Shown here: piece by piece, positions 1 through 64,000 of the stretch | Layout of the letters: the number at the start of each line of letters is the position of its first letter | How positions within the stretch are numbered: position 1 is the stretch's first letter | Source: Gammaproteobacteria bacterium | Lineage (GTDB): Bacteria; Pseudomonadota; Gammaproteobacteria; Ga0077536 | Direction of reading: 5' to 3' | Length of the DNA stretch: 64,000 nt | Assembly: GCA_963662545.2 (NCBI GenBank) | Contig: CAXXLL010000003.1 | Span: forward strand, 2,186,644 to 2,250,643 | Made by a program: the position numbers and the translations under genes | The notes under the pieces: generated by a model | The model's database searches: none | Seen by the model: the letters and a program-made list of their open reading frames with translations, nothing else | Told to the model about the DNA's origin: nothing

Positions 1-354
1 TGCAGCCTTGCGATCCCGCCGTTTCGTGGCAAAAACTTCGAGTACCTCCCCTTCGTGATCGAGGGCGCGCCAGAGGTAGTGTGTTTCACCGTTGATCCGG
101 ACAAACACCTCATCAAGATGCCAGCGCCAGTTCGAATAGGATCCATGATGAATGCGGCGTTTCCGGATCTCGGCTGAAAACAGGGGACCAAAGCGGTTCC
201 ACCCGTACCGCACCGTCTCATAACAAATGTCGATGCCCCGTTCGAACAGAATGTCTTCAACTTGGCGCAACGACAGCGGATAGCGGATATACAACATCAC
301 GGCGAGGCGAATGACCTCGGGAGAACTGTTGAAATAACGGAAGGGATTTCGCAT
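1..354 (-). CDS. IS6-family transposase, N-terminal part (3' end lies outside window)
   Basis: Minus-strand translation from the ATG at 354 reads MRNPFRYFNSSPEVIRLAVMLYIRYPLSLRQVEDILFERGIDICYETVRYGWNRFGPLF. It is collinear with the copy at 1241-1936 and has Gln where that copy has TAG. Confidence 0.8.
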   Translation of the reverse strand, partial: MRNPFRYFNSSPEVIRLAVMLYIRYPLSLRQVEDILFERGIDICYETVRYGWNRFGPLFSAEIRKRRIHHGSYSNWRWHLDEVFVRINGETHYLWRALDHEGEVLEVFATKRRDRKAA

Positions 355-412
355 CGCTTGAGGCTACGGAACTCCCCTTCCCCGCTCAAGCCGATTTACT
401 CTGACAATGCCC
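1..412 (-). mobile_element. IS6-family element, partial copy (runs off window start)
   Basis: Transposase N-terminus plus a terminal inverted repeat (GGCATTGTCAGAG read on the minus strand) ending at 412. The complete copy at 1189-2003 has the same IR. Confidence 0.8.
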
Positions 413-1053
413 GCTCAATGCTTGAGTGGAGGAGACGAGATAGGAGACACCCCTGTTTCGTCGCGGCCCTCGCAAGTGGGGCGAAAAATTTTCGCCCCAG
501 CAGACTGGTTTGGTTTTGACGCCTCGACGTTGGAAGAAAAACGGGATGCCGGGTAGGTGGCATTCCCGGATGTTTCGGGCACAGCCTGATGAGCAATGCC
601 TGATCCGTCTTTAGCTTGATCGGCACTACTTCATTGCATATGATTCCTATAGTTAAGATGGATTTCAAGAAATAACATGAATAACTTCAAACACCCTCTC
701 GCCGTGCGCGCGGTAGCGCACATGACCGCGCTCTGCCGGATGTTCGAGCGCCTCGCGAGCATGCCGCGATCCACCGGCACCTGGGAGCCCAGGACACCAG
801 GCGATGTGGACTTGCGGCTTCAACTGCAAGGCGATCCGCCCCGCCGCATATGGCGGCGCTACTTTTACCTCGTGCTGGCGGTGATAGTCCTTGTGCTCGG
901 GCTCGTCGTCGCTCACAGTGCGCGCGCCTATGCCTATAACGATTGCATGAGGCCCTATGTCGACGGTTTTGCTTCGTATCTGGAAAGCGAAGACCTGAGC
1001 ATGGGGCTTCAAACCCTCGATGGCGATTGCATGCTGGAACCGTCAGCGCCAAC

Positions 1054-1187
1054 CACGAGGTCGGATGCTCCGTGACGTTGAAATGCAAGGTCCGCCGGCA
1101 CTCATGACTCAACAAGACAAACACAAACAATACCCGGAACGTCGCCGAAGGTACGGTGAAGAAATCCATCGAGATCAGCTCTCGGAT
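1054..1187 (-). pseudogene. Integrase-core (rve) transposase fragment, 5'-truncated by the IS6 copy
   Basis: Minus-strand peptide IRELISMDFFTVPSATFRVLFVFVLLSHECRRTLHFNVTEHPTSW is typical of the start of an rve catalytic domain. It abuts the IS6 IR at 1189. A frameshifted, decayed continuation may reach about 680. Confidence 0.45.
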
Positions 1188-1188
1188 G

Positions 1189-2003
1189 GGCATTGTCAGA
1201 CTAACTTGATCTGACCAGTAGAGCCAACAATCGAGGCCTTTTAAGCTGCAAGTTGACACCACTCAGCCAGGGCAGCGGCTCGGGCTTGTTTGAAAATAGC
1301 GCGGCGGTTGAGGTGGCGTTGGTGGTTGAAATGGTTATAGATCGAGGCATGGACGGCGGCGAATTTCTGTAGGGTCTTGATGTCTCTGAAGCGCGCCATT
1401 GCCCCTTCCCGCCTTCGAAAGGGCTGATGTGAGTGCTCTGCCCGGTTGTTCAGCCAACGCCCGGTCTCTTGGCAACCTTCGTTGCCGAGCACCTTCATCG
1501 CAGCACGATATGACGGTAGCCTATCCGTGACGATCGAAGCCGGCCGGCCATAACGCTTCATCGTACGCTTCAGGAACTCAAGCGCAGCCTTGCGGTCCCG
1601 CCGTTTCGTCACAAAACCCTCAAGGACTTCGCCTTCATGGTCAACGGCACGCCATAGGTAATGTGTCTTGCCGTTGATGCGGACAAACACTTCATCAAGG
1701 TGCCAGCGCCAGTTCGAATAGGATCCATGATGAACACGGCGTGTCCGGATCTCCGCGGCAAACAGCGGACCAAAGCGGTTCCACCCATACCGCACGGTCT
1801 CATAGCAGATCTCGATGCCGCGCTCGAACAGGAGGTCTTCGACCTATCTCAGCGACAAAGGGTATCGGACATACAACATCACCGCGAAGCGGATCACTTC
1901 GGGCGAACTGTTGAAATAACGGAAAGGATTGTGCATCACCGGAGGCTACGAGGTCTTACTTTTCAGCTCAAGCCCATTTACTCTGACAATGCCCCCTGGT
2001 TTA
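1189..2003 (-). mobile_element. IS6-family insertion sequence, complete ends (815 bp)
   Basis: Terminal IRs are GGCATTGTCAGAC at 1189 and its reverse complement (ctctgacaatgcc) ending at 2003. Size and single-transposase layout fit the IS6/IS26 family. Confidence 0.85.
1241..1936 (-). pseudogene. IS6-family transposase with in-frame TAG at codon 31
   Basis: Reading from the ATG at 1936 gives MHNPFRYFNSSPEVIRFAVMLYVRYPLSLR-TAG(1844-1846)-VEDLLFERGIEICYETVRYGWNRF, then ORF 1241-1795. The frame is unchanged across the stop. Confidence 0.8.
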
Positions 2004-2107
2004 TGGCAGGTTTGGAAAAGGCGATTGGATAAAAGAGTGTGTACTCCATCAAGACAATCAACAACTGCTGTGTCAGTAGCCCATGAAAGACACCGCCACC
2101 GTGAATA

Positions 2108-2344
2108 CTATAAGCCGTGTCCGTCGTCAGAATAAATAGGACAGTGTAGGCGGTTATCTAACGGAGGCTTTGGCTCATCCTGATTGATGTTAAGCGGATT
2201 GCTTGTGATGAGCCAAGCGGCTTTTTGGATGGTCAGGTTTTTAATCTTTCTCTTTCTCTCAATGATGACGTGGTCCCGGCCGAAGCAGGTATCGGCAGGC
2301 GTGACGTTACCGATGCTCTCGTGATAACGGCGGTGGTTGTAGGT
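2108..2344 (-). pseudogene. rve-type transposase C-terminal fragment, cut by IS3 insertion
   Basis: Peptide STYNHRRYHESIGNVTPADTCFGRDHVIIERKRKIKNLTIQK matches the conserved C-terminal YNxxRxHxSLxxxTPA motif of IS3/IS481-type integrases. The N-terminal part is absent and the fragment abuts the IS3 IR at 2345. Confidence 0.6.
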
Positions 2345-2418
2345 TGACCTTTCCCCCCAAAAGGTAGCCAAATTCGTTAGGAGATTTCCCACAAAATTGA
2401 CCCAAGGGAGGTCTCGAT

Positions 2419-2685
2419 ATGAAGCGCAAGCGCTATACCGAAGAACAGATAATTTCGATCCTCAAAGGGCACGAAGCTGGGATGCCGGCCCAGGAAGTCA
2501 TTCGCAAACACGGTATCGCTAACGGCACGTTTTACCGCTGGAAGGAAAAGTTCAGCGGCATGGAGATATCCGATGCGAAGCGATTACGGGAACTCGAAGC
2601 CGAGAATGCAAAGCTGAAGCGGCTGCTCGCCGAGACGCTACTCGACAAGACCGCGCTGGAGGACGTTGTGCAAAAAAAGTGGTGA
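2419..2685 (+). CDS. IS3-family transposase OrfA (HTH)
   Basis: MKRKRYTEEQIISILKGHEAGMPAQEVIRKHGIANGTFYRWKEKF, followed by a leucine-zipper-like tail. This is a typical IS3 OrfA. Confidence 0.85.
   Translation: MKRKRYTEEQIISILKGHEAGMPAQEVIRKHGIANGTFYRWKEKFSGMEISDAKRLRELEAENAKLKRLLAETLLDKTALEDVVQKKW
2673..2679 (+). other. Programmed -1 ribosomal frameshift heptamer A AAA AAG (orfA/orfB overlap)
   Basis: A run of seven A followed by G at 2672-2679. A -1 slip continues as VVKPAQRR, which is the start of orfB. Confidence 0.6.
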
Positions 2686-3497
2686 AGCCGGCACAGCGGC
2701 GCGCTGTCGTCGGCTATTTGCAGCAAAGGTATTCAATGAGCCAACGTCGAGCCTGTCGATTGGTGAAGCTCAGCCGCAAGTCAGCCGCTTATCAAGCGAA
2801 GCCTCGTAACGATCAAGCGCTCAGTGATCGACTCAAGACGCTCGGTGAACAGTATCCGCGTTACGGCTACCTGATGCTGCACGCAATGCTTGAATCTGAA
2901 GGCCTGGTCGTGAACCGCAAGCGTACCTAGCGGCTCTACAAGGCGTTGGGCATGCAGGTGCGCACGAAGCGGCGCAAGAAGCTCGCCCGACCCCGGATAC
3001 CGATGGCTGCGCCGACACAGGTCAACGAACGCTGGTCACTGGACTTCGTGCACGATCAACTCACGCACGGCAGGCGGATCTGTATCCTAAACATCGTGGA
3101 TGATTATTCGCGAACCTGCGTCGGCCAACTCGTCGATACTTCGATCTCCGGTTTGCGCGTCGCTCGCCGCTTGGATGAGCTTGCAAATAGTCGCGGGCTG
3201 CCAGCATCCATTGTCATGGACAACGGCCCAGAACTCACTAGCAAGGCGATGTTCTTTTGGTCGCAACGAACCGCTGTAAAACTTCACTTCATCCAGCCGG
3301 GCAAGCCAACGCAGAACGCGTTCGTTGAAAGCTTCAACGCCAGACTACGTGACAGCTGCCTCAACCAACACTGGTTCAAAGATCTGACCGCAGCGCGACG
3401 CATCATTTACGCCTGGAAGCATCACTACAACCATGAAAGACCACACAGCTCGCTCGATTATCAGGCTCCTGCTGTATTCGAAATCAAAGCCGCCTGA
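2679..3497 (+). pseudogene. IS3-family transposase OrfB (rve) with in-frame TAG at 2928-2930
   Basis: ORFs 2679-2930 and 2946-3497 are in the same frame. The junction reads VNRKRT-TAG-RLYKALGMQV, where this family has Tyr. The DDE region NERWSLDFV...IVMDNGPELTS...NAFVESFN is intact. Confidence 0.8.
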
Positions 3498-3615
3498 TAC
3501 GATGTTTTATCTCCTAGAATCTGGCAACCCAACGGGGAGAAGATCAGCGTCACCGTACCTTGGCGCACACACTCCCACGAATCTCAAGTGAAAGGCATCG
3601 GAGAGGATTCCTCAT

Positions 3616-4782
3616 ATGACCGAGTACGCAAGATACGGGAAATGGGAGGTGATCGAGCCCATTGGCCGAGGTGGGCAGGGACAGGTTTATCTGGTTCGCG
3701 ATGTGTCCGGGGCAGCAGATACAGGGGAACGCTGGAGGAAGCTACAGAAGCCGATCACTACCCTGAACATCGCAAGCGAGCAACAGCGATATGAGGAGGC
3801 CGGTTCGCAACTTGCGGACGAGATTCGTCAGATTGTGAGTGAATCGCAAGCGCCGATCGGTGCCCTCAAAAAAATGCTGCCCTTTGAAGATGGCGCAGCG
3901 GAAGATGAGGCAGCCGCTCTCGATCGGATGAAGCGGGAATTGTCAGTCCTCGAATCAGTAAGTCATCCGTCGCTCGTGAAGGTGCTGGACAGCAACCTCG
4001 ACGAGAAGTGGTTCGTGATGGAGTACCTTGAGGGTGGGAAGTTGTCTGACCGTCTGGAGACCTACAAGGGGCGTGTGCTCGATGCGCTTAGGGCTGTCAG
4101 GCCGATTGTTGACGCGGTGTCTGCGTTCCACACCGCGAAGGTTGTTCACAGGGACATTAAACCCGACAACATCTTTGTAGCGTCTGACGGGCATCTCGTT
4201 CTGGGTGATTGTGGCCTGGCGTTCAAGGTCGAGAGCCAGGACAGGTTGACGCTGACATGGGAAAACGTAGGCACCCGCGACTTTCAGCCACCTTGGAGCT
4301 ACACAAAGCGTTTGGCGGATGTGCAGCCAGCATACGACGTGTTCAGTCTGGCAAAGTTGTTGTGGGCAATGGTGTCCGGTCGCCCGAAGTTCGCCCTCTG
4401 GTACTTTGACAGTGAGGATAACGACTTGCGCCAGATGTTCCCGGATGAACCTGGTGTCCACTTCGTCCACAAAATCCTTGGGAAGTGCGTTGTGCAACAA
4501 GAGGACGAGACGAAATTGCACGACGCAGGTGAGCTGCTCGAAGAGGTCGACACTACAATTGCGGCGCTGTCGCATGGCTGTCAGCTGCCGGGATGGAAGC
4601 GTAGGATGCGATGTCGGTTCTGTGGAATCGGCACATATAAAAAGTCACCTAGAGACGAGATCGCGGGAAACGTTAGGATAATGTACGAGCGAACCTATTT
4701 CGTATGTGGCCACTGCGGACACCTTGAGTCATTCGTCTGGCCGGACGGCAGTCGGCCGCCTGTTTGGGATGAGAGCAACTAA
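3616..4782 (+). CDS. Hanks-type Ser/Thr protein kinase with C-terminal CxxC...CxxC zinc ribbon
   Basis: Gly-loop IGRGGQGQVY, catalytic loop VHRDIKPDNIF, a DFG-equivalent GDCGLAF, GTRDFQPPW and DVFSLAKLLW. The C-terminus has CRFCG...CGHCG. RBS ggagagg lies upstream. Confidence 0.85.
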   Translation: MTEYARYGKWEVIEPIGRGGQGQVYLVRDVSGAADTGERWRKLQKPITTLNIASEQQRYEEAGSQLADEIRQIVSESQAPIGALKKMLPFEDGAAEDEAAALDRMKRELSVLESVSHPSLVKVLDSNLDEKWFVMEYLEGGKLSDRLETYKGRVLDALRAVRPIVDAVSAFHTAKVVHRDIKPDNIFVASDGHLVLGDCGLAFKVESQDRLTLTWENVGTRDFQPPWSYTKRLADVQPAYDVFSLAKLLWAMVSGRPKFALWYFDSEDNDLRQMFPDEPGVHFVHKILGKCVVQQEDETKLHDAGELLEEVDTTIAALSHGCQLPGWKRRMRCRFCGIGTYKKSPRDEIAGNVRIMYERTYFVCGHCGHLESFVWPDGSRPPVWDESN

Positions 4783-4950
4783 AAGCCTGGCCCAGTAGCC
4801 GACCCCGGACGGTCAAGCTGAACTGTGTCAACGGCGGCGGGATTATGTACCGCGCGGCGGCGTAAAAATGTACCACGGTGTTGATTTGCACCGAATATTG
4901 ACCCGGTATTTGCACTGAAAATTGACCCACCCGGATGAGCCGATTATGGC

Positions 4951-5724
4951 TCAGGTTTTGTTCTTTTTCTTAGGTTTTGTCTCCTTGTTGTTGGTGGTTG
5001 AGTTCTTGAGCCGATAACTGTCGTTGCCGGTCTCAAGGATATGGCAGTGGTGGGTGAGTCGATCCAGCAGTGCTGTTGTCAGCTTGGCATCGCCGAATAC
5101 GTTGGGCCATTCCGAGAAGCTCAGGTTGGTGGTGATGATCAGGCTGGTCTTTTCGTACAGTTTGCTCAGCAGGTGAAACAGCAAGGCACCGCCAACCTGG
5201 CTGAACGGCAGGTACCCGAGCTCATCGAGGATGAGCAGATCGACGTGCACCAGCCGGTTGGCCAGGCGTCCTTGCTTGCCGTTGAGCTTTTCCTGCTCAA
5301 GCGCATTAACAAGTTCAATGGTGGATAAGAACCGAACCCGGCGATGGTGGTGGATGATGGCTTGCACGCCGATCGCGGTGGCGATGTGTGTCTTGCCGGT
5401 ACCTGGGCCACCGATGAGCACGATGTTCTCGGTATCGTCGAGGAACTCACAGCGATGCAGGGACTTCACCTGGCTGACACTAATGCTGCTTTCGTTGAAG
5501 TCGAAGCCTGCGAGATCCCGGTGTGCCGGGAACCGAGCGATCTTCATCTGGTAGTTGATGGAACGCACCTCGCGTTCGGCGACTTCGGCCTTGATGAGCT
5601 TCTCGAGCAGCTCGCCGGACTGCTTGAATGCCGGCGATCCCTGTTCGGCCAACTCTGTGATAGCGCCTGCCATGCCGTGCAGCTTCATCGACTTCAATGT
5701 GGTGACCAGTGTATCAACCGACAT
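4951..5724 (-). CDS. istB: IS21 helper ATPase IstB
   Basis: Walker [10 protein letters not shown], Walker [10 protein letters not shown], and C-terminal [20 protein letters not shown]. Confidence 0.92.
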
Positions 5725-7264
5725 AATGATTACCTCTCAGGCTATCGTAACGTTCGGTGTTGGCGATCGGCTCGTTACTGAGACTTAAAGACGGTGGCGG
5801 CTCGAGGGCCGCCGGAGGCGGCGTGTCCAGTAATCGCGACAGTCGGTTGAGAATGTGGGTCTTGGAGATCACGCCGCTGGCAATGGCCTCACAGACAGCC
5901 TGTTCCACGAGCTTCTCGTCGTGGTGCAGCACAAGCGCCAGGATGTCGGCCATCTCGCGATCACCACCGTCGCGTTGACGCAGGACAGACCGCAAGCGCT
6001 GGAAGCTCTTTGGTAGCTCGGCAAACGGTGCACCGTTCCGTAATGCACCGGGCTTTCTCTGCACCACGGCCAGGTAGTGGCGCCAGTCGTAGACGGTTGT
6101 GCCCTTGCTGTTGTGATCGCGATTAAACACCCGGACATGCTCGGCAATGACCCTAGCCTCAGCCACCAGCACGATGCGATCGGCATAGGCTCGCATGCTG
6201 ACGACGCGGTTGGCGAAGGCCGCCGGTACGCTGTAGCGGTTGCGTTCGAAGTGAATCAGGCAGGTTGGCGTAACGCGCTTGGTGAGCTCCACAAAGCCAT
6301 CGAAGGGCGGTGGCATCACCATCAGCGCAGCACGCTCATCGTCGAACACCTCGGCAACGGTGCGACCGTTCTGTTCCGGGTGCAAGACCTCGTGCCACAA
6401 CGACTGGCAGCGCTCTTCCAGCCAGTCGTTGAGCTTGGCGAGGCTCGCGAACGCCGGTGCGTCCTGCAGCATGCGATGCCGGGCATCGCGAACGGCCTTC
6501 TCCACCTGGCCTTTCTCCCAGCCGGCGGCGGGGTTACAGAACTCGGACTCAAACAGAAAATGGCTGACCATGGCGCGGAAACGGGCGTTGACCTTGCGGT
6601 GTTTACCGCGACCGACCTTGTCCACAGCGGTCTTCATATTGTCGTAGATGCCGCGCTCCGGAATGCCCTGCAACACACGGAAAGCATGATTGTGGGCGTC
6701 GAACAGCATCTCGTGCGTCTGGGTCAGGTAGGCGCGAAGAAAGAACGCTCGGCTGTGGCACAACTTGAAGTGCGCCATCTGCAGCTTGGTCTTCTTGCCG
6801 CCAATGCGAATCCAGTCTTCGCTCCAGTCGAACTGGAAAGCCTCTCCGGGTGCAAAGACGAGCGGCACAAAGGCACCTCGACTGGCGCGGCTCTCCCGTT
6901 CGCGCTCACGTTGTCGCCAGTCGCGGGCGAAGGCGGCGACCCGGTCGTAGGAACCATCAAAACCCAGCGCCACCAGGTCGCGATGTAACTGCTTTAAGTT
7001 ACGTCGTCGCTTCCTGTTGCGCTTGGCCTCGCGCTTCAGCCAACTCAGCAAGGTATCCACAAATGGATCGAGCTTGCTGATGCTCTTTCTGGCCGGGTAT
7101 GCAGGCGTTACCTCACCGTTGGCCAGGTACTTCTTTATCGTGTTCCGGGAAAGCCCGGTTCGTCTTGTAATCTCTCTTATCGGTAGCTTGTCACGTCCGT
7201 GCCAGCGCCGAATAACACTCAATAAATCCACGTCTATCACTCCTTCATAACTCCTGCAGTCCAA
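5714..7264 (-). CDS. istA: IS21 transposase IstA
   Basis: 516 aa with an N-terminal HTH ([19 protein letters not shown]) and a DDE core. It overlaps the istB start by 11 nt. Confidence 0.9.
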
Positions 7265-7346
7265 TCGCAGGAGAAGGGTTACACGTGGGTCATTTTTAGA
7301 TGCAAATAATGGGGGCTAGTGGGTCAACTTTGGATGCAAATCAACA

Positions 7347-7891
7347 AGACCGAGGGCACGGAGGCCTATACGGGAGACTATACCTACGGAAAGACGGGAC
7401 CGAACACGGGACAGATCCAATTCGACTACGATGACGGTGATCGCTGTACATCGAGCATCGCGTTCGACTCAACCACTACGGGCGTCGTCGCCTTCGCGTG
7501 TGATGACGGCGAGACGGGAACAACAAGCTGGCGGATCGTGGACATCGAGGTAGAGGCTACCGGGTTCGCGCCGGCCGATCAAACCGCGTTTGATACCCGC
7601 TTCGTCGGTAAGCGGGTGGAGACAAGCATATCGTTCTACCACGTGGACTTCGTCTCTGCCGGTCGTGTCAGCCAAGTCATCAGAGGGGAAGCCTCCGGGG
7701 GACGGTATACCTACGAGAAGACGGATGCGAATGCGGGAACGCTCGAGTTCTACTCCGATGACACAGATCACTGTACCCTAGACCTTACCTTCGATTCAGC
7801 CACGGCGGGCACCACCGACGTCACTTGCGATGACGGAACAGAGTTATCACCCGTAAGCTGGCAGCTCGTAGATATTCCCGCGCCTGCGTAG
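7347..7891 (+). pseudogene. 3' fragment of a gene encoding tandem about 60-aa Cys-containing repeats, 5'-truncated by IS21
   Basis: Two repeats follow the pattern YTYxKTxxNxGxxxFxxDDxDxCTxxxxFDSxTxGxxxxxCDDGxxxxxxSWxxVDI. The ORF-track start at 7319 lies inside the IS21 end. Confidence 0.55.
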
Positions 7892-8237
7892 AGCTCCCGT
7901 CGCCTTCGGTAACCGATAGCTGCACGAATGCAGGGGTGTTCTTCACACTGAGTGTGGCGGTTACACGTAGGGCAAAGCTCGGACTCGCGCGGAGTTCATG
8001 TCCTGTCGCCGTGGAAAGACGCAAGCGTAACGTGCTCCCCATTCGTCCCTCATTCATAACGAGAGTCTGTGGGGTTGATAATCATGGTGTTAACGGCGGA
8101 GGAATAATGCCTCACGCGAGGCGGCCGGGCGGTGCGGTCGCGGCGCCGCGAAATTGCGCCACCAATGGCGCCTTGTCGTTCGTGGCGAGGGGCTGAGTCA
8201 TCATGAGGTGGCGTAGCGATACAAATTCTCTCCGTCG

Positions 8238-8441
8238 TTGGCAGTCGGGGCGAAAGCCGCCTATATCGAGCGCTTCGACGCCCGCTTCCGTGACGAACTG
8301 CTCGCCCGCGAAATATTCTTAAGCCTGCGCGTGGCGTCCATCCTGAGCGAATCATCGAAGAAACTTTACAATACCAGGCGGCTATACACCGCCTTGGGCG
8401 ACCACCCACCGGGCCCGCAAACCATCGTTTCTATGGACTAA
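8238..8441 (+). pseudogene. Decayed C-terminal fragment of an IS3-type transposase
   Basis: AAYIERFDARFRDELLAREIFLSLRVASIL...RRLYTALGDHPPGPQT resembles the family consensus motif (recalled from memory, not from this sequence) YIESFNGRFRDELLNxEIF...RPHSALGYRPPAP. Confidence 0.5.
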
Positions 8442-8495
8442 AGGCCGCTCATCCACTAACAATCAAGATGGACCACTCAACGGGGGCAGACGGAT

Positions 8496-8690
8496 TTGCG
8501 CTTATTTCGGGAGATGCCACAAGAAGAGCTTGCACACGTTTGTGGCTTTGATAGGACTTATATTTCTTTGCTTGAGCGTGCTAAGCGTCAACCGTCACTG
8601 ACTACAGTTTTCGCGCTAGCTGAACAACTCAACGTAAATCCTGAAGAAATCGTGAGTGAGACGAAGCAACGTTTGACACGTCGAAAATAG
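8496..8690 (+). CDS. Small XRE/Cro-type helix-turn-helix protein
   Basis: LRLFREMPQEELAHVCGFDRTYISLLERAKRQPSLTTVFALAEQLNV is a canonical XRE HTH. It has a TTG start and may be N-terminally shortened. Confidence 0.6.
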   Translation: MRLFREMPQEELAHVCGFDRTYISLLERAKRQPSLTTVFALAEQLNVNPEEIVSETKQRLTRRK

Positions 8691-8910
8691 ATACCAACGT
8701 GTGCCATTTCGCTGCCATCGTAAGATCTCGACTCTGTAGCAGAGTCTAATGCTTTGCTCTGAGATTTCGCGCCAAAACGCAAATGGGGCGTTCTGGCGTC
8801 ATTTCTCTAATCGAGCATGCATCTCAGTTGCACTTACAGCGCACTTACGAGCATGGAAGCGTGCGAATTTGAGGAGCTTCGGAAATCGCCTAACTTATTG
8901 ATCGGTAAAG

Positions 8911-8945
8911 GGTAGGTGTGATTGGAGTTGAACCAACGACCTCAG
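8911..8945 (-). other. tRNA 3'-end-like fragment (T-arm plus acceptor strand), not a complete tRNA
   Basis: The minus strand reads GGTCGTTGGTTCAACTCCAATCACACCTA: a 5-bp T stem, a TTCAACT loop and a 7-nt acceptor strand. No matching 5' acceptor, D arm or anticodon stem could be folded. Confidence 0.4.
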
Positions 8946-9147
8946 CATTGTAAGTGCGTTCGGCGGGTGTTACCCAGCGAACGGCAGAGCACGTCAAAGA
9001 AATTTAAAATGCAGTCAAACAGGGTCTCATTATCGCCCGAACACATTGAGAGACCAACCCCACCCAGGTTGCCCGGTATGGCAAATGGTTGCACCTCGGC
9101 CCTTGGTGATACGCTTATTGCCAACCACCACCAGGGGGAGAATTACC

Positions 9148-9927
9148 ATGCGTGTCCCGCCACTCGAAGAGTATGCAAAGAAATACGAGCACATTCAGTT
9201 CCATCGTGAAGACGGCATTTTGCAGATCACCATGCACAGCGACGGCTCCGACCTCGTGTGGGGATTCCCACCTCACCAGGAGCTCGGATATTGCTTTGGT
9301 GACATTGCGGCCGATCCCGAGAATAAAGTCATCGTCTTCACCGGCTCGGGTGAGACGTTTATAGACAAGGAAGACCTCGGCGGCGGTGCGGTCGAAGCCA
9401 ATGCCTGGGGCGCGCATGTGCTGCCGGACGCAAAGCGGCTGCTCATGAACCTGCTCGAGATCCAGGCACCCATGATCGCTGCGGTGAATGGGCCGGCAAC
9501 GGTGCACGCTGAGCTGGCGCTGCTCTGCGACATCGTGCTCGCGGCTGAGCACGCAACGTTCCAGGATGCGCCGCATTTCCCCAGTGGGCTCGTGCCAGGC
9601 GACGGTGTACACATCGTCTGGCCGATGCTGCTTGGGCTGAACCGCGGGCGCTACTTTCTGATCACCGGACAGGTGCTCTCGGCCGATGAAGCGCACGGGC
9701 TCGGCGTGGTCAACGAGGTCATGCCGCACGAAGACCTGTTACCACGGGCGTGGGTGCTCGCGCGCAAAATTCGCCAGCGCCCGGAGCTCACGGTGCGCCT
9801 CACGCGTGAAGCGATCCTGCAGCAGGTCAAGCGCGCCATGCTCGACCACCTGCCTTACGGACTCGCGCTCGAAGGCCTTGCGGCCTGCGATTACTGGCCG
9901 CAGGATTTCGCTAGGGAGCAGCTCTGA
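9148..9927 (+). CDS. Enoyl-CoA hydratase/isomerase (crotonase) family protein
   Basis: [46 protein letters not shown] and the overall crotonase fold pattern. RBS gggggag lies 8 nt before the ATG at 9148. The upstream extension to 9046 was rejected. Confidence 0.8.
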
Positions 9928-10058
9928 ACGATGGCCTGCGACGTGATCGCTCCCACGCGTCAGCGGTGACGCCATTCAGCTCAGCGGGAGAAGTGTTCCA
10001 CGGCAGCTCCTGGCCGAGCCTGTGTGATCCTCAATCAAAATGCGATACCGCTTATTGC

Positions 10059-11024
10059 TCAAACCGCAAACAAGCGTTCGACATTCCCATGCAATATCTG
10101 TTCGCGCTCATCGTCAGAGCAGGCCAGCCTTTCCACTAATTCTATGGGTCTGCGCCACGGACCATAGGGATGATCGGTGCCAAGTACGAGTTGGCTTGCG
10201 CCCATGAGTGACAGGCACCATTCGAGCGGTTCTGGCTCATACGCAACCGTATCCATGTATAGCTTTTTGAGAAATCGACTCGGCTCTTTCACCACCTCAT
10301 CCCCACCATAAGCATCCAACATCCCGTCCAACCGACCCATCAGATAGGGCACGGTTGCACCCACATGGGGAATGATAATGGGCGCATCGGAATAATCTGA
10401 TAACACCCCGGACAAGGCCAAGCGCATGGCCGCGAGGGTGTTATCGACCATAAACGCCAGTACAGGTACCGGTACGAGGTCCATTAAATAGTTTTGATTC
10501 AAAGGTACTGTCGGGTGAATAAAAATGGGGCGTCCAAGTTCTGCCATACGTGCGAAAATGGGCCGGAACTCGGGCGAATCTAGTGGCTTGTCATTGATAT
10601 TTGAATATAACTGAAGGCCACGAAAGTTGAGCGTCGAGAAACACCGGTCGAGTTCCTTGAGCGCCGCCTCAGTATCGCCAAAGCCCAAAGTCGCATAGCC
10701 CCAGAAGCGGTCTGGATGAGCGACAACGAGTTCGGCTAATAGGTCATTCGCAATCCGAGCCAATTCATCGGCTTGTGCGCCCCCTACGCGATCTGGGCCA
10801 GGCACGGCAAGACTGAGAATAGAGATGTCGATACCGGCTTCATCCATATGCGCCAGCTTGGCCTGCATGTCATACAAAGGCGGAACCATAGGAAGGGTTA
10901 ATCCCTGACAGCAATGAAAGTGATAGGTGCCATCGACCAGTCGGGTATAGGGAAAGTCACTCCGCTTTTCGAGCGTTTGGGCGATGTGCTGGGATAAAAA
11001 ATGCGTGTGGACGTCTATTTTCAT
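10059..11024 (-). CDS. Amidohydrolase-2 family protein (ACMSD/LigW-like decarboxylase or hydratase)
   Basis: N-terminal MKIDVHTHF metal motif, IFIHP, and a GTDHPY tail typical of PF04909-type enzymes. Confidence 0.8.
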   Translation of the reverse strand: MKIDVHTHFLSQHIAQTLEKRSDFPYTRLVDGTYHFHCCQGLTLPMVPPLYDMQAKLAHMDEAGIDISILSLAVPGPDRVGGAQADELARIANDLLAELVVAHPDRFWGYATLGFGDTEAALKELDRCFSTLNFRGLQLYSNINDKPLDSPEFRPIFARMAELGRPIFIHPTVPLNQNYLMDLVPVPVLAFMVDNTLAAMRLALSGVLSDYSDAPIIIPHVGATVPYLMGRLDGMLDAYGGDEVVKEPSRFLKKLYMDTVAYEPEPLEWCLSLMGASQLVLGTDHPYGPWRRPIELVERLACSDDEREQILHGNVERLFAV

Positions 11025-11351
11025 GGAACATCTCCGATTTTGACGTGCGTCATTCTGAGGCGCCTAGAGACGAAGAATCGCTCCATCGGGTCCAAAGGAG
11101 CCGGCTCCGGCGGTTTTCTTTGTGCGCGCCCGATGTCGGCTTGTGCGCGTATGCCGACGTACTTAATTGACGGAATCGCATCACCAATTACGGCCGCTAT
11201 AGTGTGTAAGTAGTCATTCCGGAAACGGGCTCTTTATCTGGAAAGGTCTGTAACGAGCTTCTCGTGATCGTGCCGCCTAGCGGGCCGTGGAACATTGGCC
11301 GCCGATGTTCGTTTTCCGGAAAGTTACATGAAACTCGGCCTCGTCTTTGGT

Positions 11352-11600
11352 TTACCTCCCCTCTTGGCCCGCCCAAACGATCCGAATCCCGCAATCCCTC
11401 GAGTGACACAGATGACAGCGGAGTTTTAGCTTCACCCGATTGATGGAGAATCCAGGACCAAGCGTATTCAATAACCGGAGCAGATTTAGTTGGTGCATGC
11501 GGTGGCAAGCGTTGCAGACGCCATACAGGCGATAGGACACTGTTAAGTCTGCAAGCCTTGATATTCCGACCGCTGCCATGACCCGGCATATTAGCCCCAT
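11352..11600 (-). CDS. Small CxxC...CxxC zinc-ribbon protein, hypothetical
   Basis: MGLICRVMAAVGISRLADLTVSYRLYGVCNACHRMHQLNLLRLLNTLGPGFSINRVKLKLRCHLCHSRDCGIRIVW. The start codon is 1 nt from the IS21 end, so it may be truncated or lack a promoter. Confidence 0.35.
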   Translation of the reverse strand: MGLICRVMAAVGISRLADLTVSYRLYGVCNACHRMHQLNLLRLLNTLGPGFSINRVKLKLRCHLCHSRDCGIRIVWAGQEGR

Positions 11601-11700
11601 TTGAGAACGGCGGTGACAAATTAGTCCACGGAAGCGGCGGGATTTCCCAGCCGCGGGCGGAGTAAAACTCTGCCACCTGTAGCCTTCGATCTTTTTTGAG

Positions 11701-13215
11701 ATGGAAGGCGGGAGGATGTACACCGTGGACCTATATCTGCGCGTTCGGCTGGCCTGCCATGTTGATGGTCTGAGCCAGCGAGAGGCGGCAAGTCGGTTTG
11801 GCATTGCGCGCGAGACGGTGAGGAAGATGCTGCGGCATTCGGAACCGCCGGGATATCGGCGACGCCAGCCACCGAAACGCCCGAAACGGGCCCCCTTCAC
11901 GGATATCATCGACCGTATTCTGGAGGAGGACCGAACGGTTCACCGTAAGCAGCACCACACGGCGAAGCGTATATTCGAGCGCCTTCGCGACGAACATGGC
12001 TTCACGGGCAAAGAGACCATCGTGAAGGATTACGTTCGGGAACGGCGCCTTCGTCGGCGTGAGATGTTTGTGCCGTTGTCACATCCTCCGGGCCATGCTC
12101 AAGCGGACTTTGGCGAGGCGGATGCGATCATCGCCGGCGTCAAGTATCGGGCGCATTTTTTCGTCATGACACTTCCCCACAGCGATGCCTGCTTCGTTGC
12201 GGCCTACCCGTCAGCGACGACGGAGGCCTGGCTGGACGGGCACAACAGAACCTTCGCCTTCTTCGGCGGTGTTCCCCGATCGATTCTCTACGACAACGAC
12301 AAGTGCCTGGTGTCGCGCATCTTGCCGGATGGCACGCGACAACGAACGCGAGCGTTCAGCGGACTGCAGTCCCATTACCTCTTCGAGGACCGTTACGGCC
12401 GTCCCGGCAAGGGCAACGACAAAGGCAATGTTGAGGGGGTGGTTGGCTACGCCCGACGGAACTTCATGACGCCGCTTCCCCGGTTCGCGAGCTGGGACGC
12501 CTTCAACGCTTACCTGGAGGAACAATGCCGCAAACGGCAAGACGACGTCCTGCGCGGCCACCGCGAGAGCATCGGCGAACGGTTTGTGCGTGACCGCGAA
12601 GCGTTGAAGAGGCCACTGCCGGCACCGTTCGACGCGTGCGACAAGCAGGGCACGCGGGTCAACTCGCTGTCCCTGGTGCGCTACCGGACGAATGACTATT
12701 CCGTGCCCGTCGCCTACGGCCATCAGGAAGTCTGGATCCGTGGCTATGTCCACGAGGTGGTTATCGGTTGCGGCGCCGGGATCATTGCCCGACACCCCCG
12801 TTCCTACGACCGGGAAGATAGGGTCTTCGATCCGATCCACTACCTGCCTTTGCTGGAGCACAAGATCGGTGCCCTGGATCAGGCCGCGCCGCTAGCCGGA
12901 TGGGAACTGCCTGATGCCTTCCCAACCCTGCGCCGTCTCCTGGAGGCGCGCATGGGCAAGGCCGGCAAGCGGGAATACGTCCAGGTCCTTCGGCTTCTGG
13001 AGACCTTCGATCTCGAGGTGCTTCACGGCGCGGTGAAGGACGCCCTGCGCCTGGGCGCGATCGGCTACGACGCCGTCAAACACCTTGTGCTGTGCCGTAT
13101 CGAGCGACGCCCGCCCAAACTCGACCTGGATATCTATCCCTACCTGCCTCGGGCCAACGTGGCGACCACGGCCGCCGCCAGTTATATGAGCTTGTTGGGT
13201 GGAGGCGCGTCATGA
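11701..13215 (+). CDS. istA: IS21 transposase IstA
   Basis: 504 aa with HTH LSQREAASRFGIARETVRKML and a DDE core. The true start may be the Met at 11716. Confidence 0.9.
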   Translation: MEGGRMYTVDLYLRVRLACHVDGLSQREAASRFGIARETVRKMLRHSEPPGYRRRQPPKRPKRAPFTDIIDRILEEDRTVHRKQHHTAKRIFERLRDEHGFTGKETIVKDYVRERRLRRREMFVPLSHPPGHAQADFGEADAIIAGVKYRAHFFVMTLPHSDACFVAAYPSATTEAWLDGHNRTFAFFGGVPRSILYDNDKCLVSRILPDGTRQRTRAFSGLQSHYLFEDRYGRPGKGNDKGNVEGVVGYARRNFMTPLPRFASWDAFNAYLEEQCRKRQDDVLRGHRESIGERFVRDREALKRPLPAPFDACDKQGTRVNSLSLVRYRTNDYSVPVAYGHQEVWIRGYVHEVVIGCGAGIIARHPRSYDREDRVFDPIHYLPLLEHKIGALDQAAPLAGWELPDAFPTLRRLLEARMGKAGKREYVQVLRLLETFDLEVLHGAVKDALRLGAIGYDAVKHLVLCRIERRPPKLDLDIYPYLPRANVATTAAASYMSLLGGGAS

Positions 13216-13982
13216 CCGATACGCCGCAAGTGTTGCTGGCCCATCACCTCAAGACCCTGAAACTGCCGACGTTCCTGCGCGAATACGACAAGCTGGCCCG
13301 CCAATGCGCCACCGAGGGCGCCGACCCTGTGCGGTATCTTGTCCGTCTGACCGAGTTGGAACTGATCGACCGTGAGCGCCGCATGGTCGAGCGGCGGAGC
13401 AGACAGGCCAGGTTCCCCGCCGTCAAAAGCCTCGACAGCTTCGACTTCAAGGCCATCGCCTCGCTCAACAAGATGCTGGTTCTGGAGTTGGCGCGATGCG
13501 AATACGTAGAGCGTCGTGAGAATATCATCGCGCTCGGCAACAGCGGAACCGGCAAGACCCATATCGCCCTCGGTCTCGGTCTGGCGGCCTGCCAAAAGGG
13601 GCTCTCCGTCGGCTTCATCACGGCCGCCGCCCTGGTTCATGAACTGATGGAGGCCAGGGATGAAAAACGCCTGTTGCGCCTGCAGAAGCAACTGGCAAAG
13701 TATCACCTTCTGATCATCGACGAACTCGGCTTCGTGCCGCTCTCGAAGACCGGCGCCGAGCTGCTGTTCGAAGTCTTCAGCCAGCGCTACGAGCGGGGCT
13801 CGATCATGGTGACCTCCAACTTGCCGTTCGATGAGTGGACGGAGATATTCGGCTCGGAACGTCTGACCGGGGCTTTGCTGGACCGCCTGACCCACCCTGT
13901 CCATATCCTGGCAATGAACGGCGAGAGCTATCGTCTCAACCAAAGCCAAAAACGGCGGAAATCCCCAAATACGCCTGCTTGA
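13212..13982 (+). CDS. istB: IS21 helper ATPase IstB
   Basis: The ATGA overlap with istA sets the start at 13212. Walker A GNSGTGKTH and Walker B LLIIDELGF. It reads HILAMNG where the second copy has HILEMNG. Confidence 0.9.
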   Translation: MTDTPQVLLAHHLKTLKLPTFLREYDKLARQCATEGADPVRYLVRLTELELIDRERRMVERRSRQARFPAVKSLDSFDFKAIASLNKMLVLELARCEYVERRENIIALGNSGTGKTHIALGLGLAACQKGLSVGFITAAALVHELMEARDEKRLLRLQKQLAKYHLLIIDELGFVPLSKTGAELLFEVFSQRYERGSIMVTSNLPFDEWTEIFGSERLTGALLDRLTHPVHILAMNGESYRLNQSQKRRKSPNTPA

Positions 13983-14283
13983 CCACCGAACTCAAGGTTG
14001 ACCCGGTGGGTCCACAGGAACCTCCCACGCTGCTTCGCTCCGCGTAACGCAAGCGCTACACGAAGCAGCGCGGGTCCCTCCTATGGACTACCGGGACAAC
14101 CCCCCAACACTGCGTACCGCATAACGTTAAGTGGACTGGTTTTGCTCCGCCCGGGTGGACTAATTTTGCTCCGCCGTTGACAGAGTTTCCTCGACAGAAA
14201 TGAGAGCAGCGCGAGCACGAGTCATCCTTGACCTCCTGGGGGCATATCCGTTTATGCCACGACCTTAACGCATCGATCGGAGG

Positions 14284-14351
14284 GCTACAATGCGTGCCTG
14301 TCCTCGGTATCCCGCTTGATGCCGCTACAATGCGTGCCTGTCCTCGGTATC
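14284..14351 (+). repeat. 40-bp-period tandem duplication
   Basis: GCTACAATGCGTGCCTGTCCTCGGTATC occurs at 14284-14311 and again at 14324-14351. The trailing ggtatccc(c)gct also recurs. Confidence 0.8.
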
Positions 14352-14602
14352 TGGTATCCCCGCTGGTGTCATACGGTCAGGAAGCCATTCGATTAGCGGC
14401 CCTTTTGCCCAAGTAAAATAGGCCGCCAAGCGAAAATCAGGCCTGATTGCCGAGGCAATCTCCCTCTTGTTCATGAGCTTACCTTGGTCCGACCCCTCCA
14501 GCCCCCCTCATCGCCTCCAGCCTCCCACATGGCGGTAAGATCGAAGTCGAGCCGCGCTCGAGGAGCCGGTCACGCTACCTGTCGTTCGTGGAGTTTCACC
14601 TC

Positions 14603-15631
14603 ATGATTCCATTCTCGGTGCTCGATCTCGCCCCAATTCTCGCGGGCAGCGATGCGGCGCAGGCCTATCGCAACTCGGTGGACCTGGCGCAGTGTGCTGA
14701 ACACTGCGGCTATCAACGCTACTGGCTTGCCGAGCACCACAATATGCCCGGTATCGCCAGTGCCGCGACGGCGGTGGTAATCGGCCACATCGCGGGGGTG
14801 ACGAGCCAGATACGCGTTGGCGCGGGTGGCGTGATGCTCCCGAACCATTCGCCGCTGGTCATCGCCGAACAATTCGGCACCTTGGAATCGCTTTATCCGG
14901 GCCGTATCGATCTGGGTTTGGGCCGTGCGCCCGGCAGCGATATGCTGACCGCGCGGGCCATGCGCCGGGATGCGCCCGCGAGCGCCGATCGGTTTCCCCA
15001 GGACGTGCAGGAGCTGCAAGCCTTGCTCGGACCGATACGACCCAACCAACGAGTGAGGGCGGTGCCGGGCACGAATCTCAGGGTACCACTATGGATCCTC
15101 GGCTCGAGTCTCTTTGGCGCACAACTTGCCGCAGCCTTGGGGTTGCCATTCGCCTTTGCATCCCACTTCGCGCCGGAAGTGCTGTTAGAAGCACTCGATG
15201 TGTACCGCACCAATTTCCAACCCTCGTCCCAACTCGAGCGACCCTATACGATGGTCGGCGTCAATCTGTTTGCCGCGGCAACAGATGCCGAGGCCACCCG
15301 CCTATTCACCTCATTACAACAGCAATTCACCAATCTGTTTCGTGGCGCGCCGGGTCAGCTGCAACCCCCGCTCGATGATATAGATACATACTGGTCGCCG
15401 ACGGAAAAAACCGGGGTCGACCGCGCGCTCATTTATGCGATGGTAGGGTCAAAAGAAGTGGTGCAGGAACGACTCAAGGACTTCATCGAAATGACGGCCC
15501 CAGATGAGGTCATGATCACGGCACAGATCTACGATCAGGCGGCGCGCCTGCGCTCGTTCGAGATCGCCGCCGAACTGTGCGACGAACTCACGGAAACGCA
15601 TGTACCCAAATCGAAATTTGGAAACCCATGA
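14603..15631 (+). CDS. Luciferase-like (LLM class) flavin-dependent oxidoreductase
   Basis: [12 protein letters not shown]..., [19 protein letters not shown] and [33 protein letters not shown] are typical of the YhbW-type LLM family. Confidence 0.85.
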
Positions 15632-16104
15632 TCCACTCGCTATGCACGACTGAATCTTACGAGTTTGGACGAAAGGCAAGATTTGCGAGTATAAGAAGAA
15701 CAAAGCGTGTTTTTGTCTGTTTATCGAGTATGCGAGTTTAAATCGGGTGGTAGATTGGTTCGCACTGACTGCGCTTGGGGGTCGTATAAGCGAAAGAAGG
15801 CGAGCAAGTCCTGTCTTTAATGAGTGGAAACGGTCCCCCCGCGTCGTCGAATTAGCCTTGAGACCCAGCGCGTCCGCGACCGTCGCTAGCGAGGCCTGGC
15901 ATCCATGTGTTGAGGGGATTTTGGGGCTCATTCGTTGAGCCCGGGGAGCATCAATTGCGGCGGCGCCCGGGCGGCATGTGCGTTGGCGCTTGGGGGGCTG
16001 GTGGTTTGACGATCGAGATGATCCAGGATGCGCTGGATGACGGTGGGGTCTTCGATGCAGGCGATGATCTTCACCGCACCGCCACACACCTCGCAGGTTT
16101 CATC

Positions 16105-16176
16105 GGGCACATCTCTGTGCCCGCCCGCTTCGCGGCAGTCTGCGCCTGTGCAAATCGGCTTTCCTGCCGATTTGTC
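16105..16176 (-). repeat. Stacked-hairpin micro-element, copy F
   Basis: The minus strand reads GAC aaatcggc-aggaaa-gccgattt GCA ... ccgc-gaa-gcgg ... gggcac-agagat-gtgccc. It lies inside the IS91 reading frame between HIDI and DETC. Confidence 0.7.
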
Positions 16177-16381
16177 AATGTCGATGTGGCCTACAGGGAT
16201 GTAGGTCAGGGGCGTGAGCAGGACGCGGAAGCTTTGAACACGCGTTTCAAGCGGCGTGCCCACGCCAAGGTCGCGCGCTGTTGGGTGGCTGTTTTATCGG
16301 TCTGCAGATCGGGTGATTTTCGACCACGCCGGGCGGGTGTGACGGTGGCGCGGTGGGCGCTGTTCGGAGCGAACATGCCGT

Positions 16382-16453
16382 GACAAATTTATCCGGAATA
16401 AATTTGGACGACCGAAGGTCGCCCGAAGGGTGAGGAACAGGGATGTTCCTCAT
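16382..16453 (+). repeat. Stacked-hairpin micro-element, copy A
   Basis: GAC aaatttat-ccgga-ataaattt GGA cgacc-gaa-ggtcg ccc-gaa-ggg tg gaggaac-agggat-gttcctc. It splits the IS91 frame between NLIRF and GMFAPNS. Confidence 0.75.
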
Positions 16454-16511
16454 CAAAGCGAATGAGATTGACGCGGGGTTTGGGAATGAGCGCTGCGAGA
16501 CGGGCGATGAA

Positions 16512-16585
16512 GTACTCCGGGCATCCTGCCCTGCGCCCTTCGGGCCAGCCTACGGCTGTTCAAAATCGCTCCCGGCGATTTTGTC
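16512..16585 (-). repeat. Stacked-hairpin micro-element, copy B
   Basis: The minus strand reads aaaatcgc-cggga-gcgatttt GAA cagcc-gta-ggctg gccc-gaa-gggc gggca-gga-tgccc. It is inserted between the IS91 codons for PLD and FIARL. Confidence 0.7.
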
Positions 16586-17178
16586 TAACGGCACGAAGAA
16601 CATATGCGTCGTGCCATCGCGGTAAGGGGTTTTGAGTTGGTACCGGACGAAGCCGTTTGCAGTCAGCGAGAGGCGTTGTTCAGAAATGGCGGGGCGGTGA
16701 TGTAACGGGCAAGGCGTTCGAGCTTTCTGCGCTTCTCCGGTTCGACGGCGACGCCGGCGTGCAGGGAGAAACCCGCGGCCTTGGCCAGGTGGTCGCTGGT
16801 GCGCGTGCTATCGTCGCGAGCCGGTAAGGTCTGCAGCGTGAAGGCTTTGTGACCCTCGCGGGGCCCGACAGCGATACGGATCATGCCCCGTTCCTGCAAA
16901 CGTCGGCACAATTCGTAGGGCTCTTGCCAGTTCTGATTTTGAATATGCGAGACGATCAAGGCGCCATCGAGCGCGACGGCGTTGGCGATTATTTCCCGGT
17001 GACCCAGGGTCCAGTTCAACGGCAAGGACTCGGTCGGGCCAAAGCGAGTATGAGCACCAAACATGCGATCGTACTTCTTGGCGAGTTTCTGTCGTCATCG
17101 TGACCGTGAACGGCGGGAATCTGTTCTATACTCGTTGCGTGTCGGGTTGATGTCTTTCGAGTACGCAGGAGGAAACGC

Positions 17179-17730
17179 ATGAACATGCCGAAAGTCAGCG
17201 TGGCGGATATGGAGCGTTTAGTCGCGCGCTTCAGCGACATGAAGGGCGCGAAGCTCGCCTATATGGATCAGAGGATCCCGGGCCACGAGCGCGAAATCGT
17301 CAATGTCATCGGTCTCGAAACCATGGAAGCCAGCATCATCGAAAACAAACGCGATCCGTCGACGGCGCCCATGATTCCCGCGCCTGCGCACGGCTTCACG
17401 GTTCAGGTCGCGCATGCCGAACACGGCGGCGGCGCGGCCTTGCACAGCCATGAAACCGAAGAAGTGTTCATGCCCATGGTTGGGCCCTGGTCGATCTTCT
17501 GGATGGAGGGTAACGAAGAAAGAGAAGTCATACTCGAGCCTTTCGACGTGATTTCGGTGCCGACGGTCATCTACCGCGGCTTTCGTTACGTTGGTGAAGG
17601 GCGGGGATCATTGCTCGCACTGATCGGCGGGCCGGACGCCGGGATAATCGGGTGGCATCCCGACGTTATCGAGAAGGCGCGCGCGACAGGGCTCGCCGTG
17701 GACGAGAACGGGGTATTGATCGAAGTGTAG
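17179..17730 (+). CDS. Cupin-domain protein
   Basis: 183 aa. GGGAALHSHETEEVFMPMVG and a second beta-barrel segment fit a cupin fold. RBS aggagg is upstream. Confidence 0.65.
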   Translation: MNMPKVSVADMERLVARFSDMKGAKLAYMDQRIPGHEREIVNVIGLETMEASIIENKRDPSTAPMIPAPAHGFTVQVAHAEHGGGAALHSHETEEVFMPMVGPWSIFWMEGNEEREVILEPFDVISVPTVIYRGFRYVGEGRGSLLALIGGPDAGIIGWHPDVIEKARATGLAVDENGVLIEV

Positions 17731-17846
17731 ACATTCGCCCGCAAGCGGGATCCTGTGCGCGCGTACGAACCCTGCGTTTATCCGAAGCGACCGCTGGCGA
17801 CGCTACTCCACTAAACTCCGATTCGTCGATTCCGGAGGAGAAATCC

Positions 17847-19010
17847 ATGCATCGCAGCACCGATCGTATTCTGACTTCGCATGTAGGAAGCCTGCCGCGC
17901 CCGGACGACGTCCTCCGTCGCATCTACGCCCACCAGGAGCAAGGTGTGCCGTTCGACGACGAATACTGGGACATGGTCGCGAAAGCGGTCGACGACGTTG
18001 TCGCGCAACAGAAGACAGCCGGGATCGATATTGTCAGCGACGGCGAGATCGGCAAAGTCGGATTTACCAATTATCTGAGCGACCGGCTCGAAGGTCTGGG
18101 CGGCGAGACCGTTATGTGGTCCTTTCACGACCTCGCCGTTGTGCCCGAGGTCGCCGAGCGCCAGTACAAGAGCGAAGGCGGTAAGCACATCTGTATGCCG
18201 GCCTGCGTTGGCGAGCTGGAGTACGTCGGGCAGGAACACGTCGCGCGCGACCTTGCGAATCTGCGCCGCGCACTCGACGCACACGGTGTCGACGACGCAT
18301 TCATGCCGGCCGTCTCGCCGGGCTCGGTGACCTTTCAAATCGTCAACCGCCACTACCCCTCTTATGAGGATTACGTAATGGCGATCGCCGAGGCGATGCG
18401 TGAGGAGTACGAAGCGATCGCAGCCGCGGGGTTCACATTGCAGCTTGACGCGACGGATATTCCGATCAGCGCACCCGAGCACGGTATATTCTGGGCGAGC
18501 GACGTCGTCGAAGAGATGGGTCACCAGAACTTCATCGCGCTCAATCTCGAGGCGATCAACCACGCGACGGCGTCCATCCCGGGTGAGCAGATGCGCCTGC
18601 ATCTGTGCTGGGCGAACTACGAGGGACCACATCACTACGACGTGCCGCTCATCGAAGTGCTTGAGCCCTCCCTCAGGATCTGCCGCGCCAAGACCATCTC
18701 ATTTGAGGCGGCCAATCCGCGCCACGAGCACGAGTGGACCGTGTTCGAAGACCTGAAGCTGCCGGACGACGTGGTGATCATGCCGGGTGTCATCGATACG
18801 ACGACGAATTTCATCGAGCACCCCGAGCTCGTGGCGCAGCGGATCGAGCGATTCGCACGCCTGGTCGGACGTGAACGCGTGATCGCCGGGACCGACTGCG
18901 GCTTCGGCACCTTCGCGGGATTCGGTGAAGTCGCGCCGGCGGCCGCCTGGCTCAAGCTCGCGAGCCTCGGTGAAGCGGCGGGGATCGTCTCGCGCCGCTT
19001 ATGGAGCTGA
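17847..19010 (+). CDS. Cobalamin-independent methionine synthase (MetE C-terminal)-like zinc alkyltransferase family protein
   Basis: MHRSTDRILTSHVGSLPRPDD..., DIVSDGEIGK, HLCWANYEG and the Zn-ligand motif GTDCGFG. RBS ggaggag precedes the ATG at 17847. Confidence 0.8.
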   Translation: MHRSTDRILTSHVGSLPRPDDVLRRIYAHQEQGVPFDDEYWDMVAKAVDDVVAQQKTAGIDIVSDGEIGKVGFTNYLSDRLEGLGGETVMWSFHDLAVVPEVAERQYKSEGGKHICMPACVGELEYVGQEHVARDLANLRRALDAHGVDDAFMPAVSPGSVTFQIVNRHYPSYEDYVMAIAEAMREEYEAIAAAGFTLQLDATDIPISAPEHGIFWASDVVEEMGHQNFIALNLEAINHATASIPGEQMRLHLCWANYEGPHHYDVPLIEVLEPSLRICRAKTISFEAANPRHEHEWTVFEDLKLPDDVVIMPGVIDTTTNFIEHPELVAQRIERFARLVGRERVIAGTDCGFGTFAGFGEVAPAAAWLKLASLGEAAGIVSRRLWS

Positions 19011-19096
19011 ACAGCGATGATTCGTCGGGTGTCCCCGACTTTCCCACGGACGTTCCCCGGCGCGGCAGCGCTCGTCTCCGCGTATAACCCGCAACA

Positions 19097-19666
19097 CTAC
19101 AGGTAGGACAGATTGACTTGTTCGGCCGGCACGGGGACTTCGTCCAGACCGAGTTCGCGGCGCACGATGTTCGTGCCGCGAACCAGTGAGACCATTTTGT
19201 AGAACGCGTGCTTGCGGCTGATCCCCTGGCGACCGAAGCCGCGGTCGCTGCTCAGGATCAAGTGGGCGGGGTCCATGAGCTTGAGCGCCCTGCGGATGTC
19301 ATCGGCGACCTCTTCCGGCGTCTCGACCTGAAGGCTGCGGTGTGAGATGAGGCCTATCGCTATCTTCTTGTCCTTGCCGATGACCGCCGCCACTTCGTTG
19401 AGCTCGAGATAGCCGGCGTACTTCATTTCGAACGTGATTACGTCGACGTCGAGTTGGTCGAGATATTGCAGCACGGGTTTGTATTTCGCCCGGTAGCCCA
19501 GGTTCTGTGCATACGGGTTGCCCCAGCAGGTGTGGCACCACACTTCGGTCTTGTCGCGCAGGCGTGCGTCATCGACCGCGCCGACGGGGCCGCCAAATAA
19601 ACTGTATGCAACGATAGCGACCGCGACGGTTGGCGGTAGGCGTATAACAACGGCCCCCATATTCAC
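19097..19666 (-). CDS. Half-size MetE-like paralogue (C-terminal half only), probably degenerate
   Basis: Contains HTCWGNP and VITFE, but the final motif reads SSDRGFG instead of DCG, so the Cys ligand is lost. The N-terminal half of the fold is absent. Its start overlaps the upstream stop by ATGA. Confidence 0.5.
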   Translation of the reverse strand: MNMGAVVIRLPPTVAVAIVAYSLFGGPVGAVDDARLRDKTEVWCHTCWGNPYAQNLGYRAKYKPVLQYLDQLDVDVITFEMKYAGYLELNEVAAVIGKDKKIAIGLISHRSLQVETPEEVADDIRRALKLMDPAHLILSSDRGFGRQGISRKHAFYKMVSLVRGTNIVRRELGLDEVPVPAEQVNLSYL

Positions 19667-20895
19667 GCGAGTTCGTTTTTGTAGAAGACTCCGTCTTTCA
19701 TAATCGCCGCAAGATTCTCTTCGGGTCGGGTCAAGACCGAAAGATCGGTCAGCGGATCGGCTTCGAGAACGAGGATATCGGCCCGCGCGCCCGCGGCGAT
19801 TTCACCGATGTCCCCGTCGGCCTGCAGGAGCTCTGCGTTGATCGCGGTGGCGGACTTCAGCACCTCGTGGTTCGATTGCATCTCACCACGCAGTAGCAAT
19901 TCCTCGGCCTGGCGTTCCTGCGCTTCGCTGCCGAGCAGATCGGTTCCAAACCCCATCGGAATGCCTTTTTGCGCGCACAATTCCACGGCGCTGTAACCGG
20001 CCTCCATCACGTACTTGAGCTTGTCTATTTGCGCTGCCGTCAGCCCGAATCGCTCGCGGTAGCGCTCCATCGTGTCGTAGGTGATCAAGGTCGGTACGAC
20101 GAAACAATCGTTTTGGGCCACGAGATCCGCGGTCGCGCTATCGAGCAGGTTGCAGTGCTCCAGCGACCGCACGCCACAGTTCACGGCGTGCGCGATAGCC
20201 TCCGGTGAATAGACGTGGGCCATCACGTATTTCCCCCAACGTGCAGCCTCCTCGGTGATCGCCGATAGTTCTTCGGGCGAGAACTGCACGCTGTCGATGG
20301 GATCGTTGACCGAGGTCACACCGCCCGACGCCATGACCTTGACTTGCGACGCGCCCCTGCGGATCTCGTCGCGTACGCCTTGCAATACTTCGGGTACGCC
20401 GTCCAGCGTTCGAAACGCGTATTCTAGCGCAGATCCGCAGCCGCACAGCGGCGCCTCCTCCACCCGAAAGCGTTGATCGCCGTGACCACCGGTCGGACTC
20501 AAGGCGTGGCCGGAGGGGTAGATGCGCGGCCCGACGATCACGCCAGTGTCGACGGCGTCCGCTAAACCGCGGTCGGCACCCGCCGCGTCGCGGATGGTCG
20601 TGAAACCGCGGGCCAGCATGTTTTCGAGACTCCTCACGGCTTCGGCGAACATGCGAGACGGCTGCATCGCACGCAAGGCTGTGAGGTTGTAATCCGGCAG
20701 GCAGACGTGAGCATGCGCGTCGATCAGACCGGGGATGACGGCGCGGCCGCCGAGGTCAAACCGTTCGGCATCGGAAAGTTGCGGTCGCACGTCGGTGACT
20801 TCCTTGATCCGTGCGCCTTCGACGACGATGTGATGGTCTTCCCGCAGCGTGGGACGCGCGGCATCGAACACGCGACAATTTTCGAGGACGATCAT
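19663..20895 (-). CDS. Metal-dependent amidohydrolase (amidohydrolase-1 family)
   Basis: MIVLENCRVFDA..., VIPGLIDAHAHV, and later HVY and GTD motifs. The start at 20895 has RBS gagg and avoids overlap with the amidase stop at 20903. Confidence 0.8.
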   Translation of the reverse strand: MIVLENCRVFDAARPTLREDHHIVVEGARIKEVTDVRPQLSDAERFDLGGRAVIPGLIDAHAHVCLPDYNLTALRAMQPSRMFAEAVRSLENMLARGFTTIRDAAGADRGLADAVDTGVIVGPRIYPSGHALSPTGGHGDQRFRVEEAPLCGCGSALEYAFRTLDGVPEVLQGVRDEIRRGASQVKVMASGGVTSVNDPIDSVQFSPEELSAITEEAARWGKYVMAHVYSPEAIAHAVNCGVRSLEHCNLLDSATADLVAQNDCFVVPTLITYDTMERYRERFGLTAAQIDKLKYVMEAGYSAVELCAQKGIPMGFGTDLLGSEAQERQAEELLLRGEMQSNHEVLKSATAINAELLQADGDIGEIAAGARADILVLEADPLTDLSVLTRPEENLAAIMKDGVFYKNELA

Positions 20896-20902
20896 TGCTG
20901 CC

Positions 20903-22330
20903 TCAAAGCGACGGCCGATAATCGCGCCAGGGTGCAGCGTTCTCGTACGCACTGGCCATGCGAAAAACGGTCATGTCGTCATACGTCCGCCCGACGATCT
21001 GGATGCCGGTCGGAACACCCGTCTCCTTACAAACGCCGGCCGGGACGGCCATCACCGGACAGGTACTCACCATGTTGAATGGCCAGGTCAAAAGCCAGTT
21101 CAAATACGCCGGGACTTTTTTTCCGTTGATTGCGAAATCGGGATCGGCATTGTCGTGATCCGCCTTCACCGCGGGGATCGCTAACGTCGGACAGATCAAC
21201 ACGTCGTAGGATTTCAGGATCGGCGCCAGCTTCTGAAACATCTCCCCGCGTACCAGGTTGACCTTGTAATGATCGGTCGCCGTGCGCGTCAGACCGCGTT
21301 CGATCATGCCGACGAAGAAAGGATCCATATCGTAGTGCCAGCGCCTTAAGACATCGCCACCGAGAAAGGCGGCTGCCATTGCTTCCCAGTGTTGAAGGTA
21401 AGGATCGAGGATCCCTGCATGCCAGCCGAGATCGACATCTTCGACCGTACAACCGAGCCCCCGAAAGACCTCCAGCGCCGCACGCGTGTTGGCCTGGATC
21501 GTCGGATCGATTTCGAAAAAGCCCAGGTCCATTGAAAAGGCGATCTTCATGCCGTCGATGGGTTCATGGGTCTCCGGCAGACGAACGCGCGTTTTCAAGG
21601 ACATCATGTCGGCGGGATGCGGGCCCGACATGACGTTCTGCATCAATGCTGCATCGGCGACGCTATGTGTCATGGGGCCGTAGTGCAGCAGGGTTTCCAA
21701 GGGATGATCCAGATCCAAGGGGTTGCGCCCGAAAGGCGGTTTGTACCCGACGATATTGCAGGGTGCAGCGGGGATTCGCACCGAACCACCCGCGTCGGTG
21801 CCGTCGGCGATCGTGGTCATGCCGGCGGCGAGTGCGGCGCTCGCGCCGCCCGAGGAACCGCCCGAAGTATAATCGAGGTTATAGGGGTTGCGCGTAATGC
21901 CCCAAAGGGGACTGCGCGTTGCGCCCGAATGTGCGAATTCGGGAGTGGTGCTACGGCAATGCATGATCGCGCCCGCACGCAGTAAACGTTCGATCGTCGG
22001 CGCAGTCGCATCCGGGCGAAAATCTGCATTCATCTTGGAGCCGGACGTCGTGATCTCGCCCTTGACCGGGTGAAAATCCTTGATCGCGCAGGGAATACCG
22101 TCGAGCCGGCGCGGCCGGCCGTTGGGATCCATGTAACGCTCTTCGGCTTTTTTCGCTTGTTCGAGCGCGCGCTCGTAATGCGTGTAGGTGAAGGCGTTGA
22201 TTTTCGCATTGACGGCCTCGATACGATCGAACATGGCCTGCATCAACTCGATCGGAGACAATGCCTTCGCTTTAAACGCTGCGATCGCTTCCGTCGCGGA
22301 CATGTAGCAAAGATCGGTATTCTCGGTCAT
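20903..22330 (-). CDS. Amidase (amidase-signature family)
   Basis: GGSSGGASAALAAGM signature, conserved Lys region CAIKD, 475 aa. Confidence 0.88.
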   Translation of the reverse strand: MTENTDLCYMSATEAIAAFKAKALSPIELMQAMFDRIEAVNAKINAFTYTHYERALEQAKKAEERYMDPNGRPRRLDGIPCAIKDFHPVKGEITTSGSKMNADFRPDATAPTIERLLRAGAIMHCRSTTPEFAHSGATRSPLWGITRNPYNLDYTSGGSSGGASAALAAGMTTIADGTDAGGSVRIPAAPCNIVGYKPPFGRNPLDLDHPLETLLHYGPMTHSVADAALMQNVMSGPHPADMMSLKTRVRLPETHEPIDGMKIAFSMDLGFFEIDPTIQANTRAALEVFRGLGCTVEDVDLGWHAGILDPYLQHWEAMAAAFLGGDVLRRWHYDMDPFFVGMIERGLTRTATDHYKVNLVRGEMFQKLAPILKSYDVLICPTLAIPAVKADHDNADPDFAINGKKVPAYLNWLLTWPFNMVSTCPVMAVPAGVCKETGVPTGIQIVGRTYDDMTVFRMASAYENAAPWRDYRPSL

Positions 22331-22439
22331 CGCGGGCTCCTCCTTCGTATTGTCATCCCGTATTCTTTCAAGTATTCGCCGTCAGATCATTAAATTCCCC
22401 CTGATCAGGTACTATCGCGATCAGGCCCGGATGATAAAA

Positions 22440-22770
22440 ATACTCGAAGCATCGTGATCAGCCCGGAAGCCATCGAACTCAACCCATCATTCCGCAACGA
22501 CATCAAAGAATCGGGACTGTTCACCGTCTCAGTCGATGACGTGCGCACCAACTGAGATGAGTTCGGTATATCGGTGCCGGAATATTCGCCCCATGTTGCT
22601 ATCGAAGCGGTGGACTACAGTGGCGTCGCCGGCGAATGGATTTTAGCGACCTTGCTGGCGGCACGCGACAACGATGTGCCCCTGCCCGCAGCCGCGGTGG
22701 CGATCTCGCCGTGGGTCGACCTCCCGAACGTCGGCGACTCGCATGAATTCAATGCCGAATCTGGCCGATA
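22440..22770 (+). pseudogene. Alpha/beta-hydrolase (esterase/lipase fold-3) remnant with stop and internal deletion
   Basis: Fragments SPEAIELNPSFRNDIKE...DDVRTN-stop and VDYSGVAGEW-ILATLLAARDNDVPLPAAAVAISPWVDL. The nucleophile-elbow region is missing. Confidence 0.45.
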
Positions 22771-22942
22771 TTCGCCTCCCAGTTACCGGAGAGACGCAGC
22801 GCCATCACGAGAATATCGGCGTTCTTCGGCGCGCACCTTGCTTAGGCCGCGCTGCTGTGCCCGGCGTGAACTCCGAAAAGGGAATAGGGGACGCAGGGGA
22901 TAAATCCCTCCGTCCCTTTTTTTGTGGGGATCAAAAGTTCCG

Positions 22943-23389
22943 CTAGGCGGCGGCCTTCGACTTCTCCACGGTGAAATTTTGCGCCTTGCCCGCGAGCATC
23001 TCGAGCGCGGTTTCGTGGTTCAAGATCTGTTTCACCGAGCCGTCTTCGTTGAAGTAGATACTTGGACCATAAGCGTTGAAGGTCAGTATCGTTTCTTCTG
23101 AGCAGGTAGTAGTCTCGTGTACCGCGCCTGTGGGCTCATACGCGTAACACCCGGCCGCGGCTTCGCCCATGCGGTACTCGAGTTTACCCTTCAGTACGAA
23201 GAAGTCGGCGGGAGCCAGGTGCTTGTGCGACGCAAAGACGCAGCCGGGCTCCATGCGGATGAGTGCGCTCCAAAAACCCGTCTCTTCGCTGACACGCAGT
23301 ACCTTGATCCCGACGCCGTCACCCATTTTCACCCAGGGTATATCGTCGGTTTGGACCAGGATTTCACTGTCTTGGGCGGTGGTCGTCAT
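22943..23389 (-). CDS. Cupin protein (ChrR / 2,4'-dihydroxyacetophenone dioxygenase-like)
   Basis: MTTTAQDSEILVQTDDIPWVKMGDGVGIKVLRVSEETGFWSALIRMEPGCVFASHKHLAPADFFVLKGKLEY. Confidence 0.7.
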   Translation of the reverse strand: MTTTAQDSEILVQTDDIPWVKMGDGVGIKVLRVSEETGFWSALIRMEPGCVFASHKHLAPADFFVLKGKLEYRMGEAAAGCYAYEPTGAVHETTTCSEETILTFNAYGPSIYFNEDGSVKQILNHETALEMLAGKAQNFTVEKSKAAA

Positions 23390-23646
23390 CGCGTGTTCTC
23401 CAACGATGCGTGGAGGGTAATGGTACTGCCGATCCGCCTGAGGCACCAGAGGTCATGTGCCCACAAGCGGGCTGCTGCATGCGATGCGTGGTATTCGGTA
23501 TCGGAGCCCGCTTGCTGGACATAAACCGTTCTTCTCATTCGCTCGCGTCAGATAACGCAGCATCGACGCTGTGCTTTACCTGTAGAATGAGGTGCAAGGG
23601 ATGGCCCTGCGCCGCCGTTCGGACGGTGCCGTACGACAGGAGTGGA

Positions 23647-24576
23647 ATGCCCATGACCGCCACGGACTATCCAAGAGATCTGATCGGTTACGGCCCCAAT
23701 CCACCGAACCCAAACTGGCCGAACGACGCGCGGCTCGCGCTCGAGTTCGTGCTCGCGTACGAAACCGGGGCAGAGACCAACATCCTCCACGGTGACTCGA
23801 GTTCCGAAAACGTACTCACGGATATTGCGGGCTTCCCCGCGATCCCGGGTGCCCGAAGTGTGCTCGTCGAATCGACTTTTGAATACGGGCCCCGGGTCGG
23901 GTTCTGGCGCATCATGAGAATGTTCGAAGAGCGTGGGATCAAAGCGAGCATATTCGCCGTAGCGATGGCGCTGGCCCGCAATCCCGTGGCGGCCAAGGCG
24001 ATCCTTGACGCGGGCCATGAAGTCGTCTGCCACGGCTACCGTTGGATCGATTATCAACACGTCGACGAGAGTGTGGAACGCGAACACATCCGTCTCGGCG
24101 TCGAGACCCTGACTGAGCTCATCGGCGAGCGCCCACTCGGTTGGATGACCGGCCGCCCCAGCCCGAACACGCGGCGCCTCCTGGTCGAAGAGGGCGGGTT
24201 TCTCTATGACCAGGATTCGCTGAACGATGAGTTGCCCTATTGGGTGACGATCAACGGCAAGCCACATCTGTGTCTGCCGTATTCCTACGAGTCGAACGAC
24301 AATGCGTTTTCGGGCAGGCAAGGGATGTCAACGGGTGAAGAGTTCTATGTTTATCTCAAAGATGCGTTCGATTTTTTCAGGAAGGAAGGCCAGCATTCGC
24401 CCCGGATGATGACCGTAGGGATCCACGATCGCCTAACCGGACGCCCCGGTCGTGCGGCGGGCCTGGGGCGATTCCTGGATCATGTCATGGCGACTAAGGA
24501 CGTGTGGATCTGCCGCGGTATCGACATCGCCCGGCATTGGATCGAACACCATCCGTATCCCGGAACGCGCTCGTAA
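23647..24576 (+). CDS. Polysaccharide-deacetylase-fold hydrolase, PuuE-type allantoinase-like
   Basis: MPMTATDYPRDLIGYGPNPPNPNWPNDARLALEFVLAYETGAETNILHGD closely follows the PuuE N-terminal pattern. The upstream extension to 23410 was rejected. Confidence 0.75.
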   Translation: MPMTATDYPRDLIGYGPNPPNPNWPNDARLALEFVLAYETGAETNILHGDSSSENVLTDIAGFPAIPGARSVLVESTFEYGPRVGFWRIMRMFEERGIKASIFAVAMALARNPVAAKAILDAGHEVVCHGYRWIDYQHVDESVEREHIRLGVETLTELIGERPLGWMTGRPSPNTRRLLVEEGGFLYDQDSLNDELPYWVTINGKPHLCLPYSYESNDNAFSGRQGMSTGEEFYVYLKDAFDFFRKEGQHSPRMMTVGIHDRLTGRPGRAAGLGRFLDHVMATKDVWICRGIDIARHWIEHHPYPGTRS

Positions 24577-24588
24577 CTGGGAGGCTGT

Positions 24589-25241
24589 GTGATGGATCCG
24601 GCGTTCATGGGACTCATCGAGCTTGGCAAGAAGATCGCGAAGCGAAAACTGTCGCCGGGAAAGGTCACGCGATCGATGCTGGATCGGACGGCACGTCGCG
24701 ACCCGAAGTTGAAGTGTTATGTGACCGTCGCCCTGCCCGCGGCGCTCGATCCGTACGGTTCGCTGCTCGGCTTTCAAATCATCGGTAATAATCTCGCGGT
24801 GGCGATGGCCGCCGAAGCAGGGCAGCTTCAGTAAACGCCTTCGAGCCACTCATCGGCTACCATCTTTTGAGTTCCCTCAGAATGATGACCAATGCGATCA
24901 AGCTGCGGACGGATCGTTGCATCGCGGGTAATACGGTCAACCGCGAGCATTTCGAACAAACGGTGCGGGAAAGCGTTGAGGTCGTCACGGCGCTCAGCCC
25001 CCACATCGGATATGAGAATGCAGTCCGTATCGCCCAGAAGGCGCTCGACGAAAACCCAAGCGTCATGGACTTGATCGAACAGGAGAACCTGTTGGGCGCT
25101 GAGCGCATTCAGGCCATCATGCACGCATCCAATCTCACCGGTCCAAGTTCGCTCTTGGGCGACATCACGATCGAAGAAATCGATCGAAGTCATACCCACG
25201 TCATCGACGACGGGGATGAACAGGAGCGCGGTCGACATTGA
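24589..25241 (+). pseudogene. Composite remnant: amidase N-terminal fragment joined to aspartase/fumarase C-terminal fragment
   Basis: KKIAKRKLSPGKVTRSMLDRTARRDPKLKCYVTV is amidase-like. NNLAVAMAAEAGQLQ and NREHFEQTVRESVEVVTALSPHIGYENAVRIAQKAL belong to class II fumarase/aspartase. Stops and frame changes separate the pieces. Confidence 0.6.
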
Positions 25242-25294
25242 GCACGTGAAATCGGGGACAGTCTGAAAGACGGTCCTCGTTATTCGGACCTGGC

Positions 25295-26194
25295 TCAGTC
25301 GAGTCCGAGTAGACGCTTGGCGTTGCCCCCCATGATCGCGACGATATCGTCCTCGGTCAGGCTCGGAATGAGCTCGTGGCGTTCCTGATAGGCGGCGACT
25401 TTGCGCAACTGCACCAGGCCGTCGTTACGGCCGTCGGTCAGCGGGTAGTCGGATCCGAACATGATGCGGTCGACCAGGTGGAAATGCTTGGCCCAGGCAA
25501 AGGAGCGCGCGACCCAATCGATAGGATAGAGCAGGAACCACGCGAGGTCGGCGTGCAGGTTGCGGTACTTGAACATCAGCGTCATCGCTTCTTCGACCCA
25601 TTGGAAGCCGAAGTGGGCGGCGATCACAGTGAGTTCCGGAAACTTCGCGCACACCGCGTCTAAATCCGCCGGATGGTGATATTTGAGATAGGCGCCGTGG
25701 TTGAAGGTGAAACCGGTATGCACCACTGCCGGGATGCCGAGTTCGGCGCATTTTTCGTAGAGCGGGAAGATGCGTTCGTCATCCGGGTAGAGCCAGTTGT
25801 AGGAGGGGAACACCTTCATGCCCTTAAAGCCGAAATGTTTCACTGCGCGATCGAGATCAGCGACCGCGTCGGCGCCGCCCAGTGGATCGCCGCAATGGAA
25901 CGGAATGATGCGGTCGGGATGGCGCTTAACCACGTCGGCAACCTCTTCGACGGTCGAGTTGCAGTCATAAGGGTGCATGACGATGCCCCAGGTGACGACT
26001 TTCTCGATGCCCTGTTCCTCCATGTCCTCGCAGTAACGGTCGGCCCAGAACTTGCGGAAATCCTCGGCGCTCCAACTGGCCTTGCCGTCTTTGAACCAGG
26101 CCGGCATGCAACCGAAGTGGGTGTCCTCAATCCATTCGCGCACAAACTTCTCGCTGAAGCCGCCCGCGATGTGTGTATGCATATCGATGATCAT
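25295..26194 (-). CDS. Amidohydrolase-2 family protein
   Basis: MIIDMHTHI..., VVHTGF and FGSDYPL are motifs of PF04909-type metal hydrolases or decarboxylases. Confidence 0.8.
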   Translation of the reverse strand: MIIDMHTHIAGGFSEKFVREWIEDTHFGCMPAWFKDGKASWSAEDFRKFWADRYCEDMEEQGIEKVVTWGIVMHPYDCNSTVEEVADVVKRHPDRIIPFHCGDPLGGADAVADLDRAVKHFGFKGMKVFPSYNWLYPDDERIFPLYEKCAELGIPAVVHTGFTFNHGAYLKYHHPADLDAVCAKFPELTVIAAHFGFQWVEEAMTLMFKYRNLHADLAWFLLYPIDWVARSFAWAKHFHLVDRIMFGSDYPLTDGRNDGLVQLRKVAAYQERHELIPSLTEDDIVAIMGGNAKRLLGLD

Positions 26195-26246
26195 CTCGAC
26201 CCCTCCCTATAAATTGGTTCTTCGACGGCAGTTTTGTGTCGAACTG

Positions 26247-26549
26247 CTAGCAATGGCCGTGGTGCTTGAGCTGATGCACGTACCGTTCCGGCAACGGCGG
26301 TGGCGGACCCAGTGCCACGGGGGGCCGTGGCGCGTCCGGTGGCAGTTCCACACGGCGTCCAGGCCGATTGCGATTGAGCGGCTTAGGCGTACTCGTCTTG
26401 TTCGTCGTTTTGGCCGCAAAGGCCGACATGACCCGCACGGCGTTACCGTCGCATGAAGGACAGTGGCAATCGCGGTCGGCAGTAATCGCGCGGACCAGCA
26501 CCTCGAACGCGCTGCCACACTCGGCGCAGTGGAATTCATAAATGGGCAT
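26247..26549 (-). CDS. FmdB-family zinc-ribbon putative regulatory protein
   Basis: MPIYEFHCAECGSAFEVLV......CPSCDG is the CxxC_CxxC_SSSS pattern. A Pro-rich tail follows. Confidence 0.75.
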   Translation of the reverse strand: MPIYEFHCAECGSAFEVLVRAITADRDCHCPSCDGNAVRVMSAFAAKTTNKTSTPKPLNRNRPGRRVELPPDAPRPPVALGPPPPLPERYVHQLKHHGHC

Positions 26550-27010
26550 GGTCGATTCCTCCTGCTTCAGCACCACTGATGCCGGAATAAACGCGTTTAA
26601 ATCATCCCAAGTATAAGGCGGATAACCGCCCTATTTCGAGCTTTCGGAGTTGACGCGTTTTGGTCGCGGGTCTGGATTTCGTGGTTTCGTGGCGGTCGTG
26701 GACGGGGTTGCGCGGGGCCGGTGTGTCGATGGCCTGGGTCAAGTGCGTCTAGCGGGGTGTGGTCACGAGCGGGCCCGTGACCGTCGCCGATGAGGGCTGT
26801 GATCTTGCTTGAGATCGGGGATGGCATCGAGCCTCAGTCGTTGAGGCCCGGCAGCGCTGCTTGTGGGGGTGCTCGGGCGGAAGGAATGCCGGACCACGTC
26901 GGCTGTGCAGCGCGCTGGTCAAGATGCTCGAGGATGCGTTGGATGACGGCGGGGTCTTCGATGCAGGCGATGATCTTAACGTTGCCGCCGCAGGCATCAC
27001 AGGTTTCATC

Positions 27011-27157
27011 GGGCACCTCCCTGTGCCCGCCCGCTTCGCGGCAATCTGCGACTGTGCACCAGTTTGCCGGGAGCAAACTGGAACAGCTTTAGCTGGCCTG
27101 CGCAGCAGGTAGGCTACATGGATGTAGCCTATAAATCGGTTTTCCTGCCGATTTGTC
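27011..27157 (-). repeat. Stacked-hairpin micro-element, copy F' (orthologous to 16105-16176) carrying a nested copy
   Basis: Same flanking hairpins as copy F (gggcac-ctccct-gtgccc ... aaatcgg-ttttcc-tgccgattt) but 75 bp longer. Confidence 0.7.
27059..27133 (+). repeat. Stacked-hairpin micro-element, nested copy N
   Basis: cagtttgc-cggga-gcaaactg GAA cagc-ttta-gctg cctgc-gca-gcagg taggctac-atggat-gtagccta. It is absent from the otherwise collinear site in remnant 1. Confidence 0.7.
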
Positions 27158-27415
27158 GATGTCGATGTGGCCTACAGGGATGTAGGTCGGGGGCGTGAGC
27201 AGGACGCGGGAGCTTTGAATACGTGCTTCAAGCGCCTGGCTTAAGGCTCGCCGCTCTTGCGCATCCCTGCGCCCGCGGCATTAGTGCATCCCTGCACGTC
27301 ATGGCGGCGCGGCACTGGCCAGGGGTTTTCTCGGTGTCGGGGCCGGGTGTTTTGCGGCCGCGGCGGGCGGGGGTGACCGCCGCGCGGTGTGGACTGTTCG
27401 GTGCGAACACGCCGT

Positions 27416-27488
27416 GACAAATTTATCCGGAATAAATTTGGACGACCGAAGGTCGCCCGAAGGGTGAGGAACAGGGATGTTCCTCATC
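27416..27488 (+). repeat. Stacked-hairpin micro-element, copy C (same site and sequence as copy A)
   Basis: Identical architecture and near-identical sequence to 16382-16453, at the same position in the IS91 frame. Confidence 0.75.
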
Positions 27489-27546
27489 AAAGCGGATGAG
27501 ATTGACACGGGGTTTGGGAATGAGTGCGGCGAGGAGGGCCATGACT

Positions 27547-27617
27547 AATCGGCAGGACTGCCGATTTGCACGACCGAAGGTCGCCCTGTCCGGGGTGGGG
27601 TACACGGACGTACCCCA
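27547..27617 (+). repeat. Stacked-hairpin micro-element, copy D
   Basis: aatcggca-ggac-tgccgatt TGCA cgacc-gaa-ggtcg ccc..ggg ggggtac-acggac-gtacccc. It is inserted after the PLDF codons of IS91, 3 nt from the site of copy B and in opposite orientation. Confidence 0.7.
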
Positions 27618-27925
27618 TGAAATCGAGCGGTTCGAAGAACACGTGGGTGGTGCCGTCCAGGTCAAGGGGTTTTGAGCGCGTATCGCACCAAGCCCTGTGA
27701 GATGAGTGACAGGCGCTGCTCGGAGAGCGCGGGTCGGGTGATGGTGCGGCATAGTCGTTCGAGTTTCTTTCGTTCCCAGGGCTCGGTGCCGACGCCGGCG
27801 GCTACAAATCCCCTGAATAGCTGTTCGCCGGCAAGCCGGCTCCTACGGTGCGATAGGCATGCAACTGCGGCACCGTAAGAGCCGGCTCGCCGGCGAACCA
27901 CGCCGCCTCAGCGCACCGCACCTAG

Positions 27926-29531
27926 CCTGCATATTGCATGAGTGAATAAATTTAGGCGGTTTTGTTGGCAAGTTGGCCGTTCAATCGATTGTCATCGGCG
28001 ATTGCAGGGGCTGGTCTACTCATGCCCGAGTGGCAAGGACGTTACCGCAGTAATTTTTGCTGAGAAGTCGTTTTTCAGGCAAAGGTATCCATGCGTGTTT
28101 TCAACACGCGAATGCTTTAATCGTTTCGGGTTTATCCGGGTGCGAGTCGATTCGCGGCCAGGAAGTAGAGTTCCTTGTAAGGACAACCGCTGGCCAAAAG
28201 GAAACGGATACGGCGCGTATTTTTCAGGATCACGGCACCGATCCTGAACAGCTTTAAACGGATGGTACCGACATAAGCGTTGGCCAGCTCGGTACCTTTC
28301 AATGCGATCCGCCGGATCGCCTCGATCAGGGTGTAGGCCAGCGAGGCGAGTAACAATCGGAACTGATTCGGCCACCAGTGTTGACAGGAGGTGCGATCGC
28401 CGAACATATCCAGTTGGTTTTCCTTGATGCGGTTTTCCATGTCACCGCGGGCACAGTAAAGCTTGTCGTACAGCTGCTTGGCATCGCCTTCAAGGTTGGT
28501 CACCACATAACGCGGATTGACACCGTGCTGCGAGTGCTCGATCTTGGCGATCACGCGACGCGCACCATCCCAGCTGCGGGCAGCGTATTGGAAATCGGTG
28601 AACCAGCGCACTTTATGTCCGGTGGCGGCAAAGCACGCCGCGGCCTCATCCTGCAAGGATGCCGTGAGCCGGTTCAAGCACTTATTCTTGGCCAGTCCGA
28701 TGATGTAGCCGACCTCGTGATGATCACACCAGCGCAGCATCTTCCAGCGGCAAAAGCCACCGTCACCGCGGAAGATGATCCGCACCTTTGGCCACACTTG
28801 CCGCAGTCTTTTGACCAACAACGACAAAATCGCCCAGCTGTGTTTGGCACCATCGATGTTGCTCGGACGAAGATAGCTCACCAGCAACTGATGACCGCAG
28901 AATACATACAGTGGCAGAAAACAGTAGTGCCGGTAATAGCCGTGAAAGAAGCGACCGTCCTGTTCACCGTGTACCGGGTCATCGGTCGCATCGAAGTCCA
29001 GTATCAACTTTTTCGGTGCACGCTTGAACGAGGCGATGAACTGATCGAGCAGCACTTCGTGCAACCGCCAGGCAGTCTCCCGATCAGCCCGGTTCTCAAA
29101 ACGGCATAAGGTCGATGCACTGGCCAACCATTGATCACGTTCCACTGCTGTCTGCAGTGCCACGTCTTGACGCAATCCGTCATGGTCGTTCAGGTCTTCA
29201 TAGCCCAGCGCAATCGCATACAGGCGTTGCCGAACCAGACCCGGCACATCATGATCGCAACTCGCCTGACGGCGGGGATCCGACAGCGCCCGCGCAATCG
29301 AATCACTCAAACCCGTTAACCGATCTGCCTGCCGCAATAGCAACACGCCACCATCGGAAGTGATGTCGCCACCGTCGAATCTGGCTTCGACAATGCGGCG
29401 ATTAACACGTGGAAATTCGAACGATCTCTGGTAACATTTCGTCACGGCGGTCCCTTCCTTTATTCGTTGTTAGCACTTTGAATTATATAGGAAACTACAG
29501 GACCGCCGTTTCTATTGGTGCAATTTGCAGG
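27926..29531 (-). mobile_element. IS1380-family insertion sequence
   Basis: Terminal IRs are CCTGCATATTGCA (27926) and the reverse complement of CCTGCAAATTGCA (ending 29531). CTAG lies on both flanks (4-bp duplication or part of the IR). It carries a single 437-aa transposase. Confidence 0.8.
28132..29445 (-). CDS. IS1380-family DDE transposase
   Basis: 437 aa. DITSDGGVLLLRQADR, LILDFDATDDPVHGEQ, FHGYYRHYCFLPLY and YCARGDMENRIKE are hallmark IS1380 motifs. Confidence 0.9.
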   Translation of the reverse strand: MTKCYQRSFEFPRVNRRIVEARFDGGDITSDGGVLLLRQADRLTGLSDSIARALSDPRRQASCDHDVPGLVRQRLYAIALGYEDLNDHDGLRQDVALQTAVERDQWLASASTLCRFENRADRETAWRLHEVLLDQFIASFKRAPKKLILDFDATDDPVHGEQDGRFFHGYYRHYCFLPLYVFCGHQLLVSYLRPSNIDGAKHSWAILSLLVKRLRQVWPKVRIIFRGDGGFCRWKMLRWCDHHEVGYIIGLAKNKCLNRLTASLQDEAAACFAATGHKVRWFTDFQYAARSWDGARRVIAKIEHSQHGVNPRYVVTNLEGDAKQLYDKLYCARGDMENRIKENQLDMFGDRTSCQHWWPNQFRLLLASLAYTLIEAIRRIALKGTELANAYVGTIRLKLFRIGAVILKNTRRIRFLLASGCPYKELYFLAANRLAPG

Positions 29532-29855
29532 CTAGCCGGAGGGGAACTGCCTGATGCCTTCCCAACCCTGCGCCGGCTCCTGGAGGCGCGCATGGGCAAG
29601 GCCGGCAAGCGGGAATACGTCCAGGTCCTTCGGCTTCTGGAGACCTTCGATCGCGAGGTGCTTCACGGCGCGGTGAAGGACGCCCTGCGTCTGGGCGCGA
29701 TCGGCTACGACGCCGTCAAACACCTTGTGCTGTGCCGTATCGAGCGACGCCCGCCCAAACTCGACCTGGATATCTATCCCTACCTGCCTCGGGCCAACGT
29801 GGCGACCACGGCCGCCGCCAGTTATATGAGCTTGTTGGGTGGAGGCGCGTCATGA
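29532..29855 (+). pseudogene. istA: istA 3' fragment
   Basis: Encodes only the last about 107 residues (ELPDAFPTLRRLLEARMGKAGKREY...). Confidence 0.85.
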
Positions 29856-30622
29856 CCGATACGCCGCAAGTGTTGCTGGCCCATCACCTCAAGACCCTGA
29901 AACTGCCGACGTTCCTGCGCGAATACGACAAGCTGGCCCGCCAATGCGCCACCGAGGGCGCCGACCCTGTGCGGTATCTTGTCCGTCTGACCGGGTTGGA
30001 ACTGATCGACCGTGAGCGCCGCATGGTCGAGCGGCGGAGCAGACAGGCCAGGTTCCCCGCCGTCAAAAGCCTCGACAGCTTCGACTTCAAGGCCATCGCC
30101 TCGCTCAACAAGATGCTGGTTCTGGAGTTGGCGCGATGCGAATACGTAGAGCGTCGTGAGAATATCATCGCGCTCGGCAACAGCGGAACCGGCAAGACCC
30201 ATATCGCCCTCGGTCTCGGTCTGGCGGCCTGCCAAAAGGGGCTCTCCGTCGGCTTCATCACGGCCGCCGCCCTGGTTCATGAACTGATGGAGGCCAGGGA
30301 TGAAAAACGCCTGTTGCGCCTGCAGAAGCAACTGGCAAAGTATCACCTTCTGATCATCGACGAACTCGGCTTCGTGCCGCTCTCGAAGACCGGCGCCGAG
30401 CTGCTGTTCGAAGTCTTCAGCCAGCGCTACGAGCGGGGCTCGATCATGGTGACCTCCAACTTGCCGTTCGATGAGTGGACGGAGATATTCGGCTCGGAAC
30501 GTCTGACCGGGGCTTTGCTGGACCGCCTGACCCACCCTGTCCATATCCTGGAAATGAACGGCGAGAGCTATCGTCTCAACCAAAGCCAAAAACGGCGGAA
30601 ATCCCCAAATACGCCTGCTTGA
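29852..30622 (+). CDS. istB: IS21 helper ATPase IstB (second copy, intact ORF)
   Basis: Differs from 13212-13982 at two residues I can see (RLTGLEL, HILEMNG). Confidence 0.85.
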   Translation: MTDTPQVLLAHHLKTLKLPTFLREYDKLARQCATEGADPVRYLVRLTGLELIDRERRMVERRSRQARFPAVKSLDSFDFKAIASLNKMLVLELARCEYVERRENIIALGNSGTGKTHIALGLGLAACQKGLSVGFITAAALVHELMEARDEKRLLRLQKQLAKYHLLIIDELGFVPLSKTGAELLFEVFSQRYERGSIMVTSNLPFDEWTEIFGSERLTGALLDRLTHPVHILEMNGESYRLNQSQKRRKSPNTPA

Positions 30623-30714
30623 CCACCGAACTCAAGGTTGACCCGGTGGGTCCACAGGAACAGAAGTGGACCCCGGATCTTGGACACTGTCTTAAGTGAA
30701 ATCTCCACTGGGTC

Positions 30715-31554
30715 TTAGGCCGCTTGGGCGACCTCATCGAAGTACACCGCATCCGGGGTGCGTCGGTCCAGCGCCGTGTGGCGGCGCCGAGCATTGTAGA
30801 AATCGAAATAGCGGGTGAGGCCGACACGCAGCGCGGCCGGCGTGTCATAGGCTCGCAGGTAGATATCCTCGTACTTCACGCTGCGCCACAGTCGCTCGAC
30901 GAAAACGTTGTCGAGCCAGCGCCCCTTGCCATCCATGCTGATCGCCACGCCGTGTGTCTTGAGCACATCGGTGAACGCCTCGGAGGTGAATTGCGCGCCC
31001 TGGTCGGTGTTGAAGATCTCCGGCGCCCCGTACCGAGCCAACGCCTCCTCAAGTGCCTCGACACAGAACGCACTGTCCAACGTGTTCGATACCCGCCACG
31101 AGAGCACCCGCCGCGAGTACCAATCCATCACCGCGACCAGATACATGAACCCCCGGGCCATCGGGATATAGCAGATGTCCGTTGCCCAGACCTGGTTCGC
31201 CCGCGCGACCGAAATGTCCCTGAGCAAGTACGGGTAGACCTTATGGCCACGACCCGCCACGCTTGTGCGAGGCTTCGGATAGAGCGCCGCCAGCCCCATC
31301 TGGCGCATCAGTCGCTGCACCCGCTTGCGATTGACCCAATGCCCGCGGGTCTCCAGTTCGTCGCGCATCCGACGACTGCCGTAGAACGGGCGTTCGAGAT
31401 GAATCTCGTCGATCAGACGCATCAGCGCCAAGTCTGCCTCCGACACTGGGCTCGGGCGGTAGTACGCCGTCGAGCGCGCGACCTCGAGCAGCTCACAGCG
31501 CCGGGTGACCGGCAACGAATGTTCGCGCTGGACCATCTGTCTGCGCTCGCTCAT
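30715..31554 (-). CDS. IS3-family transposase OrfB (rve)
   Basis: NQVWATDICYIPMARGFMYLVAVMDWYSRRVLSW, FNTDQGAQFTS and NVFVERLWRSVKYE. The ATG overlaps the orfA stop (ATGA). Confidence 0.88.
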   Translation of the reverse strand: MSERRQMVQREHSLPVTRRCELLEVARSTAYYRPSPVSEADLALMRLIDEIHLERPFYGSRRMRDELETRGHWVNRKRVQRLMRQMGLAALYPKPRTSVAGRGHKVYPYLLRDISVARANQVWATDICYIPMARGFMYLVAVMDWYSRRVLSWRVSNTLDSAFCVEALEEALARYGAPEIFNTDQGAQFTSEAFTDVLKTHGVAISMDGKGRWLDNVFVERLWRSVKYEDIYLRAYDTPAALRVGLTRYFDFYNARRRHTALDRRTPDAVYFDEVAQAA

Positions 31555-31844
31555 CGGTCGCGACCGAGCGCTTTGGATAAAAAATCCTTCTCCATTGTCA
31601 GTTGACCGATTTTGGCGTGGAGCTTCTCGGTCTCGCGTTCACCGTTCTCGCCTCCGTCCTTAGCGCCATTGCCAAAAAACTCCTCCGCTTGCGACAACAG
31701 CTTCTTCTTCCAGTCCTGGATTTGATTGGGGTGAATATCAAACTGCTCAGCGAGTTCAACCATCGTGCGGTCCTCTCGAACCGCCGCCACAGCCACTTTC
31801 GCCTTGAAGCTTGCCGAATGATTGCGTCGTTTCCTCTTTGTCAT
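31551..31844 (-). CDS. IS3-family transposase OrfA
   Basis: MTKRKRRNHSASFKAKVAVAAVREDRTMVELAEQFDIHPNQIQDWKKKLL. A TTTTTTA run near the 3' end could be a frameshift site. Confidence 0.85.
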   Translation of the reverse strand: MTKRKRRNHSASFKAKVAVAAVREDRTMVELAEQFDIHPNQIQDWKKKLLSQAEEFFGNGAKDGGENGERETEKLHAKIGQLTMEKDFLSKALGRDR

Positions 31845-32129
31845 CTTCTGCTCCTTCTCCGCCGAGTACTTTAATACAGAAGATTTCACTTAGCTCCGCC
31901 GTTCAGCTGTCCAATCGATGGGGTCCACCGCTGTAAACTGTCAATTGACGTTGCGGAGTAACAGCCATGACGAGAAAACAGCTCAATGGGAGCACGGATC
32001 TGCTCGCCAAGGCGATGCGGAAAGTAGAGTTATAACGGAATCTGGTGTTTGAGATAGTTGAAGAAAGGCGGCGTATCTGGTTGAAATGTTGTTACCAAGC
32101 AGCAAGCCAACCAAAGAGGATACGCCACC

Positions 32130-33377
32130 ATGAGAGAGAGTAACGTTGTTGAAATATCAGGTCGAGGAGGAATTTCAGATCCGTTGACGGAGGTTTTGAG
32201 AAACGGTGCACGGGCGCTGATTGAGCGAGCAGTTGAACGCGAGCTGGCAGAGTATTTGGCGCAGTATTCAAGCCATCGCACGGCGGACGACAAAGCGGGT
32301 GTCGTTCGGAACGGCTATTTGCCGGAGCGACAGTTGCAGACGGGCTTGGGGACGGTCACGGTCAGGATACCGAAGGTTCGTTCGAAGCTCGGCGAGCCGG
32401 TGACCTTCCGTTCAGCGCTGGTGCCGCCGTATGTGCGCAAGACAAGAACCCTGGAGGCGGCCGTGCCGTGGCTGTATTTGAAGGGCGTTTCCAGTGGCGA
32501 AATGGGCGCTGCGCTGGAAGTTTTGTTGGGGCCGCAGGCGAAGGGCCTGTCGGCGAGCACCGTGTCGCGCTTGAAGCAGGTGTGGGCGCAAGAATACCGC
32601 GACTGGTGCGAGGGGCGATTGGACCAGGACCGCTGGGTGTAGGTGTGGGCGGACGGTGTCTACAGTGGCCTGCGGGCGGAGCACACGAAGCTGTGTGCGT
32701 TGGTGGTGATCGGCGTCAATGAGCGAGGTGAGAAGCGTTTTTTGGCGATGGAGGATGGTGTGCGGGAGTCCACGCAGAGCTGGCGCGAGGTGTTGCTGAA
32801 ATTGAAGTCACGCGGGATGAATATTCCCAAGCTGGCGATCGGGGACGGTGCCATGGGCTTCCGGGCCGCACTGGAGGAAGTCTACGGTGAGACCCGCCAG
32901 CAACGCTGCTGGATGCACAAGACGATGAACGTGCTGAACTGCCTGCCGAAGTCGGCACAGGCCAAAGCCAGGCAAGCCCTGCACGCGATCTGGCAGGCCG
33001 CGACAAAGGCCGACGCCGAGAAGGCGTTCGAGCTGTTCCTCAAGACCTATGAACCGAAGTATCCCAGGGCGACCCTGTGCCTACAGAAAGACCGTGAGGA
33101 GTTGCTGGTGTTCTATGATTTTCCGGCACCACATTGGCAAAGCATTCGCACGAGCAATCCGATTGAATCCACCTTCGCTACGATCCGGCACCGGACCCGG
33201 CGCTCCAAGGGCTGTCTCTCTCGGGACGGCATGCTCCATATGATGTTCAAGCTGGGGCGGTGTGCGCAGAAGAATTGGCGACGCCTACGTGGATTCGACT
33301 ATCTGGCCAAGGTGATTACTGGAGTTAAATTTGAAGATGGTATCGAGGTGACAAGGGTCAATCAGGTCGCCGCTTGA
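32130..33377 (+). pseudogene. IS256-family (mutator-type) transposase with in-frame TAG at 32640-32642
   Basis: ORFs 32130-32642 and 32643-33377 share one frame. The junction reads DQDRWV-TAG-VWADGVY, where the family has Tyr (YVWADG). IS ends could not be defined (about 31940 to 33420). Confidence 0.8.
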
Positions 33378-33518
33378 TTCAACCGCCTGAACACCACTTT
33401 TGACAATAACTCCGGAAAGTATTTGAAGAGTGCCTGGAATCTACTCATGGGGCGGTAAAAGAAGACCTCGGCAAGATGGAAGGCCGTTTGACCGAGCGCA
33501 TAGATGACGTAAATGATC

Positions 33519-33562
33519 GGTGTTTATATACTTGACGACACGCCGTCAAGTATATAAACACC
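33519..33562. repeat. Perfect 19-bp inverted repeat (AT-rich hairpin)
   Basis: GGTGTTTATATACTTGACG acacgc CGTCAAGTATATAAACACC. Confidence 0.9.
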
Positions 33563-33852
33563 AAAGTATTGAAAGCCGGCGTCGGATTTCAATCGCAGGC
33601 CGAACGCCGGTCTCGATCGACGCGCGCCCTCGCCCATGTCCTGGGCGCTCAAACCATGGCTGAGCCGGGTTCCAGATGCGCGATAATTCACTTTATCGCG
33701 CGTCAGCCCCGGTCGCCGCATGGGACCCGCAGCAATCGAGGACCGGGGGGGGCTCCTTTTTGCCTCGCCGCTCGATTCGAAGTACCTATGGGTCCATCCG
33801 TCCCACGGGAGCCCTCGCGCGTAAGGCCGAAATCGGTCAAACATTGACCGGT

Positions 33853-34260
33853 CTGGCACAGAAATATCATGTTGCTGTGCCGGCAGTGTGCCGGCAGGGG
33901 GCCATGAAATCATGGGGTTACGGAGGGGCTGTGCCGGAGTGTGCCGGCAGTGTGCCGGGTTTTGGGGGGCTATTATTATTATTATTCAATAAGATAGGTA
34001 GGTAGTAGGTTGACGTTACCCCGTTTCCCCCCGGAAATGCCCCCCGACGTGTGTGCGCACGCCTCGCGCTTACGCACACGCGCGCACCCGACCCACCTAT
34101 TTTGCGGCGGATCTGTGTCATTTGCCGCTTTTCCGTTACGGTTCAATGAGTTATCTGGCACAAGCCCGGCACAGCGTTGTGCCGGGAACCTGAATCTCCC
34201 GAAGATTCAGAGGTCTAACATACCCTCTCCAGCACATGGTAATTTGAGTTTGTGCCGGCG
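33853..34260. repeat. Iteron-like array of TGTGCCGG motifs with an AT-rich tract
   Basis: Tandem 11-mers TGTGCCGGCAG at 33876 and 33887. CTGTGCCGGAG / TGTGCCGGCAG / TGTGCCGGGT at 33929-33960. Inverted copies at 33853 and 34155. Palindrome CCCGGCACAGCGTTGTGCCGGG at 34165-34186, and one more copy at 34251. (TAT)n/TAGG-rich tract at 33971-34010. Confidence 0.8.
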
Positions 34261-35134
34261 CTGGGTAGTGTCTCAGTCAGACGTTTTCCAATGACAAAAA
34301 ATGACCCGACCGAGGTCTATAACATGCTCGACGACCTCGGTTTGCTGGAGGGCATTGGCCGGGAGCTGGACAACATCACGAAGATTATCTGGCGCTGCCT
34401 CAGAAACTATCGCGACAAAGCGCTAATTTCATACTGAGACACTGCCACATATTCGCATGCGTTTAAGGTCACCGAATACCCATGGAACAATCCGCCCGTC
34501 AATACAATGTTGTAATTCCCGTGCGCTAACCAGTCGAGGCTGGTGAGTACGGAAACGCCAGGGTGTCAAAACCTCAGCGCCTCGCGCGTAGGCCCCAACA
34601 AGTGAGACAACGAGACCCATAGGTACTTAAGCCAAACGCCGACGTGGTTGGACGACCCCCCCTGGTGCTTCAAGCCAAAGGGTCCCATCTGCGACTCTTT
34701 CCACATGCGCGATAAACTCAATTTTCGCGCATCGGGACCCTGATTAAGCTAGGAGTGGTCGACGAAAATTTGCTGCCGCACGCCATCGTGGCCGCTTGCC
34801 CGGAGACACGTTTCGTTGCGTCCGGCGGCATTCGAGATCTTATAGCTCCGGCTAAGACATGTCCCGACCGTAGCTGAAAAGGCCCGGTTTCCGCATCGGT
34901 AATTAACCTGGAGCCCTTCTAAGGGATCACGCCACTCGCGCTCGAGTTTCATCCAGCTGTCGGTTTGCCTTTTACAAGCACCTTGGGCATACGACCTGCT
35001 TACGCCAGAGCAACCCTTTGCTCGCACAACTCAAGTCAGTAAGTTCTTCTGATCTTTGGCATCGTGGACGCCTCTCATCGTCAAGGTTTAGATGCCCACG
35101 ACAGCGAGTCAAGACCGCATGGCATTCTCTTTAG

Positions 35135-35172
35135 ACATTCACAATGGTGACATTCACAATGATTGTGAATGT
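35135..35172. promoter_or_regulatory. Operator-like repeats: two direct ACATTCACAATG copies, the second forming a 10-1-10 palindrome
   Basis: ACATTCACAATG at 35135 and 35150. CATTCACAAT G ATTGTGAATG at 35151-35171. It lies about 140 bp upstream of the 35313 ATG. Confidence 0.55.
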
Positions 35173-35312
35173 ACAGTAAGGTATTAAAACGTCCCGTATC
35201 ACCCACGACTGACTTGAATTGAACAGCGAAGTTGAGCACGTCGTGGAATAGCTGGTGCGCAGATCCAGGGTAGCCGAAACCATGCTCCGTGCCGACCAAA
35301 TTGGAGACAGCC

Positions 35313-36434
35313 ATGACCGAATACGTTCCTCTTCCGCCTGGACCTGACAACCAATACATACCCTCTCCCAAAGCGATGAGGCTATTGGATAAACGCCTCA
35401 AGGCATCACCCGAGGAATTCGCTATGTGGGCATATCGGGGACCGGAAGATAGCGGTCTTCGTGTATACACCAATGCCAATGAGCTCGATCCGCCGCCCGA
35501 GGTTCGTTTTGATCCGTCCTTGGGAGGGGACCCCGATTACCTGTCACCCTTGATGGCGTGTTGGTTTCGGGAACAGGACATCCTGAATTTCATTCCGGAC
35601 GAGCGGTACATGACCGGCGCAGCACTCATTGAGCGCTGGAGCGGGCATTCAGACATCCAACCCGAGGCGTTCATACTTGCCAAAATTGAGGAGGACCGCC
35701 TTCTAGACATGCACCTGGTTTGGGGCCTGACGCAAGGAAGTATGTCCGGCGACGAGTGGTATCCGCCGATGTCGGACGGCTTATTTGAGCTGTCTAAAAT
35801 CGAAGCCATCGAAAAGGAGGATCTCGACTTCACAGAGAGCGACACATCAGAAACGACTGTAGACGACCAAACGGGGAGTGATCTCGCTCCGGACGCAAAC
35901 CTGCGAGAAACAACTGATCCTTGCGCCGTATTCCGCGAGATGGAGCATCTTGCGGCCGACGAGGTCACCATCGCATTTGTCGGCGATCGAAATGAGGACG
36001 GGCTGGGGGCAAATAACATGCTCGAGATTTCTGCGCGCGATACCAGAAAGCGCGTTCCTCTCGCGACTCTTGAACTCATCGATAAACGAAGGGGTACGTT
36101 GAATCGCCAAGGCGGCATCCTTTTGGGCTTCGCGCAAAATCGCATGGCGCCTCGAAACAACAAGAATTCGAAAACGGTGTCCCGGTTGCGTTCGTCACTA
36201 CGCCGTTGCCTGGGCCTGCATGGAGATCCGTTTGAGGACTGCAAGCTCGGAGGCGGTTGGCAGCCTAGGTTCCGGATCGTTGACAAGCGAGGCGCAGCGG
36301 ACGACCGCGCCGGGAGAGAGGCTGAAAAGCGCACGGAATCGTTTGAGCAAGCCGGTGAACGCGGCGGCCACTTCTCAGACGCTGACGAGGCAATGGGGTC
36401 TTCCGACCATGAGGACGACGACGCTGACGCGTGA
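35313..36434 (+). CDS. Hypothetical protein, no recognisable domain; acidic linker and acidic C-terminal tail
   Basis: Long ORF with RBS ggag 7 nt before the ATG at 35313. No motif I can assign. The basic segment KRRGTLNRQGGILLGFAQNR...RLRSSLRR is flanked by D/E-rich runs. Confidence 0.6.
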   Translation: MTEYVPLPPGPDNQYIPSPKAMRLLDKRLKASPEEFAMWAYRGPEDSGLRVYTNANELDPPPEVRFDPSLGGDPDYLSPLMACWFREQDILNFIPDERYMTGAALIERWSGHSDIQPEAFILAKIEEDRLLDMHLVWGLTQGSMSGDEWYPPMSDGLFELSKIEAIEKEDLDFTESDTSETTVDDQTGSDLAPDANLRETTDPCAVFREMEHLAADEVTIAFVGDRNEDGLGANNMLEISARDTRKRVPLATLELIDKRRGTLNRQGGILLGFAQNRMAPRNNKNSKTVSRLRSSLRRCLGLHGDPFEDCKLGGGWQPRFRIVDKRGAADDRAGREAEKRTESFEQAGERGGHFSDADEAMGSSDHEDDDADA

Positions 36435-36470
36435 CTGCGTGAAAATGATCCAGGAGCTGCCGGCAGTACG

Positions 36471-36588
36471 TGACAAGTCATCGTGACAACATGACAAGTC
36501 AGCGAGTTGTCATGACAAATGCAATCGCCCTAATCTCCCTTAGTTCTCTATTTTTCATACACTTACGTGGGGTCGTGTGACATGTCAC
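36471..36588. promoter_or_regulatory. Cluster of TGACA(A) half-sites and palindromes upstream of alpA
   Basis: TGACAA at 36471, 36484, 36492 and 36513. Palindrome TTGTCATGACAA at 36507-36518. Palindrome GTGACATGTCAC at 36577-36588. Confidence 0.55.
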
Positions 36589-36636
36589 GTGTACTGGTAT
36601 GCAGCATGGTGCTGTGCGATGCCAGGAGGTTTGCGC

Positions 36637-36879
36637 ATGACCTACACGATTCTTCGATTGCCGGAAGTACTGAAACGACGCGGTAGATCGAGAAGTGCGC
36701 ACTACATGGATGTGGGCGCGCGCTTGTTTACGAAGCCGGTAGCGATCGGTGCCCGTGCGGTTGGCTGGCCCGAACACGAAGTCGATACGCTCAATGCGGC
36801 TCGTATCGCCGGGAAATCAGACGATGAGATCCGAGCCCTCGTCGCAGAGTTGGAGACTGCCCGCGGAGTGGCGGCGTAA
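36637..36879 (+). CDS. alpA: AlpA-family phage/island DNA-binding regulator (excisionase-like)
   Basis: MTYTILRLPEVLKRRGRSRSAHYMDVGARLFTKPVAIGARAVGWPEHEVDTL. RBS aggagg is at 36624. Confidence 0.85.
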   Translation: MTYTILRLPEVLKRRGRSRSAHYMDVGARLFTKPVAIGARAVGWPEHEVDTLNAARIAGKSDDEIRALVAELETARGVAA

Positions 36880-37004
36880 GGGCAGACGGGTCAAGCCGAG
36901 CGGTACGAGAAATTAATGTCGGCGGGGTTCCAAACGGCAGTAACACCTACCTACGCGCCAGCTGGGGAAATGGTCGCCCGCGAGGCTGACGGGAACGCTG
37001 CCCG

Positions 37005-37892
37005 ATGAATGACGCGGCCTCCCTGTTCCGTGACGCGGTCCGGGCCGTTGGCTTGACACCACCCGATGTGATTGAGCCCGGCCAACTGCATCGCTTTCCA
37101 GGCGTCGGCAAAGGCCACGGTAACACCGCCGGATGGTGCAGGCTCTTCGAGGACGGTTTGGGCGGTTGCTTCGGTGACTGGTCTTCGGGCCTGTCCGAAA
37201 CCTGGCAGGCGAAGCGCAACAAGCCTTATACGCGTGCCGAACGGGCCGCCTTCACCTGTCAGGTGGAGGCCGCGAGGGGCCGCGTCGAGTCGGCGCGTCG
37301 CGCCCAGCACGCCGAAGCCGCAGACCGGGCCAATGCAATCTGGTATGCGGCAGCACCTGCTCCCGGTAATCATCCTTACCTAGTCCGAAAGCGTATCCAG
37401 CCCCATGGCGCAAGGCTGCACAAAGGCGCACTGACGTTGCCCGTCACGGACTTTGCCGACCGGATGACCAGTCTGCAATTCATCTCTGCCGATGGCGCCA
37501 AGCGGTTGCTCTCTGGTGGACGCAAGCGCGGCTGCTTCATTCATGTGGCGGGCAATATGACGCATTGCTCTCGCATTATCCTCTGCGAGGGCTGGGCTAC
37601 TGGTTGCACCCTGGCCGAGGATGAACCCGCCACGCTGGTGCTGGCCGCCATTGATGCGGGGAATCTGGAGCCGGTTGCGGTGGCTGCCCGCCGCCGTTGG
37701 CCGCACGTTGAGCAGGTGATTGCGGGTGATGATGACCGGCTGACGGCTGGCAATCCCGGCGCGGCCAAGGCGAAGGCTGCCGCCATTGCATCCAGGGCGC
37801 TGCTGGCCCTCCCCGAGTGGCCGGCAGGTGCACCCATGCATCTGACCGACTTCAACGACCTAGCCGTGTGGCTAGCAGGAGGCAGGGCATGA
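37005..37892 (+). CDS. Toprim-domain primase-like protein (P4 alpha / TraC N-terminal type)
   Basis: LHRFPGVGKGHGNTAGWCRLFEDGLGGCFGDWSSG, Toprim Glu in IILCEGWATG, and DxD in VIAGDDD. Confidence 0.8.
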   Translation: MNDAASLFRDAVRAVGLTPPDVIEPGQLHRFPGVGKGHGNTAGWCRLFEDGLGGCFGDWSSGLSETWQAKRNKPYTRAERAAFTCQVEAARGRVESARRAQHAEAADRANAIWYAAAPAPGNHPYLVRKRIQPHGARLHKGALTLPVTDFADRMTSLQFISADGAKRLLSGGRKRGCFIHVAGNMTHCSRIILCEGWATGCTLAEDEPATLVLAAIDAGNLEPVAVAARRRWPHVEQVIAGDDDRLTAGNPGAAKAKAAAIASRALLALPEWPAGAPMHLTDFNDLAVWLAGGRA

Positions 37893-39406
37893 CCACTCAG
37901 TTGCTGAAATCCGCCGCACCGCCGGAGAAAGAATGGCCGGACTTGGTCCAGCTGGATGCACCCAACCTGCCCCACCTCGACTTGGCGCATCTGCCCAGCT
38001 GGGCAGGAGACTACGCCCGCGCACTCGCCGCCGCCACCGAGACCCCGCCAGAGCTGGCTGCAGGAATGATCTTGGTCACCTGTGCCGCCGCTGCCGTGCG
38101 GCACCTGCGGGTGCAGGTGAAACCGGACTACTTTGAGCCCTGCAACCTGTGGGTCGTAGTCGCCCTACCACCCGGTAATCGCAAAAGTGCCGTGCAGGGC
38201 GCCGCCACTGCGCCGCTGGCGGCATGGGAGCGGGATCAGGCGAAGAACATGAAAACGGAGATCACGCGCATCAGCAGCGAATGCAAGACCTTGGATGCGC
38301 GCGTCAAGGCCAAACGTAACGAAGCTGCGCGGGCGAAAACTCCCGAGCAAGCCGATGCTCTAGCGAAGGAGGTTGCGGACCTGGAAGCTGACCCGCGCGA
38401 CGTCCCAGTGACACCGCAAATCTGGACCTCGGACACGACTCCGGAGCGGCTGGGGATACTGTTGGCCGACCACGGCGAATGTATGGCCTGGCTGTCGTCC
38501 GAAGGCGGCGTTTTCGACCTGCTCCAAGGTCGATACTCGAACGCTATCCCTAATCTCGACCTCGTCCTCAAAGCCCACAGTGGCGATTCAGAGCGCGTCG
38601 ACCGGGTCGGCCGACCACCGGTCTTGCTGCAAAGCCCGCGTCTCAGTATCGGCCTGAGTCCGCAGCCGGATGTACTACGAGGCCTCGCAACGAAACCCGG
38701 ATTCCGGGGTCGGGGACTGCTGGGCCGGTTTCTCTATTTGCTCCCACCCTCACCGCTGGGGTTTCGCACCCTGGAGTCCACTCCCGTGCCTGAGAACATC
38801 CGAGATGCCTACGAGTCGGGCGTTCGCGCGATGCTGGATTGGGAGCCCGTCACTGACGGACACGGCGACCAACAACCTCACGTGCTCCACCTAAGCGACG
38901 AGGCCTACACCGAGTGGCTCGACTTCGCGCGAGCCATCGAAGTCCAGATGCGGCCTAACCGTCAGTTCGAGCACTTCACCGACTGGGCCGGCAAGGCTTC
39001 CGGTGCCGCGGCACGCCTGGCTGGGGTGCTGCACGGCATCAAACACGCGCACGGCAGACCGTGGGAGGCATCCGTCACCATCGAAACCATGACCGCCGCC
39101 GTGGAGATCATGGCGGCCATCAGCCAGCACAGCCTAGCAGCGCTGGACCTGATGGGCGCCGATCCCAGCATTGCCGCCGCCCGGCGGGTGTGGGAGTGGA
39201 TAGAACGCGGCCGATTGACCCGCTTTACTGTACGAGAAGCCTTCAATGCCCTGCGCGGCACCTTCCCCCGTGTCGCCATGCTGAACCGTGCCCTGGAGGC
39301 CTTGCAAGAGCGCGGCTATGTGGAGGTGATCGCATCACCGCGTGATGGCCCTGGTCGCCGTCCGTCGCCCACGGTGCGGGTGCGCCCAGGCGTCGTGCAG
39401 GGATAG
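37889..39406 (+). CDS. DUF3987 (YfjI-like) protein, putative replicative helicase/loader partner of the primase
   Basis: ATGA overlap with the primase gene. The patterns PPELAAGMILVTCAAA, LPPGNRKS, TPERLGILLADHGECMAWLSSEGGVFD and GLLGRFLY are typical of DUF3987 proteins. Confidence 0.75.
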   Translation: MTTQLLKSAAPPEKEWPDLVQLDAPNLPHLDLAHLPSWAGDYARALAAATETPPELAAGMILVTCAAAAVRHLRVQVKPDYFEPCNLWVVVALPPGNRKSAVQGAATAPLAAWERDQAKNMKTEITRISSECKTLDARVKAKRNEAARAKTPEQADALAKEVADLEADPRDVPVTPQIWTSDTTPERLGILLADHGECMAWLSSEGGVFDLLQGRYSNAIPNLDLVLKAHSGDSERVDRVGRPPVLLQSPRLSIGLSPQPDVLRGLATKPGFRGRGLLGRFLYLLPPSPLGFRTLESTPVPENIRDAYESGVRAMLDWEPVTDGHGDQQPHVLHLSDEAYTEWLDFARAIEVQMRPNRQFEHFTDWAGKASGAAARLAGVLHGIKHAHGRPWEASVTIETMTAAVEIMAAISQHSLAALDLMGADPSIAAARRVWEWIERGRLTRFTVREAFNALRGTFPRVAMLNRALEALQERGYVEVIASPRDGPGRRPSPTVRVRPGVVQG

Positions 39407-39408
39407 CA

Positions 39409-40038
39409 ATGAGCTGGCGCGATATCCTAGAGGCGCCTCCACCACAGAAGTCTCCCTCTACGCATAATTCGCAAAATACGCAGAACTCTGTTGAACCAAG
39501 CAGTTGTGCGGATAGTGCGGATTCTGCGTATAGGGATCCCGAGGAAGACGACGCTCGGCTCCTGGAGGCACTGGCTCACGCGTGCCGAGGACTCTCCATC
39601 AAACCCGCGGAGGTCTGCGACGCCTTGGCCCCGGAAGACATCGAGGGTTGGCGATGCGGTGAGGTACGTGGGGAGAGCCTGGCCGCCTTCGCCGCATCAC
39701 TCGACCAGCGGAGGGAGATGGAGCGAGGCATTTGCCCGGCGAGCTACACCGAGCAGGCGACCTGTGCCCAATGCGGCCCGATCTGGTTGTGGACTCAGGG
39801 CCAAGTGCTGGGCTGTCCCTGGTGCTGGAATCGGATCCGTGGACTACCAATCCCCCGCCCTCACCTTGTGCAGTGCGCCGAGTGCCGGCACTGGACCCCC
39901 GACTCCATCGGGGACGGCGGTGGCATCGGCTCGTGCGAGGTTGGTGGGCCGCAACCCGGCCAGATGCCCGCCTACCCGCGGGCGGAACGAATTTGCGACC
40001 ATTGGCTGCCTGAGCCCGGCACCAAAAAAGAGGATTAA
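39409..40038 (+). CDS. Cys-rich hypothetical protein (three CxxC-type pairs)
   Basis: CAQCG...CPWCWN...CAECRHW...C. It follows the DUF3987 gene by 2 nt. Confidence 0.6.
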   Translation: MSWRDILEAPPPQKSPSTHNSQNTQNSVEPSSCADSADSAYRDPEEDDARLLEALAHACRGLSIKPAEVCDALAPEDIEGWRCGEVRGESLAAFAASLDQRREMERGICPASYTEQATCAQCGPIWLWTQGQVLGCPWCWNRIRGLPIPRPHLVQCAECRHWTPDSIGDGGGIGSCEVGGPQPGQMPAYPRAERICDHWLPEPGTKKED

Positions 40039-40039
40039 G

Positions 40040-40590
40040 ATGGCTCACAAGTCGAAGCCCAAGCAGAAGCGCGATCTGAACCAGATCACCGCGATGGCGA
40101 AACCAAACGAAGACCAGACGGTCGGTATGGCCCGTACGGCGATGCGACCCACCGTACAAGGCGCGGTCATCCTTCCAGCGCCGCGACGGAGGGCAATCTC
40201 GGTCGAGCGGAAGCAATGCTTGCTGCACAAGCTCACACGCTTGATGCCATCTTCAGCGACCTGGCCCGCCGGGCTGCACTCAACATGGGCGAGTACCCGG
40301 AGGCTTTTGAGGCATACCCGCAAGAGTGCCGGGCGACTCTGGAGACCCTGGCGGAGATGAAGCACCCACGGTCTGTGGCCTTCGTCGGGCAGGCCAATAT
40401 TGCTCATGGCCACCAGCAAGTGAATAATGCTCCGTCCCGCGCGGACGAAATCGAAGACCCGCAAAGCAAACTATTGGAGCAGACCGACGGAGAACGGTTG
40501 GACACGGGAACGACGGGCACGGCAGGCGGAGCTGATACACCGATGGAAGCCGTGGGAGCGGTCAACCGGGCCAAAAACCGACGGAGGTAA
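40040..40590 (+). pseudogene. Conserved island protein, apparently frameshifted near 40170
   Basis: The N-terminal part MAHKSKPKQKRDLNQITAMAKPNEDQTVGMARTAMRPTVQGAV is in one frame. The rest, (GRAEA)MLAAQAHTLDAIFSDLARRAALNMGEYPEAFEAY...CRATLETLAEMKHPRSVAFVGQANIAHGHQQVNN...LDTGTTGTAGGAD, is in the +1 frame. Confidence 0.45.
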
Positions 40591-40917
40591 GGCTCGGGTG
40601 GCCCAGAACGCTTACCGGGGCGGAGCGCACCCCTTTGCTGCGGGAGTTGGCCCGCGCCCTTCGGAAGCAGCGGCACGAGGTGGAGCAGAAACTCTGACAA
40701 CAATGCCCAAACACCTGCGGAGAGGTGACATCGTTTACGTGATCTTCTAAAGCCGTACTCGCAGTGACATGGCACACACGGGGGCAACTATGGGGGCCAC
40801 TTCGCTATATATCCCTTATTTTGTCCTTTTTTAACAATTTGTTATATTATGTAGTTGGTAGTCATCGGCTCCACCACTTCCTCAATCGACGGTTCGTCGT
40901 CAAATCCGTTCAGCGGA

Positions 40918-41571
40918 CTATTCGGGGCCGGCCGGCACGACGACCCCGACCAGGCAGTCCCGTGTCACCAGATCCGCCAGGCGTTCCTCGCCCCAACCCG
41001 CGGTGTTAGCGGGCCGCGCGGGTAACACCAGATAGCGCATGTCCGCGTTGCTGTCGTGAACCCGCACGATGGTGGAAGCGGGTAGGGCCGTGCCGAACTC
41101 TTCGATTACCTTGCGCGGCTCGTTCACGGCGCGCGATCGGTAGGCCTTGCTTTTATACCAGTCGGGCGGCAGGCCTAAGATCGCCCGGGGATAACACGAA
41201 CACAGCGTGCACACGATGAGGTTATGCACCTCGGCCGTGTTTTCCACCACGACCAGCTCGATTCCGTCCAACGACACACCGAACTCGCCGACAGCGGCAG
41301 TGCCGTCGGCCAACAGGCGCGCCTTGTAGTCGGCATCCGACCAGGCGCGCGCAACGATTTTTCCACCGAGGCTGCCGTCGCGCGAATCCATGAACTCCAG
41401 GTACTCCCGGACTTCCTGCGCGGTGATCACGCCGCGTTCGATCAGCAGATCGCGCATGGCCGCGGCCATCAAAGGATAACGCCCAGTTTCGTCGTAATCG
41501 TGCCGGCTGTCGTCGGCATAGGACAAGACCGGTTCGCCGTGCACGTGTTCATGATCGCTATTGCCGGTCAT
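40918..41571 (-). CDS. nthA: Cobalt-type nitrile hydratase family alpha subunit (equivalent to thiocyanate hydrolase gamma)
   Basis: Metal centre VCTLCSCYP (Thr indicates Co type) followed by LGLPPDWYKSKAYRSR. The start at 41571 overlaps the upstream stop (ATGA). Confidence 0.88.
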   Translation of the reverse strand: MTGNSDHEHVHGEPVLSYADDSRHDYDETGRYPLMAAAMRDLLIERGVITAQEVREYLEFMDSRDGSLGGKIVARAWSDADYKARLLADGTAAVGEFGVSLDGIELVVVENTAEVHNLIVCTLCSCYPRAILGLPPDWYKSKAYRSRAVNEPRKVIEEFGTALPASTIVRVHDSNADMRYLVLPARPANTAGWGEERLADLVTRDCLVGVVVPAGPE

Positions 41572-41870
41572 GGTGATTCTGCCGCGCAGGACAGCCAGTG
41601 TTCGAAGACTTCGAGGTCGAGGGTATCCCGCTGTCCGCCCTCGTAGTTCGCCCAAACCTCGACCTGCCTGAAGCGTACGCGGTAGAGGTGGCGCTGCGGC
41701 AAGCCGTCGAATCCATAGGCGAGCTCCTCCGGATTCCTGAAGGCGCCGCAATAGCGCTCAATTTCACCGACCGCACCGCGGATATAGGCCGGCACGCGCC
41801 GGTGCCCCGGCGGGTTGGCCGCATGTACGCGGACGCGATCGCCGGTTCGATAACGCCGCTCGGCGATCAC
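41568..41870 (-). CDS. nthB: Nitrile hydratase beta subunit, C-terminal half as a separate ORF
   Basis: RYRTGDRVRV...PGHRRVPAYIRGAVGEIERYCGAF...HLYRVRFRQVEVW...LDLEVFEHWL. The GTG start overlaps the upstream TGA (GTGA at 41867-41870). Confidence 0.75.
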   Translation of the reverse strand: MIAERRYRTGDRVRVHAANPPGHRRVPAYIRGAVGEIERYCGAFRNPEELAYGFDGLPQRHLYRVRFRQVEVWANYEGGQRDTLDLEVFEHWLSCAAESP

Positions 41871-42172
41871 CGCGTCGCCTCGATACGCATTTTGAGTTCT
41901 GCCATGCGTTGCTCTATTTCTGCGCGCGACACCGCCGCTTTTTCCTCGAGCAGGTTGCACAAGGCCTCGCCCCAGCGCTCGTAATAGGGCTGGTCGTAGA
42001 CGTCCTTCGACAGGTCTTCCAGGGTACGCCGCAATTCGTCCACGCTCATCACGTCGTGCTGGCGTAGGGCGCTGAATATGGCCGTGAACAGCTTGCCGAA
42101 CGGCTCGGCCTCTTGATCCGAAAGGTCGATCGGACCGGCGGGTTCACCGCCTAAGTCATGCTGCAGTTTCAT
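41867..42172 (-). CDS. nthB: Nitrile hydratase beta subunit, N-terminal half as a separate ORF
   Basis: MKLQHDLGGEPAGPI...PFGKLFTAIFSAL...SVDELRRTLEDLSKDVYDQPYYERWGEALCNLLEEK. RBS ggaggagg precedes the ATG at 42172. Confidence 0.8.
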   Translation of the reverse strand: MKLQHDLGGEPAGPIDLSDQEAEPFGKLFTAIFSALRQHDVMSVDELRRTLEDLSKDVYDQPYYERWGEALCNLLEEKAAVSRAEIEQRMAELKMRIEATR

Positions 42173-42686
42173 GCCTTGCAAGTCCTCCTCCGCCGCGCCC
42201 GACAATTTCGCCTCGCATCCATCAGCATCTCACGACATGGAAAAGGACTCCGGGAAGCGAGTCAAACTCCGGCGGGATGCGCGTCCGCACGAGTCTATCC
42301 TCATTCACCCGCCCTATTTGGCTCAAAGTGCCGCGAATTAGTCCAATTCTTCGCGTTCCAGAGTCCGCTTATACACACGCAGCTCTCCGTTTGGCGTCAA
42401 CGTGACCAATTGTTAAACCGGCGCGCGCGGTGGATAAGTGTCAGAGCTAAGTCTTTGATTGTCAAAGAGGTCGAAGAACTGGTTAAAAAATAAGCAAACT
42501 GATAAAAACGTGTTGCGAACGGGCGATAAAGAAGTCTGTACGCAATGCGTCCACAAAGTTATCCCCAGGTTTTGTGGGTAACCCAATTTAGTCTGAAAAT
42601 CAACGAGAAAGGCCTGTGGCAGAAAGTCATGCAATTGTCTTTAGCAGCTTGGACAGACCTTCTTGGGCACCGTAGTATCCACCGCC

Positions 42687-43061
42687 ATGCGAGCTCCACG
42701 ACCTTCCCGCCAACGCCTGCTTGGGCCTGCCCTCATCGTGCTTTCGTGCGCCTCGAACGGGCAGGCCTCCCCTCTCGCCGAAGAAGCAGACGCGGTCGCA
42801 TATCTGGAATTTGCTTCGAAGCTGGACGGTCGCTGCCAGATTCTGAGCGAGGGCGGCAAACTCCGTGTTCTGCGTAATACCCATGCCGACCACGCGATCA
42901 AGTACCGACTCGTCAGACAGTTCGTCGGCGTAGCGCAGGGCCTGTCGGTGGGTGTCGCCCCGCCCGGCGGCGAAGTCGTCAAACTCGGCTGCACCCGGGT
43001 CGACGGCCGGCAGCAGGAGTGGATCGTCGAACGCGCCAGCTTCATAGCTGTAACGAGATAA
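42687..43061 (+). CDS. Putative lipoprotein, hypothetical
   Basis: MRAPRPSRQRLLGPALIVLSCASNG has a signal peptide with an LSC lipobox. It was preferred over the antisense ORF 42627-43082. Confidence 0.45.
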   Translation: MRAPRPSRQRLLGPALIVLSCASNGQASPLAEEADAVAYLEFASKLDGRCQILSEGGKLRVLRNTHADHAIKYRLVRQFVGVAQGLSVGVAPPGGEVVKLGCTRVDGRQQEWIVERASFIAVTR

Positions 43062-43062
43062 G

Positions 43063-43437
43063 ATGCGCAAATCCATCCTCACGATCGCACTTGTGGTGAT
43101 CGCTCAAACGGCCGGTTCGGACGACCAGCCGGACCCCGAATTTGCACGCTCGCCGGGCGACATGACGGTCGAGGAACGCATGCAGATGATCCAGAAGGCG
43201 CGAGGATACGACGCCTGCGTTTACACCGAGGCCCTGGCGCAGGGCGACGATGAAGGCGACATTCGGCGCGTTGCGGACATGGCGATGGGTCAGTGCGAAC
43301 CGCACCTGGAGGACCTGCGTACGATGATCGAGGGATGGGGATTCAAGCCGCACTTCGCGCGCGGCTTTATGAGCAACGTTCGAAATCGCGCGGCTCGCAA
43401 GATTCTGCCGGAACTGGCCGTGCGCAAAGGCCGTTAA
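43063..43437 (+). CDS. Small secreted hypothetical protein
   Basis: Signal-like N-terminus MRKSILTIALVVIAQTAGS. It follows the previous ORF by 1 nt. Confidence 0.5.
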   Translation: MRKSILTIALVVIAQTAGSDDQPDPEFARSPGDMTVEERMQMIQKARGYDACVYTEALAQGDDEGDIRRVADMAMGQCEPHLEDLRTMIEGWGFKPHFARGFMSNVRNRAARKILPELAVRKGR

Positions 43438-43453
43438 CCACTATCATTTGGCG

Positions 43454-43975
43454 CTAGCCGGGTCTGGAATGATCGGCCCCGTTCACTGGCATTTCGCCGG
43501 TCAATTCACTGACGAAATCCGCCAGTTCATTGAGTGCTCGCTGGTAGACGTTTCTTTTGAACGGCACGACGAAACCGAGCGGATCCCAATAATCGAACCA
43601 ACGCCAGGCATCGAATTCCGGCTGTTCGGCAACATCAAGCCTAAAATTGTGTTCGGCGCTCACCAGCTTCAACAAGAACCAAATCTGCTTTTGACCAATG
43701 CACACTGGCCGCTGGTGGTAGCGGATATAGCGCTTGGGTAGGCGGTAACGCAGCCAGCCCTTTGTTGAACCCAGGACACCGACGTGCTCCGGTTCGAGAC
43801 CTACCTCTTCCTTCAACTCGCGGTACATCGCCCGCTCGGGCGTTTCATGGTGTTTAATGCCGCCCTGCGGAAACTGCCAGGCCGCCATGCCGGCCCGGCG
43901 GCCGCAGAACACCTGGCCGTTGTCATTCAACAAAATGATGCCGACATTCGCACGAAAGCCTTGTTCGTCGATCAC
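43454..43975 (-). CDS. rppH: RNA pyrophosphohydrolase (Nudix)
   Basis: (V)[16 protein letters not shown]...[28 protein letters not shown]...[12 protein letters not shown] matches RppH throughout. A GTG start at 43975 avoids overlap with mdh. Confidence 0.88.
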
Positions 43976-43979
43976 TGTT

Positions 43980-44960
43980 TCAATCCAAAATTTTCTGAAT
44001 GGCGGCACGCTCTTCGGCTAATTCTGCGGCCGATGCGTCCATGCGCGCACGACTGAAATCGTTGATCGGTATATCGGACACGACCTTATACGACCCGCCC
44101 TCACACGTAACTGGAAACGAATACATGAGACCTGCTTCGATGCCATAGCTGCCATCGCTCGGGATCGCCATGCTGACCGAATCACCGGCCGGCGTACCCA
44201 GCACCCAGTCGTGCAAGTGTTCGAGTGCGGCGTTGGCCGCAGACGCGGCGCTGGACGCGCCGCGCGCCTCGATAATCTCTGCGCCGCGTTTGGCGACGCG
44301 CGGAATATATTCGTTTTCGTACCAGGCGCGGGAGACCAGGTCGAGCGCCGCCCTGCCAGCGACGGTTGCGCGGCTCAAGTCGGGGTACTGGGTCGTCGAA
44401 TGGTTGCCCCAGATCGCAAGGTTTTTTATCTCATCGACCGGGGTCCCGGTTTTACCGGCCAGTTGTGCCATCGCGCGGTTGTGGTCGAGCCGGGTCATGG
44501 CCGTGAATTGTGCGGGATCGATATCCGGAGCGCAGGTCATGCAAGTCCAGGCGTTGGTGTTGGCCGGATTGCCGACCACCACCACCTTGATATCCCGTGC
44601 GGCATTTTCGTTGATCGCCTTGCCCTGCACCTTGAAGATCCCGCCGTTGGCTTCCAGCAAATCGCTGCGCTCCATACCCGGGCCGCGCGGCCGCGCGCCA
44701 ACCAGCAGACCGTAGTTGGCGTCCTTGAAAGCTGCGTTGGCGTCATCGGTCGTCTCGATTCCAGCGATCAGTGGGAACGCGCAGTCGTCGATCTCCATCA
44801 CTACGCCTTCGAGCGCTTTCATCGCCGGCGCGATCTCGAGCAGTTGCAGGATTACCGGTTGATCTGCGCCCAGTACTTCGCCGGCCGCAATGCGAAACAA
44901 TAAAGAATAGGCTATCTGGCCGGCGGCGCCGGTGACGGTCATTCTCACGGGTGGCTTCAT
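43980..44960 (-). CDS. mdh: Malate dehydrogenase (NAD)
   Basis: [23 protein letters not shown]...PVILQLLEI and GNPANTN. 326 aa. Confidence 0.93.
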
Positions 44961-45001
44961 TTGAATCTGCCCCTCTATTGAAACGCCGTAATAAAGAGGC
45001 G

Positions 45002-46300
45002 CTAAGTGCGCTTCTCGATCGGGACGTAGTCGCGCTGCTTGGCGCCGATATAAAGCTGGCGTGGCCGGCCGATGCGGAAATCGGGGTCCGCCATCAACTC
45101 ATTCCACTGCGCGATCCAACCCGCGCACCGCGCCAGGGCGAACATACAGGTGTACATGCTGGGCGGAATATTGAGCGCCTGGTAAATGAGGCCCGAGTAA
45201 AAATCCACGTTCGGATAAAGTTTGCGCTCGATGAAGTAGTCGTCTTCCAGTGCAATGCGTTCGAGTTCCATGGCAATTTCGAACAACGGCTGGTTAACGT
45301 GCATTTCGTCAAGCAGATCGTGGCAGGCTTTGTAGATGATCTTGGCGCGAGGATCGTAATTCTTGTAGACGCGGTGTCCAAAGCCCATCAGCCGAAACGG
45401 GTCGTCCTTGTCTTTCGCGCGGTCGATGAACTTCTTGATATTTTTTACATCGCCAATCTCTTGGAGCATGTGGATGACCGCTTCGTTCGCGCCGCCGTGG
45501 GACTTGCCCCACAAGGTCGCAATACCCGCAGCGATGCAGGCAAAAGGATTGCTCTCCGCGCTGCCGGCGAGTCGCACTGTCGAGGTGCTCGCGTTCTGTT
45601 CGTGATCTGCGTGCAGGATCATGAGCAGTTCGAGCGCGCGTACCGCGACCGGATTGGCCTCGTAGGGCTCGGTCGGCCAGGAGTACATCATGTACATGAA
45701 ATTTTCGACGTAATCGCGCGAATTGTTCGGGTACACGAACGGCAGGCCGGACGCGTAGCGGTAGATCTTGGAAACCAGGCCCGGCATCTTGCCGATGACG
45801 CGCCGCGCGGTGATCAGCCGATCTTCTTCCTTATAGATATCCGTATTGTCGTGGTAGTAGGAGGCAACGGCGCCAACCACGCCGGTCAAGACGGACATGG
45901 GATGGGCGTCGTAGCGGTAGCCCGAGTAGAAACGCGACAGGTGCTCGTGGGTCATGCCGTGCATTTTGAGAGCATGGACCCATTCGGCGAGTTCGTCGGA
46001 ATTCGGCAGTTCGCCGTGCACGAGCAGGTAGCAAACTTCGACAAAAGACGAATGCTCGGCGAGCTGCTCGATAGGATAACCGCGATGAAGCAGCACCCCC
46101 TGCTCGCCGTCGAGGTAGGTAATGGCGCTGCGGCAACTCGCCGTTGCACCGAAACCAACATCCAGCGTGAACATGCCGAGCTCCTTGTACAAGGCCTTGA
46201 GATCGATAACCGGCGCCCCGTATTCACCCTCGTGCACCGGGCATTCCACGCTCTTCCCTGTCGCATTATCCGTTATGGTAACGGTACGTTGTCCGCTCAC
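45002..46300 (-). CDS. gltA: Citrate synthase (type II)
   Basis: 432 aa with [29 protein letters not shown] and [10 protein letters not shown]. Confidence 0.95.
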
Positions 46301-46644
46301 TTGGATTCCCCCAATCGTTGTGCCCCGCGCCGCCGGTTTACTGAGTGCTTGCGGCCGGCCGGGACTGTCTAGAATAACGTTCCGCTCGTTTGATCAGCAA
46401 GATAACGTGGCGAGGCGGCATCCCAGCAGTGTGTGGGATCGACACTTTAAGTCGTGACGAACGTGGTTTAGCGGTGCTAAATGCGCGATGGGTAACGCCG
46501 AAACGTGGTTGATTCCGAGATAGCTTCTAATGACTTTCGACAGGGATTGATCAAAGATTCTCGTTCTTTTCGCCGATACACCGTGGTATTGGCAGGGTTT
46601 CGGGCCATCCGGTGACGATTTCCTCATTTTGCAGGTGATTGAAG

Positions 46645-49482
46645 ATGCAGTCTCCATCATGCTTGTTCAGTGGCAACGCGCCGTTTATTGAAGATCTTTA
46701 TGAGTCCTACCTGCTCGATCCCGATGAGGTATCTCAAGACTGGCGCAAGTATTTCGATAGCTTGCAGGACGGCCGCAGCGCGCCAGCAAGCGATGTACGT
46801 CACTCCGAAGTTCAGGCGCGCATGCTGGAAATCGCGGCATCCCCGAAGCCGATTACCGTCGCGGTCTCGGCCGGAAGTGGAGCTGACTCAAAGAAGCAGG
46901 TTTCCGTTTTACAGTTGATCAATGCTTACCGGTTCCGCGGACACCGCCAGGCGAACCTGGATCCGCTCAACCAGTATGCGCGACCGGTTGTCGCGGAGCT
47001 GGATCCTGCGTTTCACGGCCTGTCAGAGACTGATATGGACAAGGTCTTCAACACCGGCTCATTACAAGGGCCGGATCAGGCAAGCTTGCGCGAGATTCTC
47101 GAGATCGTGCGTACCACCTACTGCGGCACTATCGGCGCGGAGTACATGCACATCGTGGAAACGAGTCAAAAGCGCTGGGTGCAACAGCGCCTCGAGTCCC
47201 GGCAGGCGAAACCCGACTTCAGCGCCGAGAAACGCAAGGATTTGCTGAGCCGCGTGATCGCCGCTACGGCGCTGGAAGAATATCTGCATACCAAGTACGT
47301 CGGACAGAAACGATTCTCGCTCGAGGGGAGCGAGAGTACGATCGCCCTGCTCGATCAAATCGTCGATGACGCTGCACGTCACGGCGTCAAGGAGCTAGTT
47401 CTCGGCATGGCCCATCGCGGCCGTCTCAACGTCCTGGTCAACATCGTTGGCAAGCACCCTTCGCTACTGTTCGACGAATTCGAGGGCAAGGGCCCGACCG
47501 AACTCCGTGCGGGAGACGTCAAGTATCACATGGGCTTTTCGTCGGATATCGAAACACCCGCCGGAGCCGTTCACCTCACCTTGGGTTTCAATCCGTCACA
47601 CTTGGAAATCATCGGCCCGGTAGTCGAAGGTTCGGTGCGAGCACGCCAGGATCGACGCGCGGACGTCGACCGCAACCAGGTCATGCCCCTGCTGATCCAT
47701 GGGGACGCTGCGTTCGCCGGTCAAGGTGTCGTGATGGAAACCCTAAACCTGTCGCAAACGCGTGGCTACTCGACCGGCGGTACCATGCACATCATCATCA
47801 ATAATCAGATCGGATTTACGACCAGCGACCCGCTCGATTCCCGCTCGACGCTCTACTGCACCGACGTCGCGAAAATGGTCCAGGCGCCTATCTTCCACGT
47901 CAATGGCGACGATCCGGAAGCCGTTGCCATGGTCGCGCAGATGGCGCTCGACTATCGGATGGAATTCAACAAGGACGTCGTCGTCGACATGATCTGCTTC
48001 CGCAAGCACGGCCACAGCGAGGCCGATGAACCCGCCGCGACGCAGCCGATCATGTATCAGCACATTCGCAATCACCCGGGCGTGCGCCACATCTATACCG
48101 AGAAGCTGGTTTCCGAAGGCGTTATCAATCCCGGTGAGGCAGAGGAGATGGCGGCCAAGTATATCGATGCCCTCGAGAACAATTACGTAGTGTCACGGCC
48201 ACATACCAACGTCATCGACAGCCGTCACACGATCAACTTCGAACCCTATCGAGACACGCACTGGGACGTGGAAGCTAGCACCGCGCTCGACGCCGAGCGT
48301 TTCCGATCCCTGTCGGAAAGCTTTAGCACGGTGCCCGATGACATGGTGCTGCACCGCGCACTAAAGCGAATACTCGGGGATCGCAAGGCGATGGGCGCGG
48401 GCGAGAAGGCCTGCGACTGGGGCTTTGCAGAGACGCTGGCCTACGCGTCGCTACTCACGGAAAACTTCCCGGTCAGAATTTCCGGGCAGGATAGCGGCCG
48501 CGGCACTTTTTTTCATCGCCACGCCGTAATCCACGACCAGAAGTCTGGCGACACCTACCTCCCGCTACAAAATCTGAGTCCCGACCAGGCGAGCTTTCTG
48601 GTCATCAACTCGACCTTGTCGGAAGAGGCCGTCCTCGCCTACGAGTTCGGTTACGCCAGCGCCGATCCGAAATCGCTGGTGATCTGGGAAGCGCAGTTCG
48701 GTGACTTCGCCAACGGTGCGCAGGTCGTCATCGATCAATTCATCGCGTCCTGCGAAGAGAAGTGGGGGCGTTTCTGTGGCCTGGTCATGCTGCTGCCCCA
48801 CGGCTACGACGGCCAGGGACCTGAACATTCATCCGCCCGTCTCGAACGCTACCTGCAGCTTTGCGCGGAAGAGAACATGCAGGTGTGCTATCCGACGACA
48901 CCGTCGCAAATGTTTCATATGCTGCGGCGACAAATGATCCGGCCCTACCGCAAACCCCTGATCGTGATGAGCCCCAAGAGTCTCTTGCGGCACAAACTTT
49001 CGGTCTCACCGCTGGAAGAATTCATCGACGGGGGATTCCGCACGGTGATCGATGAAATCGATTCGATCGACAAGGACAAGGTTCACCGCATTCTCGTTTG
49101 CAGCGGCAAAGTATATTTCGATCTGCTCGAAGCCCGGCGCGAACACGATGTGACGGACTGCGCGATCTTGAGGCTCGAACAGCTTTACCCGTTTCCGAAA
49201 AGTGAAATTCAAAACCTGCTAAAGGCTTATCCTAATGCCGAGGAACTGGTGTGGGTACAAGAAGAACCCCGCAACCAGGGCGCCTGGTCCATGCTGCTTT
49301 CGACACGGTTCCTGGGTGGGTGTTTCGATCAGACCAAGCCCTTGCTTTGCGTCGCTCGACCCTATTCGGCTTCACCAGCAGTCGGATATGCCTCGCTTCA
49401 CCTCCAGCAGCAACAGCGGGTGATCCATGACGCCCTGGATTTGTCGCGGTTCGAACAAGCCAGGGAGAAGAAATCCGCTTGA
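46645..49482 (+). CDS. sucA: 2-oxoglutarate dehydrogenase E1 component
   Basis: MQSPSCLFSGNAPFIEDLYESYL..., GMAHRGRLNVL, HGDAAFAGQGVV and LLPHGYDGQGPEHSS. The ATG at 46645 is preferred over the TTG at 46639. Confidence 0.95.
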   Translation: MQSPSCLFSGNAPFIEDLYESYLLDPDEVSQDWRKYFDSLQDGRSAPASDVRHSEVQARMLEIAASPKPITVAVSAGSGADSKKQVSVLQLINAYRFRGHRQANLDPLNQYARPVVAELDPAFHGLSETDMDKVFNTGSLQGPDQASLREILEIVRTTYCGTIGAEYMHIVETSQKRWVQQRLESRQAKPDFSAEKRKDLLSRVIAATALEEYLHTKYVGQKRFSLEGSESTIALLDQIVDDAARHGVKELVLGMAHRGRLNVLVNIVGKHPSLLFDEFEGKGPTELRAGDVKYHMGFSSDIETPAGAVHLTLGFNPSHLEIIGPVVEGSVRARQDRRADVDRNQVMPLLIHGDAAFAGQGVVMETLNLSQTRGYSTGGTMHIIINNQIGFTTSDPLDSRSTLYCTDVAKMVQAPIFHVNGDDPEAVAMVAQMALDYRMEFNKDVVVDMICFRKHGHSEADEPAATQPIMYQHIRNHPGVRHIYTEKLVSEGVINPGEAEEMAAKYIDALENNYVVSRPHTNVIDSRHTINFEPYRDTHWDVEASTALDAERFRSLSESFSTVPDDMVLHRALKRILGDRKAMGAGEKACDWGFAETLAYASLLTENFPVRISGQDSGRGTFFHRHAVIHDQKSGDTYLPLQNLSPDQASFLVINSTLSEEAVLAYEFGYASADPKSLVIWEAQFGDFANGAQVVIDQFIASCEEKWGRFCGLVMLLPHGYDGQGPEHSSARLERYLQLCAEENMQVCYPTTPSQMFHMLRRQMIRPYRKPLIVMSPKSLLRHKLSVSPLEEFIDGGFRTVIDEIDSIDKDKVHRILVCSGKVYFDLLEARREHDVTDCAILRLEQLYPFPKSEIQNLLKAYPNAEELVWVQEEPRNQGAWSMLLSTRFLGGCFDQTKPLLCVARPYSASPAVGYASLHLQQQQRVIHDALDLSRFEQAREKKSA

Positions 49483-49508
49483 TAAGAAACTAAACAGGGG
49501 TAAATACC

Positions 49509-50732
49509 GTGTTAATCGAAGTGAAGGTACCTGTACTCGCCGAGTCCGTACCAGACGCCACCTTGCTGGACTGGTTCAAGCAGGTCGGTGAGCGTGTGGA
49601 GCGCGGCGATAACCTGATCGATCTCGAAACCGACAAGGTAACTCTGGAGATCGCTGCGCCGGAATCGGGCGTCATCAAAGAACTCCGCAAGCAAACCGGC
49701 GATATCGTGCTGGAAGACGAAGTGCTCGCAGTGATCGACACCGAGGGCACAGCCTCGGCGAATGCGGATGCCCTGGTGGCGGCAGCGGTAGCGCCGGCAT
49801 CGCAGGTGGCGGCGCCTGCTACCCAGTCCGTCGAGAAACTCGGCCCGGCAGTGCGCAAGCTGATCGAGGAGCATGGCCTCGATGCGAGCCGTATCGAAGC
49901 GACCGGCAAGGGCGGCCGCCTGCTGAAGGCCGACGTCTTGGCCTATCTCGAAAAGGGGAGCGAAGCTGCGAAGGCGGATGTCATCAAAGCCACGCCGCAT
50001 GTGCAGGAACGCCCCACAGCGATCGACACGAGCCGTGTCGAGGAGCGCGTACCGATGACGCGTTTGCGCAAACGCACGGCCGAGAGGCTGCTTTCCGCAC
50101 AACACGAAAGTGCGCTGCTGACTACCTTCAACGAAGTCAACATGCACCCCGTGATGGATCTTCGCAACCGCTTCAAGGTGGAATTCGAGGAGCGCTTCGG
50201 CGTGCGCCTCGGATTTATGTCTTTCTTCGTGAAAGCGGCTGTCGAGGCATTGAAGAAATTTCCGATCGTGAACGCCTCCGTTGACGGCGACGACATCTTG
50301 TATCGCGGCTATTTCGACATCGGCGTGGCCGTGGGTTCGAAGCGCGGTCTGGTCGTTCCCATTCTCCGCGAAGTCGACCGCATGACATTTGCCGAGGTCG
50401 AACGCAAGATCCGCGATTTCGGCGAGCGGGCGCGGGATGGCAAGCTGACGATCGACGAGTTGACGGGCGGTACTTTTACCATCAGCAACGGCGGCGTCTA
50501 CGGCTCTCTGATATCGACCCCGATCATCAATCCGCCGCAGAGCGCGATACTCGGCATGCACAAGATTCAGCCACGCCCGGTTGCGGAAAATGATGAAGTC
50601 GTGATCCGGCCGATGATGTATCTCGCCGTCTCCTACGATCACCGCATCATCGATGGACGCGAAGCGGTGCAGTTCCTCGATACGATTCGCCGCACGCTCG
50701 AAGATCCGGCACGGATGCTACTGGAAATATAG
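49509..50732 (+). CDS. sucB: Dihydrolipoyllysine-residue succinyltransferase (E2 of 2-oxoglutarate dehydrogenase)
   Basis: Lipoyl domain [11 protein letters not shown]3-binding domain [14 protein letters not shown], and catalytic [13 protein letters not shown]. Confidence 0.95.
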
Positions 50733-50825
50733 GACGCCTCATCAAGTGCGCTGTCCCGCAATAAAACTTCATAATTCGCTGGTCCTCGCACCGCGCTGCG
50801 GCGTTACTCGTCGTTGCCGTATTGC

Positions 50826-50896
50826 GGATGCCGTCCATGGCATCCACCCTTCGGGCCCGCCTTCGGCGGTCCAAATACGTTCCCGACGAATTTGTC
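50826..50896 (-). repeat. Stacked-hairpin micro-element, copy E, in the sucB-lpdA spacer
   Basis: The minus strand reads GAC aaattcgt-cggga-acgtattt GGA ccgcc-gaa-ggcgg gccc-gaa-gggt ggatgcc-atggac-ggcatcc. Confidence 0.75.
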
Positions 50897-50983
50897 CCGA
50901 TACGACGCCTCCTCGCGCCTTGCATCGCGGCACGAGTCCTGCGCGACTTATCGAAGTTTATTACGGGACAGCACACTAGGATC

Positions 50984-52396
50984 ATGGACAAATACGATGT
51001 CATCGTAATCGGCGGTGGACCGGGCGGTTATGTTGCAGCCATCCGCGCCGCCCAGCTCGGATTCAACACCGCTTGCGTAGAGCGGTGGCTCGGCGATTCG
51101 AGCAAACCGGTTCTGGGGGGAACGTGCCTGAACGTCGGATGTATTCCATCCAAGGCGCTACTCGACTCGTCGCATCACTTCGAATTTCTCCAACTGCATG
51201 CTGCGGAGCACGGCATCATCGCCGAGGCCTCCATCGACGTCGCATCGATGCAGACTCGCAAGGACAAAATCGTCGGCACCTTGACGCAGGGTATCGCCGG
51301 ACTGTTCAAAAAGAACAAGGTCACCTGGCTCAAGGGATCCGGCAGTTTCAAAACGGCCGACCAGATCGAAGTCGCGGACCGTGGCGGAAAACGGGTGACA
51401 GTATCCGCGCAGCATATCGTCGTCGCCACGGGATCCGTGCCTGCGGCGATCCCGCCCGCGCCGATTGATCAGACACTCATTGTTGATTCCACGGGGGCAC
51501 TGGCGTTCGACGAGGTCCCGAAACAGCTCGGTGTCATCGGCGCCGGCGTCATCGGACTCGAGCTCGGCAGCGTCTGGCGCCGCCTCGGCTCCGAAGTCGT
51601 GATCCTGGAGGCCCTCGACGAGTTTCTCGGGACCGCCGATGTGACGATCGCGAAAGAGTCGCTCAAGATCCTCAAGCGTCAGGGGCTCGACATCCGCCTC
51701 GGCGCCAAGGTGACCGAAGCCAAGGTCCAGCGCGGACGCGTCAACGTGCGGTTTGAGGCCGGCGGTGAAGAGCAGACCTGCAAATTCGACAAGTTGATCG
51801 TCGCGGTCGGGCGCCAGCCCAATACCGAGGGGCTGGCGCTGGAAAACGTCGGTCTCGAGATCGACGGACGCGGCTTCATCGTCGTCGACTCGCACTGTCA
51901 TACCGGAGTCGGAAACATTTACGCCATCGGTGATTGCGTGCGCGGACCGATGCTCGCCCACAAGGCGAGCGAGGAAGGCATTGCGGTCGCCGAACGCATC
52001 GCCGGACAAAAGCCCCATGTCGATCTCGACGTAATTCCGTGGGTCATCTACACCTGGCCTGAGATCGCCTGGGCGGGACACTCCGAGCAAGATCTCAAGG
52101 CTGCCGGCCGCGCGATCCGGGTCGGTAGCTTTCCTTTCCTCGCGAGCGGCCGGGCACGGGCCATGGGTGACACAGAGGGCCTCGTCAAGATCATCGCGGA
52201 CGCCGCATCCGACGCCATTCTCGGGGTCCACATCGTCGGTCCGAACGCCTCAGAGCTCATCGCCGAGGCGGTGTTGGCGATGGAGTTCGGCGCCAGCGCC
52301 GAAGATATCGCCCGCACGGTACACGGTCATCCAACTCTCGCGGAATCGATGCACGAGGCCGCGCTGGCGGTCGACGGACGTACCATTCACTACTAG
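50984..52396 (+). CDS. lpdA: Dihydrolipoyl dehydrogenase (E3)
   Basis: MDKYDVIVIGGGPGGYVAAIRAAQLG, redox-active GGTCLNVGCIPSK, and HAHPTLSE-like HGHPTLAES. TAG stop at 52394. The upstream extension to 50822 runs through the repeat and was rejected. Confidence 0.95.
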   Translation: MDKYDVIVIGGGPGGYVAAIRAAQLGFNTACVERWLGDSSKPVLGGTCLNVGCIPSKALLDSSHHFEFLQLHAAEHGIIAEASIDVASMQTRKDKIVGTLTQGIAGLFKKNKVTWLKGSGSFKTADQIEVADRGGKRVTVSAQHIVVATGSVPAAIPPAPIDQTLIVDSTGALAFDEVPKQLGVIGAGVIGLELGSVWRRLGSEVVILEALDEFLGTADVTIAKESLKILKRQGLDIRLGAKVTEAKVQRGRVNVRFEAGGEEQTCKFDKLIVAVGRQPNTEGLALENVGLEIDGRGFIVVDSHCHTGVGNIYAIGDCVRGPMLAHKASEEGIAVAERIAGQKPHVDLDVIPWVIYTWPEIAWAGHSEQDLKAAGRAIRVGSFPFLASGRARAMGDTEGLVKIIADAASDAILGVHIVGPNASELIAEAVLAMEFGASAEDIARTVHGHPTLAESMHEAALAVDGRTIHY

Positions 52397-52523
52397 AACT
52401 GATCGTCTCTACCGGAACCTATCTCCTCACGTCTGCCAAGACGTGTGCTGTGCTTGCAAAATGGTGCACTGCAACGTAGATTAATGTGATGGACCGCTCG
52501 GGTCGGGTCTGAAGGAGACCGTG

Positions 52524-53702
52524 ATGCAAGACGCCGTTATCGTCGCCGCACTGCGCACGCCGATCGGGACTTTCGGGGGTTCACTGGCGAATGTTCCCGC
52601 CCACGAACTGGGGGCCTGCGTCATACGCGCCCTGATCGATAAAACCGGCATCCGGCCCGCTGCGGTAGACGAAGTCATCATGGGTCAGGTACTGACCGCC
52701 GGCGCAGGGCAGAATCCAGCCCGTCAAGCCGCCCTGGCAGCAGGTCTGCCGCACACCACACCCGCGCTGACGATCAACAAAGTCTGCGGCAGCGGTCTCA
52801 AGGCCGTGCATCTCGCCGCCCAGGCCGTGCGCTGCGGAGACGCCGACATCATCATCGCCGGTGGTCAGGAAAACATGAGTGTGGCGCCGCACGTATTGCC
52901 GAAGTCCCGCAGCGGCCAGAAGATGGGGGACTGGAAGTTGCTCGACTCGATGATCATCGATGGTCTATGGGATGCGTTCAACGATTACCACATGGGCATT
53001 ACGGCCGAGAACGTCGCCGAGAAATTTGCGGTTAGCCGCTCGGATCAGGATGAATTCGCCGCGCAAACCCAGCAAAAGACGGCTGCGGCTCAGGCGGAGA
53101 ACCGTTTTGCGGGCGAGATCGTCGAAGTGGAAATTCCGCAGCGCAAGGGCGACCCCATCGTTTTCGCGCGCGACGAATTTCCGCGCGCCGAATCGACGGC
53201 CGAGAGCCTCGCGAAACTCCGCGCTGCCTTCAAACCGAACGGCGTGGTGACCGCCGGCAATGCGTCAGGCATCAACGACGGGGCGGCCGCTGTCGTCGTC
53301 ATGTCGCGGGAAAAAGCGACGGAATTGGGACTCAAGCTCATGGCAACGATCAAGGCCGGCGCCAGCGCCGGCGTCGATCCGGCAGTGATGGGCACGGGAC
53401 CGATCCCGGCGACGAAAAAATGCCTCGATAAAGCCGGCTGGCAAGTCGGCGATCTCGATCTCGTGGAGGCCAACGAAGCCTTTGCAGCGCAGGCGATCTC
53501 GGTCAACCGAGATCTCTGTTGGGATGCGAGCAAAGTAAATGTCAACGGCGGCGCGATCGCGCTGGGACATCCGATCGGCGCGTCTGGAGCGCGGATACTC
53601 GTGACACTTTTACACGAAATGAACCGCAGCAAGGCTCACAAGGGCCTCGCGACCTTGTGTATCGGAGGCGGGCAGGGCGTAGCCCTCGCGGTTGAGCGTT
53701 GA
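52524..53702 (+). CDS. Acetyl-CoA C-acetyltransferase (thiolase II)
   Basis: [12 protein letters not shown] (active Cys), [28 protein letters not shown] and CIGGGQG. RBS aaggag at 52512. Confidence 0.93.
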
Positions 53703-53755
53703 TCCTCGAAACGCAAGCCCGGGTAGCGGTCGGTCAAAGAACCAGGTGAACGACG

Positions 53756-54241
53756 ATGAATGACGAAAACAAACGTGTGATCAAAAAATACCCGAACCGG
53801 CGCTTGTACGACACCACGGAAAGCAAATATGTGACCTTGGGCGACGTACGCAAGCTCGTACTCGACGGTGTGAGCTTCTGCGTAATCGACAAGAAAAGCG
53901 ATGCCGACATCACGCGCAATATTCTGCTGCAGATCATCATCGAACAAGAGGAAGAAGGCGAGCCACTTTTCACGACCGAAGTCCTTGAACAGATCATCGG
54001 CTTTTACGGAAATTCCGTACAGGGTGTCGCCGGTGATTTTTTAAGCCAGAGTCTCGAGCTGTTCCGTGATCAACAAAACCGCTTTCAGGACCAGATGAAG
54101 GACGCAATGCAGACGAACCCCATGTCATCGGCATTCAACGATCTCGCGAAACAGAACCTCGATTTGTGGCAGCAGATGCAGGACAGCTTCTTCAAGAACG
54201 TCAACACCTCGCTCGGCGCCAAGTCGGACGATTCTGACTAG
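53756..54241 (+). CDS. phaR: Polyhydroxyalkanoate synthesis repressor PhaR
   Basis: IKKYPNRRLYDTTESKYVTLGDVRKLV...DITRNILLQIIIEQE is the PhaR signature. The TAG stop is at 54239-54241. Confidence 0.92.
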   Translation: MNDENKRVIKKYPNRRLYDTTESKYVTLGDVRKLVLDGVSFCVIDKKSDADITRNILLQIIIEQEEEGEPLFTTEVLEQIIGFYGNSVQGVAGDFLSQSLELFRDQQNRFQDQMKDAMQTNPMSSAFNDLAKQNLDLWQQMQDSFFKNVNTSLGAKSDDSD

Positions 54242-54498
54242 CCCGCATATTGCATGAAGGACGGCGGTGCCGGCGCAGGACAGGTGCGTCTGGACGCCGA
54301 TCTGGAGCTCAAGTCTGAGCTGTAGCTATGGCGAGAGCTTGACCTGAGTCCAGGCGTGCATGGACCAGCCGGCGCCGTCGTAGGCCGCAAGCGGCTTTAC
54401 AGATTGCGATGTGCTTAAACATCGTCAAATGGCCTGATTATTTCTGTTTGCTCAATAACTTCTCGGAGCGCCGCGGCCGCCTTGATGCAATATGCGGG
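54242..54498. mobile_element. 257-bp MITE-like element with IS1380-type terminal inverted repeats
   Basis: CCCGCATATTGCATGA at 54242 and its inverted copy (tgatgcaatatgcggg) ending at 54498. Compare the IS1380 ends CCTGCATATTGCATGA and CCTGCAAATTGCA. Flanks are CTAG and CTCG. No ORF inside. Confidence 0.6.
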
Positions 54499-54526
54499 CT
54501 CGAACCCATCGCGAGAATACCAGCCG

Positions 54527-56290
54527 TCAGGCCGCGAGATGTTCTTCCAGTGCTGCCTTGATTCGCTTGGCCGTATCGGCAAGCGCCTGGGGAAGCTTCT
54601 CACCAAACGTCTCGAAATAAGCTTCAATATCGTCGATCTCGCGGCGCCAGGTCTTGGCGTCAATCGACAAAAGGGCGTTCACAGTATTGCGATCGAGGTC
54701 GAGTCCATCGATGTTCAAGGCCGAGGGATCGGGTATGTAGCCGATTGGTGTTTTCAACGCTTTACCGCCACCGGCGCACCGCTGCAGCACCCATTGCAAC
54801 ACGCGCATATTGTCGCCAAACCCGGGCCACATGAATTTCCCGTCGTCGTCTTTGCGAAACCAGTTCACATGGAACACGCGGGGTAAATTATCGGAGCGCT
54901 CCTCGAAGCTCAGCCAGTGGGCCCAGTAGTCGGCGAAGTTGTAGCCGCAAAAGGGCTTCATCGCCATCGGATCGCGCCGCACCTGTCCGACCGCGCCGGC
55001 CGCCGCTGCGGTCGTCTCCGAAGCCATGGCCGCACCTGCGAACACGCCGTGATGCCAATCCAGCGCTTCGAATACCAATGGTGCCACGCTCGAACGCCGG
55101 CCGCCGAAGATAATCGCCGAAATCGGCACCCCTTGCGGCGCGTTGCCCTCGGGCGAAAAACTAGGGCATTGGTTCGCCGCTACCGTGAAGCGCGAGTTGG
55201 GATGTGCCGCGGGTCCGGTGACATCCGGATCGTGTTCGCGCCCCTGCCAGTCGATGAGGGCCGCCGGCTTGTCGCCGTCGATACCTTCCCACCAAGGTTG
55301 CTGATCGGGCGTCAGGGCGACGTTGGTGTAAATGGCATTGCGGCCTAGCGTATTCATGCAATTTGGATTGGTCTTGAGGCTGGTCCCGGGCGCGACGCCA
55401 AAGAATCCCGCTTCCGGATTGATCGCCCATAAGCGGCCGTCGTCCCCGAGGTGCATCCATGCAATGTCATCGCCGACGGTCCAGACTTTCCAATCCTTGA
55501 ACGTGTCCGGTGGAACGAGCATTGCCAAATTGGTCTTGCCGCAGGCCGATGGAAATGCCGCGGCCACGTAATGCGTATTACCGTCCGGATCTTCGATACC
55601 GAGAATCAACATGTGCTCAGCAAGCCAGCCTTCAGTCTTCGCCTGGGCGCTCGCGATGCGCAGCGCATGACATTTTTTGCCGAGCAACGCGTTGCCACCA
55701 TAGCCCGAGCCAATGCTCTTGATCATCAGATCATCCGGAAAGTGCATGATGTAGCGGCGTTCGGGATCCAGATCACCGAGTGAGTGAAGGCCTTTGACGA
55801 AGGTTTTTGCCGAGTCGATATGCTCGAGCGCCCGCGTACCGATCCGCGCCATGATCCGCATGTTGAGGACGACATAGGGACTGTCGGTGATCTCCACGCC
55901 GGGCCGCGCATAGGGCGAACCGTACGGCCCCATCAGGTAAGGCACTACATACATCGTGCGGCCTCGCATGCAGGCCTCGAACAAGGGCTCGACCGTGGCA
56001 TGCCCTTCCTCGGGCGTCATCCAATTGTTGTTCGGGCCGGCTTCGTCGTGCTCAGGGGTGCAGACGAAGGTGAGGTGCTCGACGCGCGCGACGTCGCTGG
56101 GATCGGAACGGTGCAGGTAACAATTTGGATGGGAGCGGGGGTTTAGCCGGATCAGATCGCCGTTTTTGAGCATCAGTTCGACCAGACCCTCGTTTTCTTC
56201 GTCAGAGCCGTCACACCAGTGGATCCGATCGGGCTTGGTCAGCGCGGCGACGTCTTTTACCCAAGCGGCCAATTCAGCATTTTTTGTCAT
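54527..56290 (-). CDS. pckG: Phosphoenolpyruvate carboxykinase (GTP)
   Basis: 587 aa. SIGSGYGGNALLGKKC, FPSACGKTNLAM and WMHLGDDGRLWAINPEAGFFGVAPGT are GTP-PEPCK hallmarks. Confidence 0.95.
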   Translation of the reverse strand: MTKNAELAAWVKDVAALTKPDRIHWCDGSDEENEGLVELMLKNGDLIRLNPRSHPNCYLHRSDPSDVARVEHLTFVCTPEHDEAGPNNNWMTPEEGHATVEPLFEACMRGRTMYVVPYLMGPYGSPYARPGVEITDSPYVVLNMRIMARIGTRALEHIDSAKTFVKGLHSLGDLDPERRYIMHFPDDLMIKSIGSGYGGNALLGKKCHALRIASAQAKTEGWLAEHMLILGIEDPDGNTHYVAAAFPSACGKTNLAMLVPPDTFKDWKVWTVGDDIAWMHLGDDGRLWAINPEAGFFGVAPGTSLKTNPNCMNTLGRNAIYTNVALTPDQQPWWEGIDGDKPAALIDWQGREHDPDVTGPAAHPNSRFTVAANQCPSFSPEGNAPQGVPISAIIFGGRRSSVAPLVFEALDWHHGVFAGAAMASETTAAAAGAVGQVRRDPMAMKPFCGYNFADYWAHWLSFEERSDNLPRVFHVNWFRKDDDGKFMWPGFGDNMRVLQWVLQRCAGGGKALKTPIGYIPDPSALNIDGLDLDRNTVNALLSIDAKTWRREIDDIEAYFETFGEKLPQALADTAKRIKAALEEHLAA

Positions 56291-56581
56291 TATTTGACTC
56301 CAGACAGACCTGATTTACAGCCGTTGGCGATGATCGCAACGCCCAGCGGTCGGCTGCTGTGCATCCGCGGTCCGGCGCCCTTGAACGCCCGTCCGCTCGG
56401 GAAACAGGCAAGGGTAACAAACGCGGCGCTTTTTGTTGACGGGAAGATGTCACGTTTTGCTAATTCTTCCTCAGGCCGGCGGAGGTTGGAGGCCGTCACC
56501 TGCCAGCGCCCGCCCCCGCACCGGCTACCCTCCAAAAAATAATGGTCACTCAGTGCTTGACTTATCGAACACGGGCTCCTA

Positions 56582-56613
56582 TGCTGCACTGCAATAATTG
56601 CTGCACTGCAATA
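56582..56613 (+). promoter_or_regulatory. Direct repeat of a 15-mer upstream of the phasin gene (candidate PhaR operator)
   Basis: TGCTGCACTGCAATA at 56582-56596 and 56599-56613, 53-84 nt upstream of the phasin ATG. Each copy contains TGCAnTGCA. Confidence 0.5.
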
Positions 56614-56665
56614 TACAACGCTCAACAGAGATCCCCAATACCGAATCCGTTCAAGGAGACACGAA

Positions 56666-57061
56666 ATGGACAACAAAATTGCCGAAAACTGGCAGGAAAT
56701 CAGCAAAAATACGCTCGCTGCCGCCAAAGAGCTCGAAGCCATCAACGCCTCGGTCATCGAAAAGCTGACCGGAAAGCAGATGGAACTGGCCAACGCGGCG
56801 CTTGAATCCGGCACCCAGTCGGTCAGTGCCCTGACGGCAGTCAAGGGCTACCAGGAACTCCTGGCCGAGCAGACCATGCTCGCCGGCGAATTCAACGAAA
56901 AACTGATCGAAGCAGCGCGCCAGACGGCCGATATCTTCACCGAATCACGTGAGGCCTACCAAGGCTGGCTCGAGAAGGGCTTCCAGGCGTTCGCCGCGAC
57001 CACCCCATTCGTCGTACCTAATTTCGCGACCGAGAAAAAGCCGGTCAAGAAAGCCGCCTGA
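56666..57061 (+). CDS. Phasin-family PHA granule protein
   Basis: 131 aa, Ala/Glu/Lys-rich helical protein (NTLAAAKELEAINASVIEKLTGKQMELANAALESG) typical of phasins. RBS aaggaga. Confidence 0.8.
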   Translation: MDNKIAENWQEISKNTLAAAKELEAINASVIEKLTGKQMELANAALESGTQSVSALTAVKGYQELLAEQTMLAGEFNEKLIEAARQTADIFTESREAYQGWLEKGFQAFAATTPFVVPNFATEKKPVKKAA

Positions 57062-57083
57062 TCATCTGCTTGACCTCCCTACG

Positions 57084-57131
57084 CCCCTCTTCGGCGCGGC
57101 CGTCTGGCCGCCCTAGAGGGGCCTTTCTTTT
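57084..57131 (+). terminator. Rho-independent terminator after the phasin gene
   Basis: GC-rich hairpin CCCCTCT...AGAGGGG (57084-57121) followed by cctttctttt. Confidence 0.65.
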
Positions 57132-57487
57132 ACTCGCCGTACAGTCGTGCGACCCTCCCGGCCTGTCAATTATCCGCGCACTATCAAATTAACAGCTGAT
57201 TAACCATCGGTCGGGCTGAGCGTTTCCAAAAGTATTTATCACCGGCACCTTGTCCCGCCCGAAATCATCCGATAGGCCGTCTGACTCCGGGAGAAATTCC
57301 GGACACCCATAAACCCGAAGCGCCGAACCTCGTTCCACTCAGGTGGTTATCGTCAGACGGTTCATCGGTGTCCCCTACTGCGCCTTGCTGGAGATCGCTA
57401 CCCTCCTACGTTAATCAAGTCTATTGATCGAGACTAAATACGCGTTCCGAATGATAGGTCGTATCCTTCTTTGTAACGGTATTCGTC

Positions 57488-57581
57488 ATTCGCCCGCAAG
57501 CCGGCTACTACGCAGCCCCCGCAATGGGTTGGCGGCATCTCGAATCGTAGGAGCCCGCTTGCGGGCGAATTGAAATCTGTC
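57488..57581. repeat. Long imperfect hairpin element with AAATCTGTC tail, possibly a relative of the stacked-hairpin family
   Basis: ATTCGCCCGCAAGCCGGCTACTACG ... CGTAGGAGCCCGCTTGCGGGCGAAT (57488-57570), then tgaaatctgtc. Confidence 0.55.
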
Positions 57582-57706
57582 GCGTAATTCGGAGCAGCTA
57601 TTTACACAGTTATCCCGCTGCAATCACGCAGTATGTGGAGATCAAACGGGTCGGTGCCGTCCTAAGCGGGGCTGTAGTATGGGCCGACCAGACAAGGATC
57701 AGATAA

Positions 57707-58576
57707 ATGAAATTCGGATTGCGCTACTGCAACACAGGCCCCTACGTCAATCCCGTCACCGCGATTGAGCTCGTTCAGGCAGGTGAAGCGGCTGGCTTTG
57801 ACTCCGCCTGGACGGTAGAACACACCGTCGTACCCGCGGGATATGCATCGGCTTATCCCTACTCGGACAGCGGCAAAATGGCCGGCGGAGTGGACGACTT
57901 TCCGCTGCCGGACCCGCTGATCTGGATGGCTTACGTGGCGAGTAGCACAGCAACTATAAAGCTCGCGACCGGCATTCTGATACTGCCGCAACATAACCCG
58001 GTAGTCGTCGCCAAGCAGGTCGCATCACTCGATTATCTGAGTGGGGGCCGCGTTTTGTTCGGGGTAGGTGTAGGTTGGTTAAAGGAAGAGTTTGAGGCGC
58101 TGGGTGTACCGTTCGAAGATCGGGGCCGACGCACGGACGAATACATCGAAGCGATCCGAGCATTGTGGACGCAGGAAAAACCGACCTATAAGGGCGAATT
58201 CGTGAATTTCGAGGATGCCTACTGCCGGCCGCAACCCCGGCAGGAATCGATCCCGATCATCATCGGCGGACATTCGAAGAGCGCTGCCAGACGCGCCGGC
58301 CGATTAGGCGATGGCTACTTTCCCGCGCGTGAAGCGCCGGCAGATCTGATAGAAGAAGCGCGCGCTGCTGCCGTTCAGCATGGTCGTGATCCGGCTGCAC
58401 TCGAAATCAGCGTAAGCATGCCGAACGATCCCGAACTGCTTTCCGACTACGCACGCTTGGGTGTAAGCCGCGTGTTGGTGCCCGTTACGACGGTAACCGG
58501 GCTCGACAGCGGTATTCAGAATCCCGATGACGTTCTGCGATGGAAGGATACGATTGATCGTTTCGCCGATCTGTAG
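57707..58576 (+). CDS. LLM-class (F420-dependent-type) oxidoreductase
   Basis: MKFGLRY..., AGFDSAWTVEHTV, LATGILILPQHNPVVVAKQVASLDYLSGGRVLFGVGVGW and IPIIIGGHS. Confidence 0.85.
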   Translation: MKFGLRYCNTGPYVNPVTAIELVQAGEAAGFDSAWTVEHTVVPAGYASAYPYSDSGKMAGGVDDFPLPDPLIWMAYVASSTATIKLATGILILPQHNPVVVAKQVASLDYLSGGRVLFGVGVGWLKEEFEALGVPFEDRGRRTDEYIEAIRALWTQEKPTYKGEFVNFEDAYCRPQPRQESIPIIIGGHSKSAARRAGRLGDGYFPAREAPADLIEEARAAAVQHGRDPAALEISVSMPNDPELLSDYARLGVSRVLVPVTTVTGLDSGIQNPDDVLRWKDTIDRFADL

Positions 58577-58798
58577 GTATATGAATCAAAGGTGTCGTTT
58601 AGCTGAATTCTCGAACAAGTCAAAATATGAGAGGGAAGGACATGCTCCAGCTAGTTAGTGTGCATCCCTAAACGCGATGCGGTTGAAATAAAAAGGAAAA
58701 TTTGTCGCTTAAGGGATCGAAACCTCCGGTGGGTCGTGATCTAATGGAACTTCAAACCTCTGATTTTCCACACAATCATCGACACCACAGGAGGGGGA

Positions 58799-60138
58799 AT
58801 GCGTCAGAAACGCACGGCCCAAGCGAGTATATACGAGCTGTTTGCTGACCATGACCTGGGGCGAGAGCTGCAGGGCATGTCCGAGTGGCTCGATGCTCAC
58901 CCCAAGGTCCTCACGCCGGTCATGAACGATCTGTGTCGGCGGGGTTTGAAGCCCACCGGTCGACGCGGACTGTCGGCGGAGTCGGTGCTGCGCTGCGCGG
59001 TGCTCAAGCAGCACCGGCAATTGAGTTACGAGGAGCTGGCCTTTCACCTGCAGGACTCGGCGAGCTTTCAGGCCTTCGCCCGGTTGCCGGGTAATGAACG
59101 TCCGAAGAAGTCTGCCTTACAGCGGGTGGTCTCGGCGATCCAGGTATCGACGTGGGAGTCTATTCATCGCGCCCTGCTGGCGACGGCGAAAGAGACGCGC
59201 ATTGAGCCGGCACAGCGTGTACGGATTGATAGCACGGTAACGGACAGTGCCATCCACGCGCCGAGCGACAGTCATCTGCTGTGGGATGGCGTGCGTGTTG
59301 TGGTTCGTCTGCTCGCACAGGCGCGCGAGTTGCCTGGCGCGCCGGAGTTGTGCTTCGTGAACCACACTCGATTGGCGAAGAAGCGTGCGCGGGCGCTGTG
59401 GTATGCGCGTGGTGCGAAGCAACGCCAACGTCTGTATCGCGATTTGATTGGGGCGACGCGTTCAACCTTGGAAGCGGTAGCGAGGGTACGTGAGCAGCTG
59501 CTGAGCCCGGGCGTCACCGGCGTTGAACTGCCGGACTGGCTAGCGCAGGTAGCGCACTACGAAACACTTGTTCTGCAGGTGATTTCGCAAACTGAGCGGC
59601 GGGTGTTCGGCGGTGAGAAGGTCCCCGCGAGCGAGAAGTGCGTGAGCTTGTTCGAGCCGCATACCGACATCATCATAAAGGGTGCGCGCGACGTTCAGTA
59701 CGGACACAAAATCAATCTGGCTTCGGGGCGCAGTGGCCTCATCCTCGACGTGGTCATCGAGCGAGGCAATCCGGTCGATAGTCAGCGCTTCATGCCGATG
59801 CTCGAACGGCATCGAACACACTACGGGACGATGCCAGACTCGCCGCCGATGGCGGCTATGCGAGCCTCGACAATCTCCGGGCGGCGAAAGCAGAAGGCAT
59901 CGAAGACGTTGCCTTCCACAAGAAGCGCGGGCTCGCGATCGCCGACATGGTCAAGAGTCAGTGGGTCTATCGACGCTTGCGCAACTTCCGCGCCGGCATC
60001 GAGGCCGGTATCTCCTGCCTGAAGCGTGCATACGGATTGGCACGTTGCACCTGGAAGAGCCTGCCGCACTTCGAAGCCTACGTGTGGTCTTCTGTGGTCG
60101 ACAACCTCAGCCTGCTCGCGCGCTATCAACTCGAATAG
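58799..60138 (+). pseudogene. IS4/IS5-superfamily DDE transposase with a frameshift near 59835
   Basis: Frame 1 reads RIDSTVTDSAIHAPSDSHLLWD...SLFEPHTDIIIKGARDVQYGHKINL...ERHRTHYGTMP. The continuation RLAADGGYASLDNL...MVKSQWVYRRLRNFRAGIEAGISCLKRAYGLARC is in another frame. Possible short IRs AGTTAGTG at 58653 and 60153-60160. Confidence 0.75.
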
Positions 60139-60325
60139 CGACGTTCACTCGCACTAACTGACCTCCTCGATATCGTCGAACGGGCGACTTTGGGTTGCAG
60201 CGCTCTGCGGCCGGCGAACGTACTCACAATTACGCTCGAAGAGCCCTTCGACCCCCACCGAACCGCCGCTACCGCTCCAACAACCTACTTTCAACACCTC
60301 GATTTCTCCGTGCCCATCGAAGAAA

Positions 60326-61339
60326 ATGCCTGTTTATGGACGGACACTAGTTAGGCTAATCGTTCTCGCCGGTGCGGTGATGATGGTTGATGTTGTTGCG
60401 GGCGAGGAGTCCCTTGAGCGCATCCAATGGTGGCCATCTGAATGGGGGCCGAACGATCAACGTGGAGCCGCGAACCGCCTCGGCCCGGATAAAGTATTGC
60501 AAGCGGCGCAATTGATCACCAGCGGTCATGTTTATGACATGGGACGCGTATTTGAAGATACGATGCCGCTGTTCACGTTCGGCCCACACCATCGTAAGTA
60601 TTCTCTGTTTACCCCGGGCGCCCCTTTGGGCGGCCCTATGGGTGACAACCAGCTTTTCTGGAACGAAGACTACATATCCGGGCATTTAGCACAGGATGGA
60701 ACGCAGTTTGATTCACTCGCACACATGGGTACGGCGGTAGGTGATCCTTCAGATCTGAATAATTTGCGTTACTACAATGGACTGACGCATGCGGAAATCG
60801 GTGGTGACGGGCATGGATTTGAAAAACTCGGAACTGAGAACGTACCGCCGTTCTTCACCCGGGGCATCCTTCTTGATTTTCGTGGGTTAAAGGGCCGCCC
60901 TCTCGAAAGGTCTGAGGAAATCACCATAGATGACATTCATGCCGCGTTGAAGCGACAGGGGTTGAGCGAAGACGACATCCTTCCCGGTGACGCGTTTTTC
61001 TACAACACGGGTTGGGGCGAACTCTGGAAGGTCGACAACGACAAATTCAATTCCGGGACGCCCGGCCTGTCTGTCGAAGCAGGCGATTGGGTGGTGGCGA
61101 AGAAAGTCCTGCTCGTCGGGGTGGATAACTGGGGAGTCGAAGCGATCCCCCATCCGAATCCGAAACTGATGGCGCCTAATCATCAGAAGTTTCTCGTTGA
61201 GAACGGCATCTACATCCTGGAGAACCTGGATTTTTCATCGCTGATTGAATCAAAGGTCTGGCAATTCGCATTTGCGTTCGGGGCCATTCGATTGAAAGGC
61301 GCTACCGGCTCGCCGGCACGGCCGTTTGCTATTCGGTAA
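60326..61339 (+). CDS. Cyclase-family protein (kynurenine-formamidase-like), with signal peptide
   Basis: GPNDQRGAANRL, VYDMGRVF, DGTQFDSLAHMG and LLVGVDNWGVEA. The N-terminus is hydrophobic. Confidence 0.8.
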   Translation: MPVYGRTLVRLIVLAGAVMMVDVVAGEESLERIQWWPSEWGPNDQRGAANRLGPDKVLQAAQLITSGHVYDMGRVFEDTMPLFTFGPHHRKYSLFTPGAPLGGPMGDNQLFWNEDYISGHLAQDGTQFDSLAHMGTAVGDPSDLNNLRYYNGLTHAEIGGDGHGFEKLGTENVPPFFTRGILLDFRGLKGRPLERSEEITIDDIHAALKRQGLSEDDILPGDAFFYNTGWGELWKVDNDKFNSGTPGLSVEAGDWVVAKKVLLVGVDNWGVEAIPHPNPKLMAPNHQKFLVENGIYILENLDFSSLIESKVWQFAFAFGAIRLKGATGSPARPFAIR

Positions 61340-61470
61340 AGGCCATGCCGGAAATCGGAGACCGGGTCAGGCAAAACGTTGTCGTCCGCACGGCTGCAAG
61401 CGATACTCCACCGATGCCGGCTTTCCTGCAATGGATGCTTTACCCGATTAAGGTCAGCGAGGAATAAAAA

Positions 61471-62502
61471 ATGACACAGCAAGTCGATACAGATGATGAA
61501 CAGGCGGTCGAATTGTGGAACCTTGAATGGCCAAGCGGTGTTATCGCGGTCCAGTTCGCTCAATTCGGTGCGCAGGCGAAAACCGCGGCGGAAGCCGCTG
61601 CGGCGCTCGAGGCCTATCGCCCTCTGTTTGCGCTGGAGGATGGACCGGTAGAGTTAAATCGCGGCGTCTTCGATGACGCCGAGTCCTATACGAACGCGCT
61701 GTTCATCGCGTACTGGACCGACACGGCAGCCTACGACCGATGGCTACGGCAGGATGCGGTTCAAGGCTTCTGGTCGCAGCTTCCGGTTGACGGTGGCGTC
61801 GGCTACTGGCAGGAGATCGTCCTTGTCCCGACTGAGCGCATCGACACGCTTTACACGCCTGATGATCCGGTCGCGAACGACCAGCCCGGTGTTGCTCAAC
61901 ATGGAAAGATGGGCGTGTGCCAGGCCCACGGTTATTGGGGCGCGGCACGCCACCGCATTCGCGCCTCCAAGAAAGACGATTTCGCGCCGCAACTGGCCAG
62001 CTATGAACCGACCAAGCAGGAAACTCACGGCCGCCGCATCTCGATCACGGTACCTGGAAACGTCTGTATCGCTCGTCACCACGAAGACTGGCGCAAAGCC
62101 GAGGTGTTCGGGGACGTCTACCTGCGCAATGTGGCCGGCATAAAAGAGGCCGGTGTAAAGCATCTCGAACGGCACCCGGAACTCGGCTGCGTGAGCGCAC
62201 GCGAGATAAAGGGACACGACCTCGACGGCGATGCCATCAATAGCTCAAACTCAATCGCGTGCTTCCTGTCGCTTGGGCATTTGGAGACCTGGACGCGCGC
62301 CGATCCCAGTCACCTGGCTATTCACGATGCCTTCCTTGAGGTGGTGGCGCAAATGAAACCAGGGGAAACCTGGGACGTGCCCATGTGGCACGAGGTGTAC
62401 GTCATCCCCGAGGGCAACGCCGAAGCAAAATACGTCAACTGCCACAACCGCACGGGGTTCCTCACGCTGCTCGATCGCCAACTCGCCACCGCTGACAATT
62501 AA
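61471..62502 (+). CDS. oxd: Aldoxime dehydratase (haem-dependent, Oxd family)
   Basis: AHGYWGAARHRI, NSIACFLSLGHLETWTRADPSHLAIHDAF and WHEVYVIP match the Oxd pattern. Confidence 0.8.
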   Translation: MTQQVDTDDEQAVELWNLEWPSGVIAVQFAQFGAQAKTAAEAAAALEAYRPLFALEDGPVELNRGVFDDAESYTNALFIAYWTDTAAYDRWLRQDAVQGFWSQLPVDGGVGYWQEIVLVPTERIDTLYTPDDPVANDQPGVAQHGKMGVCQAHGYWGAARHRIRASKKDDFAPQLASYEPTKQETHGRRISITVPGNVCIARHHEDWRKAEVFGDVYLRNVAGIKEAGVKHLERHPELGCVSAREIKGHDLDGDAINSSNSIACFLSLGHLETWTRADPSHLAIHDAFLEVVAQMKPGETWDVPMWHEVYVIPEGNAEAKYVNCHNRTGFLTLLDRQLATADN

Positions 62503-62514
62503 GAGAGAACCACG

Positions 62515-63735
62515 ATGGCAGGGCAAGCGGAACTTCAGACGCATGCGCGCTGGCTCGCGCGCCTGCTCGGGACGGATTTCCTGCTGTGGTCGCCAAACAT
62601 CCAGGCCGAGGGCTTTCTGTACTGGGATCGGATCTTTGCTACGCGGTCGATTCCTCGTGGTCCGCGTGTCTGCGAATTGTTACACGCAGACCGTGAGATC
62701 GATGTCAGTTTCGAGGACCAGGGTCGAACCTGCGACATCGCCGACTTGATGCGTGACGAGCACTTGAGCGGCCTCATCGTCCTCAAGAACGGCGAGATCC
62801 TCCTCGAACGATACGCACTCGGCCTGACGCCGGAGCTGCGCTGGCAATCCTCTTCGATGGTGAAATCGATCACCTCGTCGCTCATTGGGGCGGCGCTGCA
62901 TGACGGCCTCATCGACAGCCTCGATGATGAGATGACGGCATACCTCCCGGACTTCACGGGAACCGCTTATGACGGCGTAACGTTACGCCACCTGCTCAGT
63001 ATGACCAGTGGTATTGATTGGAGCGAAGATTACGAGGACATGAAGGCCGACGTGCAGGAGCATTACATTAAGCCGATCGCCAAGCGCGAGCCGGGTCATA
63101 TCGCGAATTATATGAAGACACTAAAGCGTATCGATGAACCAGGCACGCAGTACTACTACAACACCGGCGACACTTTTCTACTCAGTCTGATCTTAAGCAA
63201 AGTAACCGGTAAAACGGTGGCGGACTATTGTGCAGAGAAGATCTGGGTACCCGCCGGCATGGAACAGGATGGCTATTTCATGCTGGATTCGGACGACGGG
63301 CAGGAGATCACGGGCAGCTGCTGCGGCGCATCGCTCCGCGATTACGCGAGGTTCGGGCTGTTGATGCTGAACGACGGCGTAAGCCCGAACGGCGAACGCG
63401 TTCTGCCAGAGGGTTGGACTCTCGAGGCCACGGCACCTTCGGCTCCTAACTTCCACAAGGACATCGGCGATCGGCCGAGGCTCGACACCTCCGCCTTTAC
63501 CGGCTACGGCTACCTCTGGTGGGTCCACCATCCGGGATCGTTTATGGCGCTCGGCGCGTATGGTCAGTGGATCCACGTCGAACCGGGGGACGGACTGGTG
63601 TTCGTGATGGTCGGCGCGATGCCGCGGGAAACATACATGGACCCGGCCGAGCCCGCCGCGCAGGAAATCGGGTCGCAGCACGGTGGTCCGCGGCGCTTTG
63701 CGTTCATCGAGGCGGTTCGCGAGGCGCTCAGCTAA
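62515..63735 (+). CDS. Serine hydrolase, beta-lactamase/transpeptidase-like (class C fold)
   Basis: SxxK motif SSMVKS, plus YYYNTGD and GYGYLWW segments. Confidence 0.8.
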   Translation: MAGQAELQTHARWLARLLGTDFLLWSPNIQAEGFLYWDRIFATRSIPRGPRVCELLHADREIDVSFEDQGRTCDIADLMRDEHLSGLIVLKNGEILLERYALGLTPELRWQSSSMVKSITSSLIGAALHDGLIDSLDDEMTAYLPDFTGTAYDGVTLRHLLSMTSGIDWSEDYEDMKADVQEHYIKPIAKREPGHIANYMKTLKRIDEPGTQYYYNTGDTFLLSLILSKVTGKTVADYCAEKIWVPAGMEQDGYFMLDSDDGQEITGSCCGASLRDYARFGLLMLNDGVSPNGERVLPEGWTLEATAPSAPNFHKDIGDRPRLDTSAFTGYGYLWWVHHPGSFMALGAYGQWIHVEPGDGLVFVMVGAMPRETYMDPAEPAAQEIGSQHGGPRRFAFIEAVREALS

Positions 63736-63906
63736 TTATTCCCGGCACCTGGTGCCGAGAGTAATACGTTACTTAGGAATTAAAGATTCACCAAATTCTT
63801 GACGGTTTAAAGATTAATCCCTCCGCTATCTTTTATATTCTGGCAAGCTTTAACTCGCGCCGAAGCGGCAACAAACCAATGATTTGTTTGTCACGTATTA
63901 ATTTTA

Positions 63907-64000
63907 GTGGTGAGGGGCATAGATTTGAAAAACTCGGGACTGAAAACGTACCGCCGTTCTTCACGCGCGGCATCCTTCTTGATTTTCGTAGGTTAAAAGG
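63907..64000 (+). pseudogene. 5'-truncated second copy of the cyclase gene (continues beyond window)
   Basis: 63907-64000 aligns with 60801-60895 (ggtga.gggcat.gatttgaaaaactcgg.actga.aacgtaccgccgttcttcac...) with scattered substitutions. There is no similarity upstream of 63907. Confidence 0.7.

What the first reader, a model, noticed from the sequence alone, without database searches (positions are those of the whole stretch)
16105..16585. Family of about 70-75 bp stacked-hairpin micro-elements in which structure, not sequence, is conserved
At least eight copies lie in this window: 16105-16176, 16382-16453, 16512-16585, 27011-27157, 27059-27133, 27416-27488, 27547-27617 and 50826-50896. All share one architecture:
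- (GAC), then hairpin 1: an 8-bp stem starting AAAT/AAAA with a CGGGA/CCGGA-type loop (aaatttat/ataaattt; aaaatcgc/gcgatttt; aatcggca/tgccgatt; cagtttgc/gcaaactg).
- G-N-A, then hairpin 2: a 5-bp stem with a GAA/GTA loop (cgacc/ggtcg; cagcc/ggctg; ccgcc/ggcgg).
- A CCC-GAA-GGG mini-hairpin.
- Hairpin 4: a 5-7 bp stem that differs in every copy (gaggaac/gttcctc; ggggtac/gtacccc; ggatgcc/ggcatcc; gggcac/gtgccc; taggctac/gtagccta), with a conserved loop A-N-G-G/A-A-Y.
Both arms of each stem change together while the loops stay fixed. That is the signature of selection on a folded RNA or single-stranded DNA. It is unlike ordinary REP elements, which conserve sequence, and I cannot place it in a described family. 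No RAYT/TnpA-REP-type gene is present in the window.
Basis: seen in the sequence. Interest (0 to 1): 0.78.

Follow-up and report, generated by a model that had tools for sequence, protein, structure and literature searches.

The report
Tiny four-hairpin mobile DNA element
These roughly 73-base four-hairpin repeats are real copies of a small mobile element found across Gammaproteobacteria, and they share their core with an E. coli sequence known since 1978, the repeat between the two rrnB terminators, which nobody in the literature I could search describes as mobile.

Summary
The window carries eight full copies of 71-76 nt, one nested inside another, each with four hairpins and strong compensatory changes. 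A covariance model built only from the window copies hits the E. coli rrnB T1-T2 spacer (67 bits). That spacer is the rrB 'tRNA-linked repeat' and RrB small RNA, which binds CsrA and Hfq in vitro. A second model built only from 116 copies in other genomes recovers all eight window copies.

The elements behave as non-autonomous mobile DNA:
- Insertions are exact, with no terminal inverted repeats and no target duplication.
- Copies occur nested and in head-to-tail arrays.
- The preferred site is G|A(A)TC, most clearly the tRNA T-loop GGTTCG|AATCC. One tRNA-Lys array holds filled and empty copies side by side.
- IS91-family transposase genes are a hot spot: seven of eight window copies and 9 of 118 other loci. 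Group II introns also carry copies.

Loop and mismatch patterns favour folding of the ACAAAT strand, probably as single-stranded DNA. The mobilising enzyme is unknown. A HUH-type transposase is my inference, not a demonstrated fact.

The parts
16101..16175 (-). Copy c1, 75 nt, inserted in IS91 pseudogene A at ATTG|AAAC, inside the codons for I-D-I-E-T-C
   Evidence: 63 bits with the independent model R2. The reading frame continues across the site once the copy is removed.
16186..16232 (+). 47-nt extra insert in the IS91 frame. It carries a hairpin-4-like CCTAC-AGGGAT-GTAGG stem-loop and may be a truncated or related element.
   Evidence: Sequence reading, frame analysis, and a partial model hit at 16150-16210 of 21-24 bits.
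16383..16454 (+). Copy c2, 72 nt, inserted at CGTG|AAAG between the F and HG codons of the IS91 frame, antisense to it
   Evidence: 81 bits.
16514..16584 (-). Copy c3, 71 nt, inserted at TTAG|ACTT after the P-L-D codons
   Evidence: 87 bits. It differs at only a few positions from a copy in another organism, L024.
27007..27156 (-). Copy c4a, the ortholog of c1 in paralog B, split by the nested insertion c4b
   Evidence: with partial hits.
27058..27132 (+). Copy c4b, 75 nt, nested in hairpin 1 of c4a at GTGC|AAAT. The same site is empty in paralog A, and there is no target duplication.
   Evidence: Paralog comparison and (63 bits).
27417..27488 (+). Copy c5, identical to c2 and inherited with the duplicated IS91 fragment
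27544..27619 (+). Copy c6, 76 nt, inserted at CATG|AAAT in the codons for L-D-F-M. It lies 4 nt from the c3 site of paralog A, in the opposite orientation.
   Evidence: 64 bits. A copy occupies the same site of an IS91 gene in another organism, L052.
50824..50895 (-). Copy c7, 72 nt, in the sucB-lpdA spacer, antisense to the operon, at the centre of a 233-bp imperfect palindrome
   Evidence: (80 bits). Present in all assemblies of the species.
15935..17064 (-). IS91-family (Y2 HUH) transposase pseudogene A, C-terminal part, frameshifted. It hosts c1, c2, c3 and the 47-nt insert.
   Evidence: Six-frame translation. With the elements removed in silico, the protein matches Pfam Y2_Tnp at E 9e-21.
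26750..27752 (-). IS91-family transposase pseudogene B, 72-93% identical to A in the repeat blocks. It hosts c4a, c4b, c5 and c6.

Best explanation
The repeats are copies of a non-autonomous mobile DNA element of about 73 nt that is defined by structure and widespread in Gammaproteobacteria. It is the free-standing form of the core found in E. coli tRNA-linked repeats and the RrB small RNA.

Shown here:
- The element inserts precisely, with no terminal inverted repeats and no target-site duplication.
- Insertion is between a G and an A.
- The best-defined target is GGTTCG|AATCC, the T-loop of tRNA genes.
- It also lands in IS91-family transposase genes, group II introns, other copies of itself (nesting), and its own left junction (head-to-tail arrays).

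Inferred:
- The ACAAAT strand is the folded strand, and it acts as single-stranded DNA. Hairpins 2 and 3 carry C(GNA)G triloops, known as very stable DNA mini-hairpins. Hairpins 1 and 4 carry similar GGA loops that could seat a dimeric protein.
- A HUH-type single-strand transposase supplied in trans cuts and rejoins the element. An IS91-family Y2 enzyme is my first candidate and an IS200/IS605-like Y1 enzyme the second.

When a copy is transcribed in sense, as behind tRNA and 5S genes, its two GGA loops are CsrA sites. This was shown in vitro for E. coli RrB and is inferred for the copies here. tRNA-linked repeats would then be decayed tRNA or 5S gene copies that were hit in this way.
For: Family and homology:
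- Model R1, built from window copies only, hits the E. coli rrnB T1-T2 spacer full length at 67.3 bits, E 1.8e-16. That sequence is an exact match in 3081 of 3973 matching E. coli records.
- Model R2, built only from other genomes, hits all window copies at 44-87 bits.

Mobility:
- c4b is present in paralog B and absent from paralog A, with exact junctions.
- Once the elements are removed, the IS91 frame is continuous and matches Y2_Tnp.
- Filled and empty tRNA-Lys paralogs lie side by side in L102. The insertion is 73 nt, sits in the T-loop, and has no duplication.
- Nine abutting tandem pairs were found.

Target:
- The flank logo shows G at -1 in 71% and A at +1 in 79% of copies.
- 34 of 174 copies lie just downstream of a co-oriented tRNA. 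In 17 of these the right flank is at least 15/18 identical to that tRNA's 3' end. Only one copy lies near an opposite-strand tRNA.

Strand and chemistry:
- G-T versus A-C mismatches in the stems run 66:29.
- The top strand is more stable in 130 of 146 copies with DNA parameters, against 93 of 146 with RNA parameters.
- Hairpin 2 and 3 loops are almost always GNA, and GGA sits in the hairpin 1 and 4 loops in about 90% of copies.

IS91 link:
- IS91 transposase is the most recurrent protein family around copies, in 9 of 118 loci. The element lies inside the transposase gene in these loci, where its position was read from the translated ORFs, at many different sites.
- Seven of eight window copies lie in IS91 pseudogenes.
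- IS91-family elements likewise lack inverted repeats and target duplications and move through single-stranded circles (PMC5714925, PMC3189936).

CsrA: RrB binds CsrA through its GGA motifs (PMC8144298).
Against: - No mobilising gene was identified. The enzyme is inferred only from the lack of inverted repeats and duplications, the hairpins, and the IS91 association.
- The element's ends are not found at the ends of the IS91 copies examined.
- Copies sit in IS91 genes in both orientations. That does not fit a single single-stranded intermediate as the target.
- The target is weakly defined outside T-loop-like sites.
- A guide-type test was negative. A copy's flanks match its own ends no better than those of other copies (p = 0.41 and 0.17).
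- There is no strain-level presence/absence polymorphism for the IS91-borne copies in this species, so recent activity here is unproven.
- DNA versus RNA folding is not settled. On the opposite strand the GNA triloops read as C(UNCG)G, a stable RNA tetraloop.
- How the full tRNA-linked repeat architecture arises is only partly explained. That architecture is an intact upstream gene plus a duplicated 3' end and trailer.
Confidence: 0.55

Rival explanations
1. The element is a folded single-stranded recombination site, like an integron attC or the CTX-phage attP. A tyrosine recombinase would exchange it with short G|AATC-like core sites. tRNA-linked repeat modules would then be small 'cassettes' integrated at the tRNA T-loop.
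For: - Structure is conserved more than sequence.
- Junctions on both sides have a similar G|A(C)AAATC form.
- Arrays of modules each end with the 18-19 nt tRNA 3' end, like repeated integrations. T-loop crossover is typical of some tRNA-targeting integrases (my own knowledge).
Against: - There is no R''/L''...L'/R' organisation and no RYYYAAC/GTTRRRY boxes.
- No recombinase gene recurs near the copies.
- Tyrosine recombinases normally need a longer identical core than the G|A seen at most sites.
Confidence: 0.15
2. The copies are functional RNA modules kept in place by selection at each locus. They would act as CsrA-titrating units or RNA processing and stability elements, and would not be mobile.
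For: - E. coli RrB is transcribed, processed, and binds CsrA and Hfq (PMC8144298).
- The hairpin 4 loop with its closing pair reads CANGGAYG, matching the CsrA consensus. Two GGA loops per unit occur in about 90% of copies.
- Behind tRNA genes the orientation is always sense.
Against: - In the window, seven of eight copies lie inside dead transposase genes in both orientations, and c7 is antisense to its operon.
- Nested and tandem copies and filled/empty paralogs show insertion.
- Covariation between subfamilies reflects selection on source copies, not on each locus.
Confidence: 0.1
3. The element spreads through RNA. Its transcript would be joined into abundant structured RNAs (tRNA, 5S, group II intron RNA), copied back by a reverse transcriptase, and fixed in the genome by recombination.
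For: - Targets include tRNA, 5S and group II intron RNAs, in sense orientation.
- Intron copies carrying the element are multi-copy (L037 twice, one MAG three times).
Against: - Antisense insertions occur in IS91 genes and in the suc operon.
- Duplicated flanks extend beyond mature RNA ends.
- No ribozyme family matches.
Confidence: 0.07
4. The copies are an unusual REP/BIME-type family serviced by a RAYT (Y1) transposase encoded elsewhere in the genome.
For: The units are hairpin-rich, short and abundant. RAYT genes are typically single-copy and could lie outside the window.
Against: - Each unit has four different hairpins in a fixed order and direction, not one palindrome in alternating orientation.
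- There is no conserved GTAG-type 5' tetranucleotide.
- No RayT homolog appears in the window or in 778 kb around 174 copies (single-sequence search only).
Confidence: 0.05

Closest known systems
E. coli tRNA-linked repeats (TLR; Egan & Landy 1978, Rudd 1999), in particular rrA/rrB/rrF = RrA, RrB and RrF small RNAs (PMC8144298)
   Same: The four-hairpin core of about 73 nt is the same. The window-derived model scores rrB at 67 bits over its full length. GGA loops are present. In other Gammaproteobacteria the element shows the classic TLR layout behind tRNA genes.
   Different: The window copies are not next to any tRNA or rRNA gene and are not followed by a copy of an RNA gene's 3' end. They sit in IS91 pseudogenes and an operon spacer, in both orientations. 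TLRs have been described as fixed repeats or small RNAs. I found no paper calling them mobile.
Rfam RF00391 RtT RNA (tyrT-operon TLR)
   Same: A distant relative. The tyrT repeats share hairpins 2 and 3 and the GAGTA 3' end.
   Different: They score only 12 bits with R1. RF00391 scores rrB at 21 bits, below its gathering score of 45, and does not hit the window at all.
IS91 / IS801 / ISCR family and their miniature one-ended derivatives
   Same: No inverted repeats, no target duplication, hairpins near the ends, and single-stranded intermediates expected. Capture of upstream flanking DNA by missed termination could generate TLR-like modules. There is a strong physical association with Y2_Tnp genes (PMC3189936, PMC5714925).
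   Different: The element does not share sequence with the ends of the IS91 copies seen here. The target is G|A(A)TC rather than GAAC/CAAG abutting the right end. The association consists of insertions into the transposase gene, not of flanking copies.
IS200/IS605-derived palindrome-associated elements and REP/RAYT systems
   Same: Short non-coding units whose hairpins matter more than their sequence, and no target duplication.
   Different: No specific 4-5 nt left-flank target, no evidence for guide pairing, no Y1 transposase nearby, and four hairpins in a fixed order.
CsrB/RsmZ-type CsrA-sequestering RNAs
   Same: GGA motifs are presented in hairpin loops. CANGGAYG in hairpin 4 matches the CsrA consensus. 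Tandem arrays would carry many sites.
   Different: No promoter or terminator of their own. The copies are dispersed, in both orientations, and inside pseudogenes.

Membership tests
tRNA-linked repeats (TLR) | Lies in a tRNA or rRNA operon, immediately downstream of the RNA gene | tested here: not met
   The window has no tRNA or rRNA gene. The copies lie in IS91 pseudogenes and the sucB-lpdA spacer. The feature is met by 34 of 174 relatives elsewhere.
tRNA-linked repeats (TLR) | The 3' end carries 18-19 bp identical to the 3' end of the upstream tRNA or rRNA | tested here: not met
   The right flanks of the window copies are IS91 coding sequence or spacer. The feature is met by 17 relatives and by E. 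coli rrB.
tRNA-linked repeats (TLR) | Sequence and structure homology to an E. coli TLR core | tested here: met
   R1 hits rrB at 67.3 bits, E 1.8e-16. The tyrT TLR scores only weakly, at 12 bits.
RrA/RrB/RrF small RNAs | Transcribed, processed, and bound by Hfq and CsrA | not testable with these tools
   No expression or binding data are available. The GGA loops are present.
Rfam RF00391 (RtT) | Reaches the family's gathering score | tested here: not met
   No hit in the window at the gathering score or at E up to 10 over 16000-16700.
Classical MITE | Terminal inverted repeats and a target-site duplication | tested here: not met
   The ends are ACAAAT... and ...GTA/ATG/ATC, which are not inverted repeats. 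Junctions are exact with at most 1 nt of ambiguity.
REP/BIME with RAYT | A single imperfect palindrome of 20-40 nt with a conserved 5' tetranucleotide, and a RAYT gene | tested here: not met
   The unit has four distinct hairpins. No RayT homolog was found.
IS200/IS605-type non-autonomous element | Subterminal hairpins at both ends, no inverted repeats or target duplication | tested here: met
   Hairpins 1 and 4 lie 1-3 nt from the ends. No duplication.
IS200/IS605-type non-autonomous element | Specific 4-5 nt target at the left flank, read by an internal guide | tested here: inconclusive
   Only G at -1 is conserved. The guide-type correlation is absent.
IS91-family miniature derivative | Shares the IS right end (ori) and abuts a GAAC/CAAG-type tetranucleotide | tested here: inconclusive
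   No element-like hit at the ends of the IS91 copies. The flanks show G|A, sometimes CTTG| or GTTCG|. The true ends of these IS91 relatives were not defined.
Integron attC | A single long imperfect hairpin with R''/L'' and L'/R' boxes (RYYYAAC ... GTTRRRY) | tested here: not met
   The unit has four separate hairpins, and no such boxes appear in the alignments.

The most novel reading that the evidence does not exclude
The 73-nt unit is a transposable CsrA-binding module that homes to the T-loop of tRNA genes and to the 3' region of 5S genes, moved as folded single-stranded DNA by an IS91-type rolling-circle transposase. Missed termination at T-loop-like pseudo-ends, or decay of hit gene copies, would create the tRNA-linked repeats. 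That would explain a feature of E. coli operons that has lacked an explanation since 1978. It would also mean that a mobile element seeds post-transcriptional regulator sites behind the most highly transcribed genes.
Probability: 0.25. Interest if true: 0.8.

Novelty: new variant of a known kind. Interest (0 to 1): 0.62.

Why it matters
If correct, a sequence present in most E. coli genomes, and as I recall in very many cloning vectors (the spacer between the rrnB T1 and T2 terminators), is a fossil of a mobile element still recognisable across Gammaproteobacteria. The tRNA-linked repeats would gain an origin.

It would also add a very small structure-defined transposable unit with a defined target, the tRNA T-loop, and an unidentified enzyme. 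That enzyme can be tested directly with oligonucleotides and purified HUH transposases.

In practice, these copies break up IS91 and tRNA genes in assemblies and are in no RNA or repeat library. The covariance models made here could be used for annotation.

Tried and rejected
- tRNA or tmRNA identity: ARAGORN found none in the window. Reconstructed empty sites are not intact tRNAs except by coincidence.
- Known RNA families and ribozymes: no Rfam hit at the gathering score or at a relaxed threshold.
- In-frame tolerated insertions, as with Rickettsia palindromic elements: lengths are 71-76 nt, stop codons are present and frames shift.
- Guide-type target recognition: permutation tests were negative.
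- The conserved G[A/G/C]AC between hairpins 1 and 2 as an IS801-type tetranucleotide: its G pairs with C2 of hairpin 1, so this may be coincidence. Left open.
- An element-like structure at the ends of IS91: homology between the two paralogs stops shortly after the stop codon, and no hit was found there.
- Recurrent neighbouring transposase: clustering 2843 ORFs from 118 loci gave only IS91 as a recurrent mobile-element protein.
- Plasmid search: only 7 partial hits in enterobacterial records.
- Strain polymorphism of the IS91-borne copies: none.
- Literature: no paper found for the sequence motif, for a CsrA-MITE link, or for mobile tRNA-linked repeats.
- One look-up by protein failed, probably because the start codon was called differently.

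Full report
**1. The observation**

Reading the stated coordinates shows the repeats as described. I fixed exact boundaries in two ways.
- The host sequence at 15.9-17.1 kb and 26.7-27.8 kb is, on the minus strand, the C-terminal part of an IS91-family transposase. Its reading frame resumes exactly on the far side of each repeat.
- The two host segments are paralogs, 72-93% identical in blocks. A repeat present in one and absent from the other gives the junction directly.

The result is eight full copies of 71-76 nt:
- c1: 16101-16175 (-)
- c2: 16383-16454 (+)
- c3: 16514-16584 (-)
- c4a: 27007-27156 (-), interrupted by c4b
- c4b: 27058-27132 (+)
- c5: 27417-27488 (+), identical to c2
- c6: 27544-27619 (+)
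- c7: 50824-50895 (-)

A 47-nt insert with a hairpin-4-like stem-loop lies next to c1, and likewise next to c4a. With the repeats removed in silico, the host protein matches Pfam Y2_Tnp over profile positions 92-178 at E 9e-21.

**2. Structure**

The seven distinct copies align with four helices. Of 24 pairs, 17 carry changes on both sides. 90.9% of cells pair, against 73% after shuffling and 28-45% when the 3' partners are slid. None of 500 shuffles reached the observed values.

On 114 distinct copies from other genomes, 23 of 24 pairs have double changes and 91.7% of cells pair, against 69%. That alignment was fitted to the model, so it leans towards the structure.

The loops are conserved:
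- Hairpins 2 and 3 almost always have G-N-A triloops closed by C-G.
- Hairpins 1 and 4 carry GGA in about 90% of copies.
- Hairpin 4 mostly reads C-ANGGAY-G.

Within subfamilies the sequence is also conserved, so 'structure, not sequence' applies between subfamilies.

**3. The family elsewhere**

Covariance searches of those loci found 116 and then 58 full or partial copies, 174 in all. About 100 of the 118 records are labelled Gammaproteobacteria. They include Cellvibrionaceae, Alteromonadales, Xanthomonadales, Chromatiales, Methylococcales, Thiotrichales, Halomonas, Shewanella, Vibrio, Erwinia, Enterobacter and Pseudomonas. Nine carry other labels, and nearly all of those are metagenome bins.

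A model built only from these foreign copies recovers all window copies at 44-87 bits and nothing else convincing in the window. The window itself comes from an uncultured gammaproteobacterium.

**4. Link to a known family**

Many copies are flanked by ...GGTTCG on the left and AATCC... on the right, which are the two halves of a tRNA T-loop. They lie 57-93 nt downstream of an intact, co-oriented tRNA gene, and the 15-19 nt after the element copy that tRNA's 3' end. This is the layout of the E. coli tRNA-linked repeats (PMC8144298, introduction).

I recalled that the rrnB T1-T2 spacer has the same four hairpins, and tested it.
- The recalled 93-nt sequence matched thousands of E. coli chromosomes, exactly in most of them.
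- It lies between the 5S gene and murB.
- The model built from window copies alone scores it at 67.3 bits, E 1.8e-16, over the full model length.

This sequence is rrB. Its transcript RrB binds Hfq and CsrA in vitro, and CsrA binding depends on the GGA motifs (PMC8144298). The tyrT repeats are only distant relatives at 12 bits. Rfam's RtT family does not reach its threshold on rrB and does not hit the window. So a described relative exists, but no library family covers these copies. The window copies also fail the two defining features of tRNA-linked repeats, namely position and the 3'-end copy.

**5. Evidence that the unit is mobile**

- c4b sits inside hairpin 1 of c4a, while the orthologous c1 is uninterrupted. 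The junction is GTGC|...|AAAT with no duplication.
- c3 and c6 occupy sites 4 nt apart in the two paralogs, in opposite orientations.
- In Aliiglaciecola (L102), a tRNA-Lys array contains two intact genes and a third full-length copy carrying a 73-nt element exactly in the T-loop. Only a 1-nt junction ambiguity remains and nothing is duplicated.
- Nine pairs abut head to tail. This is expected if the left junction G|ACAAAT is itself a target.
- Group II introns carry the element in domain I, in sense orientation, at ACAG|AATCGC. Such introns are multi-copy.
- c7 lies at the centre of a 233-bp imperfect palindrome in the sucB-lpdA spacer.

The flank logo over 100 copies gives G at -1 (71%) and A at +1 (79%), followed by a weak A/T-C-C preference.

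**6. The IS91 association**

Clustering all ORFs from the 118 loci gave IS91-family transposase as the most recurrent family, in 9 loci. Where the element's position was read from the translated ORFs, it lies inside the gene, at many different sites and in both orientations. No other transposase family recurred. In the window, seven of eight copies are in IS91 pseudogenes, while two 99%-identical copies of another insertion sequence nearby carry none.

IS91-family elements lack inverted repeats and target duplications, move through single-stranded circles, and can capture upstream DNA when termination is missed (PMC5714925, PMC3189936). That fits the element's own properties and offers a route to the tRNA-linked modules.

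The link remains circumstantial. The element is not found at the ends of the IS91 copies, and the target differs from GAAC/CAAG.

**7. Which strand, DNA or RNA**

- In the stems, G-T mismatches outnumber A-C by 66 to 29.
- The ACAAAT strand is the more stable one in 130 of 146 copies with DNA parameters, and in 93 of 146 with RNA parameters.
- C(GNA)G triloops are known as exceptionally stable DNA mini-hairpins (my own knowledge of the d(GCGAAGC) work).

These points favour the top strand folding as DNA. On the other strand, however, the same loops read C(UNCG)G, so RNA is not excluded. Copies occur in both orientations relative to host transcription. An RNA role is therefore not needed for insertion or persistence.

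**8. What is not explained**

- No enzyme was found. There is no RayT homolog in the window or around any copy.
- A test for guide-type recognition was negative.
- The IS91-borne copies are present in all sampled assemblies of this species, so recent activity here is not shown. The only strain difference seen is an unrelated 65-bp insertion in the hairpin-3 loop of c7 in one assembly.
- The origin of the full tRNA-linked layout is open. In L102 the tRNA 3' end plus 73 nt of trailer are duplicated on both sides of a 14-nt linker and the element. This fits either decay of a hit tandem gene copy or capture by missed termination.

**9. Verdict**

This is a real feature and a real family.

The best reading is a small, structure-defined, non-autonomous mobile DNA element whose canonical target is the tRNA T-loop. 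It is related to the core of the E. coli tRNA-linked repeats and RrB. The mobility and breadth of the family appear undescribed in the literature I could search, and the mechanism is inferred.

Noticed in passing
L002:11243-11307 (the same species as the window; corresponds to window ~50850): One assembly carries a 65-bp insertion (TAGAGGCTTGGGCCGTGACAGC...CCACGTAC) exactly in the GAA loop of hairpin 3 of copy c7. It is absent from the window and from two other assemblies, and has no other copy in the window.
   Followed up: partly
window 50745-50977: The sucB-lpdA spacer is a 233-bp imperfect palindrome with 35-nt arms that are 80% complementary. Copy c7 sits at its centre, so the palindrome could be another small element or a regulatory hairpin.
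   Followed up: partly
window 16186-16232 and 27167-27213: A 47-nt insert in the IS91 frame next to c1/c4a carries two GGA-containing hairpins (CCTAC-AGGGAT-GTAGG and GCG-TGAGCAGGA-CGC). It may be a truncated copy or a second, smaller element type.
   Followed up: partly
L102:7280-7291 (minus strand): The tRNA-Lys pseudogene that carries the element also has a 12-nt insertion (CTCGTCCGAAGG) in its D-loop. It contains a C-GAA-G mini-hairpin like hairpins 2 and 3 of the element.
   Followed up: no
L037:5540-5778 and 6828-7066; L045:5602-5688: Group II intron copies (Rfam group-II-D1D4-3) carry the element in domain I in sense orientation and occur in several copies per genome. This suggests the ribozyme tolerates the 73-nt insertion.
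   Followed up: partly
window 12891-13190 and 29531-29830: Two copies of an insertion sequence (rve / Mu-transposase C-terminal domain gene, with an overlapping ORF; related assemblies show an IstB-like gene next to the same type of transposase) are 99% identical. It looks recently active and contrasts with the old, element-riddled IS91 remnants.
   Followed up: no
L005, L011, L042, L077, L080, L093, L095, L104, L119: Contigs labelled Polaribacter, Desulfosoma, Anaerolineales, Halobacteria archaeon, Bacteriovoracaceae, Desulfobulbus, Rhodoferax and Acidobacteria carry typical copies. Nearly all are metagenome bins, so mis-binning of gammaproteobacterial contigs is likely, though transfer cannot be excluded.
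   Followed up: no
window 60801-60894 and 63907-64000; window 2-301 and 1584-1883: Two further direct repeat pairs (91% and 83% identical) are unrelated to the element. They were not examined.
   Followed up: no

Follow-up and report, generated by a model that had tools for sequence, protein, structure and literature searches.

The window, by which we mean the whole 64-kb stretch of DNA that was analyzed, carries two C-terminal fragments of an IS91/ISCR2-like transposase gene, both on the minus strand. A tblastn search with the ISVsa3 transposase placed remnant 1 at 15937-16878 and remnant 2 at 26837-27799, where they match ISVsa3 residues ~270-497 and ~308-497, respectively. An intact transposase protein (..RLKRVFNIDIETCNGCGG..) was used as comparison, and relative to it both remnants are broken by several short hairpin-rich inserts. 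E3, E5 (47 bp), and E2 (72 bp) are common to both remnants, E4 is present only in remnant 1, and E1 (nested in E3), E6 (53 bp), and E7 are present only in remnant 2. Perfect hairpins of at least 7 bp number 13 in the ~1.2 kb of remnants compared to about one per 1-2 kb elsewhere. Two IS21-family copies (istA/istB) that are 99% identical lie at 12891-13190 and 29531-29830 and flank a 16.6-kb segment containing both IS91 remnants together with amidase, amidohydrolase, and MetE-like genes. This segment may be a composite-transposon-like unit.

MAFFT was used to align 15900-16400 with 26800-27400. The two remnants are collinear, and the alignment has one clean 75-column gap. Remnant 2 has exactly 75 extra bp (27058/9-27132/3), and the bases that flank them are contiguous in remnant 1 (16151|16152). 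The empty site in remnant 1 reads ...CCTGTGC|AAATCGG... (16145-16158). The filled site in remnant 2 reads ...ACTGTGC, then ACCAGTTTGCC...GTAGCCTAT, then AAATCGG..., and the full extra sequence between the bases that meet at the remnant 1 junction is ACCAGTTTGCCGGGAGCAAACTGGAACAGCTTTAGCTGGCCTGCGCAGCAGGTAGGCTACATGGATGTAGCCTAT. This extra sequence is E1, a 75-bp element read on the plus strand, and its boundary is uncertain by 1 nt (an A), which gives 27058-27132 or equally 27059-27133. No direct repeat flanks E1 in the remnant alignment apart from this 1-nt ambiguity. The sequences flanking the indel are 86% identical between the remnants on the left (140 nt) and 93% identical on the right (102 nt). 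A search of the window for further copies of the 75 bp gave none at ≤3 mismatches and none by short-word BLAST.

The filled and empty states were compared in independent assemblies. Remnant 2 with its insert occurs in three of them (L002, L004, and L005) as a single ungapped match of 99.7 to 99.9% identity, and remnant 1 without the insert occurs in five (L007-L011). E1 is no assembly artefact because independent assemblies reproduce both states. A related strain is represented by two assemblies (L001 and L003) in which the region equivalent to ~26580-28100 of the window lacks both remnant 2 and the adjoining IS entirely; the zinc-ribbon gene there has other neighbors, namely luciferase-like, isochorismatase, and hydantoinase genes.

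E1 folds as four perfect hairpins on either strand. These are P1 (CCAGTTTGC-cggga-GCAAACTGG), P2a (CAGC-ttta-GCTG), P2b (CCTGC-gca-GCAGG), and P3 (TAGGCTACA-tgga-TGTAGCCTA), and all 27 stem pairs are perfect. The fold calculated with DNA parameters has an energy of -24.7 kcal/mol compared to -11.1 ± 2.2 kcal/mol for shuffled sequences (z = -6.3), and 0 of 200 shuffles were as good.

E1 and E3 belong to a real family, named 4HE here, that is characterized by four hairpins, conserved loops, and covarying stems. E1, E2, E3, E4, and E7 align to one common plan, which is typically 72-76 bp long (recorded lengths are 72, 73, 75, 76, and 81 nt). The 5′ end is an A followed by P1 (9-bp stem, arms CAAAT..ATTTG, loop CGGGA or AGGAnn). 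P2a (5 bp, GAA loop) and P2b (CCC-GNA-GGG) form the middle, with GNA triloops in the consensus of both. The 3′ end is P3, a variable stem of 8-10 bp with the core CA-GGGA-TG, followed by AT(G/C). A covariance model built from 15 copies recovers all pattern-found loci at 60-94 bits and also found E8, an extra copy in the window. A model made from other copies matches E1 end to end (positions 1-74, 62.9 bits, E ~1e-14). Across 41 copies, 94.2% of stem cells are paired compared to 76.7% in shuffled and 30-40% in slid controls, changes on both sides are seen at 20 of the 26 stem pairs, and G-U pairs make up ~1.4% of cells.

E3 is the host of E1. Its uninterrupted form in remnant 1 is a 75-bp copy on the minus strand (16101-16175; model match of 77.4 bits), with the empty E1 site at 16151/16152, and codon reconstruction shows that it was inserted in frame between the transposase codons ..NIDI|ETC... 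In remnant 2, E3 (minus strand) is split into two pieces. The first in plus-strand order (27007-27057) is the 3′ part in the orientation of E3 itself and holds P3 (CGGGCAC..GTGCCCG), P2b, P2a, and the outermost G of P1. The second (27133-27156) holds P1 (AAATCGG-ttttcctg-CCGATTT) and the terminal base. The covariance model misjoins the 27007-27057 piece of E3 to the P1 of E1 (27007-27082, 45 bits). The exact 75-column gap, the fold, and the end-to-end model match bear out the original prediction that the remnants are collinear paralogues and that the 75 bp in remnant 2 are a discrete unit with the four-hairpin layout of the host. The indel ends are the ends of the 4HE family, and the junctions coincide with the element boundaries as had been proposed. 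A host copy is present in remnant 1, with its coordinates corrected from 16105-16176 to the 75 bp given above on the minus strand. The insertion is at hairpin 1 as predicted, but one base pair inside the foot of P1 and not merely beside it.

The window holds eight 4HE copies in 64 kb, and seven of them are inside the two transposase remnants. E2 is a plus-strand copy of 72 bp at 16383-16454 in remnant 1 (81.2 bits; between the codons ..NLIRF|HG..), has a covariance-model match on the plus strand at 27417-27488 in remnant 2, and corresponds to a 24-codon gap in the tblastn alignment. E4 (16513-16584, minus strand, 66.7 bits) separates the codons ..PLD|FIARL.. in remnant 1, and E7 (27544-27619, plus strand, 80.9 bits) lies at the codons F|I in remnant 2. 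The E7 and E4 sites are 3 bp apart and the orientations are opposite; therefore, E7 is an event independent of E4. E8 (50823-50895, minus strand, 61.8 bits) is intergenic between sucB and lpdA and is the sole 4HE copy of the window outside the IS91 remnants. The counterpart of E8 in a related strain (ERZ28669063:ctg99325; L055 2843-2907) has an extra 65 bp located exactly in the P2b GAA triloop (CCCG^AAGGG, 1-nt ambiguity). These 65 bp are hairpin-poor, have no second copy among the sequences examined, and could reflect either misassembly or the insertion of something different, again at the G^AA motif.

Two shorter inserts also interrupt the remnants. E5 is a plus-strand insert of 47 bp between the codons RVFK|IDI (16186-16232 in remnant 1 and 27167-27213 in remnant 2) that consists of the hairpin GGCCTACA-ggga-TGTAGGTC and a tail. 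E6 (27242-27294, minus strand, 53 bp) is the second gap in the remnant alignment, contains two CA-GGGA-TG mini-hairpins, and stands in place of the Trp codon in ..LAWARRLK... The short inserts at all three positions share the CA-GGGA-TG mini-hairpins and a tail, GCGnGAGC. E5 and E6 may be 4HE fragments or a second small family. The motif CAGGGATG occurs 8 times in the window compared to 2.4 expected, and 6 of the 8 occurrences are inside the remnants.

Sequence collections were searched for other members of the family. About 45 4HE copies were found in Gammaproteobacteria MAGs, in JGI metagenomes, and on a Serratia proteamaculans replicon. A 22-nt pattern common to E2 and E7 identified 11 loci in 185,579 species genomes, all of them Gammaproteobacteria MAGs from taxa that include Lysobacterales, Lysobacter, Nitrococcus, and Azotimanducaceae, and a 19-nt version identified 27 loci in JGI metagenomes. 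The patterns of both 4HE subfamilies had 0 matches in viral contigs. In a 7.3-Gb plasmid collection, the canonical consensus had 0 matches and the E1 query had one, in Serratia. A six-frame peptide query of 5.8 billion proteins gave 36 candidates and one match, which shows rarity only. Outside IS91 genes, each 5-10-kb locus among the others (~300 kb in total) has about one copy. The closest relative of E1 is in S. proteamaculans AGR_Sm1a (NZ_MT039221.1, 203218-203290, 66.9 bits). It is intergenic, follows a tRNA cluster, has the CGGGA loop and the ...CAT|AA end of E1, and differs in P1 by one compensated pair. In the metagenome copy L039b, 18 nt of P2a (GAACAGCTTTAGCTGGCC) are identical to E1. 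E4 and L019b belong to the same CGGGA-loop subfamily as E1, and L019b and L039b are the subfamily relatives of E4. Rfam gave no match at the gathering score in the window and only chance-level matches at E ≤ 10 in 26900-27700, and a search of the literature with sequence-based and concept-based terms found no description of 4HE. Apparently, 4HE is a rare, undescribed family of a known general kind, the miniature hairpin mobile DNA, and within that kind it is distinctive in its architecture and target habits.

Filled and empty sites were used to define the insertion target. The hsdM genes of two loci (L046 and L059) carry a 75-bp copy that is missing from a close homologue (L058), where the site reads GGCCG^AATC. 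Neither this pair nor the E1/E3 pair has a target duplication, and the 1-nt A ambiguity of E1 recurs in the hsdM pair. In intact IS91-like relatives, no insert breaks the E3 site (ATCG^AAACC) or the E7 site (CAATG^AAATCC), the intact relative L060 likewise has an uninterrupted E2 site (CCGTG^AAAGCG), and G^AA is present at all three. In a list of 37 copies that includes some orthologous copies, the last base of the left flank is G in 31 and the first two bases of the right flank are AA in 26. The orientation of 4HE is constant relative to this asymmetric target. These results show that 4HE inserts at N^AA, usually G^AA, without duplication. The hsdM pair and the uninterrupted IS91-like sites independently confirm 4HE mobility and agree with the original reading of the E1 indel as evidence of movement.

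E1 is very likely a discrete mobile-element insertion and probably represents a non-autonomous, hairpin-built 4HE copy that inserted whole and without target duplication into the older copy E3. The direction of the event, insertion at E1, would follow from the two-paralogue comparison taken together with the family consensus. E3 had inserted earlier into the IS91/ISCR-like transposase gene, and E1 probably later into E3.

The original prediction also suggested that the element targets its own structure. An element that recognized a resident hairpin and preferred the foot of P1 would account for the location of E1 inside the outermost base pair of the E3 P1. The copies are clustered, with three to four per remnant, two located 70 nt apart in L019, and two located 20 nt apart in L026. 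The P1 arms read CAAAT on both strands, so each copy offers a near-cognate N^AAAT site. However, the survey of ~45 copies gave E1 in E3 as the one 4HE nested in another, and the copies cluster in IS91 genes and not within other copies. No resident 4HE is present at the targets in hsdM, Fic, tRNA T-loops, and transposase codons. The E1 site (GTGC^AAATCGG) has the right half AA(A)TCG, which is nearly equal to that of the independent E7 site (CATG^AAATCGA), a target that is not a 4HE. A short sequence target thus explains the position of E1 and self-recognition is not needed, which makes structural self-targeting improbable. As for the checks proposed in the original prediction, neither filled/empty pair has an A or TA duplication at its junction, and E1 shows no presence/absence polymorphism, remnant 2 always having E1 and remnant 1 always lacking it in the relatives that carry them.

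IS91-family transposase genes hold 8 of the 38 loci found with neutral patterns (7 distinct) at no fewer than five different codons, and the window adds four more independent events in such genes. A second alternative is that 4HE is a non-autonomous IS91/ISCR derivative moved by the Y2 HUH transposase close to its own gene, and this enrichment is in its favor. IS91 enzymes act on single-stranded, hairpin-bearing ends. On the other hand, two intact close relatives (L060 and L061) and ISVsa3 are without 4HE, with no model match at E < 0.01, and the end hairpin of the intact relatives (GGGGTTTATCCTTCCTAAACCCC) is unlike P1 or P3. IS91 ends were rejected as the source of 4HE based on this dissimilarity and the lack of a model match. 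The IS91 target, GTTC/CTTG, differs from the NNNG left flanks of 4HE, and many copies are in loci without an IS91 element within the 5-10 kb examined. Descent from IS91 is thus doubtful, and the enrichment may instead reflect either the tolerance of dead genes for insertions or a bias toward DNA that passes through a single-stranded state.

The other copies occupy several kinds of site. One class is located in the T-loops (GGTTCG^AATCC) of partial tRNA/tmRNA copies shortly downstream of intact genes. At L023 2880-2990, L050 3433-3530, L042 1470-1580, L044 281-341, and L032 3332-3390, the host is a second, partial tRNA/tmRNA 3′ end that follows the intact gene and its terminator at a distance of 70-370 nt. 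These T-loop copies often have a hairpin (GAACCC-GNA-GGGTTC) as their left flank, and the arrangement may represent leftover attachment sites or be part of the insertion process. L016 3480-3894 consists of tandem ~210-nt units that are tRNA-like with the T-loop interrupted by a diverged 4HE (26-31 bits), and ARAGORN called no tRNA in these units. Some copies are intergenic and adjoin housekeeping genes.

Copies of exactly 75 nt are also carried in frame and in the sense direction by intact HsdM, Fic, and SLFN_AlbA_2/HATPase_c_4 genes. Each adds 25 residues, D(K/Q)SAGxPI(C/W)TTEGRP..., to HsdM, Fic, or the SLFN-type ATPase, and scans of these proteins and of a 111-aa ORF that also carries the insert found no Pfam family over the added residues. 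The range of element lengths led to the rejection of a strict in-frame rule, and copies that are not a multiple of 3 shift the transposase reading frame in the cases examined (L018, E4, and E7). At five loci (L047 714-788, L051 8148-8222, L034 3484-3558, L036 122-196, and L052 9630-9704), a 4HE copy is inside a larger repeat of ~180-250 nt that adjoins unrelated genes (aldolase/ABC transporter, acyl-CoA dehydrogenase, and 2-oxoacid dehydrogenase E2). The position of 4HE within the dispersed repeat is constant in all five, so 4HE apparently hitch-hiked on another repeated element. At L026 1-147, one 4HE bridges transposase codons ~70 (..LEHGF) and ~177 (QRFGSAL..), and a second one, cut by the contig end, is 20 nt upstream. 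The junction looks like recombination between two 4HE copies with the deletion of ~100 codons.

The E1 indel could also have arisen by precise excision, with E1 nested in E3 in a common ancestor and lost seamlessly from remnant 1. This single event accounts for the two-remnant data as well as insertion does, neither remnant has an outgroup, and IS200/IS605 single-strand transposons do excise seamlessly. Against excision, all of the other ~40 copies have a contiguous P1-P2a junction, which makes the nested state of E3 the exception. Remnant 1 gained E4, and remnant 2 gained E7 and E6, after the two had diverged, and the presence of such lineage-specific copies in each indicates that insertion was going on. 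The 27 perfect stem pairs of E1 are consistent with youth. Taken together, these observations make excision quite unlikely.

The conserved loops and covariation could alternatively belong to a structured RNA, such as a riboregulator, a processing site, or a mini-intron, that spread through an RNA intermediate or has an RNA function. Strong covariation, GNRA-like loops (GGGA and GAGA), and intact host reading frames are compatible with an RNA. Yet G-U pairs are nearly absent, and with so few of them the pairing holds on both strands, which favors DNA hairpins over RNA. GNA triloops are more typical of DNA hairpins, and GNA and GNRA-like loops are unusually stable in single-stranded DNA. Both orientations occur relative to host genes, the host reading frame is broken by copies that contain stop codons or are 72, 73, or 76 nt long, and no Rfam family matches. 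An RNA is thus a very remote prospect. Quasi-palindromes can arise through template switching, but a local origin of the hairpins by switching or slippage without a mobile element is already refuted by homologous copies at unrelated loci and in unrelated taxa that have the same hairpin order and loops and reproducible ends.

The 4HE insertions were compared with known systems of mobile hairpin DNA. REP and REPIN sequences are short, palindromic, non-autonomous DNAs that lack terminal inverted repeats and target duplications, are believed to transpose in a folded single-stranded form, have stems that vary between families, and are common in Gammaproteobacteria (PMC8266576, PMC3116915). 4HE resembles them as a short, hairpin-built, non-autonomous DNA of Gammaproteobacteria that likewise has no terminal inverted repeats and no duplication. 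A REP is a 20-50-nt palindrome after a conserved tetranucleotide, usually GTAG (PMC8266576), whereas the 41-copy 4HE alignment has no conserved GTAG, which occurs only in some variable P3 stems (E1 and E5). In place of one palindrome or an inverted doublet, 4HE has four hairpins that differ from one another and always follow the same order, and a Pfam analysis of the neighbors of ~20 loci showed no RAYT gene nearby. REP and REPIN sequences number hundreds to thousands per genome and are mostly intergenic, with inverted doublets (BIME/REPIN) a frequent arrangement. In the window and the ~300 kb of other loci, 4HE has a low copy number, many copies in genes, and no inverted doublets.

IS200/IS605 elements have end hairpins instead of inverted repeats and enter a short asymmetric target in a fixed orientation without duplicating it (PMC8266576). 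4HE is like these elements and like PATEs in having P1 and P3 at its ends, no terminal inverted repeats, a fixed orientation at its target, and no target duplication. In contrast to IS200/IS605, the 4HE hairpins leave just 1 nt free at the left end and 2-3 nt at the right end, and there is no obvious guide tetranucleotide. P1 starts 1 nt from the left end, which leaves no room for an IS608-style guide sequence before the hairpin. An IS200/IS605-type element inserts 3′ of a specific tetra- or pentanucleotide that abuts its left end and is selected by the guide sequence; in the left flank of 4HE, only the last base (G) is conserved, and the stronger signal is the AA on the right, which places these conserved target bases 3′ of the insertion point and not 5′. 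No autonomous partner with ends matching 4HE was found in the sequences examined, and PATEs are not known to be as small as the 75-bp 4HE. A classical MITE differs from 4HE, whose ends (ACAAAT.../...CAT(G/C)) are not inverted repeats and have no target-site duplication.

Rickettsia palindromic elements insert in frame in protein-coding genes, and the gene stays open (PMC10969869). The in-frame carriage of 4HE inside protein-coding genes is similar, but 4HE is half the ~150-bp size of those elements, is unrelated in sequence, has a different phylum-level host range, and includes many copies whose length is not divisible by 3 and disrupts the reading frame. Elhai et al. in 2008 reportedly described cyanobacterial small dispersed repeats that are 21-27-nt single hairpins nested in each other or in other mobile elements, and their mobility is said to have been inferred from filled/empty comparisons. 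4HE resembles these repeats in nesting and in the type of evidence but has four hairpins, and the resemblance serves as a lead only. Integron attC sites retain structure while their sequence varies, and their recombination takes place in a folded single strand, at a fixed G^NN point and without duplication. 4HE shares the conserved structure with variable sequence and the G-side target without duplication. Unlike attC, the 4HE consensus is without RYYYAAC/GTTRRRY cores, the hairpins are four separate ones and not one long imperfect one, the surrounding genes form no cassette arrays, and no integron integrase adjoins the copies.

Returning to 4HE as an inserting DNA element, movement would occur in trans by a putative enzyme that reads folded single-stranded hairpins beside its cleavage sites. 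By analogy with IS200/IS605 and REP/RAYT, the leading candidate is an HUH/Y1-type single-strand transposase, although we would not give it an even chance. Less likely is a recombinase that works on folded single strands in the manner seen at integron attC. No transposase or recombinase, and no Y1 enzyme, was found by Pfam among the neighboring genes of ~20 loci, and none was evident among the window ORFs, which were read by eye. At L060 1-1411, two tyrosine-recombinase (Phage_integrase) genes precede the intact relative of the remnant transposase. Copies would survive mainly in dispensable or horizontally moving DNA, such as IS91 genes, tRNA 3′-end fragments, restriction/defense genes, and other repeats. 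This bias would arise if insertions are tolerated there, if the DNA is often single-stranded there, or both.

A more speculative reading, which we consider rather unlikely, is that 4HE is a hyperparasite of mobile DNA moved by the putative folded-strand-reading enzyme and favoring DNA with a single-stranded stage. Its targets may include rolling-circle IS91/ISCR elements, transferring islands with tRNA attachment sites, and restriction/defense loci. IS91 transposases may be knocked out by such insertions, and in-frame copies may be tolerable in other proteins.

REP, REPIN, and Rickettsia palindromic element hairpin repeats are abundant, their movement is poorly understood, and clean filled/empty pairs are rare. 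4HE supplies several such pairs at base-pair resolution, a defined G^AA target, and a compact, covarying four-hairpin architecture. It also provides in-frame carriage in real proteins outside Rickettsia and recurs in IS91 transposase genes and tRNA T-loops. The presence of a copy in the cultivable S. proteamaculans makes mobility and the responsible enzyme directly testable. If a new enzyme or a real preference for rolling-circle transposons proves to be true, 4HE would extend the parasitism among bacterial mobile elements by a further level.
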